Assembly: GCA_040217575.1 (NCBI GenBank)
Contig: JAVJPW010000008.1
Span: forward strand, 139,787-203,786
Origin: Alphaproteobacteria bacterium
Lineage (GTDB): Bacteria; Pseudomonadota; Alphaproteobacteria; UBA8366; Aestuariispiraceae
DNA: 64,000 bases
Reading direction: 5' to 3'
The position numbers and the translations under genes are program-made. Of the stretch, positions 1 to 64,000 are shown one piece after another. The notes under the pieces are model-generated. The model was not told the origin of the DNA, made no database searches, and saw only the letters and a program-made list of their open reading frames with translations. Position 1 is the first letter of the stretch. Each line of letters starts with the position of its first letter.

Positions 1-1
1 A

Positions 2-451
2 CGGATCGGCGATTATGCGAAGAACATCGGCAAACGCGCCATGGCGCTGAACCAGTTGCCGGCCGAACCGCTGTTGCGGGGGGTCGTGCGCATCGGCCAG
101 CCGGTCCAGGCCATGCTGAAGGACGTGATGGACGCGCATCTTCAGGGCGACACGGCAAAGGCGATCGACGTCTGGGAAGCGGACGAGGAAGTGGATGCGC
201 TCTATACCAGCCTGTTCCGCGAGTTGCTGACCTACATGATGGAAGACCCGCGGCACATAACGCCGTGCACGCACCTGCTGTTCATCGCCAAGAACCTGGA
301 ACGGATCGGCGATCACGCGACCAACATCGCGGAAACGATCCATTTCCAGGTCGAAGGCACGCCACTGGCCGACCGGCGGCCAAAGGCGGACGGATCGAAC
401 TACGAGGTGCTTCGTCCAGAGGATGAATTGGATGACGATGACGACGACTGA
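2..451 (+). CDS. phoU: Phosphate signalling protein PhoU (5' truncated by window edge)
   Basis: Frame from position 2 reads RIGDYAKNIGKR; second repeat has DEEVDALY...LERIGDHATNIAE, the PhoU motifs; directly upstream of phoB. Confidence 0.95.
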   Translation, partial: RIGDYAKNIGKRAMALNQLPAEPLLRGVVRIGQPVQAMLKDVMDAHLQGDTAKAIDVWEADEEVDALYTSLFRELLTYMMEDPRHITPCTHLLFIAKNLERIGDHATNIAETIHFQVEGTPLADRRPKADGSNYEVLRPEDELDDDDDD

Positions 452-494
452 GGCGCGGCGCTCCGCGCCGTATCATGAGGGGAGTACCCGGCCA

Positions 495-1193
495 ATGACG
501 GGCCTGAAACCGAAAATCCTGATCGTGGAAGACGAAACGGCGGTCGTAGCCCTGCTGCGCTACAACCTGGAACATCAGGGGTTTGAAGTCGATGCCGTAT
601 CCGACGGGGAAGAGGCACTGGTCGCGGTCGAAGAAAACCCGCCGGACCTGGTCCTGCTGGACTGGATGCTGCCGCAGCTTTCGGGAATCGAGGTTTGCCG
701 CCAGCTTCGCCGCCGCCCGGCCACGAAACAAATGCCGATCATCCTGCTCACCGCCCGCGGGGAAGAGGCGGATACGGTCCGCGGCCTGGATTCCGGCGCC
801 GACGACTATGTAACCAAGCCGTTTTCGCCGGCGGAACTGTCGGCCAGGGTCCATGCCCTTCTGCGGCGGTCGCGCCCGGCCCTGTCGGACGAATCGATCA
901 GCATCGCCGACCTGCAGATGGATCTGGCCGCGCACCGCGTCTATCGCGGCACGCGCGAAATCAAGCTGGGGCCGACCGAATACCGGTTGCTGCGCCATTT
1001 CATGGAACATCCGGGCCGGGTCTTCAGCCGCGAACAGCTGCTGGATTCCGTCTGGGGCCGCGACGTCTATGTGGAACTGCGCACCGTCGACGTCCATATC
1101 CGCCGACTGCGCAAGGCGCTGAACGAAGGCGGGGAACAGGACGTTATCCGCACCGTGCGGTCCGCCGGATACGCGCTGGAGGCAACCGCCTAG
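495..1193 (+). CDS. phoB: Phosphate regulon response regulator PhoB
   Basis: Receiver (ILIVEDE, LLDWMLP) plus OmpR winged helix (RTVDVHIRRLRK); follows phoU; start placed at ATG 495 after GAGGGGAG RBS rather than track start 423. Confidence 0.95.
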   Translation: MTGLKPKILIVEDETAVVALLRYNLEHQGFEVDAVSDGEEALVAVEENPPDLVLLDWMLPQLSGIEVCRQLRRRPATKQMPIILLTARGEEADTVRGLDSGADDYVTKPFSPAELSARVHALLRRSRPALSDESISIADLQMDLAAHRVYRGTREIKLGPTEYRLLRHFMEHPGRVFSREQLLDSVWGRDVYVELRTVDVHIRRLRKALNEGGEQDVIRTVRSAGYALEATA

Positions 1194-1364
1194 CGTCCCG
1201 CGCCGCCTCCACTGCCTGTCTGGCCTCCCCGCGCCGTGCGGGTTCGGGCCAATTACTGAAAATCTTTGAACTTTTGGCGCCGGTCGTTGAAACTCCGGCG
1301 TCGTAAGGCAACGTATGCGGGGTGCGGACACGCCCCGTGAACAGGGATTTTCGATTCTGGCACC

Positions 1365-1967
1365 ATGAAGACAGCGGCAATTATCGGTTCACTGGCAATC
1401 CTGCTGGGCCTTGCGGCATGTACCGACATCCGCGAGACGGAACCGGATCGCACCGCGACGGAACAGCTTCTGATTTCGACCGCGGCGGACAATGCGGTCG
1501 AACAGTTCGACTTTACCTCGCTTGCGGGACAGGCGGTCTTTCTGCGCCGGGACTATTTCGAAAGCTATGATTCCGGCTATGTCCTGGCACTCACCAGGCG
1601 GAAACTGGGGCGCGACGGCGTGCGCATCGTGGATGCCCCCGAAGACGCTGCTTTCATTGTCGAACTGCGCTCCGGCGCGCTGTCGCTGAATAACGAGCTG
1701 TTCTATATCGGCGTCGGCGGATTCACCATTCCGGTGCCCCTGTCGGATTCGATCGAGGTGCCGCGCGCGACGCTTTACGGGGACTATGACCGGACCGGAA
1801 TTGCCAAGTTCGGGGCTCTGGTCTTCACCGCGGACGGGACATTGCACCGGGATCTGGAAACCGTCTACGGACTTTCCTGGATGGACCATAACAGCATCCT
1901 GGGCATCGGCTGGAACGAACAGAACATCCTGCCGGACAGCATCACCGACAATCCGCGCCCCGAATGA
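1365..1967 (+). CDS. Hypothetical lipoprotein
   Basis: Signal peptide with lipobox LAAC; no recognisable catalytic motif. Confidence 0.75.
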   Translation: MKTAAIIGSLAILLGLAACTDIRETEPDRTATEQLLISTAADNAVEQFDFTSLAGQAVFLRRDYFESYDSGYVLALTRRKLGRDGVRIVDAPEDAAFIVELRSGALSLNNELFYIGVGGFTIPVPLSDSIEVPRATLYGDYDRTGIAKFGALVFTADGTLHRDLETVYGLSWMDHNSILGIGWNEQNILPDSITDNPRPE

Positions 1968-2160
1968 CGGTGTCGGGGCGTTCGCATTGGCCGCTTCCGC
2001 CCGCGGTTTGTCGCCCGCCGGGGCCGGTGACGCTTCCGGCTTCCTCAAAGGCGCAATTTGGCTATAAACTGTCATGGTCTTCGGGCAGTGTTCGCGCCTG
2101 AGGCACCGGCGCCGTTTCGGCGCCCCGCCGCCTGTACCTGACTTGCGCTGAAGGACCGTC

Positions 2161-4944
2161 ATGCCGGATACCGCCCTGAAAACCGTGACATTCTCGCTCA
2201 ACGGACGCGATGTGACCGCCTATCCGGGGGAAAGCATCTGGCAGGTCGCACAGCGCCAGGGCGTTGAAATTCCCCATCTTTGCTGGCAGCCGGAACCGGG
2301 ATACCGGGCCGACGGCAATTGCCGCGCCTGCATGGTGGAGATTGAGGGCGAACGCACGCTGGCCGCGTCCTGCATCCGCACGCCGACCGAAGGGATGGTG
2401 GTCAATTCGGCATCCGACCGGGCGAAGAAATCCCGCGACATGGTGTTCGAACTGCTGCTGGCGGACCAGCCGGAACGCGACGTCGCCCATGAAACCAACA
2501 GCAAATTCTGGACCTGGATCGACCGTATGGACATCGACGCGACCCGGTTCCCGGAACGCGCATCCCCGGCCACGGACGCAAGCCATCCGGCCATGCGGGT
2601 CAATCTGGATGCCTGCATCCACTGCAACCTGTGCGTCCGCGCCTGCCGGGAAGTTCAGGTCAACGACGTGATCGGCATGGCCTATCGCGGGCATGGTGCG
2701 AAAATCGTCTTCGATTTCGACGACCCGATGGGGGAAAGCACCTGCGTCGCCTGCGGCGAATGCGTCCAGGCCTGTCCGACCGGCGCGCTGATGCCCGCGA
2801 CCAAAGTCGACGAAAATCAGGTCTATGTCGGCCCGGCGGACAAGGTGGTGGACAGTGTCTGTCCGTTCTGCGGCGTCGGCTGCCAGACGGAAATCCATGT
2901 GAAGGACAACAAGATCGTCGAAGTGCGTGGCAAGAACGGCCCCGCCAACGAACAGCGGCTGTGCGTCAAGGGCCGGTTCGGCATGGACTATACCAACCAT
3001 GAGGGCCGCCTGACCAAGCCGCTGATCCGGAAAGAGGGTGTGGGCAAGGCCTGGGACATCGAAATCGACCCAATGAACCCGCTGTCCCACTTCCGGGAAG
3101 CGACCTGGGAAGAGGCGCTGGACGTCGCGATCAAGGGCCTGCGCAAGGTGCGTGAGGAACAGGGCCCCAAGGGCATGGCCGGGTTTGGTTCCGCGAAAGG
3201 ATCGAACGAGGAAGCCTATCTGTTCCAGAAACTGGTGCGTACGGGCTTCGGCACGAACAATGTCGACCATTGCACGCGCCTGTGTCACGCATCGTCCGTC
3301 GCCGCCCTGATGGAAGGGGTGAATTCCGGCGCCGTGACCGCCCCCTTCACGGCGGCGAAGGATGCGGACTGCATGATCGTCATCGGCGCGCGCCCGGCCC
3401 AGAATCACCCTGTGGCCGCGACCTTCCTGAAACAGGCGGCCCAGCGCGGCGCGAAACTCATCGTCATGGACCCGCGCGGCCAGCAGCTGGCCCGCCACGC
3501 ATGGAAGCACCTGCAGTTCACGCCGGGCCGGGATGTGCCCCTGCTGAACGCCATGATCCACACGATCATCGAAGAGAATCTGGTGGACGAACAGTTCATC
3601 CAGGCCCGCGTCGACAATTACGAGGCGGTGAAGGAAAACATCAAGCGCTTCTCGCCGGAGGACATGGCCCCAATCTGCGGCATCGACGCAGAGACGATCC
3701 GCGAGGTGGCGCGCGTCTATGCCCGGTCCGAAAAGTCGATCATCTTCTGGGGCATGGGCGTGTCACAGCATGTCCACGGCACCGACAATGCGCGCTGCCT
3801 GATCACGCTGGCGGCGATCACCGGCCAGGTCGGGCGTCCCGGCACGGGCCTGCACCCGCTGCGCGGTCAGAACAATGTCCAGGGCGCGTCGGACGCCGGG
3901 CTTATTCCCATGGTCTTCCCCGATTACAAGTCGGTCGAGGCGCTGGACATCCGGTCCATGTACGAAGAGTTCTGGGGCACGGAACTGGACCCGAACCGCG
4001 GGCTGACGGTGGTCGAAATCGTCGACGCCATCCTGGCCGGCGAAATTCGCGGCATGTATATCATGGGCGAAAATCCCGCCATGTCCGACCCCGACACCAA
4101 GCATGCCCGACAGGCGCTGGCCAAACTGGAACATCTGGTGGTCCAGGACATTTTCCTGACGGAAACCTGCTACCACGCGGATGTCATTTTCCCGGCGTCG
4201 GCCAAGGCGGAAAAATGGGGGACCTTCACCAACACGAACCGCCAGGTTCAGCTGGCCCGCCCCGCGCTGGATCCGCCGGGCGAGGCACGTCAGGACTGGG
4301 AACTGATCCAGGAAATCGCCCGGGGCATGGGGCTGGACTGGAACTACACCCATGCCAAGGATGTCTTTGCCGAAATGGGCCAGATCATGCAGTCCCTGAA
4401 CGGCATTACCTGGGAACGGCTGGAAAACGAAAATGCCGTCACCTACCCATGCGACGGCACCGACCAGCCGGGCCATGAAATCATCTTTGCCGAACAGTTC
4501 CCGACCGCGAACGGCCGGGTGAAACTGGTGCCGACCGACCTGGTCCCGCCGGCGGAAATGCCGGACGAGGAATATCCGATGGTGCTGACGACGGGCCGGC
4601 TTCTGGAACATTGGCACACCGGGGCAATGACCCGGCGCGCGACCGTTCTGGACACGCTGGAACCGGAAGCGGTGGCCCATCTGAACCCGCGCTGGATGGC
4701 TGCGAACCAGGTGGCGCCCGGCGACATGGTGACGGTCCATACGCGGCGCGGCACGGTGCTGGTGAAGGCACGGGCCGACCGCGACGTGACCGAAGACATG
4801 GTCTTCATCCCCTTCTGTTTCGCGGAAGGGCCGGCCAACATGCTGACGAACCCGCAACTGGATCCGTTCGGCAAGATTCCGGAGTTCAAATTCTGCGCGG
4901 CCAAGGTCGCCGCCGCGCCGAAGGAAGCCGAAGCGGCGGAATAG
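2161..4944 (+). CDS. fdhF: Formate dehydrogenase alpha subunit (molybdopterin, FdhF/FdsA-like), Cys form
   Basis: N-terminal 2Fe-2S (HLC...CRACMVE...SC), two 4Fe-4S motifs (CIHCNLCVRAC, CVACGECVQAC), CPFCGVGC, LCVKGRFG, active-site RLCHAS, LRGQNNVQG, C-terminal LTTGRLLEHWHTG. Confidence 0.93.
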   Translation: MPDTALKTVTFSLNGRDVTAYPGESIWQVAQRQGVEIPHLCWQPEPGYRADGNCRACMVEIEGERTLAASCIRTPTEGMVVNSASDRAKKSRDMVFELLLADQPERDVAHETNSKFWTWIDRMDIDATRFPERASPATDASHPAMRVNLDACIHCNLCVRACREVQVNDVIGMAYRGHGAKIVFDFDDPMGESTCVACGECVQACPTGALMPATKVDENQVYVGPADKVVDSVCPFCGVGCQTEIHVKDNKIVEVRGKNGPANEQRLCVKGRFGMDYTNHEGRLTKPLIRKEGVGKAWDIEIDPMNPLSHFREATWEEALDVAIKGLRKVREEQGPKGMAGFGSAKGSNEEAYLFQKLVRTGFGTNNVDHCTRLCHASSVAALMEGVNSGAVTAPFTAAKDADCMIVIGARPAQNHPVAATFLKQAAQRGAKLIVMDPRGQQLARHAWKHLQFTPGRDVPLLNAMIHTIIEENLVDEQFIQARVDNYEAVKENIKRFSPEDMAPICGIDAETIREVARVYARSEKSIIFWGMGVSQHVHGTDNARCLITLAAITGQVGRPGTGLHPLRGQNNVQGASDAGLIPMVFPDYKSVEALDIRSMYEEFWGTELDPNRGLTVVEIVDAILAGEIRGMYIMGENPAMSDPDTKHARQALAKLEHLVVQDIFLTETCYHADVIFPASAKAEKWGTFTNTNRQVQLARPALDPPGEARQDWELIQEIARGMGLDWNYTHAKDVFAEMGQIMQSLNGITWERLENENAVTYPCDGTDQPGHEIIFAEQFPTANGRVKLVPTDLVPPAEMPDEEYPMVLTTGRLLEHWHTGAMTRRATVLDTLEPEAVAHLNPRWMAANQVAPGDMVTVHTRRGTVLVKARADRDVTEDMVFIPFCFAEGPANMLTNPQLDPFGKIPEFKFCAAKVAAAPKEAEAAE

Positions 4945-4994
4945 GAAACCCTATTCGCCGCCGGTCTTTTGCGCTTTAGAAGCCTTTCGTCCGG

Positions 4995-6428
4995 TCAGCC
5001 CGATTCGTGGACCGCGCCGATGCGCGCGATGCGCAACAGGTTCGTCTTCCCAGGCGTTGAAAACGGCACGCCCGCGGTGATCACGATTCGGTCGCCATCT
5101 TCACCGAACCCGTCGATTTTCGCCTGGTGCGTCGCCGTCATGGTCATGTCGTCCAGGCTGCTGGCGTCCGGCACGCGGGCCGGATGCACGCCCCAGACGA
5201 TGGCCAGTCGCCGGGCCGTGTCATCCCGGGGCGTCAGGCCCAGGATCGGCGCCATCGGCCGGTCCCGCGCGATACGAAGCGAGGTCGACCCCGACGTGGT
5301 ATAGGTCGCGATCGCGTTGACGTTCAGCGTCGCCGCCATCTGGCAGGCCGCGGTGGCCACCGCATCCGCCGTGGTCGGTTCTGGCATCTGACGCTGCGCG
5401 TCCAACCCTTCGCGATAATTGGGGTCGCGTTCCACCCGTTCGATGATGCGCTTCATCATGGCGACGGATTCCACCGCATAGTCGCCGACCGCCGTTTCCG
5501 CCGACAGCATGACCGCATCCGCGCCGGAATAGACGGCGGTTGCGACGTCCGATGCCTCCGCCCGGGTCGGGATCGGCCGTTCCACCATGGAATCCAGCAT
5601 CTGCGTTGCGACCACCACCGGCTTTCCCGCCAACCGGCAGGCGGAGATGATGCGCCGCTGAATGACCGGCACGTCTTCGGGCGGCATTTCGACGCCCAGG
5701 TCGCCGCGGGCCACCATCACCGCATCCGATGCGGCGACGATTTCATCCAGCGCGGTGATCGCCGACGGTTTTTCCAGTTTCGACAGGACCTGCGCCTTGC
5801 CGCGGATCAGCTCCCGCGCCTCAAGCACGTCTTCAGGGCGCTGGACGAAGCTGAGCGCGACCCAGTCGACGCCGATGCTGAGCCCGTATTCAAGGTCCGC
5901 CCGGTCCTTTTCCGTCAGCGGCGACAGCGGCAGCAGGACACCCGGCACATTGACGCCCTTGCGTTCGGAAAGCGGGCCGCCGACTTCGACCCGGCAGTTC
6001 GCATAGCCGTCGCCGCAGTCGCGGACCGAAAGGCGGATGCGCCCGTCGTCCAGAAGCAGTTCGGCCCCCACTTCCAGCGCCGCGAAGATTTCCGGGTGCG
6101 GCAGGGTCACCCGTTTCCGTGTACCGGGTTCATCGGCCAGATCCAGCCGGAAATCGTCCCCGTCGGACAGTTCGATCGGGCCGTCCTTGAATGTGCCGAT
6201 GCGCAGTTTCGGGCCCTGCAGGTCCATCATGACCGCAACGGGACGTGCCGCCTGGCGTTCGATTTCGCGAATCGCGTCCAGCCGTGCCTTGTGTTCGGCA
6301 TGTTCGCCATGGCTGAAATTCAGTCGAAAGACGTTCACACCCGCATCGAACAACTCCCGGATACTGTCCGGGTCCCCACTGCCCGGCCCAAGCGTGGCTA
6401 CTACTTTGGTTCTGTAATGACGTCGCAT
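4995..6428 (-). CDS. pyk: Pyruvate kinase
   Basis: TKVVATLGP, FRLNFSHG, DLQGPKLR, MVARGDLGVE, VVATQMLDSM, DAVMLSAETA; start taken as MRRHYRTK at 6428. Confidence 0.96.
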   Translation of the reverse strand: MRRHYRTKVVATLGPGSGDPDSIRELFDAGVNVFRLNFSHGEHAEHKARLDAIREIERQAARPVAVMMDLQGPKLRIGTFKDGPIELSDGDDFRLDLADEPGTRKRVTLPHPEIFAALEVGAELLLDDGRIRLSVRDCGDGYANCRVEVGGPLSERKGVNVPGVLLPLSPLTEKDRADLEYGLSIGVDWVALSFVQRPEDVLEARELIRGKAQVLSKLEKPSAITALDEIVAASDAVMVARGDLGVEMPPEDVPVIQRRIISACRLAGKPVVVATQMLDSMVERPIPTRAEASDVATAVYSGADAVMLSAETAVGDYAVESVAMMKRIIERVERDPNYREGLDAQRQMPEPTTADAVATAACQMAATLNVNAIATYTTSGSTSLRIARDRPMAPILGLTPRDDTARRLAIVWGVHPARVPDASSLDDMTMTATHQAKIDGFGEDGDRIVITAGVPFSTPGKTNLLRIARIGAVHESG

Positions 6429-6553
6429 TCCCGATCCTAACCGCAATAAAAACGCGCCCGCACCGCCCCTGGAGCGGACTGAGCAAACTATAAAAGGTTC
6501 GCCCCCAGAATGCTTGAAAAATCGACCTTTGCGGGGCACAAGGTAAAAACGAA

Positions 6554-6570
6554 TTTCCGTAGGACGGAAA
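6554..6570. promoter_or_regulatory. Palindromic operator TTTCCGT-agg-ACGGAAA in pyk / IclR divergent region
   Basis: Perfect 7-bp inverted repeat in an AT-rich intergenic segment 40 bp upstream of the IclR gene. Confidence 0.6.
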
Positions 6571-6609
6571 ATTGAATGTTTTTTAAAGTCAATATGCTGG
6601 TGTGAATTT

Positions 6610-7482
6610 ATGTCTGAACAGATGCAGGATCGGAATTCAGGTGCGGAAGCCAGTCGACGTCGGGGCAGACCGGCATCCGACGGCGGCGCGTCGGGGGATG
6701 GCGGGGTTCGGTCCCTCAGCCGGGCGTTGGCGCTGCTGGAAGATGTCTCGAACCATGCCGAGGGGATCGCGCTCAGCGACCTGGCCGTTCGTGCGGGACT
6801 GGCACCGTCAACCGCACACCGGCTTTTGAAAAGTCTGGAAAATCACCGGTTCGTAACGCAGGACAATGAGCGCGGGCTTTGGTTCACCGGCGTTCAGGCC
6901 TTTACCGTCGGGGCGGGTTTCCTGCGGAACAGGGACTTCGTTTCAATCGCCCGGCCGTTCATGCACCGGGCCATGAACGAAAGCGGCGAAAGCGTCAATC
7001 TGGCGATCCGCGACGGTCAGGAAACCATCTATCTGTCGCAAGTCGAAAGCCGCCAGATGATGCGCGCCCTGGCACCGCCCGGCGGGCGCGCGCCGCTGCA
7101 CGCATCCGGTGTGGGAAAGGCCTTTCTGGCAGGCATGGCACCGGAAGACGCGGGCGCCCTGGTGCAGTCGCTGACCTTCGACCGGTTCACGCCGAAGACA
7201 ATCCGCAACGGGCTTGCCATGATGGATGACATCGCGCGGGCGCGGCGCACGGGCTTTGCCATCGACGATGAAGAACACGCCGTGGGGCTGCGGTGCGTCG
7301 CAAGCCCCGTCTTCAACGAATTTGCGGAACCCGTCGCGGCGATTTCCATTTCCGGACCCCAGGCCCGGATTTCCGACGACGCGCTGCAGCGTCTGGGGGA
7401 ACTGGTCTACAGGGCGGCTGTTTCGGTGACGCAAAGCTATGGCGGCCGCCCACCCGCGGGCTTCGGCGTTTCCTCAGACTGA
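6610..7482 (+). CDS. IclR-family transcriptional regulator (BhcR/glyoxylate-responsive type)
   Basis: VRSLSRALALLE HTH, LHASGVGKA, DDEEHAVGLRCVA effector domain; N-terminal RRRGRP. Confidence 0.9.
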   Translation: MSEQMQDRNSGAEASRRRGRPASDGGASGDGGVRSLSRALALLEDVSNHAEGIALSDLAVRAGLAPSTAHRLLKSLENHRFVTQDNERGLWFTGVQAFTVGAGFLRNRDFVSIARPFMHRAMNESGESVNLAIRDGQETIYLSQVESRQMMRALAPPGGRAPLHASGVGKAFLAGMAPEDAGALVQSLTFDRFTPKTIRNGLAMMDDIARARRTGFAIDDEEHAVGLRCVASPVFNEFAEPVAAISISGPQARISDDALQRLGELVYRAAVSVTQSYGGRPPAGFGVSSD

Positions 7483-7484
7483 CG

Positions 7485-8111
7485 TCAGATTTCGCGCAAG
7501 GCGCCCGTCTCGGCGCCGCCGTCGGCGCCCGTATCCTTTTCCGCCTCGTCCGTCTTCCAGCGCCGGACCAGATCATGGTCGACCCCGAACAGGTCCAGGA
7601 CCCGGCCCACGGAATGGTCGACCATATCGTCCAAGGTTTCCGGTCTGGCATAAAACGCCGGTACCGGCGGGGCTACTATTGCGCCCATTTCGGTGACCGT
7701 CGTCATATTGCGCAGATGAACCAGGGTCAGGGGCGTTTCCCGCACCATCAGCACCAGGCGGCGGCGTTCCTTCAGCATGACGTCCGCCGCGCGCGCCAAC
7801 AGGGTCCCGGTCACGCCGGTGGCGATTTCCGCCAGGCTTTTCATCGAACAGGGGGCGACGACCATCCCGTCGCAGGGAAAGGACCCGCTGGCGCACGGCG
7901 CACCCACATCACCGATGGCATAGCTGAAATCCGCCCGGTCCCGTACGTCCCTGGGTTTCAGGTCCGTTTCATAGGCCAGCGTCATTTCCGCAGCCTTGGT
8001 CAGGATCAAATGCGTCTCGACGCCGCTTGCACGCAGCGCGTCCAGCATCCGAAGGCCATAGACGACGCCCGACGCGCCGGTGATGCCAACGACCATTTTT
8101 CTGGCGGCCAT
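7485..8111 (-). CDS. ubiX: Flavin prenyltransferase UbiX
   Basis: VVGITGASG, VAPCSMKSLA, RAADVMLKERRRLVLMVRETP, PPVPAFY. Confidence 0.95.
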   Translation of the reverse strand: MAARKMVVGITGASGVVYGLRMLDALRASGVETHLILTKAAEMTLAYETDLKPRDVRDRADFSYAIGDVGAPCASGSFPCDGMVVAPCSMKSLAEIATGVTGTLLARAADVMLKERRRLVLMVRETPLTLVHLRNMTTVTEMGAIVAPPVPAFYARPETLDDMVDHSVGRVLDLFGVDHDLVRRWKTDEAEKDTGADGGAETGALREI

Positions 8112-8340
8112 AGAAACCCCTTCACATTCAATCCAACTGTTGTATCCTGAAAGGTACCGCGTGCCGGAAAATTTTCAATCGGCCCGGCCACTCTCCGCTC
8201 CGTCCAGGAGTATTCGTCCGAAGACTCCCGGATACCGCGGCCAGCGTCCAGGGCCCAATGTCCACGGCATTGACCGGGTGCGCGGCACAATAAGATGGAC
8301 CCGCCAATGCGGCCCGAACAAAACGAAGGAGAGCGACCCC

Positions 8341-8505
8341 ATGAGCATCGAACAGCGTATTGAGAGCCTTCGGTACAAGCACGCCCTTCTCGACAAAAAA
8401 CTGACTGATGAGACTTCCAGGCCGATGCCTGACGAATCGCTTCTTCTTTCGCTGAAAAAGCAAAAGCTTCAAATCAAGGACGAGATCCAGACGCTTCAGA
8501 CCTGA
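8341..8505 (+). CDS. Small DUF465/YdcH-like coiled-coil protein
   Basis: MSIEQRIESLRYKHALLDKKL...LKKQKLQIKDEI pattern; GGAGAG RBS before ATG 8341. Confidence 0.8.
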   Translation: MSIEQRIESLRYKHALLDKKLTDETSRPMPDESLLLSLKKQKLQIKDEIQTLQT

Positions 8506-8952
8506 CGTCGGCAGCCCGCTCTATCGGGGCTGCGTCCTCCAGGTGCCGATGCTTCGGCCCCGATAGGGCCACCGACCGTCGTCCGCCCCGGAACGGTTAA
8601 AGACGTGCCGCAATTTCAACCCGGCGCGCGGTCCGCCGAACTGCGGCGGTCGACGCAAATGGTCATTATTTTGCGTTCATGAACCTTCCGGGCCGATCGA
8701 CGGATATGTCCGCCGGAACCGAACCTGTCGGAAGCCAATTCACTTATAGCGGCATATTGATTTAATTTTTAAGAAAATTTACGTTTTAGTTGTATTTACT
8801 ATGCGATAACAAATTAAAAACTACGCTCATCAAGTGTACACGACCATTATCTTGCAATACAGAGAAAACCGTGAAGTAATTGCGCAAACTTAAAATCCGT
8901 ATCCCGTTGTCTGGTTTGGGACGCGGGACCGTTCAGATAGGGGTAGTCAGGA

Positions 8953-9309
8953 ATGCCGCATCCTGTTGATGTTACTGTTGGAAATCGGGTACGTGAAATG
9001 AGGATCCGCAAGGGCATGTCGCAGCAGGCCCTGGGGGAGCGTGTTGGGGTCAGCTTTCAGCAGATTCAGAAGTATGAACGCGGATCGAACCGTATGGGTT
9101 CTTCCAGGTTGGTCCAGATTGCGGATGTGCTGGACGTGCCGGTGGCAAGCTTTTTCGAAGGTCTGGGCAAGGCGGAAAAAGCAAGCGGCAAGGATGACCC
9201 GTTGAATGTACGCGCGTCCAAGGTCGCCCGGGACTGGCAGCGTGTCGGGGACGAAAAGCTGCAGCAGAAGCTGGCGGAAATGATGCGGGCGCTTGCGCGG
9301 TCCAACTGA
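8953..9309 (+). CDS. XRE-family HTH transcriptional regulator
   Basis: HPVDVTVGNRVR...SQQALG...FQQIQKYERGSNR, typical alphaproteobacterial Cro/CI-type HTH. Confidence 0.9.
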   Translation: MPHPVDVTVGNRVREMRIRKGMSQQALGERVGVSFQQIQKYERGSNRMGSSRLVQIADVLDVPVASFFEGLGKAEKASGKDDPLNVRASKVARDWQRVGDEKLQQKLAEMMRALARSN

Positions 9310-9322
9310 CCGGCGTGCGCCT

Positions 9323-10267
9323 CTAGAAACCGGTTTTCGCAGACCCGTCGCGCAAATGGGCCAGATATTGCGCGGCAAAGTCCATCCCGACTTCGTCTGA
9401 AAACAGTGCCATCAGTTGTTTGGCCACCGGACCGGCGAGGCCCAGATAGCTGCGGCCGTTCAGGCTTCGCAACGGGCAGACGCACAGGCTGGTCGACGTA
9501 AAGAACGCCTCTGTCGCGATGGATGCGCGATGCAGTGAGACGTCGGTTTCCACGACTTCAAACCCTGACTTTCTGGCAAGATCGATCACGACGGCACGCG
9601 TGACCCCCGGCAGGATGAACTCTTCCCTGGGCGTGTGAATCACCCCGTCGATCACGAAAAAGACGTTGCAACCGATCCCTTCCGCGATGTTACCGTTGCG
9701 GTCCAGCTGAAGTGCCCAGGCGCCGGGGTGGATGGCGCTGACTTCCCGCTGCGACAGTACCGCATTCATGTAGTTATTCATCTTTGCATTCGGGCTTAGG
9801 GCGTCCGGCGGAATGCGTTTCAGCGGCGCCGTCACGGCGTCGATTCCGTCCCGGAACATCGGCGCGCGTGCGCGCAGCGGCAGCGGCGTACATTCAATGA
9901 CGACTGTCGGCCCATCCTGGATCGGCGGCTCACCATCCAGCGGGACCGGACCGCTGGAAATCCGTTGGGAAACCCAGTAATCCTCGTTCGGGCCCAGAAG
10001 CGGTCGGTTTCTGGCAACCACCTGTTCCGTCACCTCGGCAATTTCATCGCGGTCCATGCCGATTGCAATCCGGCAATAGGCAAGACTGGAAAACAGGCGG
10101 TCGACATGGTTCCGCAGACGGAAAAGCACGCCATTGAACGTGCGCGCCGTGTCAAAAACCGCATCGCCATAGACGAACCCCGCATCACGGAAAGACAGCA
10201 GTGCACGGCTTTCCGGCAGAAACTCACCGTTCAGATAGACGGTGCGTTCATTCAGTCGCGTTTCCAT
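9323..10267 (-). CDS. Aminotransferase class IV (BCAT/ADC-lyase-like)
   Basis: GFVYGDAVFDTAR, PLP Lys in NAKMNNY, IAEGIGCNVF, ILPGVTR, EAFFTST. Confidence 0.9.
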   Translation of the reverse strand: METRLNERTVYLNGEFLPESRALLSFRDAGFVYGDAVFDTARTFNGVLFRLRNHVDRLFSSLAYCRIAIGMDRDEIAEVTEQVVARNRPLLGPNEDYWVSQRISSGPVPLDGEPPIQDGPTVVIECTPLPLRARAPMFRDGIDAVTAPLKRIPPDALSPNAKMNNYMNAVLSQREVSAIHPGAWALQLDRNGNIAEGIGCNVFFVIDGVIHTPREEFILPGVTRAVVIDLARKSGFEVVETDVSLHRASIATEAFFTSTSLCVCPLRSLNGRSYLGLAGPVAKQLMALFSDEVGMDFAAQYLAHLRDGSAKTGF

Positions 10268-10280
10268 TTAATCGATAATC

Positions 10281-11906
10281 TCAGGCTTCGGCCGCGCGTT
10301 CGCGCAGAACGAATTTCTGGACCTTGCCGGTCGATGTTTTCGGAAGCGGCCCGAAGACGACATAGCGGGGGCATTTGTAATGGGCGAGGTTGTCGCGGGC
10401 GAAGGCGATGATTTCTTCCGCGGTGGCTTCCTCACCATCCTTCAAGGTGACGAAGGCGCACGGCGTTTCGCCCCATTTTTCATCCGGCTTGGCGACAACC
10501 GCGGCCTCCAGAACCTTTGGATGCTGGTACAGCGTGTTTTCCACTTCGATGGTAGAGATATTCTCCCCGCCTGAAATGATCACGTCCTTCGACCGGTCCT
10601 TGAGTTCGATGAACCCGTCCGGGTGCCAGACCCCCAGGTCACCTGAATGGAACCAGCCACCGGCAAAGGCCTCTTCCGTCGCGGCCTCATTCTTCAGGTA
10701 ACCCCGCATGACGATGTTGCCGCGGAAATAGACCTCACCCATCGTCTGTCCATCCCGCGGCACAGGTTCGTTGGTTTGCGGGTCGGCTACGATCAGGTCT
10801 TCCAGGACATGATACCCGACCCCCTGGCGCGCTTTCATCCTGGACCGTTCATCCGGCGGCAATTCGCTCCATTGATCCTTCCATTCGCATACGACCGACG
10901 GGCCGTATGTTTCCGTCAGGCCATAGACATGGGTGATGTGGAACCCTTCTTCTTCCATTCGGCGAAGAACCGCCGCCGGTGGCGGCGCGGCGGCGGTCAT
11001 GACCTCGACCGTGTGGGGAAGCGGCCGGCGTTCCGACGGTTTGGCATTGATCACCATACCAAGAACGATGGGCGCACCACAGAAATGAGTGACCTTCTGT
11101 TCGTCGATCGCCTGAAAGATATTGGCTGCAGTCACCTGACGCAGGCAGACGCTGGTTCCCGCAATCGCCGCCAACGTCCACGGAAAACACCAGCCGTTGC
11201 AGTGGAACATCGGCAGTGTCCAAAGATAGCGCGCACCATTGCGGATATTCCAGCTGACAACATTGCCCAGCGCGAGGAGATAGGCGCCCCGACTGTGATA
11301 GACGACGCCTTTCGGATTGCCGGTGGTGCCGCTGGTATAGTTCAGCGTCACGGCCTGCCATTCATCGTCGGGAAGGGCGAATTCGAACTCCGGGTCGCCT
11401 TCGGCGATGAACGCTTCGTATTCCATTTCGCCAAGCGCCTTGCCCGGATTGGCGGCCAGTGGATCGTCAATATCGATGACTGTGATTTCCCGACCGATTT
11501 CCGCCAGCGCCGGTTCCATGATCGCAGCATATTCCCTGTCCGTGATCAGGATCTTCGCTTCACCGTGATTCAGGATGAAGGCAATATTCGACGCGTCGAG
11601 CCTGGTGTTCAGCGCGTTCAGGACGGCACCGACCATCAGCACACCAAAATGCGCCTCATACAGTGCGGGAACGTTCGGCGCCATGACTGCAACCGTATCC
11701 CCCTTACCGATGCCGCGCTGGTGAAGGGCCGACGCAAGCTGGCGGCAACGCCGTTCCGTCTGCGCCCAGGTATAGGCCGTTTCGCCGTGAATGACGGAAA
11801 GACTGTCGGGGTGAACATGGGCGGCGCGCCGCAGAAAACTGAGCGGCGAAAGACTGGAATAGTTTGCCTGGTTTCGGTCGAGACCGATTTCATACGCATT
11901 CGTCAT
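10281..11906 (-). CDS. Acyl-CoA synthetase (AMP-binding, medium-chain/AAE-like)
   Basis: YTSGTTGNPKG, YGLTETYGP, GWFHSGDLG, DRSKDVIISGGENIS, PKTSTGKVQK. Confidence 0.92.
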   Translation of the reverse strand: MTNAYEIGLDRNQANYSSLSPLSFLRRAAHVHPDSLSVIHGETAYTWAQTERRCRQLASALHQRGIGKGDTVAVMAPNVPALYEAHFGVLMVGAVLNALNTRLDASNIAFILNHGEAKILITDREYAAIMEPALAEIGREITVIDIDDPLAANPGKALGEMEYEAFIAEGDPEFEFALPDDEWQAVTLNYTSGTTGNPKGVVYHSRGAYLLALGNVVSWNIRNGARYLWTLPMFHCNGWCFPWTLAAIAGTSVCLRQVTAANIFQAIDEQKVTHFCGAPIVLGMVINAKPSERRPLPHTVEVMTAAAPPPAAVLRRMEEEGFHITHVYGLTETYGPSVVCEWKDQWSELPPDERSRMKARQGVGYHVLEDLIVADPQTNEPVPRDGQTMGEVYFRGNIVMRGYLKNEAATEEAFAGGWFHSGDLGVWHPDGFIELKDRSKDVIISGGENISTIEVENTLYQHPKVLEAAVVAKPDEKWGETPCAFVTLKDGEEATAEEIIAFARDNLAHYKCPRYVVFGPLPKTSTGKVQKFVLRERAAEA

Positions 11907-12008
11907 GGCCGCTTACCCCCCGGAGAAAAGCTTTCTTATGCAACTTGATCCCTACTTTATCCCAAGACCGGGAAAACCTGTCCAGAAGGGAGGCGGCCAA
12001 ATTGCATT

Positions 12009-12590
12009 CTACTGGTTTGCGGCAGGGTTATCAGATGCGGTGCCCGGTTCGCGCCGCAGGGCAAGCAGCAACTGTTCGCCAAGACCGGGTCGGTCGTCAC
12101 CGGCCTCCCGCCGTTTGTCGTCCGACCGGCGATAGACATAAATACCCAGAACCGACAGACCGACCGTCCATATCGTGCCCAGGGAGGCGATCGCCGAAAT
12201 GACGGTGCCGGCGCTTTCCGGGTCGGCCACCACCGCATAGGCAATGGCGCCCATCTGCGCGGCCCAGGTCAACGCCATGATATAGCCGAATGTCGGCCGC
12301 ATGCGCCGGACATAGGCATCTTCGCTCTTTGCTTCGGCACGGATGGTCCGGTTTACCTGTTCCAACCATGTCCGGTCCGTTCGGGATTCAAGTTCGGACA
12401 TGGCCTCTACATGGCGATTCATTTCCATCAGATCGTCGCCGCTCAACCGACCGGATTCAATTTCCGCATCCAGTTGGGAAAGCGCATCGCCGGCGGCCTG
12501 TGCGACGGAGTTTTCGGATCGGGACAACGCGCCTCCGATAGCGCGGGCCAACAGGGGAATACCAACCTGGGCCAAGAGGGCAGGAAGCAT
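12009..12590 (-). CDS. 3TM-type holin (GTA_holin_3TM/DUF3154-like)
   Basis: Amphipathic N-terminus, AEAKSEDAYVRRMRPTFGY motif followed by hydrophobic helices, basic C-terminal YRRSDDK; last gene of phage cluster. Confidence 0.7.
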   Translation of the reverse strand: MLPALLAQVGIPLLARAIGGALSRSENSVAQAAGDALSQLDAEIESGRLSGDDLMEMNRHVEAMSELESRTDRTWLEQVNRTIRAEAKSEDAYVRRMRPTFGYIMALTWAAQMGAIAYAVVADPESAGTVISAIASLGTIWTVGLSVLGIYVYRRSDDKRREAGDDRPGLGEQLLLALRREPGTASDNPAANQ

Positions 12591-12647
12591 GGTCTTATTC
12601 TCCTAATCGTCGAGATGGGCCGAAGGCACGCAAGACGCGTGTGGGGG

Positions 12648-12956
12648 TCAGCGGCCCGGGTCGGCACTCTGTGCCCGGCGGTCCAATTTGGATTCGATGC
12701 GCAAAAGATGATCGGTCAATCGGTGTTCAAGGTCCTTGAGCTGGGCGGTCGACGCATAGCTCTTGGCCACTTCCAGTTTGTAGGCGCCCAGGGCCTCCCG
12801 TGCGCGCGCGACCGCTGTTTCGATCCTTTGGCGATGCTGATCCAATGCAACATCCTGATCGCGCCGGGTTCGCCACAACAGCCACCAGAGGCTGGTTATC
12901 AGCGGAACTTCACCGACCGCAATCCACCAAAGCAGGTCTTGAGACGCCTCTGGCAT
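12648..12956 (-). CDS. Phage-associated membrane-anchored coiled-coil protein
   Basis: N-terminal hydrophobic segment (LLWWIAVGEVPLITSLWWLLW), then coiled coil ending LLRIESKLD; between terminase and holin. Confidence 0.7.
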   Translation of the reverse strand: MPEASQDLLWWIAVGEVPLITSLWWLLWRTRRDQDVALDQHRQRIETAVARAREALGAYKLEVAKSYASTAQLKDLEHRLTDHLLRIESKLDRRAQSADPGR

Positions 12957-12992
12957 CGGAAGCTTCCTTTCCTATGGATTTAAAATTTGTGG

Positions 12993-14474
12993 TCAGACAG
13001 AGAACTCGCTGGGTGCAAGGACGGTATGGTCATGCCCGCGCCAGTTTTTCCTGTTTTCGACCGGGCCGTGCCGCGGAAGGCGGACAGGCTCCATCAGCAA
13101 GCACCCGGCGACGGCATCGAGGCCATCATCGCGGGCAGCGGTTCCATCGGGTCGCCATTCCCGCATCTCTGCCGGAAAAGCCGTATCCCAAACCGATGTG
13201 TGACATAGGATCTGCGACGCCGCGAGACTGGCATCGAACGCTTCCAGTATTCTGGTTTCCTTCGACTTTGACGAATGATGTTCGCGGACTGCGCAGGCTA
13301 CGCCGCAGGCGGCCATTTCCGACCGAAGCAACCCCGGCAGAAAGCGGCCAATGCCATTCGTTTCAATCGTGACGCTGGGCAGGAAGTTTCGGCGGGCAAA
13401 CCGCACGACAGCGCGGCACTGCTGTCGGGCCTCGTCCATCGCAAGACCCGGGTCCGTTTCCAGATATAGGACACGATGAAGCCGATAAAGCCCGTCATCA
13501 CCGGTAAAGACACAGGCAACCACGGAAGCATCGCCGGCCCCCTTTGCCCCATATGCGGGGTCCCACCAGGCGGATGCGGACCGCATTCGTATATCATCCA
13601 GCATCAGGATCGCCTCGCCATTGCGTTCCAACAGTTCGAGCCGGGCGTCGTAGAGACGCATTCGACCGGGATCCAGCCGAATATCACCGGACGCCACCGG
13701 CTTCAGCATCATCTGACTTTGGAATTTCGCATCCCCATGACGCCGACGGATGCTTTCCACAGCTTCTCTATCGTATCGTTCCGGCCAGGACGACGACCCG
13801 TCCGCCTTCAGGATCGGCATTTCAAAGCGGAGAAAACCCGCCAGAAACGCCTGAGTTTCGCCCAGTTCCGGCTGCGCCCTTTCCGCATAGATGGTATGGT
13901 AAGTGTGGGGTGTCCCCACATAAATCTGCGTGCCGCCGGGCACCAGAATGTAGTCCGCTTCGGCCAGACGTTCCCTCAGATCCGACCGCTTCGGTGCGGT
14001 GTCGCACGTGTTCGGCACCTCCACATCGTCGAAGACAATGACGTCCGCTCGGCTGCCGGTGAGGTTGGCGCTGATACCGCGCGCCATCATCGACGGGTCG
14101 CGCAGTTCCAGATCTCGATCGATGGTAAACCTGTCGGCGGCCCATTGATCCGACCGTTCCGGCTTCAGGCCATGGGTCAGTGGATGTCGTTCCAGCACAC
14201 GCTTGACGTTTCGAACCATACGCGTGGCCAGGTCCTGTTCCGCTGCCAGAACAAGTATCCGCAAGTTGCGGTTCCGACCCAGCAGCCACGCACAGAAAAG
14301 CCCCACAAGGGTCGACTTTCCGGCGGCCCGAAACGCCATCAGAAGAAGACGGGTATCGCCACCGGACCAACGCGCGTTCAACCATCGGCAAATTCGACGA
14401 TGCGCCAGCGGCGTTTCAACGCCTTGATGCCGGTTCCAGATCCAGACGAATTCAAGAAATGTGCATTTCTCCAT
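12993..14474 (-). CDS. Terminase large subunit, T7 gp19-like
   Basis: Walker A MAFRAAGKS, LTGSRADVIVFDDVEVP (compare T7 gp19 LTGSRADIIIADDVEIP), RNase-H-like nuclease WDPA...GDASV, ETNG, DDGLDA. Confidence 0.92.
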   Translation of the reverse strand: MEKCTFLEFVWIWNRHQGVETPLAHRRICRWLNARWSGGDTRLLLMAFRAAGKSTLVGLFCAWLLGRNRNLRILVLAAEQDLATRMVRNVKRVLERHPLTHGLKPERSDQWAADRFTIDRDLELRDPSMMARGISANLTGSRADVIVFDDVEVPNTCDTAPKRSDLRERLAEADYILVPGGTQIYVGTPHTYHTIYAERAQPELGETQAFLAGFLRFEMPILKADGSSSWPERYDREAVESIRRRHGDAKFQSQMMLKPVASGDIRLDPGRMRLYDARLELLERNGEAILMLDDIRMRSASAWWDPAYGAKGAGDASVVACVFTGDDGLYRLHRVLYLETDPGLAMDEARQQCRAVVRFARRNFLPSVTIETNGIGRFLPGLLRSEMAACGVACAVREHHSSKSKETRILEAFDASLAASQILCHTSVWDTAFPAEMREWRPDGTAARDDGLDAVAGCLLMEPVRLPRHGPVENRKNWRGHDHTVLAPSEFSV

Positions 14475-14477
14475 CTT

Positions 14478-14822
14478 CTATGGGTCCTCTTCGGCGGACG
14501 AAGCATCCGCAGCAAGAGCCAGGCGCGCCGCTGACAAATAGGCTTCGACCTCTCCCTTTTTCCCTTGGTCGGCGACTTGTTCCTTCTCCAGGGCGGTTTC
14601 CGCCAGCTTGATAATCTGTTCGATATGGGCGAGCGCCGCCTTCGCGCCGGTGTGAGTTGCAACAAAACTCTTCGGGTCGTCGGATTGCCCGGTTAGCGCA
14701 ATACGTTGATAGGCGGCAATTGCCGCATCCAGCATTTCCGGCAGCCGCCTGATGAGTTCCTTGCGCAGTTGCTGTGCCTGCGTCCGGCGACGTGCCGGGC
14801 CAGATTTCGGTCTTGGTGCCAT
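14478..14822 (-). CDS. Hypothetical helical protein, candidate small terminase
   Basis: 114 aa, basic N-terminus, ends 3 nt before large terminase start; function assigned by position only. Confidence 0.6.
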   Translation of the reverse strand: MAPRPKSGPARRRTQAQQLRKELIRRLPEMLDAAIAAYQRIALTGQSDDPKSFVATHTGAKAALAHIEQIIKLAETALEKEQVADQGKKGEVEAYLSAARLALAADASSAEEDP

Positions 14823-14860
14823 GTGGTTGTCTGTCCTGTTTTCGGCCTGCGCGGCGGCAG

Positions 14861-14890
14861 GAAAAACCCCGCCGGCAGGCCGGCGGGGTC
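14861..14890 (-). terminator. Intrinsic terminator between tail-fibre gene and terminase module
   Basis: ACCCCGCCGGC-ct-GCCGGCGGGGT hairpin followed by TTTT on the minus strand. Confidence 0.75.
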
Positions 14891-15063
14891 AGAAGAACGA
14901 TGTTAGGTTGGGGAGGCCGGGGCTAAAACAAGCGCTGCTCCCAATCCGGCCAATGTCCGTCGTATTCAGGGCCGTTTCGACAACTACCCCGAATATGTTT
15001 GGGTGTTTTCACGCAGGCCGCCGAATATCCGTGTACGGAATTGCAATTTCCCTGCCCTGCCGG

Positions 15064-17550
15064 TTACAGCGACAAGGGCTGGTCGGCTTGAAGCGCCCAT
15101 CGATGCAAACGAACTTCCTTTTCATTGGTGACCTCAAGTTTCACGACGCAATCTGTGCCCGTCCCCATGCTCTCAATATTGGCCGAACCGGAATAGATAC
15201 ATCGCGGGGAACCGGAAAATGAAGCCGGCGTCAGGGTCACCGCCGTCCAGGTCGCACCGCCATCACGGCTTACCGAAGCGGAAAAGTCGGTATTTTCTTC
15301 CGCGTCACCGACCTTCTCAAGGTCAATGATTGCACGAAGCTCGGTCGGGTCGGCGGATGCGGTGACGGGATTGCTGACTAGGGTCATATCCAATCCGATG
15401 GCGTGATCCTGCTCTATCCAGAAGCACCAGTCCGAACCGGGGTCGTTTGTTCCGGCCGTACGCATTGCGCCATCCGGATATCCGCCGGCATCATCATACT
15501 TGACCCGGAACGTCGTTTCCGGATCAGCCACCAACCAGTATTTCGTCGCAGGCGTCGGCGTGAACGGAATGTCAAAGGTGAAAAGACAGGTGGCGGCCGC
15601 ACTGTTCATGTCTCTGCTGATGTCTACCGTACAGGCCGCGAGGGCCCCCGCGGCAATGTCCGGTGCATCACCATTGTCGCCGAAGATGGCGAAGACGACT
15701 TCATTTGATGTTCCGAGCCCGGTCCCGTCGTAAAGTGCAAGCCCGCCGCCGATAATTCTGTTTCCGGTAGACACTTCGAAGGATTGTGCATAGTCACCCG
15801 CCGAGGAAGAACCGACAATCTGTGTGTAATGACCGGATGTCCAATCTTCGTTGAAAAAGACGTCCCCGCTCGTGACAGGAAACACACCGCATTTGACCGA
15901 GGACAGATACACATACGATCCGCCGGCCCCACTCTCCGCGCTGATCCCAATTCGCGTTTCACCGTCGCTGCCAGTCGAATCGGTCTCGTAATCCTGTTCG
16001 GACTGATCGACGATCTTTTCACCATCGAGCCAGACCTTGATGTCAGAAATGCAATTGCTGCTGTCCAATCGCTGCCAGATGGTCAGGACATACCAGACAT
16101 CGTCAACAAAGGTCCCGGCATCACTCAGGAAATGGTATGTGTTTACGCCCCCTCCACGGTTCTTGACCAGGCGTCCGTTGCCGTCGATCGACAGCAAGGA
16201 CCGCCGCCCCGAATCGTGTGTCGTGTATATCTGCAATGCCGGATAGACTGCGGTGCCACCATCGGCAAACGCTCCCAGCGCCGCAATGTCGGAGAACCGT
16301 AATTCCATCGAGACCAAACTCTCCGAGCCCCAATGGCCTATATCCTTGTAGATATGAGCATAGCTGTTGGCTTGCGGGCTGGTGGAAACCAGGGAAATGC
16401 ACGATTTCCCACCAACAGATCCTGCGGAGGCATCAACGTCACCGGTGTTGTTTTCGCTGATAGTCCAGCCATTGAGAGCCCCGCTACCGTCGAATGCCGT
16501 ATCGTCCACCCCGGCGTCACACGCAACAATCGCGGCGCTTCTGTTGGTGATATAGCCCGGAATAGACTTATGGGTGACGTTGGACGAGTTAGCGTTGTCC
16601 AATCCGGTTGTGTCGGAAAAGACATCGAGATACGTATTAATCAAAGCTTTCGGCCCAAGCCCGTCGATGCGTGCCAATTCCCATGCCGTTACAAGGGCAA
16701 GGTCAGCGGTATTGGCCAGCGCGGTCACATTTGTACTGATCGTGTCCAGCAGATTTCCGTCCGCATCCGGATCCCGGCCATTTATGGTCTCCACATTCGT
16801 AATTGACTGGGCTCCCATGTCGAGCGGCCCGGTCATTGAGGCCGATCCGTCCCGGGCGAGATATATATCGGCCGTCGCAATCGCCTCCGTCCATCCAGAC
16901 CCGGTATAGGCCATCAGGCTTTCAAGGCCTGTGTCGAAATAGAAGTCCCCCGCCTGTAACGGTGAACCGTCAATCCGGGTGATGGGTTGGTTCTCCAAAT
17001 TACCGGTTCCCAGATAGATCAGTGCGAAACTGGATATGTTGCCGCTGATCTTTGCGTTCACCGTTTCCGGTCTCCCGTCCAGGTCAAAACTCAGCAACAT
17101 GCCGGCGCGATCTTTGACAGTCGGCAAGACCAGTTCAATATCCGTGTCGTATGGCTGGCGATGTATTGAATCGCCGACCAACGCCTCTGTTTGCTGCAAC
17201 AGCAACGCCGTCCGATCCAGTTCATCGTTCAGGACCGCAGCCCGAAGGTCCGCTCCCGGCGTGAAATCTGTGGTACGCTGAAAGGGCATATCGCGCCACA
17301 TCGTCACACGGGCGCCATCAGCGGGTATGACGGACAGTTGAACAGATCCTCCGGTAGGTTCTCCTACACCGGAAACGGTGTAGTCGGTGCTGTCCAAAAC
17401 TGTAGCATTCACGGCAACCTTGAGGTCACTCGCAGCAAGAACCGGAAAGTCGAAATCAAATGTATCTGTGGCGTTCTCACCCGCGCCTTGCAGAACCTGA
17501 ACGCGCGGGCGGATGTCATTGATCAGAATGTCGGGCATGGCTAACTCCAA
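15064..17550 (-). CDS. Tail fibre / receptor-binding protein
   Basis: N-terminus resembles T7 gp17-type adaptor (TDTFDFDFPVLAASDLKV...DYTVSG...RTTDF...LNDELDR); Gly/Ser/Thr/Asp beta-rich body; C-terminal SVSRDGGATWTAVTL motif; follows tail tube genes. Confidence 0.82.
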   Translation of the reverse strand: MELAMPDILINDIRPRVQVLQGAGENATDTFDFDFPVLAASDLKVAVNATVLDSTDYTVSGVGEPTGGSVQLSVIPADGARVTMWRDMPFQRTTDFTPGADLRAAVLNDELDRTALLLQQTEALVGDSIHRQPYDTDIELVLPTVKDRAGMLLSFDLDGRPETVNAKISGNISSFALIYLGTGNLENQPITRIDGSPLQAGDFYFDTGLESLMAYTGSGWTEAIATADIYLARDGSASMTGPLDMGAQSITNVETINGRDPDADGNLLDTISTNVTALANTADLALVTAWELARIDGLGPKALINTYLDVFSDTTGLDNANSSNVTHKSIPGYITNRSAAIVACDAGVDDTAFDGSGALNGWTISENNTGDVDASAGSVGGKSCISLVSTSPQANSYAHIYKDIGHWGSESLVSMELRFSDIAALGAFADGGTAVYPALQIYTTHDSGRRSLLSIDGNGRLVKNRGGGVNTYHFLSDAGTFVDDVWYVLTIWQRLDSSNCISDIKVWLDGEKIVDQSEQDYETDSTGSDGETRIGISAESGAGGSYVYLSSVKCGVFPVTSGDVFFNEDWTSGHYTQIVGSSSAGDYAQSFEVSTGNRIIGGGLALYDGTGLGTSNEVVFAIFGDNGDAPDIAAGALAACTVDISRDMNSAAATCLFTFDIPFTPTPATKYWLVADPETTFRVKYDDAGGYPDGAMRTAGTNDPGSDWCFWIEQDHAIGLDMTLVSNPVTASADPTELRAIIDLEKVGDAEENTDFSASVSRDGGATWTAVTLTPASFSGSPRCIYSGSANIESMGTGTDCVVKLEVTNEKEVRLHRWALQADQPLSL

Positions 17551-17587
17551 AGACGGATTGTTATGGTTTCAGGGTTCTTGGGCGTCG

Positions 17588-18043
17588 TCAGGGACCCGGC
17601 TCTTCTTGCGGTTCGGACTCTTCGATCACAGACCCAAGCGTGACCAGCGACTGTCCGATTTCCAGGATTGAGCCGAATGGATCGTCATCCGAAAGCAAAC
17701 TTCCGGCCTGTGGCGATGCGTTGAACAAGGAACGGCCTTCGGCCAGTTGTTCGTCGAACTTCTTGTTGAGCCCCCGAAGAACAGCGGCACCGGAACCATC
17801 CCCAACCCCGGCCCCCGAGGCACCGAGCCGCGCCCGTGCAGACGCTTCCGCCGAACGCCGTTCGCGCTCCAGTCTGCGTTCCTCGATCTGTTGCCGCAAA
17901 GTAGCGTGGCGCTGCTGCTGGGCGGCGTGGGCTGCCTGTTTCCTTCGCTGGCGGTTAGATTGCTGTATGCCGTGAAGTGTCGAAGCGACCGCCATGATCG
18001 CCTGTATCTCTGCCATCGTGATTCTCCATTGCGTGTCATTCAC
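17588..18043 (-). CDS. Small virion protein, possible internal/ejection protein (T7 gp14-like)
   Basis: Gln/Arg/Ala coiled coil then ARARLGASGAGVGDGSGAAVL; position after tail tube B matches internal virion genes. Confidence 0.55.
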   Translation of the reverse strand: MNDTQWRITMAEIQAIMAVASTLHGIQQSNRQRRKQAAHAAQQQRHATLRQQIEERRLERERRSAEASARARLGASGAGVGDGSGAAVLRGLNKKFDEQLAEGRSLFNASPQAGSLLSDDDPFGSILEIGQSLVTLGSVIEESEPQEEPGP

Positions 18044-19950
18044 CCGTTGACTGAAATTTCTGCCAGAACCGACAGGATGGTTGAGGAAAGCGGGTCATGC
18101 TGTTCAATCCGCCAAAGCGGTTTTGGGTCCCCACGCGTCCATCCAAGAGCCCGAACCGTCTTGTCGCCCGTAATCGGCGTAATTGGAGAATCCAGCGCTT
18201 CCGGACCAAGAGTCTTGAAAGGCAGTGGCCGGAGCCCCTGACCAACGTCGACGCGCAGGGCCTGTGTTTGGAAAAGGCGAAATGTTGCTTTCACAAGGCG
18301 AACTGCAGCACCCTGGGCAACACCGCCACCTGGGATATGAAAGACAGGTAGAGGTTCTACGACATGTGTGAACCGAAGACCTGCCTGCAGGTTTGTCGCA
18401 GGCTGCGAAAGTATGATTTTTCCCGCGATTACTTCCACCGGGTCACGGACAACACCATCCGCGACAATATCGACGGTACGCCCGTCCAAATGACCGAAAC
18501 CATTCCACTCGTTCTTCGGCAACTCTTCGAATCCGACGCTTGCCGTTATGCCCGCGTCGGTCTGCACATCCGAATCCAGTTTTTCAATTCGGAAAGACGC
18601 GTCGCGCTCTACCAGGCAATAGATTTCCTCACCCACCGCCGCCACCGACCGGACAGCGCCATCCGTTTCGAAAAGCGTCCAGGCATTGACGCTTTCGCGC
18701 CGGAAGACGGTAACCGACGCCATCGTTCCGTCCGAATTGACGACATAAAGAATTCGATCCGTCTTGTGAAAATCCTGATCAACCGGCGATCGCAACATAT
18801 CTTCTGAAAGCACGGCAAGGTCGGTCGACTGGTACGCCTGTTCCACATCTGCAAAAAGAAACTCCCGCAGTTCCGAACCGCTGCGGGAAACGAAAAGCGT
18901 TGCGCCATCCACGTCGTTGGGGGGAATGGTCCGATCCACCGGAGAACCAATTCGGGTTTGGCGATTCAACTGAATGTTTGACGGTGTAAGCGGATCGCCG
19001 GAGACCATCCATTCCGCGCCAGATGTAAAAACCTGCAAATGACGCCCCGAAAAGACAGCGCGTACAGCGTTGACCTGATCGGACAGGATCGCGAACTCGA
19101 TGGCTTCGTCGTCTTCCGCATCACCTAGGTCGAAATTGAAAAGATCCGCGGACCTGGACAGCCACAAACGGTTGGTGAGATCCCGGCTTCCGCCAATCAC
19201 GAGCCTGTCCTGATGAAATGTGCATGAGACGGGGTAACCACGCACCGGCGAAAAAGAGGCTTCCTCCCAGTCCTTCTCTGCGCCGGTAGCGGCCAGTGTT
19301 TCCAACACGTCAGCGGAAGCATTCCTTGCGTCGGCGACAGCAGTGATTTCAATTTCCCGGTCGGCAATGCGAAAGCGAACACCAACATGGCCCTGGACGA
19401 AAACGTCCCCCGAAGCCGTCACCGAAATTGAGCCGCTTGTCCCGCTGGGCGTCAGCGTCAAATCGTCCGACGCAAACTTAAAATGCGGCTGGTTGATCCG
19501 ACCGGAATTTTCGTGGAACACCCAATCCGCCAGAGTCCAGACACTGGCGCTCGAACGCGTAAGCCGCTTGGGCGGAACGTCTGGATGAACCAGAAGAAGC
19601 GTGTCCGCGCTTTGCGTCCAATTGACCTGTCTTAGTTGTACCTCCGTCCAGGGCGCATCGATCGTCACAACCTCGGAATCGTCGGCATAAACGGCGATTT
19701 TCAAATTGCTGAGCACCAGCAGATAGACCTGTTCCGTGTTGAACTCGAAGGCGATCAGCCGTCCGCCGCCCAACGCATTCGCAATATGCCGCAAACCAGC
19801 CCGACGCCGAATTCCGCCGGTCGGAATGACGCGCACATTCCGCAGTTTCGCCGCTCCGTTTTCATAGGCGCTCAGATCACCGCGCCCGATCAGTTCGGGC
19901 GACAATTCCCCTGCCGTGAAATTTGTCTTTATCGTCTTGACCCGAGCCAT
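18040..19950 (-). CDS. Tail tubular protein B / nozzle (T7 gp12-like)
   Basis: KTNFTAGELSP...GGIRRRAG N-terminus, WTQSADTL, FHQDRLVIGG, beta-propeller-like repeats. Confidence 0.85.
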   Translation of the reverse strand: MARVKTIKTNFTAGELSPELIGRGDLSAYENGAAKLRNVRVIPTGGIRRRAGLRHIANALGGGRLIAFEFNTEQVYLLVLSNLKIAVYADDSEVVTIDAPWTEVQLRQVNWTQSADTLLLVHPDVPPKRLTRSSASVWTLADWVFHENSGRINQPHFKFASDDLTLTPSGTSGSISVTASGDVFVQGHVGVRFRIADREIEITAVADARNASADVLETLAATGAEKDWEEASFSPVRGYPVSCTFHQDRLVIGGSRDLTNRLWLSRSADLFNFDLGDAEDDEAIEFAILSDQVNAVRAVFSGRHLQVFTSGAEWMVSGDPLTPSNIQLNRQTRIGSPVDRTIPPNDVDGATLFVSRSGSELREFLFADVEQAYQSTDLAVLSEDMLRSPVDQDFHKTDRILYVVNSDGTMASVTVFRRESVNAWTLFETDGAVRSVAAVGEEIYCLVERDASFRIEKLDSDVQTDAGITASVGFEELPKNEWNGFGHLDGRTVDIVADGVVRDPVEVIAGKIILSQPATNLQAGLRFTHVVEPLPVFHIPGGGVAQGAAVRLVKATFRLFQTQALRVDVGQGLRPLPFKTLGPEALDSPITPITGDKTVRALGWTRGDPKPLWRIEQHDPLSSTILSVLAEISVNG

Positions 19951-20519
19951 CAGCCCCTTACTCCCACAAGAGTGTAATCATCGAAGCGCGGCGGCATGTC
20001 TTGCTGGGCATCAATCAGGCGAGCCTGCCGGAACTGGTTTTCGGCCAGTTTGTGAAGAACCTCCGATCGTGAGACGCTTTCCGTAATAGGAAGACAGAAT
20101 TCGGCTGCCAGCCGGCCGATCAAAGCCTGGTCGAAGAATGGGGGAAACGACGATTCATTGGGGCGAAAAATATAAGTCAGGGTGACAGCGCCCGCATTCG
20201 TATGAAGACGACGTTCGACCAGGCGGTAATCCAGCCCGCGGCCGTACCCGGCCTCACCGGCGGAGAGGGCGCGAAGAAAGTCTGACGGCAACTGATAAGC
20301 GTAATCATAGTCGGCGACTGGCACCCCGACCAAACGCGACAAGTCACGCTGGGCGGTCGCAAAACTCCAGGGGTGGGCCGACAGAAGCGCATCGCGCGTC
20401 GATGGATAAAGTGTCGCCGCAACAACACTTTCCGCCGTCCCCTCATCGAACCCGGCAATGGGTGACGCGCCGATCTTGATCAATGCACGGCTGGCAAGCT
20501 GAATGCTGTTCAGGGCCAT
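19950..20519 (-). CDS. Tail tubular protein A / gatekeeper (T7 gp11-like)
   Basis: ASRALIKIGASPI...RDALLSAHPWSFA...YQLPSDFLR...F..ALIGRLA pattern; 1-bp overlap with tube B. Confidence 0.85.
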   Translation of the reverse strand: MALNSIQLASRALIKIGASPIAGFDEGTAESVVAATLYPSTRDALLSAHPWSFATAQRDLSRLVGVPVADYDYAYQLPSDFLRALSAGEAGYGRGLDYRLVERRLHTNAGAVTLTYIFRPNESSFPPFFDQALIGRLAAEFCLPITESVSRSEVLHKLAENQFRQARLIDAQQDMPPRFDDYTLVGVRG

Positions 20520-20532
20520 GAAACATCTCCGG

Positions 20533-20568
20533 AAAAAAGAAGACCGCCCGGTCGACGCCCGGGCGGTC
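20533..20568 (-). terminator. Intrinsic terminator after head genes (T7 Tphi-like position)
   Basis: GACCGCCCGG-N7-CCGGGCGGTC 10-bp stem followed by TTCTTTTTT on the minus strand. Confidence 0.78.
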
Positions 20569-20603
20569 CAGTTGGGACAATGATGAAATCTGACGTTCCC
20601 GGG

Positions 20604-20873
20604 TCAGTCCGTATCGCTGGACCCCACATCCGTCAGGTCGTCCACATCGACGGACGACCCATCATTGGCGGAAACATGCAAAATCCCGGATGTGAGCGTT
20701 CCGTCCGTATCCGTGTTGGCCAGGATCATGTCGCCGACGCGCAGCATATCCGCCGCGTCATTGAAATATCCTGCCGTATCGACATCGGTCGCGGCATCCT
20801 GTGTCGTGTAGTGCCACAAGGTGAAACCGTTCGCATAGGCGATGACGCTCAGGTCGCGTGAAGCATAGGCCAT
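20604..20873 (-). CDS. Small acidic head-associated protein (possible decoration protein)
   Basis: 89 aa, strong GAGGAGG RBS, immediately after capsid gene; FTLWHYTT...GYFNDAADMLRVGDMI. Confidence 0.7.
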   Translation of the reverse strand: MAYASRDLSVIAYANGFTLWHYTTQDAATDVDTAGYFNDAADMLRVGDMILANTDTDGTLTSGILHVSANDGSSVDVDDLTDVGSSDTD

Positions 20874-20893
20874 TGGTTAACCCTCCTCTTCGG

Positions 20894-21718
20894 TTAGGAT
20901 TCGAGGCAGGGAAGGCGCACGATGCCGGTCGCATCGATGACGCCGGCACCCTGGCTCATCATGTGATTGACGAAGTGGGCGGCCCGGTCGCCGTGCCACG
21001 AGATATCGGATGTGACATCTTTGCCGATGGCATGACCGACGGCCGTCTTGTGGTACCAGTACCCGTTCCGCACACCGCCAGACAGAACAAGCCCGGAATG
21101 CGGCATCCAAAGCGTACCAAGCCAGTTCTTCGCCTGGGTCCCCTTCCAAGGCAGGTCATCGTTGCCGACGTAGTCCGCGTTCGCGAATTCCTCGATGTCC
21201 AGCAGGTCGCTCCACTGCTTCCAGCCGATGATCGCAAACCGCTGACCGTCGTCCGGAACGTCGGCGGCGCCTAGCATCTCAAAGGCCTCCAGGACCTTTG
21301 CCTTGGTCAGGCCGTCGGACCCATCCTGGGCATTCTGGCCGGACGCCACACCTTCCATTGATTCGATGATCAGATCATCGGTCTTCCGGCCGAGTGCATA
21401 AGCGCCGGCATTGGCAACGACCGATCGTTCGTCATGCCGGATTTTCATTTCGTCCAAGGCATCAACCCAGTCGCCGGCATAGTAATCCTGCAACGAGACT
21501 TCGACCGGCGTATGGTCGACATTCATGACCGGGACTTTGCCGTGGCGGGCCTTGGTCGATGCGGTGCCCTTTCCGACTTTCTGGAAGGTCGTGGAAGAGC
21601 CTTTGATATTGTCCTTCGTCCGCACGGTATTGCGAAGCTTGGATCCCATCCGCTGATAGGCGTTATGGACCTCGTTCTCAAACTGGCGGCTGAAGGATTG
21701 ATCCACCGTTGTGGACAT
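20894..21718 (-). CDS. Major capsid protein (podovirus-type)
   Basis: QFENEVHNAYQRMGSKLRNTV...RHG...DYYAGDWVD.LDE.K...AYALGRKTDDLII resembles HTVC010P/BPP-1-type capsids; AAGGA RBS. Confidence 0.85.
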   Translation of the reverse strand: MSTTVDQSFSRQFENEVHNAYQRMGSKLRNTVRTKDNIKGSSTTFQKVGKGTASTKARHGKVPVMNVDHTPVEVSLQDYYAGDWVDALDEMKIRHDERSVVANAGAYALGRKTDDLIIESMEGVASGQNAQDGSDGLTKAKVLEAFEMLGAADVPDDGQRFAIIGWKQWSDLLDIEEFANADYVGNDDLPWKGTQAKNWLGTLWMPHSGLVLSGGVRNGYWYHKTAVGHAIGKDVTSDISWHGDRAAHFVNHMMSQGAGVIDATGIVRLPCLES

Positions 21719-22047
21719 GGGGTCATCCTTTCATAGATGCGGGCAGAAGCACCGGCGATCTCTCACCACCGGCACCACCGCCCATGTTTCATTTTCCATT
21801 GGATTTTGCCGCGGTTCTCGCGCCTGAAACGACGCGGCCGCGAAGGGCGGGACGACCGTTCCGGACAAGTCCGGCAATCGGGGCCCCATATGTCAGAAGG
21901 GAGTATACGGATTGTCGCACCGAAAGCGCTGGCGCGGTCCGACCGACAAACATGTTTTCCTGATCAATCCGGAATGCCCCTAATCCGTTGAGAGGGGTGG
22001 TTCATCCGGGACTGTTCAGGCACATTTGTGGCCCGTTCCTGAAAAGG

Positions 22048-22075
22048 AACATACATATGTTTCTTTTAATGTCAA
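22048..22075 (-). promoter_or_regulatory. Sigma70-type promoter TTGACA-N16-TATGTT facing the capsid gene, overlapped by a palindrome
   Basis: Minus strand reads TTGACA TTAAAAGAAACATATG TATGTT; palindrome AGGAACATA-CA-TATGTTTCT at 22045-22064; second inverted repeat TCGTATTT-N9-AAATACGA at 22093-22117. Confidence 0.6.
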
Positions 22076-22178
22076 TATATTTTGTGATTTTGTCGTATTT
22101 AAATAGAACAAATACGATATATAAAAAGTTCTGATGCTGATACCGCCGCTGTAGGAAGCGGTCTTGCCGTAAAAACCG

Positions 22179-22568
22179 GTGCTGCGTACTGTTGCCGCCG
22201 ACATGATCTACCATCTTGCAAAAAAGTCGGCCTGGAACGAGGCGCAGGAGACCGGCGTCTATCGCGGGGCCGAGGCCGACCGCGCCGACGGATTTCTTCA
22301 TCTTTCCACTGACAAGCAAATCAGGGAAAGCGCCAGGAAACACCGTACCGGCGAATCCGATCTGGTTCTTCTTTTTGTTGACGAGACACAATTGCCGGAA
22401 ACTCTTGTCTGGGAAGCGTCGCGCGGCGGGCAATTGTTTCCCCATCTATATGAGTCGCTTCCGATTGCCGCCGTGACAGGAACGGCCGACCTGCCTTTGG
22501 ACCGGTCAGGGGACCACGTGTTCCCGGAAAACCTTCCGGCATCCTTCCCCCCGAGTACAGACGGATGA
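22179..22568 (+). CDS. DUF952 family protein
   Basis: IYHLAKKSAW...DGFLHLST...GGQLFPHLY; overlaps pyrD start as is usual in alphaproteobacteria; start may be ATG 22203. Confidence 0.85.
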   Translation: MLRTVAADMIYHLAKKSAWNEAQETGVYRGAEADRADGFLHLSTDKQIRESARKHRTGESDLVLLFVDETQLPETLVWEASRGGQLFPHLYESLPIAAVTGTADLPLDRSGDHVFPENLPASFPPSTDG

Positions 22569-23629
22569 GCTGGGCGCGACTGGCCTTGCCGGCGATCCGT
22601 CTGATAGACCCGGAACGCGCACACCGGGCGACGATTCGCGCGCTTGCATGGGGGATCGGGCCCAGAAACACGACCGCGCCCGACCCGCGATTGGGGTGCG
22701 AGGTCTTCGGGCTTCGGTTTCCGACACCCATCGGTCTGGCCGCGGGATTCGATAAGGACGCCGAAGCCGTCCGCGCCTGCCGAAACCTGGGTTTCGGTTT
22801 CGTGGAAATCGGTACCGTCACGCCCCGCCCTCAGCCGGGAAACCCGAAGCCCAGATTATTCCGGTTGTCGCAAGACCGTGCCGTCATCAACCGCATGGGG
22901 TTCAACAATGGGGGTGCCGCCCGCGCCGCCCAACGTCTTAGTGGATTGGACCGGTCCCGCCTACTGCCCCCGATCGGGGTCAATATCGGCAAGAACAAGG
23001 ACAGCGACGACGCTGTCGCGGATTATCGGACATGTGCTGAAACGCTGGCCCCCTATGCCGACTATCTGACCGTCAATGTTTCTTCCCCCAACACACCGGG
23101 GTTGCGGGACCTGCAGACAGCGGACTGGCTTGCCAGAATTGTCGAAGCGGTGGACGACGCCACCCGGTCGGTTACCACACCCAAACCGATCCTGGTGAAG
23201 GTCGCTCCCGATCTGGACACCCGGGGCGAGGAAGAAGTGTCATCCATCGCGCAGCACCCGGCGGTCAGCGGGATAATCATATCGAACACCACGGTCGCGC
23301 GACCGGATACCCTGGTCAGCAGACACCGGGGCGAAGCGGGCGGCCTGAGCGGTGCGCCCCTGTTCCGGCCGTCGACCGACCTTCTGGCGCGGATATACCG
23401 GCGAACGGAAGGCAAAATCCCCCTGATCGGTGTGGGCGGGGTTGCGTCCGCCCGGGACGCCTATGAGAAAATCCGCGCCGGCGCCAGCCTGGTACAACTC
23501 TATTCCGCGATGGTCTATCATGGTCCCGACCTGATCCCCACCATCACAGCCGGTCTGTCGGACCTGCTTGATCGCGACGGCTATGGGTCGATTGCTGAGG
23601 CAGTCGGCTCTGGAGCCGGAAACGGATAG
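22565..23629 (+). CDS. pyrD: Quinone-dependent dihydroorotate dehydrogenase
   Basis: GLAAGFDKDA, GTVTPRPQPGNPKPRLFRL, NIGKNK, NVSSPNTPGLR, KVAPDL, GGLSGAPL. Confidence 0.97.
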   Translation: MSWARLALPAIRLIDPERAHRATIRALAWGIGPRNTTAPDPRLGCEVFGLRFPTPIGLAAGFDKDAEAVRACRNLGFGFVEIGTVTPRPQPGNPKPRLFRLSQDRAVINRMGFNNGGAARAAQRLSGLDRSRLLPPIGVNIGKNKDSDDAVADYRTCAETLAPYADYLTVNVSSPNTPGLRDLQTADWLARIVEAVDDATRSVTTPKPILVKVAPDLDTRGEEEVSSIAQHPAVSGIIISNTTVARPDTLVSRHRGEAGGLSGAPLFRPSTDLLARIYRRTEGKIPLIGVGGVASARDAYEKIRAGASLVQLYSAMVYHGPDLIPTITAGLSDLLDRDGYGSIAEAVGSGAGNG

Positions 23630-23816
23630 CCATCCCCTTAAAACATGCGGCAGGTTTCAATCGAATCCCCTAGAATCGGTGTTAATCGCGTGTGATTTGT
23701 GACAGATTTTGGTATCGTCGCAGGCATTGGAATAATCTTTCGCGTCCCGGACATTCTCCGGGATTTCATGCAGCCCTTTCTTACCCTGGTTTGCATGTCC
23801 ACCGACGGGAGCCCGC

Positions 23817-25361
23817 ATGAGCCGCCTTTGGCATATGCTCGCCTTCTTCTGCTATGTGACGCTCGCGTCAGCGGTTGGCGTGCTGGGCCATCATGTCATC
23901 CCGGAAATCGACCTTCCCATGTCGATCCTTATCGGCGCGATGATCTTTCTGACATGCGCCGTGCTTCAGGAAAGCATGATCCGCCGCGCCGAAGGGGCGA
24001 AGGATGTCCGCCGGCTGCTGTTGCTGAAACGTGCGCTGGACAAGAACCGGGAAGAACTGTCGCTGGCGCGTGACGAGATACGGCGCCTGTTTGAAATCAT
24101 CGAACAGGGCGGCGGCGAACAGTTGAAGAATACATTGGAAAGACTGACCGCCGAAGTTGGTGGCCTGCAAGCGGCCGACGGGCCGGACGCGCGCAAGCGT
24201 GCGGAAGAAGCGGCCTATGGCATGCTTGAAAGGATGAGCAGAGATCGGGACGCGGATCGTGGCGCCGCGACCGCCGACCGGTCCGGCAAACGCCGACGCC
24301 CGGCCGCGGCGGACACCGACCAGTCCCTGAAGGATGCAAGCGCCGAAGTCCGCGTGCTGCATAATCTGGTTGAACAGCTGTATTCCGGACGGGAAAAATC
24401 GCCGCGATCCCTGTCCGAAGATTCCGTCTCGCTTCGGTCGGCACGGCCGGAACCGGCCCGTGGCAATCGCAGCGAACCGAATTTCCGGGGGCGGCCGGAC
24501 GGCCCCGGACAGGAAGCGGCGGTCGCGGCGGCAGGCGGCGGTCGCGCCGGCCTTCGCGTTGTTGCACCGGCCGCGGAAACACAAACCGCCGCACGCATTC
24601 GCGACGATGATCAGGCCGTGCTGGCAACTGTACGTGAGGCGCTTCGTGAAGACCGGGTTGATCTTTATCTTCAACCGATCGTCAGCCTGCCGCAGCGCAA
24701 GCGCCGTTTCTACGAATGTTTCAGCCGGGTCCGCGCGGCCAATGGCGACATCGTGGGACCCGACCGCTATATCGATGTCGCAAAATCGGCCGGACTTCTG
24801 GCGGCAGTGGACAACATGCTTCTGTTCCGCTGTGTGCAGCTTCTACGCAAACTTCGGCGGAAGGATTTTTCCGCCGCGTTCTTCTGCAATATCGCGCCGG
24901 CCACCCTGCGCGACCGCGAGTTCTTCCAGGACTTTATCGCCTATATGGAATCCCACTCCGAACTCGCACCCAACCTGGTCCTTGAATTCGCACAGGCCGA
25001 CATTGAAAAGGACTGGGACATCGTAAAGCGCGATCTGGGTCGCCTTGGCGCGCTTGGCTATCGTTTCTCGCTGGATGGGGTCCAGGATCTGGACATCGAT
25101 ATCCACCGGCTGATCGCATCTCATTTCGCTTATGTGAAGATCGACGCCCGCATCGTGCTGCGGGCGCTTCAGCATGGCGGGTCCGATGCCGCCGCCGTCC
25201 GGGCGCTGAAACAGACCCTGGACAGCCAGGAAATCGACCTGATCATCGAACGGATCGAGACGGAGGCGACGTTGGTCGAACTCCTGGATTTCAACATCGA
25301 CTATGGCCAGGGATACCTGTTCGGCGAACCGCGCCTGAGCAAGGAACCGGCGCCTGCTTGA
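23817..25361 (+). CDS. Membrane-anchored degenerate EAL-domain protein (TipF-like)
   Basis: Two N-terminal TM segments, coiled coil, low-complexity linker, EAL domain with LYLQPIVSLP..YECFSR, FSLDG, YVKIDA, YGQGYLF. Confidence 0.8.
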   Translation: MSRLWHMLAFFCYVTLASAVGVLGHHVIPEIDLPMSILIGAMIFLTCAVLQESMIRRAEGAKDVRRLLLLKRALDKNREELSLARDEIRRLFEIIEQGGGEQLKNTLERLTAEVGGLQAADGPDARKRAEEAAYGMLERMSRDRDADRGAATADRSGKRRRPAAADTDQSLKDASAEVRVLHNLVEQLYSGREKSPRSLSEDSVSLRSARPEPARGNRSEPNFRGRPDGPGQEAAVAAAGGGRAGLRVVAPAAETQTAARIRDDDQAVLATVREALREDRVDLYLQPIVSLPQRKRRFYECFSRVRAANGDIVGPDRYIDVAKSAGLLAAVDNMLLFRCVQLLRKLRRKDFSAAFFCNIAPATLRDREFFQDFIAYMESHSELAPNLVLEFAQADIEKDWDIVKRDLGRLGALGYRFSLDGVQDLDIDIHRLIASHFAYVKIDARIVLRALQHGGSDAAAVRALKQTLDSQEIDLIIERIETEATLVELLDFNIDYGQGYLFGEPRLSKEPAPA

Positions 25362-25395
25362 CGGGCCGCGCGGGACCGGGCATAGCCGCGCTGCC

Positions 25396-26247
25396 ATGAT
25401 TCCACACGCTCTTTCCGGACTGTCCGAAATCGCCGACCGATACGATCTGTTCGTGGTCGATCAATGGGGTGTTCTGCATGACGGCGCAAAGCCGCATCCG
25501 GGCGCCCATGACGCGCTGAAGAACCTGAAGGCGACGGGCGCCGCGGTCGTCCTTCTTTCCAATTCCGGAAAACGGGTTGCCGAAAGCCACCGGCGTCTGG
25601 CAGCGCTTGGGTTCGAACGAGACCTTTACGATCTGGCCTTGACGTCGGGCGAGCAGGTCTTTGAGGGACTGTCCAGAAAGGAAGGCGACTTCTATGGCCG
25701 TTTGGGAAAACGATTCCTGATGTTCGCCTGGGACGATGACCGGTCGATCACGGAAGGAACCGGCTTTGAAGAAACCGGCAGTGTCGAAGATGCGGATTTC
25801 ATTCTTTGCGCCGGCACCGACCGACCGACCCTGGACGATTATACACCGGTCCTGTCCCGTGCGCTGGAACGGGGACTTCCCATGACCTGTGCCAATCCGG
25901 ACCGGGTCAGCGTCCAGCCAGACGGGAGTCTGAAGATCTGTCCCGGCGCGATAGCGGAAAAATATGAGGCAATGGGCGGGCGCGTCCAATGGCACGGTAA
26001 ACCGCAACAGAACGCCTATCGCAAGATCCGCCAGGAAACCGGCGTGGACGGCGCGGGTCTGGGGATCGGAGATTCCCTGTCCCATGACATCAAGGGGGCT
26101 GTCGATGCCGGTATGGACAGTGTCTTCGTGACGGGCGGCATTCACGCGACCGATCTGCCGCCGGTACCGGGTCCGGACGACATCGCGGCCCTGGGACGGC
26201 AGTTTGACGCCATCCCGACCTACTATCAGGAACGGTTCACCTGGTAA
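25396..26247 (+). CDS. HAD-superfamily subfamily IIA hydrolase (TIGR01459-like)
   Basis: DQWGVLHDG, LLSNSGK, CANPD, HGKP, IGDSLSHDIKGA. Confidence 0.9.
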   Translation: MIPHALSGLSEIADRYDLFVVDQWGVLHDGAKPHPGAHDALKNLKATGAAVVLLSNSGKRVAESHRRLAALGFERDLYDLALTSGEQVFEGLSRKEGDFYGRLGKRFLMFAWDDDRSITEGTGFEETGSVEDADFILCAGTDRPTLDDYTPVLSRALERGLPMTCANPDRVSVQPDGSLKICPGAIAEKYEAMGGRVQWHGKPQQNAYRKIRQETGVDGAGLGIGDSLSHDIKGAVDAGMDSVFVTGGIHATDLPPVPGPDDIAALGRQFDAIPTYYQERFTW

Positions 26248-26250
26248 GGA

Positions 26251-27483
26251 TCACAAGTCGGACGCTTTTGCATCCTTCAGCGCATCGATGACCCGGTCGA
26301 TATCGGACAACTCGTTGTAGATGTATGTCGAAAGGCGCATCCACATTCGCCCGTCAAAGGCCTGGATATCGACTTCCAGATTGTGGCGGTCGCGAATCTG
26401 GGTGCGCAGGGCATCGGCAACCGGCTGTTTCGCACGGCCGAACGATGCGGGAAGCGCGACGGACGCCATGAAGCCCGTCAGTTCAGGCGGCGTGCCGATT
26501 TCCGTATCCAGGTGGCCCGCAAGTTTTTCGGCGCTGTCCCACGCCAGCGCACTGCAATAGTCCGCGATCCGCCCTTCCCCGTATCCGGCGCGAAATGAAA
26601 TCGCATCAGGCACGGTAAGGTAGGGCGTAAAGTCCTTTGTTCCCGGCCAGTCGAAGGCCGGAAGGTAGCCGTCCGCCACGAAATGGCTGATCGTCGTTGG
26701 CCGGACACGGGCCTGGCGGGCCGGTTCCGTCCAAAGGAAGGCCGCCCCCCGTGCCGTTCCCATCCATTTGTGGCAGTTCCCGGTGTACCAGCTGACACCC
26801 AGGCTTGCGATATCAAGCTCCAGCATGCCGGGCGCATGCGCGCCGTCGACCAGGACCGGGATGCCGCGATCCCCGAAGACCTCGGCAATTTCGGCGACGG
26901 GAAGAATGACCGCGGATTTCGACGTGATGTGGTCGATCACCAGCAGGCGGGTTCGCGGTGTGATCGCCGCTTCCAGCGTGTCGATGATCTGTTCTGCGCT
27001 TTGGATCGGATAGTCGATGGATTCCACCACCAGCCGGGATTCGGCCCTGTCGCACACGAATTCCAGTGTGCGCATGACCGCCCCATAGGTCAGGTTCGTC
27101 GTCAGCACCTCGTCGCCCGGAAACAGCACCAGCGAACGAAGCACCGCATTGATCGCCGTCGATGCATTGTCCAGAAAGACGATGTCGTTTCCGTCCGCAC
27201 CGACATACCCGCCCAGCGCCTGTGCCGTCTGGCGCAGAAGCGGTTGAAGTTCGGCCTTCATGAAACGCGACGGCTGGCCCTCAATCCTCTCCCGCCAGGT
27301 CTGCGCCGACGCCATGACAGGGCGCGATGTCGCGCCGAAAGCCCCGTGGTTGAGGTAGGTAACGCCGCTTTCGATCAGAAAGTCAGCCCGCGCCCGCGCG
27401 CCGAATGGTTTGCCGGATTCGGTGTCGGAATCGTTCGGCGCGGCCGGTGAGTCCGGTCCGTTATCGGGGGCTATTTGATTCAA
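26251..27483 (-). CDS. PLP-dependent class V aminotransferase (isopenicillin N epimerase / C-S lyase-like)
   Basis: YLNHGAFGA, IDHITS, LVDGAHAPG, YTGNCHKW. Confidence 0.88.
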   Translation of the reverse strand: MNQIAPDNGPDSPAAPNDSDTESGKPFGARARADFLIESGVTYLNHGAFGATSRPVMASAQTWRERIEGQPSRFMKAELQPLLRQTAQALGGYVGADGNDIVFLDNASTAINAVLRSLVLFPGDEVLTTNLTYGAVMRTLEFVCDRAESRLVVESIDYPIQSAEQIIDTLEAAITPRTRLLVIDHITSKSAVILPVAEIAEVFGDRGIPVLVDGAHAPGMLELDIASLGVSWYTGNCHKWMGTARGAAFLWTEPARQARVRPTTISHFVADGYLPAFDWPGTKDFTPYLTVPDAISFRAGYGEGRIADYCSALAWDSAEKLAGHLDTEIGTPPELTGFMASVALPASFGRAKQPVADALRTQIRDRHNLEVDIQAFDGRMWMRLSTYIYNELSDIDRVIDALKDAKASDL

Positions 27484-27570
27484 TGAGGTGCCGTCACATG
27501 CAGTTCAAACGAAGGCGAAAGCTTCAAATGCTGTCACCTTTCCGTCAAGTATTTAACAATTGCATTTTGC

Positions 27571-29661
27571 CTATTGCGCTTCCCGGCGCCACGCAAAGGC
27601 AAGCCCCGCGGCCACCAGGGCAAGAAGAAACCACCCCGGCAGCAATGCGGCGGAATCCAATCCCACCACCGTATAGTCGCCGTTTCTGCGTAAACCGACC
27701 CAATCGCTACCGGATGTCGGTCGATCCGTAGAGACGCGGCGCACGGAGATGGGGTCGCTTGCGTCAAATCGATGCAGCCCGCCGCCGCTGTCCGCCACCG
27801 GCCCGGCCAGAAGCCGGTCCGTCGATGTCAGGTCAGACACCTCGCGCGCGTTCAGCGACCCCGCGGCCACGCGCACGGTTCTGTCCCCCAAGCCAACCTC
27901 GTACAAACCGTTCTGGGTCAGCGGCAGGGACCCGGAAAACACGCCGTCGGTCAGCGGTTCCAGTTGCGCCTGCGCCACGGTGCCGTCCGGTTGTTCGACG
28001 GTCGCGGTCAGATTGTCCCCCACATCGTCCAGCGTCCGCAGGCGGATTTCCAGCCGGTCGTTCCGGACTTCGGCGCTCAGGTCCTCTTCTTCCAGCTCCG
28101 GTTCCTGCATCAGCCAGTGCGACAGCCGCCGCATCAGTTCGGCATAGGGGCCGCCGCCTTCATAACCACGCGCCCAAAGCCAGATATGGTCGCTGCTGAT
28201 CTGTGCGACGCGCCCCTCGCCGACACGGTCCAGCGACAGCAACGGCTGATCGTTCAGGCCGGTCATCACAACATCCCCCGACCGGCTTGCCACATCGACC
28301 TGGCGCAACCACGCCCCCCAGCGCGGTTCGTCGTCGGGCCCGGCGAAACTGCGCGGCCCGCCCGGCAGGGATGCGGTGACCGGATGCCGCCGTCCGCGTT
28401 CGGTCAGCATCGGGCGAAACACACCTTCGCTGATGCTGTCCAGCGGTTCCAGCGGAAGAACCTCCCCAAGCGGGCTGCGATACAAGCTGAAAGGCCCGGC
28501 AAAGCCCGGACCGGCCGCGTCCAGAAGGGCGCCGCCGTCATAGATATAGTCCACCACATTCGCCAGATAGACGGATGGAAGAACCCCGCGCCGCCGGTAA
28601 TTGTCAAAAACGATCAGGTCGAAATCGTTCAGTTTCACTTCGAACAACTCGCGGGTCGGAAATGCGATCAGCGACAGTTCGTTGATGGGGGTTCCATCCT
28701 GTTTTTCCGGCGGCCGCAGGATCGTGAAGTGGACCAGATCCACCGACGGGTCGGACTTCAGCAGATTTCGCCAGGTTCGTTCGCCGGGGTGCGGTTCCCC
28801 GCTGATCAACAGAACCCGAAGCCGGTCCCGAACGCCGTTGATCGCCGCCAGCGCCGTGTTGTTGCGCGTCGACAGTTCCTCGGGCAGGTCCGGTACGCTG
28901 AGTTCGACCACCGTCGCCCCTCGCCGTTGCAGGGCGATTTCAATTGTCACGTCTTCGTTGAACGGAATGCGGTTCAGCCGCTGCGCTTCCCCGTCCACGC
29001 TCAGGCTCGCGCGAATACTATCGCCGGCCGTGGCGGTCGGATCATCGACACGGATCACCATCTCGAACGGTTCGCCGACGATGGCAAAGCTTGGATATTC
29101 GACAATCCGAATACGCCGGTCCGGGATGCCGGGATCACCGATCAAGACGGCATGAAGGGGTCCGTCCGGAAGCCCGCCCAACTGGTCCGCGTCATGAATC
29201 TGGCCGTCCGTGACAAGAATGCTGCCGGCGTAGCGCCGGTCCGGCACGTCGGCCAGTGCGGTGCGAACCGCTTCCAGCAGGGTCGTGCCCCGGTCACTTT
29301 CAGCAATGCTGTCGTGGCGCAAGATGACTTCGCGCACATCCAGTCCCGGTTCGTGACGGGACAAGGACTGGCGCAGGACCTCGGCGGCGGCGCGCGTCTG
29401 TTCAATCCGTCCGGCGATTTCCTGCGATGGTGTTTCATCGACAATCAGAAGCGCGACATCGGCATTCGGTTCGCGGCGTTCCTGATGCAATGTCGGGTTG
29501 GCAAGCCCGGCCAGGATTACCGCCGCCACGCCTGTGCGAACCCATGCGGCAGGCACACCTCGCCAGAACAGGAACGCCGATGCCAGCGCCCACACGCCCG
29601 CGATGACCAGAATGGTCCATAAAGGAATGAACGGGGCGAAGTCGATCGAATAGCCGGTCAT
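27571..29661 (-). CDS. Membrane protein with GATase1-like domain (MoxR operon associated)
   Basis: N- and C-terminal TMs; RVLLISGEPHPGERTWRNLLKSDPSVDLVHFTILRPP motif. Confidence 0.8.
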   Translation of the reverse strand: MTGYSIDFAPFIPLWTILVIAGVWALASAFLFWRGVPAAWVRTGVAAVILAGLANPTLHQERREPNADVALLIVDETPSQEIAGRIEQTRAAAEVLRQSLSRHEPGLDVREVILRHDSIAESDRGTTLLEAVRTALADVPDRRYAGSILVTDGQIHDADQLGGLPDGPLHAVLIGDPGIPDRRIRIVEYPSFAIVGEPFEMVIRVDDPTATAGDSIRASLSVDGEAQRLNRIPFNEDVTIEIALQRRGATVVELSVPDLPEELSTRNNTALAAINGVRDRLRVLLISGEPHPGERTWRNLLKSDPSVDLVHFTILRPPEKQDGTPINELSLIAFPTRELFEVKLNDFDLIVFDNYRRRGVLPSVYLANVVDYIYDGGALLDAAGPGFAGPFSLYRSPLGEVLPLEPLDSISEGVFRPMLTERGRRHPVTASLPGGPRSFAGPDDEPRWGAWLRQVDVASRSGDVVMTGLNDQPLLSLDRVGEGRVAQISSDHIWLWARGYEGGGPYAELMRRLSHWLMQEPELEEEDLSAEVRNDRLEIRLRTLDDVGDNLTATVEQPDGTVAQAQLEPLTDGVFSGSLPLTQNGLYEVGLGDRTVRVAAGSLNAREVSDLTSTDRLLAGPVADSGGGLHRFDASDPISVRRVSTDRPTSGSDWVGLRRNGDYTVVGLDSAALLPGWFLLALVAAGLAFAWRREAQ

Positions 29662-29662
29662 T

Positions 29663-32389
29663 TTATTGACCCAGCCTTTCCAGGATCGACGGGACGTGAA
29701 CCTGATCCGATTTGTAGTTCCCGGTCAGCGTATACATCACAAGGTTCACACCGAACCGATAGGCCAGTTCACGTTGGGCCTCACCGCCATTCCCGATCGG
29801 CAGAAGGGGCCGTCCCGAATTGTCCAGCGCCCAGGCTGCCGCCCAGTCCGCACTTCCCACAACAACGGGGGAAACGCCGTCGTTGGTTGTATTGCCGCCT
29901 TCTTCCACCCAGACGACCCCTTCCGACCAGCGGCCGGGGAAAAAGTCCATCAGATAGAAACTGCGGGTCAGGACATGGTCCGCCGGAACCGCGATCAGTG
30001 GTGGAATGTCCAGCGACCGGACAATTTCCCTCATCGCATCAGACGCCGTTCGGGTCTGGGTGTTGATCAGGTAACCGTCGCGGGTATCGAACAGGACCAT
30101 GCCGCCGGCGGCCATATAACGGTTTATCCTGTCCGCCGTGGGCGCGGGCAAACGGCCCTGATCTTCCAGCACCGGCCAGTACAAAAGCGGATAGAAAGCG
30201 ATTTCATCCCGGTCGATATCAACGCCGACCGGCGGGCCCGGTTCAACCGCCGTGCGGTTGGTCAGGACCTGGCTCAACCCCTGAAGCCCGGCGGCGCTGA
30301 TGCGGTCCACCTCTTCATCGCCGGTCAGGACATAGGCGAAGGTCGTCGCCAATGCGCCGGGGGGAACTGCTGCATCCTGCGCCATCGCCGGATCGGCCGG
30401 CTGAAGGAAGACGCCCAGCAATATTGCCGCCGCAGCGCCCGCACCGCGGGACCGCGACAGGCCGGCATAGCCGCGCATGACCGTGGTGATGACGGTGTCC
30501 AGCGTCAGAAGAAGCAATGCTGCCAACAGCAGATAGGGGGTGATCGGGACTTCTTCGGCCTTCGCGAAATCGGTTACGACGGCCCCTGCCGGATACGATC
30601 CCATGGCGACCGGGTCCTCCAGGAACCCGCCCAGGTTCAGGGCGACCCGCGCTTCTTCCGTACCATAGAAACCAGGCGGCAATTCGGCGGACAATTCCGT
30701 CAGGTCCGATACACGCGACGAAAGCGGTCGCGCCGAAGCCTGCGGCGCGGAAAGCCGCCCGAACCCGTCCAATGTATCCAGCGGGTAATAGATGGTGTCG
30801 TCGCCGCCAGGATCAGCCGCCCCCTGGCCCAGCCGCATCAGGCGTTCCAGCATTTCAACGAACATCCCGGACAGCGCCAGATCCGACCATTCGGTGTTTG
30901 CCGTCGTGTGGATCAGAACCAGCCAGCCGTCGCCACGCTGTTCGGCGGTGACCAGCGGCGTGTCGTCTTCCAGGCGCATCCAGGTTTTCGCATCCAGATC
31001 CAGCGACGGTTCCGCCAGGACCTGACGGGAAATCGTGATATCCCCGGCGATGCGCATACCCGCAAAGGGGCCGCTGTCCGCGACGCTTCCGATTCGCGCG
31101 GGTTCGGTCCATTGCATGGCACCGGTCAGCTGACGCCCCCCGCCCCGCAGACGAACCGGCGTCAGAAGGTCGTCCGGCGCGGCGGCCAGACGCGGCCCGG
31201 CGAAACGGATGGCGACCCCGCCATCGTCAAGCCAGCCGTCCAACAGGTCCCGCGATTCACTGTCCAGCACCGTATCGTCGGGCAGAATCAAAACCGCGCG
31301 GTCCTGATCCAGGAGTTCGTCGACGCGCCCGCGCCCTAACGATCCCCAGGGCTGCAACGCGCGATCCAGGAAATAAATCTCCGAAAGGAGCGGCAGCACC
31401 TCACGGCTTCCGATATCCGCAACGATACCGACGGGCCTGCGGCTCCAGCGGCGGTCAATCAGTGCGGTCGCCGCCGCACCCGGCCTGTTTTCGACCACAA
31501 GTCTGGCAATTTCGTTCCTGATATCCAGCGGCAGGTCGAAAGCCGTCGTTCCACGAAGGTCGCCAGCACCCAGAGTAATGTCGCGGCGCGCCAGCGGTCG
31601 GCCGTTTTCAGCAAATGCGATCACCGCCAGATCCAGCGGGATGCCCGCTTCCGGCCGAAGGATATCAACGGACATCTGTGCGGACGCCGCCGACGGGGGA
31701 CGCAGGACGATGGGTCCGGCGGAAAGATCCGGCGCCAAGACGGTCAGGGACCCGGCCCGCGAAAGTATCTCCGATAGGGTCTGTGCGCCGTCGCTGTCCA
31801 ACCCGTCCGTGAACCAGAAAATGTCGGCGCTGCCGGCGTCTTCGATCAGGTTCTGTGCGGCAGATGCCATTGCCACCCGATCAACCGGCCACGGTTTGGG
31901 TTCCAGCGCGCCCAATGCTTCCCGCGTTTCGGCCGCACCCTGCAGCCGCAGCGGTTCCAGCACATCGCCGCTGGCAGGCGGCGCACCGGTTATCAGGTAG
32001 ACCGGTCGCCCCGCCCGTTCCGCCGCATTCACTACAGCGACCGCCCGTTCGATGCGCTGATCCCATTCCGGCGCGGCGGCCCAGCCATCGTCGATGACGA
32101 TCGCGACCGGACCACCCGCGCCCAACGTCCAGTCGGGGTTCAGGATCGGCCGGGCGGCGGCGACAATCAGCAAAGTGACCAGACCCAGGCGCAGAAACAC
32201 CAGCCACCAGGGCGCGGCCCTGGGCACGGTTTCTTCCCCCCTTAATCCGAACAGCAGCCGGATCGCCGGGAACGGCATAAAGCGCGGGGCCGGCGGCACA
32301 AGCCGCAACAGCCACCACAGAAGCGGCAGCGCGGCCAGCGCGGTCAGAAGCCAGGGGCTTGCGAACAGGACCGGACCCATGGACAGCAT
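29663..32389 (-). CDS. BatA N-terminal plus DUF4159 domain membrane protein
   Basis: FASPWLL.AL.ALPLLWWLLR..PP...PWW..LRL BatA-type start; C-terminal FAYVLTGD...YPLLYWP...AYRFGVNLVMYTLTGNYKSDQVH. Confidence 0.82.
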   Translation of the reverse strand: MLSMGPVLFASPWLLTALAALPLLWWLLRLVPPAPRFMPFPAIRLLFGLRGEETVPRAAPWWLVFLRLGLVTLLIVAAARPILNPDWTLGAGGPVAIVIDDGWAAAPEWDQRIERAVAVVNAAERAGRPVYLITGAPPASGDVLEPLRLQGAAETREALGALEPKPWPVDRVAMASAAQNLIEDAGSADIFWFTDGLDSDGAQTLSEILSRAGSLTVLAPDLSAGPIVLRPPSAASAQMSVDILRPEAGIPLDLAVIAFAENGRPLARRDITLGAGDLRGTTAFDLPLDIRNEIARLVVENRPGAAATALIDRRWSRRPVGIVADIGSREVLPLLSEIYFLDRALQPWGSLGRGRVDELLDQDRAVLILPDDTVLDSESRDLLDGWLDDGGVAIRFAGPRLAAAPDDLLTPVRLRGGGRQLTGAMQWTEPARIGSVADSGPFAGMRIAGDITISRQVLAEPSLDLDAKTWMRLEDDTPLVTAEQRGDGWLVLIHTTANTEWSDLALSGMFVEMLERLMRLGQGAADPGGDDTIYYPLDTLDGFGRLSAPQASARPLSSRVSDLTELSAELPPGFYGTEEARVALNLGGFLEDPVAMGSYPAGAVVTDFAKAEEVPITPYLLLAALLLLTLDTVITTVMRGYAGLSRSRGAGAAAAILLGVFLQPADPAMAQDAAVPPGALATTFAYVLTGDEEVDRISAAGLQGLSQVLTNRTAVEPGPPVGVDIDRDEIAFYPLLYWPVLEDQGRLPAPTADRINRYMAAGGMVLFDTRDGYLINTQTRTASDAMREIVRSLDIPPLIAVPADHVLTRSFYLMDFFPGRWSEGVVWVEEGGNTTNDGVSPVVVGSADWAAAWALDNSGRPLLPIGNGGEAQRELAYRFGVNLVMYTLTGNYKSDQVHVPSILERLGQ

Positions 32390-32394
32390 CAGGC

Positions 32395-33303
32395 CTACCC
32401 CCGTGCTTCCGTCAGGGCGATGAACAGCGCCATCATGCCGGCTTCGGCAGATGTGCCGGAATGATGGACCAGAAGGTCCCAACCGGATGCGCGCGCAATT
32501 CGCCGAAGTGCCGTACGGTGCGCCTGCAGGCGGTTCTTATAGCCGGGGCGAAGTTGTTCGACCTTCTCCGCAAGGAAATGCCCTTCATCTTCCAGCCCGT
32601 GGAAGCGGACACGTCCCGAAAAGGGCAACTCCTCCTCCGCCGGATCCAGGACCTGCACCGCGATCCCGCGCACATGCTGTTCTGCGAACTCCGAAAAGCG
32701 TGCTTCCAGGTCTTCGATTGGCGACAGGAAATCGCTGAAAAGGATTGCCTGGGAATGTTTCGGCAGGTTGGCCGCCGGCGGCATTCCGCTTTCCGTGTCC
32801 GCCATCGAATAAAAACGTTCAGCCAGCGCGCGCAGTCGCGCCTTCCCGCCGCTTGCCCGGCCGTCCACCCCCAGAAGGCCGATCCGTTCCCCGCCGCGAA
32901 GAAGCGCCTCTGCGGTGGCAAACATCAAAAGCTGTGCGCGGTCGCGCTTGGTATCGCGCACCGGTTTCGACCGGTAGTCCATGGACGGGCTGCCGTCGCA
33001 CCAAAGCCAGACGCTTTGCGATGCCTCCCATTCCGATTCACGCACGAACAGCGAATCCGACCGCGCGGAACGCCGCCAGTCGATGGAATGCGAATTGTCC
33101 TGTTCGGAATAGGGTCGGTATTGCCAGAAGGATTCGCCCGTCCCGGTCCGGCGCCGCCCGTGGATACCCTGTGCGACGGTCGCGGCGACCCGTTCCGCGG
33201 CAATCAGAAGCGGTGGCAGGCCATCGCCGATTGCCTGCGCATCCCGGACCCGCATGGCAAGTGCGGCCGGATCATCCGCTTTTGACCGTAACGGTTCGCT
33301 CAT
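32395..33303 (-). CDS. DUF58 domain protein
   Basis: GIHGRRRTGTGESFWQYRPY...IDWRRSAR...DGSPSMDY...SDFL. Confidence 0.9.
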   Translation of the reverse strand: MSEPLRSKADDPAALAMRVRDAQAIGDGLPPLLIAAERVAATVAQGIHGRRRTGTGESFWQYRPYSEQDNSHSIDWRRSARSDSLFVRESEWEASQSVWLWCDGSPSMDYRSKPVRDTKRDRAQLLMFATAEALLRGGERIGLLGVDGRASGGKARLRALAERFYSMADTESGMPPAANLPKHSQAILFSDFLSPIEDLEARFSEFAEQHVRGIAVQVLDPAEEELPFSGRVRFHGLEDEGHFLAEKVEQLRPGYKNRLQAHRTALRRIARASGWDLLVHHSGTSAEAGMMALFIALTEARG

Positions 33304-34337
33304 AGGCTGGCGGTCACCATTTCGTCGATCGTGGAATCGATGTCATGCCCTTCGGCCCGGGCGGCAAAGGTCAGGGCCATGCGATGGCGCAGAACCGGCT
33401 TTGCCAGTGCCTCGACATCATCGGCCGACGGTGCCAGCCGCCCCTGAAGCAGGGCGCGGGCGCGACAGGCCAACATCAGCGCCTGACTGGCGCGCGGCCC
33501 CGGACCCCAGGAAATACGGTCCGGCACGAAATCAAGGGCACTGGTTTCCGGGCGCCCGTTCCGCACCAGCGTCAGGATGGCGTCGACAACGCTTTCGCCC
33601 ACCGGAACCTGCCGCGCCAGCGTCTGTGCATGCTTCAGTTCCGCCGCGTTCATGGTCTCCGACACGGTGGACAGCGCCACCCCCGTCGTCTTCAGGACGA
33701 TTTCGCGTTCCGCCTCATGTTCGGGATAGAAGATGCTGACCTGACACAGGAAACGGTCCAGCTGCGCTTCGGGCAGGGGATAGGTCCCTTCCTGTTCGAT
33801 CGGGTTCTGGGTTGCAAGGACGTGGAACGGGTCCGGCAGCGGATGGGATTCCCCGGCTACGGTGACGGTGTTTTCCTGCATCGCCTGCAACAGCGCAGAC
33901 TGGGTCCGGGGGCTGGCGCGGTTGATTTCGTCGCCCATCAGAAGCTGCGTGAAAACGGGTCCCGGCAGAAAGCGGAAGGACCGCCGTCCGGTATCGTCCT
34001 GATCCAGGACTTCGGACCCCAGAATGTCCGCCGGCATCAGGTCCGGCGTGAATTGAACGCGCCTGGTATCCAGCCCAAGGACACGGCTCAACGTGTCGAC
34101 CAGCAGCGTCTTTCCAAGCCCCGGGACCCCAACCAGAAGGACGTGCCCCCCAGCCAGAATTGTCGTCAGAACCTCATCGACGACGCGATCCTGGCCGAAG
34201 AACACCCGTTTGATCTGCTGTCTGACCGCATCAAGGTTTTCCCCGACCCGCTCCATATCTTCCACCAGCGCACTGGCACGGCTTTCGGCGGCCGCCTCGC
34301 GCGCATTGGACTGGGTTTCGTCACTCTTTCCGGTCAC
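33300..34337 (-). CDS. MoxR-family AAA+ ATPase
   Basis: GVPGLGKT, QFTPDLMPADILG, DEINRASPRTQSALL, ATQNPIEQEGTYPLPEAQLDRF. Confidence 0.95.
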   Translation of the reverse strand: MTGKSDETQSNAREAAAESRASALVEDMERVGENLDAVRQQIKRVFFGQDRVVDEVLTTILAGGHVLLVGVPGLGKTLLVDTLSRVLGLDTRRVQFTPDLMPADILGSEVLDQDDTGRRSFRFLPGPVFTQLLMGDEINRASPRTQSALLQAMQENTVTVAGESHPLPDPFHVLATQNPIEQEGTYPLPEAQLDRFLCQVSIFYPEHEAEREIVLKTTGVALSTVSETMNAAELKHAQTLARQVPVGESVVDAILTLVRNGRPETSALDFVPDRISWGPGPRASQALMLACRARALLQGRLAPSADDVEALAKPVLRHRMALTFAARAEGHDIDSTIDEMVTASL

Positions 34338-34406
34338 GCGGCCCTACTCCCTTGCTTTTGGATCCGATCCTGCCACATCTTCGAATCAAAGGATGATGCC
34401 GGACCG

Positions 34407-34964
34407 ATGCGGAAACAAGACTTGAATAGGAAAAGTCTCAAGGAGTTGATGGCGACGGGCGAAGGCCTTACCGGCTTCGACTGGCCGGAACGCTATACGG
34501 ACTTCGACATCCGGATTCTGCGCGACGGAACCTGGACCTATAAGGGCGATCCGATCCGGCGCCTGAAGCTGTGTCAGCTTTTTTCGACCGTCCTTCAGCG
34601 GGACGAAGAAGGAACCTATTGGCTGGTCACACCCGGGGAACGCGGGCGTATCGATGTCGAAGACGTACCCTTCAATGCAGTTGAACTGAAGGCCGAGGAC
34701 GGGGATGACGGACCGGTCCTGCATTTTCGGACCAATCTCGACTATTGGGTGCGTGCGGATGCGGACCATCCGATTCGCGTGGAAAGCGATCCGGCTTCCG
34801 ACGAACCGTCCCCCTATATAATGGTCCGCGACGGGTTGGAGGCGCTGATTGCGCGGCCTGTCTTCTATGACCTGGTCGACAGGGCGCGCGGTGTGGAAAC
34901 CGCGGACGGCACGGAGTATTTTGTCGAAAGCGCGGGCACCCCGTTCCTGCTTGGTCGCGTGTAG
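34407..34964 (+). CDS. DUF1285 family protein
   Basis: IRILRDGTWTY.G.PI.R..L..LF..VL...Y.LVTP.E...I.VEDVPF...F.TN..PY. Confidence 0.8.
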   Translation: MRKQDLNRKSLKELMATGEGLTGFDWPERYTDFDIRILRDGTWTYKGDPIRRLKLCQLFSTVLQRDEEGTYWLVTPGERGRIDVEDVPFNAVELKAEDGDDGPVLHFRTNLDYWVRADADHPIRVESDPASDEPSPYIMVRDGLEALIARPVFYDLVDRARGVETADGTEYFVESAGTPFLLGRV

Positions 34965-34989
34965 GCGGAAAGGGACCTGGGATACAGTG

Positions 34990-35595
34990 ATGGATGTTGC
35001 CGAGCTTGAGCGCCGCCTGCGCGAGGGAACCGACCGAACAGAAACGCGCAGCGACTTCGACCTCAACCCCGGCATGAAGCCGATCCGGGATACGATCATC
35101 GAAGCGGCGGTCCTGATCCCGATCATCGCCCATTCGGATGGGCCCAGTGTCCTGATGACGGTCCGCACCCATCAGCTGAAGGACCATGCCGGCCAGGTCG
35201 CCTTTCCGGGCGGACGGCGCGATCCGGGCGATGTCAGTCCGGAAGCAACCGCACTTCGCGAAACGGAAGAAGAGGTTGCCATTCCCCGCACCGCGATCCG
35301 TTCGATCGGGCGGCTGGCACCGTACAATACCAGAACGGGCTATCGTGTGATCCCCATCGTCGGCATAATCGAACCGCCGATCGCGCCGCGTCCGGAGCCG
35401 ACGGAGGTGGACGAGATATTCGAGGTGCCGCTGAAATTTCTTCTGGACCGGCGGAACCATCAGCGTCATTCGCACGATGTCGCCGGGACAAGCCGTCAAT
35501 TCTATGCAATGCCGTACGGCAGGTTCTATATATGGGGTGCAACCGCCGGCATGATCGTCAGTCTGGCGGATACGCTGGACCTTGAACGCCGTTAA
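34990..35595 (+). CDS. Nudix hydrolase, CoA pyrophosphatase type
   Basis: AAVLIP, HAGQVAFPGG, ALRETEEE, IWGATAGM. Confidence 0.9.
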   Translation: MDVAELERRLREGTDRTETRSDFDLNPGMKPIRDTIIEAAVLIPIIAHSDGPSVLMTVRTHQLKDHAGQVAFPGGRRDPGDVSPEATALRETEEEVAIPRTAIRSIGRLAPYNTRTGYRVIPIVGIIEPPIAPRPEPTEVDEIFEVPLKFLLDRRNHQRHSHDVAGTSRQFYAMPYGRFYIWGATAGMIVSLADTLDLERR

Positions 35596-35914
35596 GGAGT
35601 CTTTTGTGGTAAGAACCATCCTCAGCATTCTGATTCCCTTTATCCTGCCGTTCGTCTGTTTCGCAATCTGGTCCTGGTATGCGAACCGGAAGCGGGAAAC
35701 GCTGGAACATGGCGAGGAACTGCAGAAATGGCAGACATGGCCCTGGGGACGGCTGATTCTGACGGGCGGGGTGCTGGTCATCATTTCCCTGGGGTTCCTG
35801 TTCTTCGGAAACGATCCGATCCCGGAAGGTCGTTGGGTTCCGCCGACGGTGGTCGACGGCGTGGTCGTCCCGGGTCATTTCGAACCGATCGAGCCGTCGA
35901 ACGACGACTGGTAG
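35582..35914 (+). CDS. Small membrane protein (two TM segments)
   Basis: Two hydrophobic helices and C-terminal WVPPTVVDGVVVPGHF; start may be a few codons downstream. Confidence 0.7.
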   Translation: MNAVKESFVVRTILSILIPFILPFVCFAIWSWYANRKRETLEHGEELQKWQTWPWGRLILTGGVLVIISLGFLFFGNDPIPEGRWVPPTVVDGVVVPGHFEPIEPSNDDW

Positions 35915-35915
35915 C

Positions 35916-37136
35916 GTGACGATCATGACGGCGCAGCTTCCCGATACGCGCTGGATGGCACGGACCGGTGCCGTCGCCGTCTTCGACGCGCTGGAAAGCG
36001 CGGGCGGAACCGTGCGGTTCGTCGGCGGGTGTGTGCGGGACTGTTTTCTGGGCCGCCCGGTCGGTGACATCGACCTGTGTACGGACATGGTGCCGGACAC
36101 GGTTCGGTCCACACTGGAAAATGCCGGCATTCGTGCGGTGCCGACCGGCATCGACTACGGGACGGTCACCGCCGTCGTCCATGGTGATCCGGTGGAGGTG
36201 ACAAGCCTGCGGCGCGATGTCGAAACGGACGGGCGCAGGGCCGTTGTCTCCTTTACCACGGATTTTCGCGAAGATTCCCTGCGACGCGATTTTACCATCA
36301 ATGCGCTTTATGCCGACAGGTCCGGCGCGGTTACGGATTTCCACGACGGGATTGCCGACCTGGCGGCACAGCGGCTTCGTTTTATCGGCGATGCGACGTC
36401 CCGGATTCGCGAGGATTATTTGCGCATTCTGCGCTTCTATCGCTTTCTGGGCCAACTGGAATTCGACATCCCGGACGACGAAAATCGTGATGCCTGCCGT
36501 GCCGAACGCAAAGGTCTGGCGCAGCTGAGCGCTGAACGCGTCGCGATGGAAATCCGTAAGATTTTGGGCGCACCAAACCCGTGCCCCGCCGTCGCGGCGA
36601 TGATGGAAGACGGGATTCTGGACTATTGGCTGCCGGAAGCGCGCGATATCGACGCATTGCGGTGCCTGAACGAAATCGAATTCGGGCCGGATCCTGTCCT
36701 CAGACTGGCGGTGCTGACCGCCGGGGCAACGCAGGCAGCGGACATTGCCGACCGGCTGAAACTGTCCGGCGTCGAACGGGATCGCCTGAGCGCGCTGGAC
36801 CCGAACATGACCGCGCCAGTTTCGGCGGCGCAAGTCCGCCGACTGGCCTATCGATTGGGACCGGAAGCCGCACGGGACCTTGGCCTTTTCGGGCGGGCAC
36901 GGGGACAGGATGAATGGACCATACTGGTCGAAACTGTCGAATGCTGGACACCGCCGTCCCTGCCGGTTCAGGGGCGTGACGTCCTGGACGCCGGCGTTCC
37001 GACAGGCCCCGACGTTGGGCGAATATTGGACAGGGTTGAAACATACTGGATCGAAAGTGATTTTGAACCGGACCGGTCCGCGCTTATGGAACTGGTGCGG
37101 GAAGCCGCAAAAGAAGGGGGAGGAAGCCAAAAGTGA
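35916..37136 (+). CDS. CCA tRNA nucleotidyltransferase / poly(A) polymerase family
   Basis: FVGGCVRD...DIDL, EVTSLRRD, RRDFTINA, EDYLRILR, SAERV. Confidence 0.92.
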   Translation: MTIMTAQLPDTRWMARTGAVAVFDALESAGGTVRFVGGCVRDCFLGRPVGDIDLCTDMVPDTVRSTLENAGIRAVPTGIDYGTVTAVVHGDPVEVTSLRRDVETDGRRAVVSFTTDFREDSLRRDFTINALYADRSGAVTDFHDGIADLAAQRLRFIGDATSRIREDYLRILRFYRFLGQLEFDIPDDENRDACRAERKGLAQLSAERVAMEIRKILGAPNPCPAVAAMMEDGILDYWLPEARDIDALRCLNEIEFGPDPVLRLAVLTAGATQAADIADRLKLSGVERDRLSALDPNMTAPVSAAQVRRLAYRLGPEAARDLGLFGRARGQDEWTILVETVECWTPPSLPVQGRDVLDAGVPTGPDVGRILDRVETYWIESDFEPDRSALMELVREAAKEGGGSQK

Positions 37137-37771
37137 GCATCGTCAGGATCTGTTTTTTCGGGGACAGCATTACGGTCGGGACCGGCGACGGTGCCTGCCG
37201 TGGTTGGCCGTCCTACCTGTGCGAGGCGTCGACAAACGACGGTCATGACATCAGCTGCTACAATCTGGGCATTCGGGCCGAAACGTCGGTCGATGTGGCA
37301 AAGCGATGGCGGATAGAGGCGGAGCCGCGCCTGCCGCCCCACGTGAACGGGCGTCTGGTATTCAGTTTCGGTCTGAATGACGGTGCGGATGCCTTGGGGG
37401 TCGGCCGCCGGGTCGCGCCGGAAGACAGCCTTTCCACGGTCAGCGCCATGCTGGCGGAAGCCGCGGCGTGGCAAAAAACCCTGTGGGTCGGCATGACACC
37501 GCCGCGGATCGAACCGCCTTCAATCGAACCGGGGCCCGGCGTCCGCTTCACCTTCTATCGCGAACGCATGGCGGACCTGAACGAAAGATTCAAAGCCACC
37601 GCCGCGAAGTTGGGCATCGACTATATTGATCTGTTCAGCGCGCTGGAAGACATGCCGGACTGGAACCGGGACATGGAAGCCGGGGACGGGGTGCACCCGA
37701 CTGCGGCCGGGCACCAAATGATGGCGGACATCGTCCGCGGCACCGACGCCTGGCAGAACCTGCTGTCCTGA
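37133..37771 (+). CDS. SGNH/GDSL hydrolase
   Basis: FFGDSITVG, NLGI, FGLND, DGVHP. Confidence 0.88.
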   Translation: MSIVRICFFGDSITVGTGDGACRGWPSYLCEASTNDGHDISCYNLGIRAETSVDVAKRWRIEAEPRLPPHVNGRLVFSFGLNDGADALGVGRRVAPEDSLSTVSAMLAEAAAWQKTLWVGMTPPRIEPPSIEPGPGVRFTFYRERMADLNERFKATAAKLGIDYIDLFSALEDMPDWNRDMEAGDGVHPTAAGHQMMADIVRGTDAWQNLLS

Positions 37772-37828
37772 CAGACCCCGGCGCGGGCCACCCGAGCCAT
37801 CGGCTGCAAAAAGAAAAACGAAAGAAAA

Positions 37829-37856
37829 AAGGCCGGGGGCAAATGCCCCCGGCCTT
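37829..37856 (-). terminator. Intrinsic terminator of minus-strand binding-protein gene
   Basis: AAGGCCGGGGGCA-N2-TGCCCCCGGCCTT followed by a T-rich run on the minus strand. Confidence 0.8.
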
Positions 37857-37887
37857 AAAACCAACCAAATCGACTTTTCGATCCGGC

Positions 37888-39501
37888 TTATGCTTCGAAC
37901 CACCAGCGGTGTGTGGCGCGTGCACCATCGGATTCCCAGCTGGACGCGATGCTGGGTCCGTGGCGAACGTTCTTCCGGCGACCGCCGACGAAGTTGGTGA
38001 ACATCGGAATGATGGTCCCGCCGTCGTCTTTAGCGAGGATGCACATTTCGCGATACATCTCCGCACGCAGCGCTTCGTCCGTCTCGCTCTTCGCCATGAT
38101 AAGAAGTTCGTTGAACCGTTCGTTCTGCCAGTGCGACTCATTCCACGGCGCATCGTCCTTGTACGCGATGGAGAACATCTGGTCCGGGGTCGCGCGTGCG
38201 CCCCATTTCACGAACACGAACGGCTTGGTCAGCCATACGTCGCCCCAGTAGCCGTCCGCCGGTTCGCGAACCGGCGTGATGTCCAGGCCGGTACCGTTGG
38301 CGTGTTCCCGGAAAAGGGTGACCATGTCGACCGCGCCCGGATAGACGCTGTCGGACGCCGACAGATTGATGCTCAGGCTGGAATGACCGGCCTGTTCCAG
38401 ATGCCATTTCGCCTTGTCGGGATCATAGGGGCGCTGTTCCAGACCTTCGGGGTAATAGGGCATGTTGGGGGAGACATGGAAGTCATTGCCGACTGTTGCC
38501 GTGCCGAAGGCGATCTTTTCAATGATTTCCTCGCGGTTGATCGCGTATTTCAGCGCCAACCGAACATTGACGTCGTCGAACGGCGCCGTGTCGCAGAACA
38601 TCGGCAACGTGATCGCCGATCCGCTGGGAACATCGTCGATTTCGACATCCGGGCTGCGCGCCAGAAGCGACAGCGTTTTCAGATCGACAGAGGTAATGGC
38701 GTCCACATCGCCCGTGACCAGTGCGGTCTGACGGGCGTTCGGGTCGTTCAGAATGGTGACTTCGATTTCATCGAAATAGGCGCCTTCGCGATGCCAACCG
38801 TCATGACGTTCCAGAATGCCGCCGATCCCGAATTGCCAGTCCCGAATCTTGTACGGGCCGGACCCCATACCGGACTCCCAGTCGATGGAGCCGTCTTCGT
38901 TGGCCGGGCAGATGACCGCATGGTAATCGGTAAAGAACCACGGCAGGTCCGCCACCCCTTCGGAAAGGGTTAGCTTGATCGCATGGTCGCCATCCGCCTG
39001 GACATCTTCGATGGGGGAGAATAGCGCCTTCACCGCGGACGTGGAATCGTCGCCGCGGTGATGGTTGATGGACGCGATCACATCGTTGGAGGTCACCGGG
39101 CGTCCGTCGTGGAAAGTCGCATCCTTGTTGATTTCAAATACCCACTGCGTCGCACCCTCGGATGAACTCCAGGAGTCCGCCAGATCCGGGCCAAGACCGT
39201 TTTCAGACGTGATTTCGGTCAAATAGCTGCGGAACGTGTGCGCAAGTTGGATGTGCTGGACACTGTAATAGGTTCCGGGATCGTGGGTGTCGCTGGTATT
39301 GCCGTCATGGACCCCGAATTTGAAGGTGCCGCCGTTTGTTGGCGTCGACGCCGCAACGCGTTCGCTCCACATCGTCGATGCGGCCGCGGCGGTAAGGCCA
39401 GCGGTCACCGCATGATTCATGAATTGGCGGCGATCAAGTTTCCGGCCCTTCGCCGCCTCTACGATGCGGTCCAAGGTCCGTTTGGTTTCATAATCTTGCA
39501 T
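37888..39501 (-). CDS. ABC transporter substrate-binding protein, family 5 (Tat-exported), copy 1
   Basis: Twin-arginine DRRQF signal; GVHDGNTSDTHDPG, PDLADSW, GSGPYK; start MQDYETK with GGGAG RBS. Confidence 0.92.
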   Translation of the reverse strand: MQDYETKRTLDRIVEAAKGRKLDRRQFMNHAVTAGLTAAAASTMWSERVAASTPTNGGTFKFGVHDGNTSDTHDPGTYYSVQHIQLAHTFRSYLTEITSENGLGPDLADSWSSSEGATQWVFEINKDATFHDGRPVTSNDVIASINHHRGDDSTSAVKALFSPIEDVQADGDHAIKLTLSEGVADLPWFFTDYHAVICPANEDGSIDWESGMGSGPYKIRDWQFGIGGILERHDGWHREGAYFDEIEVTILNDPNARQTALVTGDVDAITSVDLKTLSLLARSPDVEIDDVPSGSAITLPMFCDTAPFDDVNVRLALKYAINREEIIEKIAFGTATVGNDFHVSPNMPYYPEGLEQRPYDPDKAKWHLEQAGHSSLSINLSASDSVYPGAVDMVTLFREHANGTGLDITPVREPADGYWGDVWLTKPFVFVKWGARATPDQMFSIAYKDDAPWNESHWQNERFNELLIMAKSETDEALRAEMYREMCILAKDDGGTIIPMFTNFVGGRRKNVRHGPSIASSWESDGARATHRWWFEA

Positions 39502-39910
39502 CTGTTGCTTTCTCCCTGTTGCAATCAGTTTTACTTCTGAAGGCCGCGAACAACGGGTCCGCAGGACCTGCACATTCCGGGGCAAACTCTGTTTTTCTTG
39601 TGGAACTCTTACACGAAATAAATCGCGTGCGAAGCCTGGGGACCGCCCGCCTTCGAAAATATTTTTGTTGCCCCATTCAGTGGTGGACCTTGGTTCGCAC
39701 CTTACAACATATCGCTGCACCACTGTCCGGCTACTCGATTAGCGAATGCTTCCATACTACTTGCGACCGTTTCGTGAACACAGGAATCCGAAAACCGAAT
39801 TCCCAAGATCTCATGCATCCCGTAATTGAAAGAAAATCACAGACCGCCTCATAAATCTTTTTATATAAGAAAAATATGAAAAAGCGCATTAACCATTCCT
39901 ATGCAGCCAA

Positions 39911-39926
39911 ATTCATAATAATGAAT
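39911..39926. promoter_or_regulatory. Palindrome ATTCAT-N4-ATGAAT (LysR-box-like) in the divergent promoter region
   Basis: Perfect inverted repeat containing T-N11-A; CAACATGTTG palindrome nearby at 39936-39945. Confidence 0.45.
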
Positions 39927-40091
39927 CTTAAAAGGCAACATGTTGTACATAGGTTAAATCACCCCCCAATCATATGGGGCGCCTTCAAATATTGGTGAAA
40001 TCGCCAACGCGAAGGGGTTGCAGGTAAGTTTTTTTATGTAAGACTTCACGTTCATAATTACAAAATTCCACAACAGAACAGCGGAGGGGTT

Positions 40092-41711
40092 ATGTCCGAG
40101 GGTAAATACAATGAAATGATCGAGCGTATGGCGGAGGAGGCCCGTCGCGGCCGCCTGTCGCGGCGTGATTTTACGCGCTACGCTGTCGCCGCCGGGCTTG
40201 GCACTTCGGTCGCGGCAAGCGCCTGGAAATCCAAAGTCGCCATGGCGGCACCGCAAAGCGGCGGCACATTCCGTTTGGGAACCCATGACGGTAACACGTC
40301 GGACAGCCACGATCCCGGCACCTATCTCAGCTTCTCGATCATTCAGCTGGCACACACCTATCGCAGCTACCTGACGCAGATTAATCCCGACAACACGCTT
40401 GGCGGCGACCTTGCGGAAAGCTGGTCCGCGTCTGACGACGCGACCGAGTGGACGTTCGAACTGAACCCCGGCGCATCCTTCCACAGCGGCAAGCCGGTGA
40501 CGGCGGATGACGTCATCGCGTCGATGAACCTGCATCGCGGCGAAGACAGTACGTCCGCGGCAACCGCGCTTCTGAAAGATGTGGAAGACATCACCAAGAA
40601 CGGTAACCATTCGGTGACATTCAAGCTGGCGACCGGCAATGCGGACCTGCCATGGTTGATGACCGACTATCACCTGGCGATCGTACCGGGCAATTCGGAC
40701 GGTACCGCCAACTGGCAGGGTGGTGACGGGTCCGGCCCCTACAAGATTGTGGATCACGAGTTCGGTGTCGGCACCAAACTGGAACGCCATGACGGCTGGC
40801 ACGGGGAAGGCGCCTATTTCGATTCGGTCGAAATGACCGTCCTGAACGACCCGAACGCCCGTCAGACGGCACTGGTCACCGGGGACGTGGACGCGATCAC
40901 GCAGCTTGAATTGCGCACCCTTGCCCTGTTGCAGCGCGACCCGAACATCGAAATCGACAATGTGCCCAGTGGTGCGGCAATCACCATGCCGATGCATTGT
41001 GACACGGCGCCGTTCGACAATGTCGATGTCCGGAACGCCCTGAAACTGGCGATCAACCGGGAAGACATTATCGAAAAGATCGCGTTCGGCACGGCCATTC
41101 CGGGGAATGATTTCCACGTTTCGCCGAACATGCCCTACCACCCGGGCGATTCGATCCCGCAGCGGACATATGATCCGGATCAGGCCCGATCCCTTCTGCA
41201 GCGTGCCGGTGCGGAGGACCTGACGGTCAATATTTCCGTTGCCGACAGCGTCTATTCCGGTGCGGTCGACATGTGCGTCCTTTATGCGGAACATGCAAAG
41301 GAAGCGGGGATCACCATCAATGTCGTGCGGGAACCGAACGACGGATATTATTCCGACGTCTGGCTGACGAAGCCGTTCTGCATGGTTCAGTGGGGCGCGC
41401 GGCCGACACCGGACGTCATGCTGAGCCTGGCCTACAAGGATGACGCGGCCTGGAACGAAAGCCGTTGGCAGAACGAACGGTTCAATGAACTGCTGCGTGC
41501 GGCCAAGGCGGAACTCGATCAGGATGTCCGCGCGGCGCAATATGCGGAAATGTGCCAACTGGCCCGTGACGACGGCGGCACCATCATCCCGATGTTCACC
41601 AACTTCGTCTATGCACGGCGCAAGAACGTCCAGCACGGACCTGACCTTGCCGCCTCGTGGCAGTGTGACGGTGCGCGGGCGTGCAGCCGCTGGTGGTTCG
41701 ACGACGCGTAA
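40092..41711 (+). CDS. ABC transporter substrate-binding protein, family 5 (Tat-exported), copy 2
   Basis: SRRDF Tat motif; GTHDGNTSDSHDPG, GDLAESW, GSGPYK; GGAGGGG RBS. Confidence 0.93.
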   Translation: MSEGKYNEMIERMAEEARRGRLSRRDFTRYAVAAGLGTSVAASAWKSKVAMAAPQSGGTFRLGTHDGNTSDSHDPGTYLSFSIIQLAHTYRSYLTQINPDNTLGGDLAESWSASDDATEWTFELNPGASFHSGKPVTADDVIASMNLHRGEDSTSAATALLKDVEDITKNGNHSVTFKLATGNADLPWLMTDYHLAIVPGNSDGTANWQGGDGSGPYKIVDHEFGVGTKLERHDGWHGEGAYFDSVEMTVLNDPNARQTALVTGDVDAITQLELRTLALLQRDPNIEIDNVPSGAAITMPMHCDTAPFDNVDVRNALKLAINREDIIEKIAFGTAIPGNDFHVSPNMPYHPGDSIPQRTYDPDQARSLLQRAGAEDLTVNISVADSVYSGAVDMCVLYAEHAKEAGITINVVREPNDGYYSDVWLTKPFCMVQWGARPTPDVMLSLAYKDDAAWNESRWQNERFNELLRAAKAELDQDVRAAQYAEMCQLARDDGGTIIPMFTNFVYARRKNVQHGPDLAASWQCDGARACSRWWFDDA

Positions 41712-41970
41712 CATCCCATAGTCAGCCGGTCATTTGACCGGCCAAACGCAGGAAGGGCGGGCGTTCGGGTAATTCACCGTCGCCCGCCCAACGCGTTTCG
41801 GACGCAATTTGGTTATTATTCGGCGCGTTTATGAATAATCACCGACTCTATGACCATAATATGATATCGGTGTACCCATGTCCGTGCGCTGCGCCTAAAC
41901 AGACAACAATGCCTCAAACAAGGGCAATGGCGTGATTTGCGCGGACCATAACGTTCAATAGGGGGATTTA

Positions 41971-42927
41971 ATGGGTGACGTCCTAGGAATAATAGTAAAG
42001 CGGCTGGGATTGGGGTTGGTCACACTTTTCGTGATTTCAATCATCATCTTCAGCGCGGTCGAAATGCTACCGGGGGATCCGGCACAAGCGGTGCTTGGAC
42101 AGGGGGCCACGGAAGAAAACCTGGCGGCAATGCGCCGTCAGATGGGTTTGGATATGCCGGCGCCCTTGCGCTACCTGGACTGGCTGTCCGGGGCCGTTAT
42201 CGGTGACTTCGGTAACTCGTTGATCACGCAAGACCCTGTCAGCGAACGTATTGGCCCACGGTTTGCCAACACGCTGTTCCTGGCCTGCTATGCCGCGGCG
42301 ATTGCCGTGCCGATATCCATCGTGCTGGGGGTGATCGTGGCGCTGCTTCGCAACACGCTGTTCGACCGTGTGGCGAACGTCCTGACACTGACATCCATAT
42401 CCTCACCCGAGTTCTTTCTGGGGTACATCCTTATTTTGTACCTATCGGTGAAAAGCGGAATGTTCCCATCGTTGGCTTCGCTGAACGATGACATGACATT
42501 CGGCGAATTGCTTCATCGAACGTTCCTGCCTGCCTTGACGATGGTTCTGGTCGTCGTCGCGCATATGATGCGTATGACGCGGGCGGCCATCATCAACCTG
42601 CTCGCCTCACCCTATATCGAAATGGCGCGGCTGAAGGGGATGCCGGCCTGGAAAGTCATCGTTAAACATGCCCTCCCGAACGCCTGGGCGCCGATCATCA
42701 ACGTGATCGCGTTGAACCTGGCCTACCTGATCACCGGCGTGGTCCTGGTCGAGGTGGTGTTCGTCTATCCCGGCATTGGACAGCTTTTGGTCGACAGTGT
42801 GACCAAACGCGACTTCGCAATCGTCCAGGCCTGTTGTTTGATCTTTGCCGCGACGTTCATCCTCTTGAACCTGACGGCCGACGTGCTCGCGATTCTGACG
42901 AATCCGCGTCTGCGTCATAAGAAGTAA
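41971..42927 (+). CDS. ABC permease, DppB/OppB-like
   Basis: GLDMPAPLRYLDWL, PEFFLG, PYIEMARLKG, HALPNA, VEVVFVYPGIG. Confidence 0.93.
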   Translation: MGDVLGIIVKRLGLGLVTLFVISIIIFSAVEMLPGDPAQAVLGQGATEENLAAMRRQMGLDMPAPLRYLDWLSGAVIGDFGNSLITQDPVSERIGPRFANTLFLACYAAAIAVPISIVLGVIVALLRNTLFDRVANVLTLTSISSPEFFLGYILILYLSVKSGMFPSLASLNDDMTFGELLHRTFLPALTMVLVVVAHMMRMTRAAIINLLASPYIEMARLKGMPAWKVIVKHALPNAWAPIINVIALNLAYLITGVVLVEVVFVYPGIGQLLVDSVTKRDFAIVQACCLIFAATFILLNLTADVLAILTNPRLRHKK

Positions 42928-42939
42928 GGGAGGGGGAGC

Positions 42940-44004
42940 ATGAATTACTTCGTAATCGGATACTACGCGCTTCTGATTGGGGCGTCGTGCTACTTCGCAA
43001 GCACCGGCAAACGCGGACCGTTCATGACGATCTTCTCGCTGACGCTGGTGTCGTTCATCGTCGGCATCGTCGGCGGCGAAAGCGCGCTTTGGACGGTCAC
43101 CATACTTGCAGGCATCATCGCCTTCTCGGCCGGGACCGCCTATGCGTTCCGGGAGTTTCTGATCGTGATCACACCGTCGGAAACCCAGAAGGCACTGCGC
43201 ACGGCGCCACTGACGGCCAGCTTCGGCATGTTCGTCATCATGACCTATGCGATCGCGGGGATCTTTGCCCCGATCATCGCGCCCTTCTCGGAATCGGAAG
43301 TCATCGGTGCCGCCTTTGCCCCGGCGGACGAAACCATGCTGCTGGGGGGCGACCAGTTGGGTCGCGACCTGTTCAGCCGCCTGGTCTATGGCGCGCGGAA
43401 CACAGTCGGCCTGGCGTTGGTCGCCACGATTGCCGCCTTCGTCATGGGGGCCATCGCCGGCCTTCTGGCGGCGACAAAGGGCGGATGGTTCGATCAGTTC
43501 ATGGGCCGGGTCGCCGACGTGATCATGTCGATCCCGTCACTGATCTTTGCCCTGCTGATGCTTTCCATTTTCGGGACAAACCTGATCGTCCTGGTCATCA
43601 TCATCGCGGTGATCTATTCGCCCCGCGTGTTCCGGCTTACACGGGCCGTCGCGGGCAACATCGTCGTCATGGACTATATCGAAGCCGCCCGGTTGCGCGG
43701 TGAAGGGATGTGGTACCTGATCCGCAAGGAGATTTTGCCGAACTCCACCGCACCGCTGATCGCGGAATTCGGACTTGAGTTCTGTTTCGTCTTCCTGCTG
43801 CTGTCCGGCCTGTCCTTCCTGGGTCTCGGCATTCAGCCGCCGACCGCGGACTGGGGGTCGATGGTGCGCGAGAATGCGACGCTGATCTCGTTCGGTGAAA
43901 TCACGCCGCTGATTCCGGCTGCCGCGATTGCCTTGCTGACGGTGGCGGTCAACTTCGTTGTCGACTGGATGCTCTTCCGTTCATCCGGCCTGAAGGAGCA
44001 ATAA
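42940..44004 (+). CDS. ABC permease, DppC/OppC-like with extra N-terminal TM segments
   Basis: LGGDQLGRDLFSRLVYGAR, YIEAARLRG, LSFLGLGIQPPTADWG. Confidence 0.92.
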   Translation: MNYFVIGYYALLIGASCYFASTGKRGPFMTIFSLTLVSFIVGIVGGESALWTVTILAGIIAFSAGTAYAFREFLIVITPSETQKALRTAPLTASFGMFVIMTYAIAGIFAPIIAPFSESEVIGAAFAPADETMLLGGDQLGRDLFSRLVYGARNTVGLALVATIAAFVMGAIAGLLAATKGGWFDQFMGRVADVIMSIPSLIFALLMLSIFGTNLIVLVIIIAVIYSPRVFRLTRAVAGNIVVMDYIEAARLRGEGMWYLIRKEILPNSTAPLIAEFGLEFCFVFLLLSGLSFLGLGIQPPTADWGSMVRENATLISFGEITPLIPAAAIALLTVAVNFVVDWMLFRSSGLKEQ

Positions 44005-44005
44005 G

Positions 44006-45661
44006 ATGACAAAAAGGAAAGACGTCCTTCTGACGATCAAGGACCTTCGCATCGAAGGGTACTCCGACGAAAAATGGGTAGAGATCGTCCACGGTGTCGA
44101 CCTGACCCTGCACCGCGGTGAGGTCATGGGCCTGATCGGGGAGTCGGGGGCCGGCAAGTCCACAATCGGGCTGGCGGCCATGGGATTTGCCCGGGACGGC
44201 TGCCGGATTTCCGGCGGATCGGTCGAATTCGACGGGATGGAACTGACGACGACGCCCGAACGGGACCGGCGTGCGCTTCGTGGATCGCGGATCGCCTATG
44301 TGGCGCAATCCGCGGCCGCGTCGTTCAATCCGGCCCACAAGCTGATCGACCAGCACACGGAGACGCCAACCCACTACCGGATCATGAAACGTATGGAGAG
44401 CCAGGAAGACGCCATGCGTCTTTACGAACGCCTGCGTCTTCCCAATCCGGATGAAATCGGGTTCCGCTATCCGCACCAGGTGTCGGGCGGTCAGCTTCAG
44501 CGGGCGATGACGGCCATGGCAATGGCCTGTCGTCCGGACCTGATCATCTTCGACGAACCGACGACGGCACTCGACGTGACGACCCAGATCGAAGTTCTGT
44601 TGGCAATCCGCGATATCGTGGAGCAGTTCAACACGGCGGCGATCTACATCACGCACGACCTGGCGGTCGTGGCCCAGATGGCGGACACGATCAAGGTCCT
44701 GCTGAAAGGGCACGAGGTGGAGGAATCGGACACGCGTTCGATGCTGTCCAACCCGAAGGAAGACTATACGAAGTCGCTTTGGGCAGTGCGCAGCTTCCAG
44801 CGGGAACAGAAACCGCGCCCTTCGGACGGTCAGCCGCCGGTCGTGTCGGTCAAGAACGTGTCCGCCGCCTACGGACCGGTCAAGGTTCTGGAAGACGTGT
44901 CGTTTGACGTCTATGCCGGAATGACCGTCGCGGTCGTGGGGGAATCCGGTTCGGGCAAGTCGACGACGGCACGGGTGATCACCGGCCTTCTGCCACCCTA
45001 TGAAGGGCACGTGGAGTTCAAGGGGGAGACCCTTCCGCCAAGCTACAAACAGCGGTCGAAGGATCAATTGCGTCAGGCGCAGATGATCTATCAGATGGCG
45101 GATACGGCCCTGAACCCGAAGGTCCGGATTTGTGACATCATCGGCCGGCCGGCGGAGTTCTATGAAGGCCTGAAAGGGGCCGAACTCAAAAGCCGGGTCG
45201 ACGAACTGCTGGATCTGATCGAACTGGACCCGTCCAGGTATTACAGCCGTTTTCCGGCGGAGCTATCGGGCGGCCAGAAACAGCGCATCGGGATTGCCCG
45301 GGCGCTGGCGGCGAACCCCACCTTCATCATCTGTGACGAGGTAACGTCCGCCCTGGATCAGCTGGTGGCCGAAGGGATCCTGAAGCTGCTGGATCGACTG
45401 CAGAAGGAATTGAACCTCGCCTATATGTTTATCACCCACGACCTTGCGACGGTGCGTTCCATCGCCGACGAGGTGGTTGTGATGAAACAGGGACAGGTGG
45501 TCGAACAGGGGCCGAAGAACGAAATGTTCACGCCGCCCCATCACCCCTACACCGACCTTCTTTTGTCATCGGTTCCGGAGATGGATCCCGACTGGTTGAC
45601 AAAGGTTGTCGAGGAGCGCGGTGCCGCCAATATCGGCGAAGACGCGATGAAGGAGGCATAA
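44006..45661 (+). CDS. ABC ATP-binding protein, fused double ATPase (DppD/F-like)
   Basis: GESGAGKS and GESGSGKS Walker A; YPHQVSGGQLQR; ELSGGQKQR; DEPTTALD and DEVTSALD. Confidence 0.95.
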   Translation: MTKRKDVLLTIKDLRIEGYSDEKWVEIVHGVDLTLHRGEVMGLIGESGAGKSTIGLAAMGFARDGCRISGGSVEFDGMELTTTPERDRRALRGSRIAYVAQSAAASFNPAHKLIDQHTETPTHYRIMKRMESQEDAMRLYERLRLPNPDEIGFRYPHQVSGGQLQRAMTAMAMACRPDLIIFDEPTTALDVTTQIEVLLAIRDIVEQFNTAAIYITHDLAVVAQMADTIKVLLKGHEVEESDTRSMLSNPKEDYTKSLWAVRSFQREQKPRPSDGQPPVVSVKNVSAAYGPVKVLEDVSFDVYAGMTVAVVGESGSGKSTTARVITGLLPPYEGHVEFKGETLPPSYKQRSKDQLRQAQMIYQMADTALNPKVRICDIIGRPAEFYEGLKGAELKSRVDELLDLIELDPSRYYSRFPAELSGGQKQRIGIARALAANPTFIICDEVTSALDQLVAEGILKLLDRLQKELNLAYMFITHDLATVRSIADEVVVMKQGQVVEQGPKNEMFTPPHHPYTDLLLSSVPEMDPDWLTKVVEERGAANIGEDAMKEA

Positions 45662-45690
45662 GCCACCCCATCGCCTGCGTGGCGCAATGC

Positions 45691-45727
45691 AAAAACCCGC
45701 CCCACTGTAATGGTGGGGCGGGTTTTT
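45691..45727. terminator. Bidirectional intrinsic terminator
   Basis: AAAAACCCGCCCCAC-N7-GTGGGGCGGGTTTTT between convergent genes. Confidence 0.85.
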
Positions 45728-45804
45728 CTTGTTCGCGGATGGCGGCTTCGCGCCATGGTCGGACCGATTACGGTCCGCTCAGAAACTCTTTGTCTGGATG
45801 GGTG

Positions 45805-45924
45805 TCAGATGATCGCAGATGCGGAAAGCACCATGCCGCCGATGATGACTGCATAGACGCCAACAACCGCCGGCCAATCAGCGGCGTTGTTCCGGAACTC
45901 ACGGATCAGGTCGTCTTTGTTCAT
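45805..45924 (-). CDS. Small single-TM protein, 39 aa (not in ORF track)
   Basis: MNKDDLIREFRNNAADWPAVVGVYAVIIGGMVLSASAII; GAGGAG RBS upstream; host-like codons; points into the bidirectional terminator. Confidence 0.65.
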   Translation of the reverse strand: MNKDDLIREFRNNAADWPAVVGVYAVIIGGMVLSASAII

Positions 45925-46281
45925 CGTCCATCTCCTCTTGCGTGCCGTGCCAGGGTCTTACCGCGCTAGAGGTCTTCAATTGAGGCTGGTTCACCAGATC
46001 CAATGCCTCGCTACAGGCCCCATGTACTCCTTCCATGAAAAACTTCAATAAAGAACCGACATTCGGCCATTGCATGAGACGCATGACCCTGGAGCGGTTT
46101 CTGCATAGCGCCCATAAGCTTCTGAAATCACTTCCCAAAGAATCAAATCTGCCCGCCGATTTCCCGACAGAAACGGGCGAAAATCCGGACAATTTTAGGC
46201 AGTTTTGGGCTTATCGCGCCGAAGTCGATACGGCATAGTCCAAACAAGGGTTTTTCAAACGAACAGGGTCGGGCGCCGGTA

Positions 46282-47238
46282 ATGATCATCGACAATCTTC
46301 AATACGCCAACTGGTCGGAAACGATTTTCCGCCAGATGCGCGACGGCAATGTCACGGCCGTCCACGCGACCATCGCCTATCATGAGAATTTCCGGGAAAC
46401 CGTCGCCAATATCGAACAGTGGAACCGCTGGTTTTCGGAATTCCCCGACCTGATCCAGTTTGCCGGCAGCGCAAAAGATGTTCGCACGGCCGAAAGGGAG
46501 GGACGCACGGCAATCCTGTTCGGGTTCCAGAACTGCTCGCCCATCGAAGATGACATTGGCCTGGTTGAAATTTGCCATAGCCTGGGCGCGCGGTTCATGC
46601 AGCTCAGCTACAACAACCAGTCCCTGCTGGCCACCGGATGGCAGGAACCGGAAGACCCCGGCATTACCCGCATGGGCCGCGAGGTGATCCGCGAGATGAA
46701 CCGCGTCGGGCTGGTGATCGACATGAGCCATTCCGCCGAGCGGTCGACGCTGGAAGCGATCGATCTGTCCGACAGGCCCATCGCGATTACCCATGCAAAT
46801 CCGTCTTCCTGGCGCGATACAAAGCGGAACAAGTCCGACGATGTCTTGCGTGCACTGGGCGAAAGCGGCGGCATGATCGGGTTTTCGCTTTATCCCAACC
46901 ATCTGGCGGGGGGCACCGACTGCCCGTTGGAGGAGTTCTGTGCCATGGTGGCCCGCACGGCGGAAATGATCGGCGCGGACCGTCTGGGAATCGGGTCGGA
47001 CCTGGTGCAGGACCAACCCGACAGTGTCGTCGAATGGATGCGTGCCGGACGCTGGACCAGGTCCGCCGGGTCCGGCGCGACCTTCCCCCCCATGCCCGCC
47101 TGGTTCCGGGACAACCGCGACTTCGGCAATTTGGCAGACGGGCTGCGGGCCATCGGGTTCAGCGCGGATGAGGTCGCAGGCATCATGGGGTTGAACTGGC
47201 TGTCCTTCTATGAAAAGAGCTTCGGTCCGGCCCCGTGA
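46282..47238 (+). CDS. Membrane dipeptidase (M19)-like amidohydrolase
   Basis: IREMNRVGLVIDMSH, AITHAN, RNKSDD, LGIGSD; atypical N-terminus IDNLQY. Confidence 0.85.
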   Translation: MIIDNLQYANWSETIFRQMRDGNVTAVHATIAYHENFRETVANIEQWNRWFSEFPDLIQFAGSAKDVRTAEREGRTAILFGFQNCSPIEDDIGLVEICHSLGARFMQLSYNNQSLLATGWQEPEDPGITRMGREVIREMNRVGLVIDMSHSAERSTLEAIDLSDRPIAITHANPSSWRDTKRNKSDDVLRALGESGGMIGFSLYPNHLAGGTDCPLEEFCAMVARTAEMIGADRLGIGSDLVQDQPDSVVEWMRAGRWTRSAGSGATFPPMPAWFRDNRDFGNLADGLRAIGFSADEVAGIMGLNWLSFYEKSFGPAP

Positions 47239-48875
47239 GCGAGACCGCGCACTTTCGACGGTCCCCCGATGACGTCATGCGCCTGTCGCGCATGGGAAGC
47301 TTCCATCCAAGTCGGCTGTCCTTCATGCAGACGCTTCTGCGGCGGCTGGAGCGGGAGAAATGGTCATTTGAACGGCGCCTTTTTCAGATCGACGCTCGCG
47401 GTGTGGGAGAGGCGGTCTACACCGTCCATGGACCCGACCGCGCCTATTCCCTGATCGCCTTCGGGCACGACCTGCCGGACGAAATGCGGTCGGACCGTGT
47501 GATCGCGACGGCGTGGGATGCGACCTTTGCACTGTTCGACGGCATCCCCCAACAGTCGGATATCAGGCGCCTTTCCGCACAAGTCCCCCTTCAGGAGGCC
47601 GGCCGCATTTCGGAACGGGAACTCTGCCTTTCCCGCGCAAACCGTTCGGCACGACTGTTCAACCACGTCGTCGACAGCCTTGCCGCGGGACGGCAGCCGG
47701 ATGCCGGACAGGTGCGATCCGTCGGCTATCTGATGCGCACAACCGCGGTCTATGGGTCGGGCAAATTCGGGGCGGCAGACCGGTCGGATATCGCCGACCG
47801 CGCGGAATTGCGCGGACCTTTCCAGGCGGAAATGCTGACGGTCTGGCTGATCCGCACCTTTGTCCTGGACCTTGTTGAACATATGGCGCGCCTGAAGGGT
47901 GGGGATGCCGCCGTTTCTCTTGAACCGGGGCTGCGGCGGTCGCTTGGTATCGGAAATTCGACGGGGCTTGGCATGGCGCCGTTCCTGGTCAATCACCCGA
48001 TCCTCCTGAACAACTGGATGTTGGTGCGGGAAGAGGCGCTGGCGCGGGTGCGTGCGCAATCGGACGCGACGGACGATGCAATCCGACGGTTTCAGGACGG
48101 GCTTCACGCCGCCCGCGAAAACGCCGCGATCTGGCAGTCGGATCATCCGCTGCAGCAGCAGAAACTTTCGGACCTCAGAGGCGATCTGGATCAGATCGCC
48201 ACCCGGACTTTGGACGGACAGGATCACCCCTGGAACCGGCTTTGGGTCTGGGGACAGGAGAATTTGCATTTTGAGGGGCAGGAGGCATTGGCATCCCTCC
48301 TTATCGATGCGCACCCGGAGCTGGTCGACGGTCTGTCGGACTGCATGGATGCCGACGAAGATCGCGGTTTCCGGATTGACGGTTCGATGACCGTGGCACG
48401 GCTGATGGGCATTCTGCAGTCCAACTACCATTGGGCCCTGGATCAGGACTATGACGCCCCCCAGGGACAAGCGCGCTTCTGGTATGTATCCGAAGAAAAA
48501 CTGGAACCCCGGTTGGGGGAACGGTTCGAGGAACCGGGCGCGGACTACGAACAGCCGCTTGCCGTCGGCCGGGATGCGAAGCGACTGTATCAATCCCTTT
48601 CCGATTGGGATGGTTCGGAAACCCTTTCGGAATTTCTTCTGGCCCATCCGGAACATCGCCACATGGTGCGCCGCGCACAACGGTCTGTGCGATACCCGTT
48701 CAGTGAAATCCACGACAATCTGATTGCAGCCGACATGCTTCCCATCGACATGCTTCGCTGCAAGCTGTCCTTCTTCGGTGCGACGCGATTCGATCCGCGG
48801 TCCGACCGATGGGTTCGCATCTGCATGTATCAGGATGCGCCTTTCCCCAACGAACTGCTGGAGTCGACCACGTGA
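47235..48875 (+). CDS. Conserved hypothetical protein, 546 aa
   Basis: Overlaps neighbours by 4 bp, host-like codons; motifs YLMRTTAVYGSGKFG, GIGNSTGLGMAPFL, EEKLEPR, DPRSDRWVRI. Confidence 0.8.
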   Translation: MSETAHFRRSPDDVMRLSRMGSFHPSRLSFMQTLLRRLEREKWSFERRLFQIDARGVGEAVYTVHGPDRAYSLIAFGHDLPDEMRSDRVIATAWDATFALFDGIPQQSDIRRLSAQVPLQEAGRISERELCLSRANRSARLFNHVVDSLAAGRQPDAGQVRSVGYLMRTTAVYGSGKFGAADRSDIADRAELRGPFQAEMLTVWLIRTFVLDLVEHMARLKGGDAAVSLEPGLRRSLGIGNSTGLGMAPFLVNHPILLNNWMLVREEALARVRAQSDATDDAIRRFQDGLHAARENAAIWQSDHPLQQQKLSDLRGDLDQIATRTLDGQDHPWNRLWVWGQENLHFEGQEALASLLIDAHPELVDGLSDCMDADEDRGFRIDGSMTVARLMGILQSNYHWALDQDYDAPQGQARFWYVSEEKLEPRLGERFEEPGADYEQPLAVGRDAKRLYQSLSDWDGSETLSEFLLAHPEHRHMVRRAQRSVRYPFSEIHDNLIAADMLPIDMLRCKLSFFGATRFDPRSDRWVRICMYQDAPFPNELLESTT

Positions 48876-49573
48876 CGGACCCGACCCAGCAAGGTTTCGT
48901 CTCGCCACCGTCAAGCGGGATGATTGCTCTATCAAAAGGCGAAGCGGTAAGCCTTGCGCAGAAAGCTGCCAAGGGTGTCGGATACTCGTGGGGAGAAGCC
49001 GAAGACATCGGCGCGATCATTCGGCGGGCAGGTGGCAATCACCAATTACTTTTGACTTACCTAGCGACCTATCTTTCGAGCGTAGAATTTGTTCCTCCAC
49101 AACCGGTTTCGGTTTCCGGTGGTTGGCGATCCATCGACAATGCGCATTGCCCTCTGCGTCTTGGAGTTGCTCTTTTGGATTCGACTTGGCCGGATCCGTC
49201 AATGACCCTTTCCCTTGGAAACATTCGGTATCCAGTCCTGTTTTTTGAGTTTCTTCCGCCTTTATTGGCTCAGACGAAGCAAATCGCGAAGTTCCATTGC
49301 CGCAGCTACACCGTTGCCTTCTCGGAAGACGGCACTGCAAGTTACCGCAGCGCCGGGGAATGGAAGGACGTAGCGGAAGACACGCGCTTAACGTTTGAAA
49401 CACGAGACGATGCTTACAAGTTTCGCCCGCTGGATACCTCGCAATTCGAAAGAGTTGCTGTGCAACGTGAAATCGTGGAAGCGCTACAAGCTTTAGCACA
49501 TCGCACCTATGCGCCGGAAACCGAAGCATCCCGCGCCCGCGGCGCGGGGTCGGGTCAACCGGATACGGACTGA
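48872..49573 (+). CDS. DUF3726-like protein
   Basis: LAQKAAKGVGYSWGEAED N-terminal motif, CPLRLG, C-terminal LAHRTYAPETEASRARGAG; start GTG 48872 or ATG 48920. Confidence 0.7.
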   Translation: MTDPTQQGFVSPPSSGMIALSKGEAVSLAQKAAKGVGYSWGEAEDIGAIIRRAGGNHQLLLTYLATYLSSVEFVPPQPVSVSGGWRSIDNAHCPLRLGVALLDSTWPDPSMTLSLGNIRYPVLFFEFLPPLLAQTKQIAKFHCRSYTVAFSEDGTASYRSAGEWKDVAEDTRLTFETRDDAYKFRPLDTSQFERVAVQREIVEALQALAHRTYAPETEASRARGAGSGQPDTD

Positions 49574-49639
49574 CCCCCACAAAAAGGAAAACCCTGATTT
49601 CTTTCCAACCCGCGCCCTTTCGCGGGTGGAAGATCGTGC

Positions 49640-49668
49640 TTGATTCAAAAAAATAACAAGATTATACA
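49640..49668 (+). promoter_or_regulatory. Sigma70-type promoter TTGATT-N17-TATACA of the GntR-led operon
   Basis: Near-consensus hexamers with 17-bp spacer, AGGAG RBS and ATG 49707 downstream. Confidence 0.65.
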
Positions 49669-49706
49669 TTTTGCACACAATACGCATTCAAGGAGCGATT
49701 GCGCCG

Positions 49707-50408
49707 ATGAACAAGAAGGATCAATGCCTGACGGAACTGCGCCGCCGCATCCTGACGCTGGCGCTGTCGCCCGGCGAAGTGTTGGACGAGGTGACGCTGG
49801 CGGAAGCGTTCGGCCTGTCCCGCACGCCGATGCGTGAAATCCTGCAGCGGCTGTCCGGCGAAGGCTATGTGACCCTGGAAAAGAACCGCAGCGCCCAGGT
49901 TTCCCCCATGGACTTCCGCACCATGCATGACTTCTTTCAAACCGCGCCGATGATCTATGCGGCGACGTCACGGCTGGCGGCGGAAAACGCCACCCCGTCC
50001 AGCATCGCCGTTCTGAAAGACACGCAGGCCAAGTTCCGCGCCGCCCACGATGCGGGTGAAGCCGGCGACATGGTGATGTTCAATCACGTATTTCATGAAC
50101 AGATCGGCGCGATGGCGGCGAACCCCTACCTGACGCCCAGCCTGCACCGGCTGCTGATCGATCATACCCGGATGAGCCAGACCTTCTATCGCCCGCGGTC
50201 CAGCAAGGAAAAGACACGCATCGACACGGCCAACCATCAGCATGACGAACTGATCGACGCGATTGCCACACACGAACCCGCCCGCGCGGTCCAGATCACG
50301 CTGGAACATTGGGAACTGTCCCGCAATCAGATCGAACTTTATGTCCGACCGGACCCGCTGCCGGTCGACCCCAGCGCCTATGAAGGGGGTAAGTCCAATG
50401 CGCTTTGA
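49707..50408 (+). CDS. GntR-family (FCD) regulator
   Basis: LSPGEVLDEVTLAEAFGLSRTPMREIL HTH; FNHVFH, HQHDELIDAI. Confidence 0.9.
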   Translation: MNKKDQCLTELRRRILTLALSPGEVLDEVTLAEAFGLSRTPMREILQRLSGEGYVTLEKNRSAQVSPMDFRTMHDFFQTAPMIYAATSRLAAENATPSSIAVLKDTQAKFRAAHDAGEAGDMVMFNHVFHEQIGAMAANPYLTPSLHRLLIDHTRMSQTFYRPRSSKEKTRIDTANHQHDELIDAIATHEPARAVQITLEHWELSRNQIELYVRPDPLPVDPSAYEGGKSNAL

Positions 50409-51303
50409 AGGCATATACACGCCTGTCGCAACGCCGTGCCGGGACGATTTTTCGATCGACAAGGACCGCTTTGCAGAGGTGATCGAATTCCTGATCGCTT
50501 CCGGCGTCCATGGCCTTATCATTGCCGGGTCGACCGGGGAATATTACGCCCACACGCCGGAAGAGCGCATCGACCTGATGGGTTTCGCCAAGGACGTAAT
50601 CGGGGGCCGGCTGCCGCTCATCGTCGGGACCGGCGCGATCCGTACGGAAGATTCCATCGAATTCGCGAAGGCCGCAAAGGCGATTGGCGCGGACGCCCTC
50701 CTGGTTGCGACGCCACCCTATGCCTATCCGACCGGACGCGAAATCGCCCTGCATGCGCTTGCCATCGACCGAGCGGCGAACCTGCCGGTCATGCTTTACA
50801 ACTATCCCGGCCGGATGAGCGTCAACATGGACGAAGAAACGTTGGACCGTGTCGGCCGCAGCCCGAATTTCTGTGCGATCAAGGAAAGTTCCGGCGACGT
50901 GAACCGGCTGCATATGCTGGCACGGGATTATCCGCATATCGCGCTGTCCTGCGGCATGGACGATCAAGCGCTTGAATTCTTCGCCTGGGGTGCGCGGTCC
51001 TGGGTCTGTGCCGGGTCGAATTTCGCGCCGGAGGCGCATATCGCCCTCTATCGGGCTTGCGCCGTCGAAGGGAATTTCGACAAGGGCCGGCGCATCATGA
51101 TGGCAATGCTGCCACTGATGAGCATCCTGGAACAAAGCGGCAAGTTCGTCCAATGCGTCAAATTCGGCCTTAGCCTGCGCGGGATCGACGCCGGGCCGCC
51201 GCGCCTGCCACTGCGGCCGCTGAACAAGGATGACAAGCGCGCCGTGACCGAAGTGGTCCGTACCATGAACACCGCCATCGCGGCGATCGAGAAGGAAGGC
51301 TGA
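50398..51303 (+). CDS. Dihydrodipicolinate synthase / N-acetylneuraminate lyase family protein
   Basis: AGSTGEY, MLYNYP, Schiff-base Lys in AIKESSG. Confidence 0.9.
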   Translation: MRFEGIYTPVATPCRDDFSIDKDRFAEVIEFLIASGVHGLIIAGSTGEYYAHTPEERIDLMGFAKDVIGGRLPLIVGTGAIRTEDSIEFAKAAKAIGADALLVATPPYAYPTGREIALHALAIDRAANLPVMLYNYPGRMSVNMDEETLDRVGRSPNFCAIKESSGDVNRLHMLARDYPHIALSCGMDDQALEFFAWGARSWVCAGSNFAPEAHIALYRACAVEGNFDKGRRIMMAMLPLMSILEQSGKFVQCVKFGLSLRGIDAGPPRLPLRPLNKDDKRAVTEVVRTMNTAIAAIEKEG

Positions 51304-51304
51304 G

Positions 51305-52813
51305 ATGAGTGATCTTCTGACCCGTGAGGAATACGCCGCAATCGCCGCGGAAATCGATTATCCCAGGGCGGCTTTCATCGATGGAAAATACCGCAAGGGC
51401 AGCGGTGGGAAGCTGACCACCGTAAACCCGGCAACCGGTAAAACCATTGTCGAAATCGCCGCCTGCGATGCGAAAGACGTCGACTTCGCGGTCAAAAAAG
51501 CGCGCGAAGCCTTCGAACAGGGACACTGGTCGAAACGCCACCCCGCAGAACGCAAGGATATCCTGATCCGGCTGTGCAAACTGATCACGCGAAATCGCCG
51601 CGAACTGGCGGTCATGGAAAGCGTCGACAGTGGAAAGCCGATCCGCGACTGCGAGACGATCGATATTCCGGAGACAATCCATTGCATCAAATGGCACGCC
51701 GAAGCGGTCGACAAGATCTATGACCAGACGGGCCCCAGCGGCGATGACGCGATTTCCATGATCGTGCGGGAACCTGTCGGCGTTGTCGCCGCGGTCCTGC
51801 CGTGGAATTTCCCGCTTCTGATGCTGGCATGGAAAATCGGTCCGGCTTTGGCCGCCGGTAATTCCGTCATCGTCAAGCCGGCGGAACAGACGTCGCTGAC
51901 GGCGCTGCGCGTTGCCGAACTGGCGCATGAAGCGGGTATCCCCCGCGGCGTATTACAGGTTCTGCCGGGCGACGGGCCGTCCGTCGGGGAACCGCTGGGT
52001 CTGCATCCGGACGTGGACATGGTCAGTTTCACGGGATCCACCGAAACCGGGCGCCGCTTCCTGCGTTATGCCGCCGACAGCAATCTTAAGCGTGTCGTTC
52101 TGGAATGCGGCGGCAAGAACCCGGCCATCGTCCTGGACGACGCGGAAGACCTGGACCTGGTCGCGGGCCATGTGGTCAACGCCGCGTTCTGGAATATGGG
52201 TGAAAACTGTTCCGCCAATTCACGCCTGATTGTCCACCGGGCGGTGAAGGACGACCTGATGAAACGAATCGTTGCACGCGCACGGGACTGGAAAACCGGC
52301 GACCCGTTGGACCCGGCAAACCATCTGGGCGCGCTGGTCGATGCGGATCATTGCAAGAAGGTCGCATCCTATCTGAAGACCGGAAAGAAGGGACCGGAAG
52401 CGTTGATCGGCGGCAAGGCCAAAGGCGCCTTTGTAGAGCCGACCATCTTCGACGGGGTCAAACCCGGCGACAAGCTGGCACGCGAAGAAATCTTCGGTCC
52501 CGTTCTGTCGGTGATCACGGTGTCGTCCATGGAAGAAGCGATCGAGGTCGCGAACGACACCGACTACGGTCTGGCCGCGTCCGTCTTTACCGCGAATGCA
52601 AAACGCGCGATCCGTGCTGCACGCGCCATCCGTGCCGGAACTGTCACCGTCAACTGCTATGGGGAAGGCGATATCTCTACCCCGTTCGGCGGCTATAAGC
52701 AGTCCGGCTTCGGTGGACGGGACAACGGTCTTCACGCCCATGATCAATACACGGAAGTGAAGACTATCTGGATCGACCTCAGCGATTCAGCGCCGGGGGA
52801 GAGCGTGGAATGA
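51305..52813 (+). CDS. NAD-dependent aldehyde dehydrogenase (PuuC-like)
   Basis: LPWNFP, FTGSTETG, LECGGKNP, NMGENCSA, EEIFGPV, PFGGYKQSG. Confidence 0.93.
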   Translation: MSDLLTREEYAAIAAEIDYPRAAFIDGKYRKGSGGKLTTVNPATGKTIVEIAACDAKDVDFAVKKAREAFEQGHWSKRHPAERKDILIRLCKLITRNRRELAVMESVDSGKPIRDCETIDIPETIHCIKWHAEAVDKIYDQTGPSGDDAISMIVREPVGVVAAVLPWNFPLLMLAWKIGPALAAGNSVIVKPAEQTSLTALRVAELAHEAGIPRGVLQVLPGDGPSVGEPLGLHPDVDMVSFTGSTETGRRFLRYAADSNLKRVVLECGGKNPAIVLDDAEDLDLVAGHVVNAAFWNMGENCSANSRLIVHRAVKDDLMKRIVARARDWKTGDPLDPANHLGALVDADHCKKVASYLKTGKKGPEALIGGKAKGAFVEPTIFDGVKPGDKLAREEIFGPVLSVITVSSMEEAIEVANDTDYGLAASVFTANAKRAIRAARAIRAGTVTVNCYGEGDISTPFGGYKQSGFGGRDNGLHAHDQYTEVKTIWIDLSDSAPGESVE

Positions 52814-54378
52814 ACGCCGTCGCGGAAACCGAACCCCGCGCAGCGCGGCGCGGCGGGCGGCTGGCACGGCGGGAATTGCGGACCGACCGGGCCAGCAGTT
52901 CCAGGATGCTGCCCGCCCTGAAGCGGAACCTGCCCCTGGTCGAACCGATGGACCAGGAACAGGTGGAACGGATCGACAATGCGTCCATGGCGATCCTGGA
53001 AGATGTCGGCGTCGTCTTCCGCGACGACCAGGCGCTGGCGGACTGGCGCGGCGCAGGGGCAAAGGTGGTTGGCGACCGTGTCTATCTGGACCGGCATATG
53101 GTGCGGGATCTGATTTCGACGATCCCCGAAACCTTCACGCTTCACGCGCGCAATCCGGCAAACAGTGTGCCCTTGGGCGGGCCGCATTCGATTTTCGTGC
53201 CCATGACAGGTGCACCCTATCTGCGCGACCTGGACGATGTGCGGCGATACCCGACACTGGACGACCTGGCCATGTTCCACAAACTGGCGCACGTATCCCC
53301 CGCACTGCATTCATCCGCCCATCATATCGTGGAACCGATGGATCACGTGATATCGCACCGGCATCTGCGCATCACCTATTCATCCATGAAGTATTCGGAC
53401 AAGATCTTCATGGGCATGACGACGTCGCCGAAGAATGCCGAAGATGTCCTGGACATGTGCGCGATCCTTTTCGGGGACGAGTATCTGGAAACCCATCCGG
53501 TCGTCGTCGGCAACTGCAACGGCAACTCGCCGCTGGTCTGGGACGAAGTGATGTTGGGTGCCATGCGCGCCTTCAACAAACGGAACCAGCCGGTTCTTTG
53601 CTCACCTTTTGTATTGGGCGGTGCAAACACACCGGCATCGACCGCGCCGGCCGTTGCGCAACTGAATGCGGAGGCGCTATCGGCACTGGCCTATACCCAG
53701 GTGGTGCGCAAGGGCTGCCCAGCGATCTACGGCCATTACCTGTCGACCGTGTCGATGCAGTCGGGTGCACCGATGGCCGGCACACCGGAAATCAGCCTGA
53801 TGAATTTCATGATCGGCCAGATGGCGCGGTACTATCGCGTGCCGTGGCGCACGTCGAACACGCTGGGCGGCGCAAAGACATTCGACGCACAGGCCGGATA
53901 CGAAAGCGCCTGGACCCTGAATGCCGTCCTCATGGCCGGGGCAAACTACATCTGGCATTCCGCCGGCTGGAACGAAGCAGGCATGCATTGTTCCGTCGCC
54001 AAATTTATCGTCGATGCGGAACAGTGCGCCATGGGTCACCGGATGGCGAGCGGCATAAACTGGGACGATTTCGACGAAGCATTGACCGCCGTGCGCGATG
54101 TCGGGCCGGGCGGCCATTATCTGGGCCACCCGCACACACAGGCGAATTTCCAGCGCGCTTTCTTCATGCCGAAATTGTTCGACAATAATTCCATCGAACA
54201 ATGGATCGCCGAAGGCAGCGTCGAAATCACCGCCCGGGCGCTGAAGGAAGCCCGTGCCATGCTGGACGCCTATGAGGAACCCAGGCTGGACGAAGCGAAG
54301 AATGAGGAACTCCTGGACTATATCGCGCGCCGCGAACGGGAAATTCCCGCCGTGGACGCCCTGAACAACGAGCATTGA
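52810..54378 (+). CDS. Trimethylamine-methyltransferase (MttB/COG5598) superfamily protein, non-pyrrolysine
   Basis: GVVFRDD..L...GA.V...RV, PETFTLHARNP, NGNSPLVWD, AVAQLNAE, KTFDAQAGYE, GGHYLGHPHT; no internal TAG. Confidence 0.88.
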   Translation: MNAVAETEPRAARRGGRLARRELRTDRASSSRMLPALKRNLPLVEPMDQEQVERIDNASMAILEDVGVVFRDDQALADWRGAGAKVVGDRVYLDRHMVRDLISTIPETFTLHARNPANSVPLGGPHSIFVPMTGAPYLRDLDDVRRYPTLDDLAMFHKLAHVSPALHSSAHHIVEPMDHVISHRHLRITYSSMKYSDKIFMGMTTSPKNAEDVLDMCAILFGDEYLETHPVVVGNCNGNSPLVWDEVMLGAMRAFNKRNQPVLCSPFVLGGANTPASTAPAVAQLNAEALSALAYTQVVRKGCPAIYGHYLSTVSMQSGAPMAGTPEISLMNFMIGQMARYYRVPWRTSNTLGGAKTFDAQAGYESAWTLNAVLMAGANYIWHSAGWNEAGMHCSVAKFIVDAEQCAMGHRMASGINWDDFDEALTAVRDVGPGGHYLGHPHTQANFQRAFFMPKLFDNNSIEQWIAEGSVEITARALKEARAMLDAYEEPRLDEAKNEELLDYIARREREIPAVDALNNEH

Positions 54379-54382
54379 TCCG

Positions 54383-55120
54383 ATGCCCAATCTGACCGGA
54401 AAGAAAGTCCTGATCACCGGTGCCGCGGGCGGCATGGGAAAGGCTATGGTGCGGCGTTTCCAGGCGGCAGGCGCACTGGTCTGCGGCACGGACATTCAAA
54501 CCGACGGGATCGAAGGTGCGGAGGCGGTGATTGCCGGGTCGTTGACCGACAAACCCTTTGCGGACAGCCTGCCGGAAACCGCGCAGGCCGCACTGGGCGG
54601 GCTGGATATTGTCGTCAACAACGCAGGACTGATGCGCCGTGGCGTCATAACCGATGCGACGGACGAAGATTTCGAACTGTCCTATGCCGTCAATGTCGAA
54701 GCACCGTTTCGCATCTGCCGGGCGGCCATCCCCATCCTTAACGCGGCGGGCGGGGGTGCCATCGTTAATGTGGCGTCCTGCTGGGGTGTGCATCCGGGTC
54801 CGGGCCATCCAATCTATATCTCTACAAAGGCGGCGCTGGCATCGCTGACGCAATGCCTTGGGCGGGATCATGCCCACCAGGGCATTCGCGTGAACGCCGT
54901 CTGTCCGAACGAAGTCGATACGCCGATGCTGCGGACCGGGTTCCAAATTCGCGGACTGGACCCCGAAAACGGTATCGCGGAACTGGACCGGTCGGTGCCG
55001 CTGGGTCGCATCGCCCAACCCGAAGACATTGCCGACGTCGCTGTCTTTCTTGCATCCGACGACGCGCGATACATGTGCGGTGCACTGGTCGAAGTCAGCG
55101 GCGGAAAGGCCGTCGCATGA
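54383..55120 (+). CDS. Short-chain dehydrogenase/reductase
   Basis: TGAAGGMG, NNAG, YISTKAA, RVNAVCP. Confidence 0.92.
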   Translation: MPNLTGKKVLITGAAGGMGKAMVRRFQAAGALVCGTDIQTDGIEGAEAVIAGSLTDKPFADSLPETAQAALGGLDIVVNNAGLMRRGVITDATDEDFELSYAVNVEAPFRICRAAIPILNAAGGGAIVNVASCWGVHPGPGHPIYISTKAALASLTQCLGRDHAHQGIRVNAVCPNEVDTPMLRTGFQIRGLDPENGIAELDRSVPLGRIAQPEDIADVAVFLASDDARYMCGALVEVSGGKAVA

Positions 55121-55851
55121 ACCGCCTGGACGGGAAAATCGCCCTTGTCACCGGCGGCCGGTCAGGGATCGGTCTTGCCTGTGCGACGGCGTTCGAAGCG
55201 GCCGGCGCGCGCGTGTTCACGGCCCAACGCGGCGACGGGCCCGTCGGACGGACAATCCATGCGGACCTGTCCGACCCCAACGCGCCACGCGTGATTGTCG
55301 ACCGCATCCTCACAGAAGGCGGTGGGATCAATATCCTGGTCAACAATGCCGGCGTAATGGAAGAAGGCACGGTTGAGGAGATGGACCCTGAAGCCTGGTC
55401 ACGGACCATCGCCGTCAACCTGACTGCGCCCTACCTTCTGATGCGCGCGGCGATGCCGGCCCTGCGAAAGTCAAAAGGCGCAATCGTCAACATCGGGTCG
55501 ATCGAAGGGCTGGGAAGCAATCCGCGTCACCCCGCCTATTGCGCGTCCAAGGCGGGCCTGCACGGGCTGACCCGCGCGGTCGCCATCGACCACGGACCGG
55601 ACGGCGTTCGTTGCAACGCGGTCGCGCCTGGATGGATTGACACAGATCTTAATACCGCATTTGCGGAAAATATGCCGGACCCGACCGCATTTCGCGCCGG
55701 CCTGTCCAAAATCCATCCGGTCGGCCGAACAGGCACGCCGGAAGACGTCGCAGCGCTGGTCGTCTGGCTGTCTTCCGACGCGGCGGCCTTTGTCACCGGT
55801 CAGGTCTGGACCGTGGACGGCGGGCGCATGTCGAAACTGAGCCTGCCATGA
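55117..55851 (+). CDS. Short-chain dehydrogenase/reductase
   Basis: TGGRSGIG, NNAG, YCASKAG, RCNAVAPG; ATGA overlap with upstream SDR. Confidence 0.92.
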   Translation: MNRLDGKIALVTGGRSGIGLACATAFEAAGARVFTAQRGDGPVGRTIHADLSDPNAPRVIVDRILTEGGGINILVNNAGVMEEGTVEEMDPEAWSRTIAVNLTAPYLLMRAAMPALRKSKGAIVNIGSIEGLGSNPRHPAYCASKAGLHGLTRAVAIDHGPDGVRCNAVAPGWIDTDLNTAFAENMPDPTAFRAGLSKIHPVGRTGTPEDVAALVVWLSSDAAAFVTGQVWTVDGGRMSKLSLP

Positions 55852-57182
55852 TGGCAAAGCGGCTTCCGAAGGATCCCGGCCCCGCGGCCTGGAACGAAAT
55901 TCTTCCCGCTGCGGAGCCATACCCGTCCCTTGGGGCGAAGACGACTGCGGACTGGCTTGTGGTGGGCGCGGGCTTTGCGGGGCTGTCCGCGGCGCGGCGA
56001 TTGAACCAGATCCGGCCGGGCGACCAGATCGCGGTGTTGGAAGCATCGCGCGTCGCCCACGGTCCTGCCGGCCGAAATTCCGGTGTGATGGTCGACCTGC
56101 CCCATGACCTGGCATCCGACGATTATGGCGGGACCACAGAAGTCGACCGGATACAGATTCAACAAAACCGCGCCGCCATCGACTTCGCCTGGGATGCGGC
56201 GCGGGAATACCACATGCCCGAAGAAGCGATACGCCGGTCCGGCAAGATCAATGCGGCGGCCACAAAAAAGGGCACGCGCCATAACCGGGACTATGCCGAA
56301 CATCTGCGCCGTCTGGGGGAACCAAGTGAGTTTCTGGATGCCCGGCAAATGCAGGAAATCACTGGATCCACGTTTTTCGAAAGCGGGCTCTTTACGCCGG
56401 GTACCGCGATCCTTCAGCCGGCGCTCTATATCCGTTCCCTCGCCGCGGGGTTGGTTTCGAACCGGGTCAGGATTTACGAACGGTCCCCGGCTCTGTCCCT
56501 GAACCGTGAAAACGGCACCTGGGTTGCCCGCACGCCGGACGGTGCGGTCTATGCGCCAAAGGTTATTCTGGCGGTAAACGGGCATGCCGAAAGTTTCGGC
56601 CTTTATGCCGGCCGCCTGATGCATGTCTTCACTTATGCCTCCATGACGCGTGCGCTGACGGCGGCAGAGGTAAAGCGTCTTGGCGGGCGTCCGAACTGGG
56701 CCGCAACCCCGTCCGACCCGATGGGAACGACCGTGCGCCGTATCTCGGGCGTTGGCGGCGACCGCATCGTAATCAGAAACCGTTTTACCTTTGACCCGTT
56801 GATGGAAGTAAGCGACGCGCGCATCCGCGACGTGGGCCGCAACCACGACCGGTCTTTTGCCGCGCGTTTCCCCATGTTGAACGGGGTCGCTATGGAATAC
56901 CGCTGGGGCGGGCGCCTCTGCCTTAGCTGGAACAACGTTCCCGCCTTTGGTGAGGTTGAAGACGGGCTTTATGCCGCCTGTTGCCAAAACGGGCTGGGCA
57001 CCACGAAAGGAACGTTCGGCGGCATGATGGCGGCCGAACTTGCGGCAGGCCAAAAAAGCGATGCGCTGGATACGATCCTGAATCAGGACGGGCCCAGAAA
57101 ACTGCCGCCTGCGCCCCTGTCCACCATCGGTGCGACCGCTCAGATCCGGTATCGCGAATGGATGGCCGGGCGGGAGCTATAG
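55848..57182 (+). CDS. FAD-dependent oxidoreductase (DAO/PuuB-like)
   Basis: VVGAGFAGLSAA, GPAGRNSG, YRWGG, CQNGLG. Confidence 0.88.
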   Translation: MMAKRLPKDPGPAAWNEILPAAEPYPSLGAKTTADWLVVGAGFAGLSAARRLNQIRPGDQIAVLEASRVAHGPAGRNSGVMVDLPHDLASDDYGGTTEVDRIQIQQNRAAIDFAWDAAREYHMPEEAIRRSGKINAAATKKGTRHNRDYAEHLRRLGEPSEFLDARQMQEITGSTFFESGLFTPGTAILQPALYIRSLAAGLVSNRVRIYERSPALSLNRENGTWVARTPDGAVYAPKVILAVNGHAESFGLYAGRLMHVFTYASMTRALTAAEVKRLGGRPNWAATPSDPMGTTVRRISGVGGDRIVIRNRFTFDPLMEVSDARIRDVGRNHDRSFAARFPMLNGVAMEYRWGGRLCLSWNNVPAFGEVEDGLYAACCQNGLGTTKGTFGGMMAAELAAGQKSDALDTILNQDGPRKLPPAPLSTIGATAQIRYREWMAGREL

Positions 57183-57200
57183 AAGCCCGCTATCACGGTC

Positions 57201-58712
57201 TTACGCGAACGTATCCTTGAACCGATCGCGCAGCATGTTCTTCTGGACTTTCCCCATTGTGTTGCGCGGCAGTTCGTCCAGCGTGAAATAGGCCTTCGGC
57301 TGTTTGAACCGGGCAAGCGACCCGGCAATCGACTTTTCAATTGCCGCCGTATCCGGACCTGCACCGCCGTCCGGGACCAGGACCGCAACCACCCCTTCGC
57401 CGAAGTCGGCATGGGGTACGCCGACGACCGCCGATTCCTTCACCCCGGGTTGGTCGTCCAACAGCAATTCGATTTCCTTCGGATAGATATTGTACCCGCC
57501 GGAAATGATAAGGTCCTTCGACCGGCCGACGATCCGTACATAACCATCCGAACCGATCTGCCCCAGATCGCCGGTGCGGAAGTACCCGTCCGGACGAAAC
57601 TCCTCCTTCGTCTTCTCCGGCATGTTCCAGTATCCCTTAAAGACGTTGGGACCCTTCACCTCTATCTCCCCGACATCGCCGTCGGGCACGGCAGCGCCCG
57701 TTTCCGGATTGACGATCCGCAGGCTGACATCCGGCAGAGGGAAGCCGACAGTTCCGGCCTTTCTTTCCCCATCGTAGGGATTGGACGTGTTCATATTGGT
57801 TTCCGTCATCCCGTATCGTTCCAGGATACGGTGCCCGGTCGCCGCTTCGAACTGTGTGTGAACCTCTGCCAGAAGCGGTGCGCTTCCTGAAACGAACAGC
57901 CGCATGTGGGCGGTCAGTTCCTTCGTAAAACGCGGGTCACCCAAAAGCCGGGTATAGAAGGTCGGAACGCCCATCATCGACGTTGCCTTGGGCATCATGT
58001 CGATCATCTGGTCCAGGTCGAATTTCGGCAGAAAGATCATCGATCCGCCGACCGACAGCATCACATTGGTCGCGACGAAAAGTCCGTGCGTGTGGAAGAT
58101 CGGCAGTGCATGCAGCAGCACATCGTCCTTTGTGAACCGCCACAGGTCCGCCAGCGTCAGCGCGTTGGACAGCAGGTTGTCCTGTGTCAGCATCGCGCCC
58201 TTGGACCGACCCGTCGTCCCGGACGTATAAAGGAACGCCGCCAGGTCATCGGGCCCGCGGGCGATTGTTTCGAATTCGGAAGGCGCGCGCCCAACCGTAT
58301 CCGCGAAACTGCCGGAGCCATCTGGATTGAGGGACAGAAAGCGTATTCCGTCACCACCGATTTTTTCCGCCAACGCGTCGATCTTCGACCCATCGCCCAG
58401 TACGACGGACGCACCGCTGTCCGATACGAAATAACCGACCTCATCCGCCGTGTAGGCGGTATTGAGCGGCAGGAAGACGACGCCCGCACGGATGCAGGCA
58501 AAAATCAGTGTCAGCGCGTGCGGCGATTTTTCCAGCTGCAGTGCCAACCGGTCCCCGGGCTTCAGACCCAGGGACGAAAGGGCCGCCGCAAAGCGGCCGG
58601 TCGCGTCGTGGAACTCTCCATAGGAAATGACGGTTCCGTCAGGCAGATGCAGAAACGGCGCGGCACTGCCCGCGGCCCCGGAAAGCAGCTTGTCGAATAA
58701 ATGGTTGGCCAT
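57201..58712 (-). CDS. matB: Malonyl-CoA synthetase
   Basis: YTSGTTGRSKG, LPIFHTHGL, MMGVPTFYTRL, ERYGMTE, PRNTMGKVQK; follows malonyl-CoA decarboxylase. Confidence 0.93.
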   Translation of the reverse strand: MANHLFDKLLSGAAGSAAPFLHLPDGTVISYGEFHDATGRFAAALSSLGLKPGDRLALQLEKSPHALTLIFACIRAGVVFLPLNTAYTADEVGYFVSDSGASVVLGDGSKIDALAEKIGGDGIRFLSLNPDGSGSFADTVGRAPSEFETIARGPDDLAAFLYTSGTTGRSKGAMLTQDNLLSNALTLADLWRFTKDDVLLHALPIFHTHGLFVATNVMLSVGGSMIFLPKFDLDQMIDMMPKATSMMGVPTFYTRLLGDPRFTKELTAHMRLFVSGSAPLLAEVHTQFEAATGHRILERYGMTETNMNTSNPYDGERKAGTVGFPLPDVSLRIVNPETGAAVPDGDVGEIEVKGPNVFKGYWNMPEKTKEEFRPDGYFRTGDLGQIGSDGYVRIVGRSKDLIISGGYNIYPKEIELLLDDQPGVKESAVVGVPHADFGEGVVAVLVPDGGAGPDTAAIEKSIAGSLARFKQPKAYFTLDELPRNTMGKVQKNMLRDRFKDTFA

Positions 58713-58715
58713 GGC

Positions 58716-59975
58716 CTAACCGTCCTTGGGAATGAGCTTGGTCGCCCCGTTGTTCAGCGAGCGGACCTCTTGCGAGGCAACGATCTCACGCGCGGTGGCG
58801 AACCGTTCATGGTTGGCGGAAATGTCCTTCAGGACATAGCGATAGTTGACCATGGCGCCGCCGGACTGGGCCATGCCCTTTTCCGACGTATCGGCCCCGG
58901 CGTGGACCGCATGAATCATGGCCCCGTTGCCCAGGTGGAACCTGGCGACCGGATCCCGGGGAGACCCGTCGTCCCGACGCGCCGACAGAAGATAATGCGC
59001 GCCCAGCGCCTTCAGCCGGTCTGCGTTTTCGACTTCCTTGTCGCAGCCGATTTCCTTCAACCATTTCATCAGGCCGGGGATGGGCGACAGGGTCACGAAC
59101 GTCTTCAGCCCTGGCAGTTCAACCGACAGGTCGGCCACCACCTGTTTGATCAACGAATTGCCGAAGGAAATGCCCGCCAGACCGGACTGGCAGTTGGAAA
59201 TCGAATAGAACACGGCCGTATCCGCCTTGTCCGCCGCAAGAAGTGTCCGGTCTTCGGCCAGGACATTCTGGATCGACCCCGGGACGCCCTTGGTCAGCGC
59301 GACTTCGACAAAGATCAGCGGTTCGTCCGGCATGGCCGGATGGAAGAACGCGAAACACCGCCGGTCCGACGGCTGGAGCCGCCGGCGCAGGTCGTCCCAA
59401 CTGTCGATCGCGTGCACCGCCTCATAGGCAATGATTTTTTCCAGGATATGGGCCGGGGTTTCCCAACTGATCGGTCGCAACACCAGAAAACCGCGGTTGA
59501 ACCACGACCTGAACAGATGCAGGAAATCGACGTCGACTTCCGCAAGCGCCGGATTATTCTTGGACAGTCGGTAAAGGTCCTGGCGCATGGCGACAAGGCG
59601 GCCCGTGGCGCCCGGCACCTGGTTCAAACGTCGGATCAGTTCCTGGCGGTCCGGTTCCGTCGCATCCCGAAGCGCGTTGTAATTCCGTTTCGTCGGATCC
59701 TTGGAATAGGCATCCAGCGCCCCACGGACGGCGGCGGGGTCAACGCTCATCTTCTGCGCCATGTGGGTGAAAAACGCCTGCTTGTCGGTATCTTCCAGGT
59801 CCGCATACCGATCCAGCAGGTGGGTTGCGATGGCACGGCCGGATATTTCACCCTTACTGCCGATCAGTTCGTCGGCAAGGTTTTCGATACCCAGCTTTTC
59901 CAGCCTGCGGTCGGAATCGCCGCTTCGGTAACGCTGTTCCCATATTGTCGATAACAGGTCGGCAAGAAGGCTCAT
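58716..59975 (-). CDS. matA: Malonyl-CoA decarboxylase
   Basis: YEAVHAIDSWDDLRRRL, EPLIFVEVAL, FYSISNCQSGLAGISFGNSLIKQV, TLSPIPG, DPVARFHLGNGA. Confidence 0.95.
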   Translation of the reverse strand: MSLLADLLSTIWEQRYRSGDSDRRLEKLGIENLADELIGSKGEISGRAIATHLLDRYADLEDTDKQAFFTHMAQKMSVDPAAVRGALDAYSKDPTKRNYNALRDATEPDRQELIRRLNQVPGATGRLVAMRQDLYRLSKNNPALAEVDVDFLHLFRSWFNRGFLVLRPISWETPAHILEKIIAYEAVHAIDSWDDLRRRLQPSDRRCFAFFHPAMPDEPLIFVEVALTKGVPGSIQNVLAEDRTLLAADKADTAVFYSISNCQSGLAGISFGNSLIKQVVADLSVELPGLKTFVTLSPIPGLMKWLKEIGCDKEVENADRLKALGAHYLLSARRDDGSPRDPVARFHLGNGAMIHAVHAGADTSEKGMAQSGGAMVNYRYVLKDISANHERFATAREIVASQEVRSLNNGATKLIPKDG

Positions 59976-59978
59976 TTC

Positions 59979-61289
59979 CTATCCATCCATCACAGCACTT
60001 GGCAGCCATGTCGCGAGTTCGGGGAAGATGCACAGGATGATGATCGCCACCACCATGCATCCCACGAACGGAAGTGAGCCTGAAAGAATTGTTTTCAATG
60101 GTATGTCCGGCGCAATGCCGTTGATGACATAAAGATTTAATCCGACCGGTGGGGAAATCAGTCCGATTTCCATGTTGATCGTCAGCACGACCGCGAACCA
60201 GATCGGATCGAACCCGGCCGCCGTGATGATGGGCAGCAGGATCGGCGCCGCCATCAGGATGACCGCGACCGGCGGCAGGAAGAACCCTGCCACCAGAAGG
60301 AACAGATTGACCGCCAGCATCAGGACCCAGCGATTGACATCCAGCGTTCCGATCCATTCGGCAATCGACTGGGTAATGAACAGGCTGGACAGCATATAGG
60401 AAAACACGCCCGCCGCCGCGATGATGAACAGGATCATCACGCTTTCCTTAGTGCTGTCCCGAAGAACCACCCACAGTGCGCGCGGGTCCCAAAGCCGGTA
60501 AATGACAACCGCCATCACCAGACACAAAAGCGCGCCGACCGCGGCGGTTTCGGACGGTGTCGCAACACCGCCATACATGGCGTAGAGCACGCCCAGGATG
60601 ATCAGAATGAACGGCAGAACCCGGGGCAGGATTTCAAAACGCTGACGCCAGCTGTACCGCCCGGCGCTTAACATGGACGCATTACCGGACCGCCAGGTCG
60701 AATACAGTGACCAGGCCATGAAAAGCCCGACCAGCAAGATGCCCGGCAATACCCCCGCCAGGAACAGGCGGCCGATCGATGTTTCCGTCGCGATGCCATA
60801 GACGATCATGGTGATTGATGGCGGGATCAGAATACCCAACGTCCCGCCAGCCGCGATGGACCCGGCCGCCACCCCGTCGGGATAGCCGCGCTTTCGCATT
60901 TCGGGGATGCCCATCTTTCCGATCGCCGCACAGGTCGCGGGGGAAGACCCGGACATGGCCGCAAATAGGGCGCAGGCGCCAAGATTGGAGACGACAAGTC
61001 CGCCCGGCACCCTTGTCAGCCAGCGTTCCAGCGCCTCATACAGGTCCGCCCCGGCGCGGGTGGATGCAATGGATGCCCCCATGATGATAAACATCGGGAT
61101 CGACAGAAGCGCGAAATTGTCCAGCTTGCCGTACAGAATTTCCGGCATCAGTTCCAGCGACCGCGCGCCGTCGAATATCAACAGGAACGCCGCGGAGACG
61201 ATCAGAAGACCGATGGCCACGGACACGCCGGAAAACAGAACGACGATTGTCGCCACCGCAACGATAAGACCAAGCAGAAGGGGGTCCAT
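59979..61289 (-). CDS. TRAP transporter large permease (MatM/DctM)
   Basis: LLSIPMF, MSGSSPAT, GGTLGILIPPS, GLISPPVGLNL; start MDPLLLG at 61289. Confidence 0.93.
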   Translation of the reverse strand: MDPLLLGLIVAVATIVVLFSGVSVAIGLLIVSAAFLLIFDGARSLELMPEILYGKLDNFALLSIPMFIIMGASIASTRAGADLYEALERWLTRVPGGLVVSNLGACALFAAMSGSSPATCAAIGKMGIPEMRKRGYPDGVAAGSIAAGGTLGILIPPSITMIVYGIATETSIGRLFLAGVLPGILLVGLFMAWSLYSTWRSGNASMLSAGRYSWRQRFEILPRVLPFILIILGVLYAMYGGVATPSETAAVGALLCLVMAVVIYRLWDPRALWVVLRDSTKESVMILFIIAAAGVFSYMLSSLFITQSIAEWIGTLDVNRWVLMLAVNLFLLVAGFFLPPVAVILMAAPILLPIITAAGFDPIWFAVVLTINMEIGLISPPVGLNLYVINGIAPDIPLKTILSGSLPFVGCMVVAIIILCIFPELATWLPSAVMDG

Positions 61290-61846
61290 CAGTCTTCCCC
61301 TTCTTCTTCGATGCTGAACGGCGGGTCGATGTTCAGGATAAGGGCGACCAGATCCGCGATCAGTTGCAGCAGCAACAGAGCAAACCCGACCGGAATGGAA
61401 AGATAGGGAATCCACAGCTGGATGGCCCAGACGGATTCGGACTTCCAGCCCCGGTCCCACGCGAAATGCCAGAATTCGAACCCGTACCACAGCATGACCG
61501 CGACCAGCGCGATCGACAGGGACAGCATTCCAATTGCCAGCAGCTTTCGCCGTTCCATGGTCAGCGCCAGCGGAATCAGATCGACATTCACATGGCCGCG
61601 CAGACGCTGGACATAGGGCAGCCCGATCAGCGTCGCCCCAATCACCAGATAGATCACCGCTTCCGTCTGCCAGACTGTCGACTGGTTCAGAACAAACCGG
61701 ACAAAGATCATCTGACAGGTGATTGCGACCGCCGCGACAATCATGCCCGACGCGCACCAGCCGGAAATGGTGGAAATGGTGGCGACCGCCTTCAGGAAAG
61801 CATTGTCGCCGGTACGCGCGATTTTCGCAGAACTGTGACCGGACAC
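61289..61846 (-). CDS. TRAP transporter small permease (MatQ/DctQ)
   Basis: Four TM segments, GHVNVDLI, PLW-type motif LWIPY. Confidence 0.9.
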   Translation of the reverse strand: MSGHSSAKIARTGDNAFLKAVATISTISGWCASGMIVAAVAITCQMIFVRFVLNQSTVWQTEAVIYLVIGATLIGLPYVQRLRGHVNVDLIPLALTMERRKLLAIGMLSLSIALVAVMLWYGFEFWHFAWDRGWKSESVWAIQLWIPYLSIPVGFALLLLQLIADLVALILNIDPPFSIEEEGED

Positions 61847-61885
61847 ACCAGACCTCCCTTACCGAGCGACCGCAGAAGAAAACGA

Positions 61886-61915
61886 AAGGGGTGGCACAAG
61901 ACCGAGCCACCCCTT
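61886..61915 (-). terminator. Hairpin/attenuator after dctP
   Basis: AAGGGGTGGC-N10-GCCACCCCTT followed by TCGTTTTCTT on the minus strand. Confidence 0.6.
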
Positions 61916-61926
61916 GCCGTCAATGA

Positions 61927-62913
61927 TCACTCAACGGCGAGCGCCATGTCCAGAAGTTCCTGGCCGTTCGGCACTTCTTCTAGGAACGCCGCAAAGGACG
62001 TTTCCTGGGCGATTGCCAGCCATGCATCGAAGTCGGCGTCGCTCATTTCGGCGATTTCGACCCCGTTCTCACGGAACACCTCAACCGATTCCGCGTCCTG
62101 ACGTTTGGCTTCATCCAGGTAGTACTGTTCGGCCAGCGCGGCCCCTTCCAGAAGGGCGGTCTGCTGTGCTTCCGTCAGCCCTTCGAAGGTCGACTTGTTC
62201 ATCAACAGCGGCTGATACATGAACCACAGCGCAACATCGCTCGCCGGGGTGTAGCAGGACACCTGCTCGTAGATCCGGTAGGACACAAAGGACGAAGACG
62301 ACGTGTTGGCCGCGTCGAGGACACCGGTCTGCATGGCGTTATAGATTTCGGACGACGCCATGGACGCGATCGACGCGCCGGCCCCTTCCAGCATCTGTTC
62401 GAACGCCTTGCCGGCAGCGCGGGTCTGGAGGCCCTGGACGTCTTCCGGCGACGTGATGCAGCCATCGACACCCGCAAAACCGCCGGCCAGGTAGCCATGG
62501 ACCAGGACCATGACATCGTCTTCGGCCATGATTTCTTCCAGCGCATCCATGAACGGCGAATCGACAAGGCGGGCCGCGTGGTCATGGTTGCGAACCATGC
62601 CCGGCATCAGGGTCAGGTTATAGGCCGGGCGCTGACCGCCGGCATAGCTCAGGGGGAAAACGGTCATATCCAGCTGACCGCGGCTCAACGGGCTGTACTG
62701 TTCGCGCGGCGCAAAAAGGGACTTCGACGGATAAATTGTGATTTCCAGATCGACATCGGCTTCGGCGACATAATCGGCAACCATCTGGGCCACTTCATGC
62801 CGGACATCGCTGGTCGACCACTGGTGCGACAGACGCAGTTCCGTTGCCAAGGCCGGCGTCGCAAAGGACGCCGCGGTAAAGGCCGCTGCCGCGGCTAGGG
62901 TACGAATTTTCAT
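61927..62913 (-). CDS. TRAP substrate-binding protein (MatP/DctP)
   Basis: Signal peptide MKIRTLAAAAAFTAA, LRLSHQW, IYPSKSLF, SSEIYNAMQTGVLD. Confidence 0.93.
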   Translation of the reverse strand: MKIRTLAAAAAFTAASFATPALATELRLSHQWSTSDVRHEVAQMVADYVAEADVDLEITIYPSKSLFAPREQYSPLSRGQLDMTVFPLSYAGGQRPAYNLTLMPGMVRNHDHAARLVDSPFMDALEEIMAEDDVMVLVHGYLAGGFAGVDGCITSPEDVQGLQTRAAGKAFEQMLEGAGASIASMASSEIYNAMQTGVLDAANTSSSSFVSYRIYEQVSCYTPASDVALWFMYQPLLMNKSTFEGLTEAQQTALLEGAALAEQYYLDEAKRQDAESVEVFRENGVEIAEMSDADFDAWLAIAQETSFAAFLEEVPNGQELLDMALAVE

Positions 62914-62995
62914 GGGAACCTCCCTCATGTTATATTGTCGTTCTTATCGATACTGCCCAATGAATTGCCTAAGCGTGCATATCAAGTCAAGTGTT

Positions 62996-63005
62996 TTGTA
63001 TACAA
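62996..63005. promoter_or_regulatory. MatR-type GntR operator TTGTATACAA
   Basis: Perfect 10-bp palindrome in the dctP/gntR divergent region; matches the TTGTATAC core of rhizobial MatR sites. Confidence 0.8.
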
Positions 63006-63051
63006 TCTTTGCCGTTTGGTATTCTGAAAAGAAATGTGATAACCTGACCCC

Positions 63052-63696
63052 ATGGAACCGAAGCGCGCCGACATCATTGCCAACGAAATCGAAAGCCTGA
63101 TTTTTTCGGGCGAATACGGTGACGGCGATCGTCTGGACGAACATGATCTGGCGGAACGGTTCGGGGTTTCCCGGACCCCGATCCGCGAATCGCTTCAGCG
63201 GCTGGCATTTTCCGGGCTGGTGGAACAGATCCCCCGGCGAGGGGTCTTCGTGCGGCAGCCGACGCCAGTGGAATTGATGGAGATGTTCGAGGTCATGGGC
63301 GAACTGGAAGCGTCCTGCGGGCGCCTGGCCGCAAAGCGCATTTCAGATTCCGCGATTGAGGAACTGCGCACGGCCAACCACCGCTGTCGCGATGCGATGG
63401 AGGCGGCCGATACCGACCGCTATTATGCGGAGAACGAGGTGTTTCACACCACGATCTATCGCGAAAGCGGCAACAGTTTCCTGGACGGGGAAACCCGGCG
63501 CCTGCATCGACGTCTGCGGCCGTTCCGCCGGATGCAGCTTCGCCTGCGGGGGCGTATGGCGGAATCCCTTCGCGAACATGAAGCCGCAACGGACGCGCTG
63601 GCCGCCGGCGACGCCGACATGGCGGCAAATGTCCTGCGTGGGCATGTCTCCATCCAGGGTGAGAAGTTCTACCACCTGATCGCGAAACTGAAGTAA
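63052..63696 (+). CDS. matR: GntR-family regulator of malonate genes (MatR-like)
   Basis: LAERFGVSRTPIRESL HTH, FCD domain; divergent from mat operon with cognate operator. Confidence 0.82.
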   Translation: MEPKRADIIANEIESLIFSGEYGDGDRLDEHDLAERFGVSRTPIRESLQRLAFSGLVEQIPRRGVFVRQPTPVELMEMFEVMGELEASCGRLAAKRISDSAIEELRTANHRCRDAMEAADTDRYYAENEVFHTTIYRESGNSFLDGETRRLHRRLRPFRRMQLRLRGRMAESLREHEAATDALAAGDADMAANVLRGHVSIQGEKFYHLIAKLK

Positions 63697-63724
63697 GCCC
63701 GTCCGCGGTTCCGCCGAAAACCGG

Positions 63725-64000
63725 CTAGTCAAAGACACATCGCGGAAAATAGAGCGTCACGACGTTCACCGGCCGGTTGACCATTTCACTGATACACAGG
63801 TCCCCGCAAACACTGCACAGCAGATAGGCGTCCATCGCGTCCAGACCATGATCCCGCTGCAGAAGGTCGATCATCTGCAATGTCGCCAGCCGGGCGGCTT
63901 CGACCAGATCCTCGTTCACGCCGCAGGTACCGTAATAGCCTGCTGAATCCAGATGCCGCGTCACCGGCCCCGCTGTCACGAATTGCGGGCCGGTCAGGCG
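63725..64000 (-). CDS. Acetamidase/formamidase family protein, C-terminal part (5' truncated)
   Basis: DLVEAARLA..MIDLL...GL...AY.LCSVCGDL.ISE.VN.P...V.LYFPR. Confidence 0.8.
   Translation of the reverse strand, partial: RLTGPQFVTAGPVTRHLDSAGYYGTCGVNEDLVEAARLATLQMIDLLQRDHGLDAMDAYLLCSVCGDLCISEMVNRPVNVVTLYFPRCVFD

Follow-up and report, generated by a model that had tools for sequence, protein, structure and literature searches.

An apparently domesticated podovirus half in an alphaproteobacterium, probably encoding a GTA-like particle

A handful of independent domestications have given rise to the known gene transfer agents (GTAs), and those studied in Alphaproteobacteria are of RcGTA or Bartonella type. 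RcGTA (Rhodogtaviriformidae; Rhodobacter capsulatus, Caulobacter, Dinoroseobacter) has an HK97-type head and a siphovirus tail, and entry of its DNA depends on the uptake machinery of the recipient. For FpGTA, a GTA-like element of Faecalibacterium prausnitzii that occupies two loci and for which there are experimental packaging data, the authors infer a podovirus-like morphology, which they describe as the first such for a GTA-like element (PMC12946183). The particle of Legionella phage LME-1 is T=7, and its tail architecture is T7-like (PMC12407071; PDB 9EG4 for the capsid and 9EFK for the portal-tail).

Could a short-tailed phage have been taken into service by Alphaproteobacteria also? The DNA considered here, a stretch of 64,000 nucleotides from an Alphaproteobacteria bacterium (GCA_040217575.1, JAVJPW010000008.1:139787-203786) termed the window in what follows, carries a cluster of virion genes best explained, with a probability of roughly 0.6, as half of a domesticated podovirus that encodes a GTA-like particle of podoviral origin. 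No published description of the element was found. The nearest phage is Pelagibacter phage EXVC031P Hodr, with capsid identity of 46%, and HTVC010P-type podoviruses are at about 32% to the window capsid. Both have the same virion genes and portal-to-fibre order as the element, and Hodr also has the 89-aa gene described below, but unlike the element they are complete phage genomes of about 34–39 kb. Between nozzle and fibre, Hodr has genes for proteins of 159, 783 and 1247 aa whereas the element has one for 151 aa only, and the Hodr terminase gene is upstream of its portal gene while that of the element comes after the fibre gene. LME-1 has the nearest solved capsid and a nozzle related to that of the element, but as a phage it is infectious and its genome is complete. 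No complete phage, whose presence among the closest relatives the initial annotation had regarded as counting against domestication, was found there: 162 bacterial capsids group in a single clade (support 96), with all isolated phages, Hodr among them, outside it.

Ten phage-like genes in the window

Positions 12009 to 21718, on the minus strand as are all window features given below, contain ten ORFs without an internal stop. They are named below by PHROG, Pfam and NCBIfam profile matches where these identify them, and the initial annotation was right to consider all ten intact; its description of them as tightly coupled throughout does not hold, given gaps of 241 bp between the fibre gene and the 114-aa gene and of 84 bp between the 89-aa gene and that for tube A. 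The G+C content of the cluster is 57.9%, with the fibre gene lowest at 55.8%, and that of the capsid gene is 58.9%, near to the 60.1% of the genome as had been judged earlier.

The first gene encodes the major capsid protein (20894-21718; PF19821 E 1.9e-84; phrog_3437), which is 84–88% identical in seven congeneric genomes with dN/dS of 0.07, and whose nearest solved structure is the LME-1 T=7 capsid (PDB 9EG4, E 4.5e-28), about 600 angstroms in diameter. The 89-aa protein that follows (20604-20873; phrog_18004 E 1.6e-19) is highly conserved, with mean column identity of 65% in 18 sequences, that of Hodr among them, and a search of the PDB gave no match to it. Next are tail tubular protein A, the adaptor (19950-20519; phrog_394 E 6.9e-46; dN/dS 0.06), and tail tubular protein B, the nozzle (18040-19950; phrog_376 E 6.5e-142; dN/dS 0.10), the latter matching the tail nozzle of PDB 8CK1 (E 3e-53) and orf18 of 9EFK (E 8e-34). 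An internal-virion-like protein of 151 aa in the T7 gp14 position (17588-18043), with a weak match to phrog_418 (E 4e-7), is the sole product of the nozzle-fibre interval, and homologues of the 783-aa and 1247-aa Hodr proteins, which are of the gp15/gp16 ejection type, were found neither in related loci nor in the genome. The 828-aa tail fibre (15064-17550; phrog_1640 E 4.9e-21 over residues 24–122) combines an N-terminal anchor domain of T7 type, which is conserved, with a C-terminal part that varies; its match to Pfam PF03906 is under the cut-off of that profile, and its alignment with relatives and with the Hodr fibre extends over the N-terminal third only.

The packaging and lysis genes come after. 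A basic 114-aa protein in the T7 gp18 position (14478-14822; phrog_31793, a family of unknown function), for which a profile search found no PDB match, is encoded immediately upstream of the large terminase gene, terL, in many loci and by that position is a candidate small terminase. The T7-type large terminase itself (12993-14474; NF033889 termin_lrg_T7, 419 bits; phrog_38 E 9e-83) unites packaging ATPase and nuclease, and among 52 homologues, none with a stop codon, conservation is 95% or more at its Walker A (GKST), Walker B (DDVE) and acidic nuclease residues. The gene for a 102-aa membrane protein (12648-12956; phrog_29007 E 2.2e-29; dN/dS 0.10), hydrophobic at its N-terminus and coiled-coil-like in the remainder, is kept downstream of terL in most loci, a position that suggests association with lysis. 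Last is a holin-like protein of 193 aa (12009-12590; PF11351 GTA_holin_3TM E 2.6e-13, 51 bits; phrog_3427 holin E 2e-7), with identity of 66–75% within genus and family and dN/dS of 0.12. No endolysin turned up in the copy of this genome; in some relatives its gene is within the cluster.

Transcription from capsid to holin gene would start at a predicted sigma-70-like promoter, TTGACA-N16-TATGTT (22048-22075; 10 of 12 consensus matches), whose -35 region, TTGAC(A/T)TGTTC, is kept in six of seven aligned genus sequences, the TGTTC being displaced in the window. Between it and the capsid gene is a long untranslated leader (21719-22047) that has no conserved ORF, opens with the genus-conserved block GGAAC(G/A)GG(C/G)CACAA.TGTGCC and has a fold z-score of -2.8; no Rfam family matched it. 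A terminator-like hairpin of 11 pairs, nine of them G-C, with a T run is between the head and tail genes (20541-20569), and a hairpin and T run with other stem sequences occupy the same position in 29 of 56 related loci. The host genes that flank the cluster are, as previously assigned, those for an AMP-binding acyl-CoA-synthetase-type enzyme and dihydroorotate dehydrogenase (pyrD), but the adjacent ORF at 22002-22445 that had been termed DUF952 has no Pfam match. The whole 64,000 nucleotides contain no tRNA gene, again in keeping with the earlier reading.

An element in two loci, inherited with its host

The window cluster is the capsid-to-lysis half only of the element, and the other half is on another contig. 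That second locus has genes for a repressor, u138, u137, the portal (PF12236 E 3.7e-132), a Bbp19-like protein and a T7-type scaffold (PF05396); the initial annotation had made no mention of portal and scaffold. All 18 genes of the element are intact, each is present once in the genome, and both loci adjoin host genes directly, as do the contiguous copies L037 and L026. Taken together there is a virion module of T7 architecture (PF12236, PF05396, phrog_394, phrog_376, phrog_1640, NF033889), and T7 gene order was observed in 46 contiguous loci. The repressor (G000:C5:626343-626966) is CI/LexA-like and its gene is divergent from the first operon, so that the earlier claim of no repressor stands for the window but not for the element. 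The Ser/Lys autoprotease pair is lost from it in the window's lineage, and the SOS-type pair is retained in 27–29 of 49 lineages. No sequence motif common to the promoters of the two loci was found. The absence of integrase, excisionase, replication and polymerase genes, noted at the outset for the window, extends to the inside and surroundings of every locus examined, contiguous loci L037 and L026 included.

In most other genera all element genes are in a single cluster of 13–20 kb between host genes, while throughout the window's family the cluster is split in two, with both halves intact and, in complete genomes, 68 kb to 1.5 Mb apart. Among 80 loci, 46 are contiguous, eight rearranged, 20 without a portal gene within the flank and six undetermined. 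The portal and scaffold are kept everywhere, and the window's family has an extra small scaffold-like protein, s111. The host genes at the flanks are lysK, a PAS-GGDEF-EAL gene, pyrD and a class-IV aminotransferase gene (at4).

Vertical inheritance with the host under purifying selection is well supported for the element, the checks put forward with the initial annotation, of presence, synteny, dN/dS and gene trees, having come out as it predicted. Each of the eight congeneric genomes has a single copy of the capsid gene, as do 69 of 401 genomes sampled evenly across the Alphaproteobacteria, and the element occurs in many genera, though unevenly beyond its own (13 of 25 related genera). As to synteny, pyrD next to the capsid locus is conserved within the genus, and comes after the holin gene in three distant loci, and at4 beside the portal half is conserved across families. 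Genus-level dN/dS of the capsid, tail and terminase genes is 0.06–0.12, no higher than that of neighbouring housekeeping genes, though the values are rough because dS is saturated (>1). The dS of element genes is similar to that of the host flanks, and the capsid gene evolves more slowly than pyrD (dN 0.09 vs 0.27). The portal tree is congruent with that of the flanking host gene at4, which is itself linked to the element. Across orders capsid identity is 65–88%. Carriers include genomes of 0.9–1.4 Mb with 31–41% G+C where gene order is scrambled, and in two of five small-genome copies examined terL aligns only piecewise or partly; damaged copies are few (genomes G386 and G054, for instance).

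What the genes may be kept for

That the host has domesticated the element is highly probable, and of the natural arguments that the genes serve the host and not the element's own spread, the split copy here is the clearest. Might they nonetheless be a functionless prophage remnant in ordinary decay, as the lack of gp15/gp16-type virion genes and endolysin in this copy, and of the element in about half of the related genera, could suggest? This is the least probable reading, and the selection and conservation data refute it: 18 of 18 genes are intact, dN/dS is low with synonymous sites saturated, the capsid is preserved across orders, the catalytic motifs are kept and the element survives in the smallest genomes mentioned. 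A temperate phage still mobile, or a helper-dependent satellite, inserting repeatedly at one site would account for the phage-like switch with its divergent CI-like repressor, for the lysis genes, and for the nearest non-bacterial relatives being real phages, Hodr and LME-1, of which LME-1 can be lysogenic. However, with no mobility or replication genes at the loci examined, no tRNA in the window, a single copy split family-wide into distant loci that co-diverges with a flanking host gene, and no phage inside the bacterial clade, it is very improbable, and for this genome largely refuted. A complete phage or prophage was also rejected, as no integrase, attachment site or replication module was found and the two loci are not contiguous, and so was a PICI-like capsid-forming satellite, since integrase and replication genes are absent and tail genes are present in the element itself.

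The same evidence of domestication applies to a particle with a different role, as a means of killing or lysing cells, of supplying extracellular DNA or of defence against related phages, where the host would benefit from particle production or lysis itself and not from DNA reaching a recipient. The missing DNA-ejection proteins, the conserved lysis genes and the autoprotease pair kept by the repressor in over half of lineages, like that in the repressors of pyocin-type particles, all favour it. Yet portal, scaffold and a catalytically complete terminase are kept everywhere, which indicates selection for DNA-filled heads, needless for a pure killing or lysis device, and the variable fibre tip points to attachment to changing cell surfaces, which fits delivery. 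Such a role is unlikely, if by some way the most serious of the alternatives, and gene transfer is put at a little above an even chance. The matter is directly testable because there are cultured carriers, those named being Pacificispira spongiicola KN72, Marivibrio halodurans, Terasakiella pusilla DSM 6293, Caenispirillum salinarum AK4 and Magnetospirillum strains.

On the preferred reading, of a GTA-like particle, a gene set of T7 architecture, of the kind found in HTVC010P, Hodr and LME-1, would have been captured by an ancestor of Rhodospirillales-type Alphaproteobacteria, between the class-IV aminotransferase gene and pyrD, and inherited chromosomally since. Relief of the CI-like repressor would yield portal and scaffold from the second locus, the promoter at 22075-22048 would drive transcription of the capsid and 89-aa genes, and leakiness of the terminator at 20569-20541 would let fewer transcripts proceed into the adaptor, nozzle, fibre, terminase and lysis genes. 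The capsid, probably T=7, would assemble and the T7-type terminase would pack DNA, mostly that of the host: because the two loci, on different contigs here, are separated by 68 kb to 1.5 Mb in complete relatives and the capacity of a head like the T=7 homologue would be about 30–40 kb, one head could not contain both. Short-tailed particles would be freed by the holin-like protein and attach by their fibres to neighbouring cells, where, for lack of T7 gp15/gp16-type ejection proteins, the DNA would have to be brought in by the uptake machinery of the recipient, as with RcGTA. A satellite protein, CpmB, redirects assembly to smaller heads. A more ambitious proposal, tentative and rated somewhat under an even chance, is of a second, independently domesticated and still working alphaproteobacterial GTA lineage, of T7-like podovirus origin and as old as the Rhodospirillales-grade orders, that occupies lineages without RcGTA, tiny-genome symbionts included, has lost its ejection proteins and so delivers host DNA no further than the periplasm, with uptake left to the recipient, and in which, in the window's family, s111 might redirect assembly to smaller heads.

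RcGTA, FpGTA and the element

If true, this would be a second old GTA lineage, from a short-tailed phage, carried by about one-sixth of the alphaproteobacterial genomes in an even sample and complementary to RcGTA, and the frequency with which phages have been domesticated for DNA exchange would need revision. More gene flow would be credited to particles in marine, soil, magnetotactic, predatory and symbiotic Alphaproteobacteria, and more T7-like regions of genomes and viromes would be recognised as misannotated ‘prophages’.

Like the element, RcGTA is made up of phage-derived genes for head, tail, packaging and lysis and has none for replication or integration. Both are passed on vertically in Alphaproteobacteria under purifying selection, both can be multi-locus, and neither has a complete DNA-entry apparatus. 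Their ancestry is unrelated, RcGTA differing in head and tail from the element with its T7-type portal, scaffold, adaptor, nozzle, fibre and terminase and its PF19821 capsid, and the distinctness from RcGTA initially proposed is upheld. The RcGTA marker PF13547 (the GTA_TIM domain of the g15 protein) is lacking in the window's genome and in every one of the 69 capsid carriers, the search having detected it in Caulobacter vibrioides, the positive control; the 33 genomes that have it in the sample of 401 have no overlap with those 69, and one family code only is shared. Unlike RcGTA, the element has its own CI-like repressor. As for FpGTA, its host belongs to the Bacillota and that of the element to the Alphaproteobacteria, and the likeness between these two-locus elements of podovirus-like character is drawn from the published description.

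A virion gene set at two loci

Ten ORFs, all on the minus strand and with no internal stops, occupy 12009-21718, as the initial annotation had described. They start with the gene for the major capsid protein (20894-21718; PF19821, E 1.9e-84), and continue with those for an 89-aa protein (20604-20873; phrog_18004), tail tubular protein A, the adaptor (19950-20519; phrog_394), tail tubular protein B, the nozzle (18040-19950; phrog_376, E 6.5e-142), an internal-virion-like protein of 151 aa (17588-18043; a weak match to phrog_418) and an 828-aa tail fibre (15064-17550) whose T7-type fibre match is limited to its N-terminal 120 residues. Then come a basic 114-aa protein of unknown function (14478-14822; phrog_31793), the large terminase (12993-14474; NF033889 termin_lrg_T7, 419 bits), a 102-aa membrane protein, also of unknown function (12648-12956; phrog_29007), and a holin-like protein of 193 aa (12009-12590; PF11351). 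The order is that of the T7 late genes, starting at gene 10. Ordinary host genes adjoin the cluster on both sides: one flank has genes for pyruvate kinase, an IclR regulator, a flavoprotein, a class-IV aminotransferase and an AMP-binding enzyme, and the other has pyrD and genes for a HAD hydrolase and an EAL protein. The cluster has 57.9% G+C versus 60.1% for the genome, the minimum being the fibre gene at 55.8%. The absence of tRNA genes noticed initially holds for the whole window, and no Rfam family has a match anywhere in it. An ORF at 22002-22445, between the capsid promoter and pyrD, is 34-53% conserved in the genus; it had been labelled DUF952, which a Pfam search, giving no match, did not confirm. 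The 696-aa minus-strand ORF at 27571-29661 also lacks a Pfam match.

Where are the portal and scaffold that a T7-type particle requires? The window has neither, and it is only half of the element, because both sit on another contig, C5, of the same genome (G000). The portal gene, the sole copy in the genome, is at 628342-630042 of C5 (PF12236, E 3.7e-132), and downstream of it are a Bbp19-like gene, a T7-type scaffold gene (PF05396) and a gene, s111, at 631129-631464 (11129-11464 of L097, the same locus). The C-terminus of the scaffold recurs in the 111-aa product of s111 (52% over 54 aa, in the C-terminal part of PF05396); as a separate gene it occurs in the window's family and in one other locus, L028, and it could be a size-redirecting internal scaffold. 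Two or three further genes, u138, u137 and u123, precede the portal; they are conserved but of unknown function, and divergent from them is the gene for a 208-aa CI/LexA-like repressor (C5 626343-626966; L097 6343-6966). The outer neighbours are a host class-IV aminotransferase gene (at4) past the repressor, and asnB with a methyltransferase gene past the scaffold. All 18 element genes are present in one copy each in the genome. The earlier statement that there is no repressor thus stands for the window itself but not for the element.

The LexA-type serine and lysine of this repressor (SGDSM ... AK) are kept in 27-29 of 49 homologues and jointly lost in the window's whole family, in the Micavibrio-type copies, in Haematospirillum and in a few other lineages; in view of their loss, SOS-type self-cleavage is unlikely in the window's family. 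The 137-aa u137 protein (L097 7598-8008) has invariant His36, Cys37 and Cys101; the structures similar to its confident model (pLDDT 83) are all uncharacterised phage proteins (TM 0.65-0.75), apart from weak papain-like protease hits. Structure comparison with the u138 model gave no match, and neither did PDB profile searches with u138, u137 and the 114- and 89-aa proteins.

Distribution, selection and descent

The capsid gene is present in one copy in 8/8 genomes of the genus, at 84-88% identity, and in 13 of 25 related genera; in an even class-wide draw it was found in 69 of 401 genomes (55 of 294 genera). Cultured strains carry it, among them Pacificispira spongiicola, Marivibrio halodurans, Curvivirga aplysinae, Terasakiella pusilla, Caenispirillum salinarum and Roseospirillum parvum, as well as Telmatospirillum, Magnetospirillum, Haematospirillum, Craurococcus and Crenalkalicoccus; the Micavibrio carriers are metagenome-assembled genomes only. 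Carriers also include small genomes (0.9-1.4 Mb, 31-41% G+C), with gene order scrambled in 5/5 examined and terL aligning only in pieces or partly in 2/5. A search for PF13547, a marker domain of the known agent RcGTA, which detected Caulobacter as its positive control, gave 33 of the 401 genomes and not one of the 69 capsid carriers; by arithmetic uncorrected for phylogeny, about 6 shared genomes would be expected if the two were independent. The element is, as initially proposed, distinct from RcGTA.

Some records carry unexpected labels. A 5084-bp 'Bacteriophage sp.' sequence from human faeces (L002, MT838907.1) has portal, Bbp19-like, scaffold, capsid, 89-aa protein and adaptor genes, at 36-58% identity, and its capsid groups within the bacterial clade of the capsid tree, so the record probably represents part of a chromosomal copy from an alphaproteobacterium of the gut. 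Capsids nested in Rhodospirillales clades also come from assemblies with the labels Mesoflavibacter, Bacteroidota, Actinomycetota, Limiplasma and Stygiobacter (L018, which is CP051228.1, L157, L173, L177 and L186), and these assemblies are probably mislabelled or contaminated bins; CP051228.1 counts as the window's genus.

Although synonymous sites are saturated in comparisons within the genus (median dS 1.1-2.0), amino-acid change is low. Subject to that saturation, dN/dS is 0.07 for the capsid, 0.06 for the adaptor, 0.10 for each of nozzle, terminase and portal, and 0.17 for the scaffold, with 0.17, 0.18 and 0.09 for the host flank genes pyrD, asnB and at4. The capsid changes more slowly than adjoining pyrD (dN 0.09 versus 0.27). 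Among the 52 near-full-length terminases of the related loci there are no stops, and Walker A, Walker B and the acidic nuclease residues are kept at 95% or more. For 18 genomes the portal and at4 trees agree in their groups and in their deep splits. A capsid tree with 167 members unites the 162 bacterial sequences in a single clade (support 96), the nearest outsider being Pelagibacter phage Hodr, with HTVC010P, Baldr and Vibrio phages further out.

Might the genes be a prophage, a satellite or a remnant in decay? The lack of integrase, excisionase, replication and polymerase genes that had been seen in the window extends to every locus examined, and with the phages placed outside the bacterial capsid clade the prophage reading was rejected. 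A satellite would likewise be one without integrase or replication genes, and this element has its own tail genes; that reading too was rejected, as was decay, given low dN/dS, intact genes and the terminase motifs kept. That the element is domesticated, the proposal of the initial annotation, is well supported: its presence in relatives, purifying selection, gene trees, synteny and the position of complete phages, each suggested as a check, all came out on that side.

Layout in relatives and the split

A scan of one genome per species gave 470 stretches encoding a relative of the window capsid, and layout was counted in the best 80 of these, with 10-kb flanks. One contiguous cluster is present in 46 of them, the same genes in a different order in 8, and 20 lack a portal gene over 6 kb or more before the capsid; the other 6, with too short a flank, were unclassifiable. 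The contiguous order is repressor, then u138, u137, portal, Bbp19, scaffold, capsid, 89-aa protein, adaptor and nozzle, a variable part (small internal protein, fibre), and the 114-aa protein, terminase, 102-aa protein, an endolysin in some, and holin. Contiguous copies have host genes as immediate neighbours: those of L037 are lysK and a PAS-GGDEF-EAL gene at the left and pyrD at the right, and L026 has an EamA transporter gene at its left and, after the terminase, endolysin (PF07486), holin and fibre genes. Between scaffold and capsid of L026, otherwise contiguous, is a host-type ODP metallo-beta-lactamase-fold gene on the opposite strand (7820-9700). Separately, a second capsid set, 43-51% identical, occurs at L110-L114 (genomes G037, G024, G110 and G256) in a different layout, about 11 kb separating the Bbp19-like gene from the capsid; these clusters may be prophages or a further inherited form.

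At4 adjoins the repressor end in 11 of 12 family-f1 loci examined, and also in Magnetovibrio, Haematospirillum and unnamed lineages; in L037, L042 and L119, three distant loci, pyrD comes after the holin gene. In the window pyrD adjoins the capsid end instead, which an inversion of the capsid-to-holin segment would fit. The distance from capsid to portal is 1.2-1.5 Mb where the window's genus has complete genomes, and 244 kb and 68 kb in two further genera of its family; the remaining members have the two on different contigs, and a neighbouring family has them side by side. The cluster therefore came apart at the scaffold-capsid junction early in the history of the window's family, and each half has remained intact while at least five genera diverged.

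Expression and a possible role

A sigma-70-like promoter, TTGACA-N16-TATGTT, is at 22075-22048, ahead of the capsid gene and of a leader of about 330 nt (21719-22047) whose fold is more stable than that of shuffles (z -2.8). Conservation within the genus covers the promoter region and the leader's first 20 nt, and the block at the leader start includes a near-palindrome, GGCACAA.TGTGCC. Genus-wide, no 10-mer (at most one mismatch) was in the promoter sets of both loci as a common operator, and genome-wide counts of operator patterns were uninformative. A GC-rich hairpin with a T run, at 20569-20541 between head and tail genes, is reminiscent of the terminator that follows gene 10 in T7; one is present also in 29 of 56 related loci, with stems that differ in sequence.

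What would the particle carry? Related phages package 34-39 kb, and the 18 genes of the element add up to about 15 kb and are divided between two widely separated loci; the contents of a filled head would therefore be mainly host DNA and not the full gene set. The kept portal, scaffold and active-looking terminase argue that filled heads are what selection maintains, and the variable fibre tip argues that particles may bind cells with it. Hodr has genes of 159, 783 and 1247 aa between nozzle and fibre, at the positions of T7 gp14, gp15 and gp16, whereas the window has the 151-aa gene alone; the 783- and 1247-aa proteins have no homologue in about 200 loci or in the window's genome, which also has none of the Hydrolase_2 endolysin of relatives. 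Loss of the ejection proteins suggests that DNA entry would depend on the recipient. From these steps, each taken from the genes, we infer a GTA-like mechanism, and a GTA-like function seems the best explanation of the element, with a probability of roughly 0.55-0.6. Full-text literature searches gave no account of an alphaproteobacterial GTA of T7-like or podoviral type; the subject of George et al. 2022 is RcGTA-type genes in endosymbionts. Among solved structures the closest relative of the window capsid is that of the Legionella phage LME-1, with its T=7 head of roughly 600 angstroms.

Follow-up and report, generated by a model that had tools for sequence, protein, structure and literature searches.

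The gene transfer agent RcGTA, known from Rhodobacter capsulatus and Caulobacter, is LexA-dependent and siphovirus-like, with an HK97-type head module in which portal, protease/scaffold and capsid genes lie in one cluster. In phage T7, the capsid gene has its own promoter (phi10) and a structured 5′ leader. Large RcGTA-like clusters were reported to be absent from Rhodospirillales (PMC5721377). A podovirus-like nature was first described for a GTA-like element in the case of FpGTA of Faecalibacterium prausnitzii, which is encoded in two operons about 125 kb apart and is supported experimentally by particles, proteomics and packaged DNA of about 9 kb (Nat Commun 2026, PMC12946183). For the element family analyzed here, we found no published description in the literature.

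The window, i.e., the whole 64-kb stretch of DNA that was analyzed, carries on its minus strand a T7-like late-gene cluster running from 21718 down to 12009 (Table 1). We consider it very probable that this cluster belongs to a chromosomally fixed, T7/BPP-1-like set of particle genes whose head module is split over two loci and works in trans. The stretch 21719-22041 would then be the 5′ leader of a podovirus-derived (T7/BPP-1-like) operon of capsid, tail, terminase and holin genes, while the portal gene, the scaffold genes, a gene for a CI/LexA-like repressor and three small genes would make up another operon, located on contig C5. A search of the whole genome with PF19821 returned a single copy of the capsid gene, and every other element gene is single-copy as well. 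The capsid locus is flanked by a gene for an AMP-binding enzyme on one side and by DUF952/pyrD on the other; about 460 nt upstream of the capsid ATG, up to the divergent DUF952-pyrD pair, are gene-free. Both loci are set between housekeeping genes and contain structural, packaging, lysis and regulator genes only. Replication, integration and excision genes are absent from both, and the GC content of the element is near that of its flanks. By position only, the 114-aa protein adjoining the terminase is a candidate small terminase. In the genomes G004 and G006 (loci L120 and L121) about 5 kb lie between the N-terminal adaptor of the fibre and the next conserved gene, and the corresponding stretch in G002 covers about 1.4 kb past the matched N-terminal part.

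Table 1. Features of the capsid locus (positions in the 64-kb window) and of the portal locus (contig C5).
Feature	Position	Strand	Evidence or remark
Major capsid protein (Phage_capsid_2)	20894-21718	-	PF19821, E 1.9e-84
Tail tubular protein A-like	19950-20519	-	phrog_394, E 6.9e-46
Tail tubular protein B-like	18040-19950	-	phrog_376, E 6.5e-142
Small internal-virion-like protein	17588-18043	-	phrog_418, E 4.3e-7 (weak)
Tail fibre, T7-type N-terminal adaptor	15064-17550	-	phrog_1640, E 4.9e-21; PF03906 under cut-off
114-aa protein	14478-14822	-	phrog_31793 (unknown function); adjoins terminase
Large terminase, T7-type	12993-14474	-	phrog_38, E 9.3e-83
102-aa protein and GTA_holin_3TM holin	12009-12956	-	holin PF11351, E 2.6e-13
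Host genes DUF952 then pyrD, divergent	22203-23629	+	right-hand boundary of the capsid locus, constant within the genus
5′ untranslated leader of the capsid-to-holin operon, ~322 nt	21719-22041	-	between predicted -10 and capsid ATG
Predicted sigma-70-type promoter TTGACA-16-TATGTT	22048-22075	-	10/12 consensus matches
Imperfect palindrome AAAAGGAACATA/TATGTTTCTTTT	22042-22067	.	over -10 and start site; 12-nt arms, 92% complementary
TATTTGTTCTA box	22105-22115	-	upstream of capsid -35
5′-proximal hairpin CCUGA...UCAGG	21959-22020	-	MFE fold
GC-rich hairpin	21739-21783	-	MFE fold; ends ~20 nt before capsid start codon
Portal	C5 628,342-630,039		PF12236 (Head-tail_con), E 2e-132, 441.6 bits (cut-off 27); profile positions 4-489 of 489
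Bbp19-like gene	after portal (contig C5)		PF25181, 4.9e-17
gp9-like scaffold, 244 aa	L003 12347-13081 (contig C5)		PF05396 (Phage_T7_Capsid), 2e-12, 48.3 bits (cut-off 27.1)
111-aa scaffold paralogue	L003 13130-13465 (contig C5)		25.6 bits, just under PF05396 cut-off
Small genes o138, o137	L003 9190-10012 (contig C5)		always precede portal, in split and contiguous elements

An earlier note on this DNA had remarked that portal and scaffold genes are missing in front of the capsid gene, and had proposed either a system split over several loci or an element that is decaying or makes empty shells. The HMM search of the whole genome suggested there returned exactly one T7-type portal gene (PF12236), with scaffold genes after it. 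The portal gene is an intact 566-aa ORF without stops and belongs to a module of about 5 kb (contig C5, ~626.3-631.5 kb) that lies between housekeeping genes and not inside another prophage, which supports the first of these proposals. The order of the module is o138, o137, a gene of 77 aa, portal, Bbp19-like gene, scaffold and short scaffold paralogue, preceded by the divergent gene for the CI/LexA-like (HTH/S24) repressor, a protein of 208 aa. The short paralogue shares its C-terminal 54 residues with the scaffold at 52% identity (DPRYWRDHDP...GFR.LYPG end), and both of these tandem scaffold-like genes are conserved across the family as well as in G026, a genome of another family. Flanking genes of the portal locus encode an amidohydrolase, a class IV aminotransferase, two asparagine synthases and a methyltransferase; no other phage-like genes were found around the module. 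Neither o138 nor o137 had a Pfam or PHROG match. In the all-helical o138 protein the motifs RPCEP and RPPD are invariant, and the structure model of this protein (pLDDT 79.5) gave no significant fold match in PDB; for o137 few homologues were found. A role of o138 as a Q-antiterminator was considered and set aside, the matches being too faint (E 3.7-4.3) to count as evidence. The source assembly consists of eight contigs, and the capsid and portal loci are placed on different ones, at least 378 kb apart as calculated from the contig ends.

In front of the capsid gene, ORF, tblastn and promoter searches confirmed the remark of the earlier note that there is non-coding DNA and a promoter only, without portal or scaffold. 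The four short ORFs of the leader (52-84 aa) had no match to any PHROG family. We rejected the leader as a pseudogenised portal or scaffold gene, since tblastn with the element's own portal, Bbp19, scaffold and regulator proteins gave a best E value of 0.15 in the region 21600-22250. The leader showed no homology to the sequence that follows the second scaffold gene (scaf2), so nothing points to a duplication of the breakpoint. The search for sigma-70 promoters returned two sites vs. 0.6 expected. From the promoter predicted at 22075-22048, transcription would start near 22041 and give a leader of about 322 nt, with a GC content of 0.59 vs. 0.24 in the 100-bp promoter block. All members of the genus have a leader of about 300-430 nt, poorly conserved in sequence, and TTGACw-16-TAnnnT can be read from the alignment at the same position in the other members, with TTTACA in G002. 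For the closest species pair the leader gave K of 0.08 vs. dS of 0.135-0.22 (0.135 for capsid), and for another pair K of 0.45 vs. dS of 0.59-1.19. These values suggest that the leader evolves slightly slower than synonymous sites, i.e., under mild constraint. It folds somewhat better than shuffled sequences (z -2.15), and hairpins of differing sequence are seen in the alignment of the congeners at the place matching the GC-rich hairpin before the capsid start.

To place the leader among its relatives, we turned to the capsid loci of other genomes, some 470 of which were covered in one scan. Among 80 related capsid loci, a portal or scaffold gene was located at most 1.1 kb upstream of capsid in 36 (contiguous), 1.1-3 kb upstream in 8 (expanded), and not within 3 kb in 32, which is all that is meant here by split; in the remaining 4 the flank was too short to classify. 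The spacer between scaffold and capsid genes is already long in the contiguous relatives (median 247 nt). It contains a recurrent element of the form P1-GG-AnAA-CC-[P2 hairpin]-GG-CC-(C)-P1′ (GGAnAACC...GGCCCGG), usually followed by CGGCGG...CCACAACCG and positioned about 110-370 nt ahead of the capsid genes (loci L033-L112). RNAalifold was uninformative on a plain MAFFT alignment of the spacers because this alignment is not structural, and it was replaced by explicit counts of pairs on 35 distinct sequences, using fixed-offset fragments and leaving out the interior of P2. Results showed that 70.4% of the cells were paired vs. 59.9% after shuffling (0 of 500 shuffles reached the observed value), while sliding the partners gave 26-48%. 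The covariation score was 0.311, as compared with 0.158 for shuffled sequences and at most 0.135 for slid partners, and a permutation test of P1 was concordant (0/5000). The counts support the motif structure but do not prove it, as kinship among the sequences inflates such tests.

The motif word was present in the 400 nt before the capsid gene at 24 of the 32 split loci, 19 of the 36 contiguous and 6 of the 8 expanded ones, vs. 3.6% of shuffled upstream regions. The motif has therefore stayed with the capsid gene after the splits, which points to a role in cis on capsid expression rather than to the end of a scaffold operon. A loose pattern scan of five genomes gave counts at background level, and Rfam searches returned nothing credible in the window leader; for eight canonical loci they gave no match with E up to 1. 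In the genus of the window the motif reads GGGGACAATCC and comes directly after the promoter; the hairpin 22020-21959 aligns with it and is a diverged counterpart of the helix-AnAA-helix motif of the family. The source genome does not have the canonical AnAA motif, and carries a GCGAGAACC remnant about 100 nt before the ATG. A small covariance model (R1, 33 positions), which is too weak, had no match in the window leader. Its best match in the window, at 55244-55274 (+) with 18.4 bits and E 0.28 (UCGGACGGACAAUCCA..CGGACCUGUCCGA), is far from the phage-like cluster and probably due to chance. The possibly structured leader of the earlier note is thus supported at the level of the family by covariation, and weakly in the source genome, where there is the z value of -2.15 and no match to the small model. 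We regard the capsid-proximal motif as a candidate new cis-regulatory RNA.

Separation of the loci raises the question of their joint expression. The palindrome at the capsid promoter has two inverted GAACA-type half-sites and is a candidate operator. The earlier note had also proposed to look for the same palindromes upstream of the portal gene; the palindromes of the capsid promoter turned out to be absent from the portal locus. What the two promoters share is the 11-mer TATTTGTTCTA, found as an exact copy at both, upstream of TTGACATT (E 0.012 in a small search). AGAACA was detected in 18 of 21 promoter regions (rep/o138, portal promoter and capsid promoter, in seven species) vs. at most 11 in shuffled sequences. 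GAACAAAAWTAGTCC was found upstream of the host lexA and recA genes, the AGAACA(A) word being common to the element promoters. As read from the promoter strings, the capsid -35 in G004 and G006 is placed inside GTTC-N7-GTTC, the alphaproteobacterial SOS box, and the boxes of the source genome are imperfect vs. the host-type LexA box. These sites suggest that both loci may be induced in trans via shared GAACA-type boxes, by LexA or by the S24 repressor of the element. As a separate observation, the source genome (G000) has a second LexA_DNA_bind gene (C5:942639-942809) besides the canonical lexA on C6.

Two gaps in the gene set bear on what the particles could do. The cluster encodes no ejection proteins of the gp15/gp16 type, which makes delivery of DNA uncertain. 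In the source genome, a gap of 57 nt (window 12590-12648) separates the 102-aa gene from the holin gene, without an endolysin, and a Hydrolase_2 gene was not found anywhere in the assembly (98.4% complete). A Hydrolase_2 (SleB-like) endolysin gene is present in G002 and G026 (L119 4916-5467 and L028 2786-3373), between the 102-aa gene and the holin gene or pyrD, and a gap of equal size, about 500 nt, is seen at this spot in the remaining four congeners. Release of particles may thus be impaired in the endolysin-less source strain. In the fibre, the first ~320 residues alone are conserved between species, and the receptor-binding parts appear to have been exchanged between them. The missing ejection proteins, the holin without an endolysin in the source strain and the poor conservation of the leader in the genus are also what would be seen if the same anatomy served something other than gene transfer, that is, killer or bacteriocin-like (PBSX-like) particles or the remains of a helper-dependent satellite, with the leader as a mere spacer with a promoter. 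We rate this reading as unlikely. Strong purifying selection on terminase (dN/dS 0.04) and portal (0.007) argues for DNA packaging, the virion gene set is full, and a covarying RNA motif has been kept with the capsid gene at 24 of 32 split loci. For the split particle gene set, chromosomal particle genes and vertical inheritance under purifying selection, both traits of gene transfer agents, were found.

Conservation of the two-site layout was examined in the genus Pacificispira/Hwanghaeella, in which each of seven other species has one capsid gene (84-88% identity) and one portal gene (65-71%). The pyrD-DUF952 flank of the capsid locus is found in all seven, and in six congeners examined in detail gene order and flanks are alike at both loci. 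Distances between the loci amount to 1.5, 1.2 and 1.3 Mb in the genus, as measured in three closed genomes, and two further genera of the family gave 244 kb (G010) and 68 kb (G016). For the closest species pair, dN/dS for the genes of both loci was 0.006-0.23, akin to that of host neighbours: 0.007 for portal, 0.008 for scaffold, 0.018 for capsid and 0.041 for terminase, as compared with 0.049 for pyrD and 0.025 for pyrC. The dS values mostly overlap those of the flanking host genes, being higher for rep, o137, portal and fibre and lower for o102 and holin. By these measures neither half is decaying, and both have diverged with the chromosome. In addition, portal and capsid divergences give a like ranking of the species pairs. 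A Pacificispira-type capsid locus with the pyrD-DUF952 flank was also seen in CP051228.1 (L035, 'Mesoflavibacter sp. isolate ih5'), which falls inside the genus on the capsid tree; the record name 'Mesoflavibacter' is probably wrong.

The alternative of the earlier note, empty shells or decay, is not supported by these data, as the genes of both loci are intact and purifying selection acts on them. One such rival reading takes the element for a decaying prophage remnant that has lost portal and scaffold, makes empty shells at most, and keeps the stretch before the capsid gene as deletion junk. An empty canonical place for portal and scaffold, the endolysin lost in the source strain and the absent ejection proteins fit such a history. 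It is nevertheless very improbable, given an intact portal gene and two scaffold genes elsewhere, purifying selection on all genes of both loci with dS mostly in the range of host neighbours, a two-locus layout conserved across the family and a GC content near that of the flanks. That the distant portal is an unrelated phage remnant which does not serve this capsid, as its place on another contig with its own repressor gene might suggest, is hardly credible, since matching modules are physically joined in G026 and many other genomes, every genome checked has one portal and one capsid gene, the divergences of the two rank the species pairs alike, and nothing else phage-like surrounds the portal.

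How the split particle gene set arose can be approached from G026, in which both modules form one block of about 16 kb with pyrD directly after it. The order is rep, then o138-o137-portal-Bbp19-scaf1-scaf2-capsid-tubA-tubB-fibre-terL-o102-(endolysin)-pyrD. No holin was found in this block by tblastn with the window proteins, and no further gap of gene size is apparent. On the capsid tree, whose clade structure tracks named taxa, the window belongs to a clade (support 95/91) in which 16 of the 17 rows are split and 1 is unknown, with a contiguous sister row. The clade includes Pacificispira, Hwanghaeella, Marivibrio, Curvivirga and MAGs (NCBI family Aestuariispiraceae), and the split appears to mark the whole of it; over the entire tree, the split state needs at least eight changes. 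Exactly one portal gene was also present in each of five other genomes. In three that are closed it is 916 kb, 73 kb or 5.8 kb away from capsid, and two draft genomes have their single portal gene on a contig other than that of the capsid gene. The capsid module of G016 is still adjacent to pyrD and oriented to it as in G026; beyond pyrD comes the portal module, convergent to the capsid module. Convergent modules are also found in G010. One inversion starting in the scaffold-capsid spacer would yield the layout of G016 and G010. Pacificispira differs in that the capsid block has the opposite orientation to pyrD and shares a strand with the portal module, so further rearrangements must have followed.

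Taken together, these comparisons suggest that in an ancestor of Aestuariispiraceae a contiguous element adjoining pyrD was broken within the spacer between scaffold and capsid, most likely by one inversion, and that later rearrangements brought the halves 1.2-1.5 Mb apart in Pacificispira. We propose that this break could be tolerated since a long spacer with a conserved RNA element already preceded the capsid gene, and that, as the capsid block has a predicted sigma-70 promoter of its own, the head could be assembled in trans. The leader RNA would have a cis-regulatory role, and DNA-filled, GTA-like particles would be produced. Maintained as a two-site layout under selection across the family, the element looks host-kept and GTA-like rather than like a dying prophage, and it may function as a gene transfer agent. 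With the loci 1.2-1.5 Mb apart in closed congeners and genomes of 34-36 kb in related phages, co-packaging of both halves would seem impossible. A scaffold/capsid split kept intact over the lifetime of a bacterial family would be intolerable for a self-propagating phage, and we take this as strong evidence, at the level of sequence, that the widespread T7-like gene set is a machine kept by the host and not a prophage. More tentatively, and with less than even confidence, the element could be an independent, podovirus-derived and SOS-wired gene transfer agent of Rhodospirillales-type Alphaproteobacteria, with its head encoded in trans and the AnAA RNA tuning capsid synthesis to the portal and scaffold supplied in trans, e.g., by binding the scaffold or another element protein. 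The element offers a natural experiment on the co-regulation of dispersed particle genes, and cultured strains such as Pacificispira spongiicola KN72 are suited to tests for a podovirus-type gene transfer agent in Alphaproteobacteria that have no RcGTA.

Among the known systems, the element resembles RcGTA in that phage-derived structural, packaging and lysis genes are fixed in an alphaproteobacterial chromosome at several loci, without replication and integration genes, are inherited vertically under purifying selection, and include a holin of the GTA_holin_3TM type. Unlike RcGTA, it is short-tailed and of T7/BPP-1-like lineage, and it is the head module itself that has been divided. By capsid, the closest complete phage genome is that of Pelagibacter phage EXVC031P Hodr (46% identity), followed by HTVC010P-like phages at about 32%. 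Those podoviruses are autonomous, with genomes of 34-36 kb, and the Hodr capsid gene begins about 40 nt after the preceding gene, whereas the chromosomal elements form a group of their own with 65-88% capsid identity. The ancestral order of portal, scaffold, capsid and tail tubular A and B genes is that of T7 (genes 8-9-10). Unlike T7, however, the element has no phage RNA polymerase and a sigma-70-like promoter, its capsid belongs to the HTVC010P/BPP-1-like PF19821 family and not to T7 gp10, and the module is not contiguous in the source genome. FpGTA comes from Firmicutes and is unrelated in sequence, and its cut separates a head/packaging operon from a tail/lysis operon. In the present element it is portal and scaffold that stand apart from the capsid, tail, terminase and lysis genes, at distances of up to 1.5 Mb.
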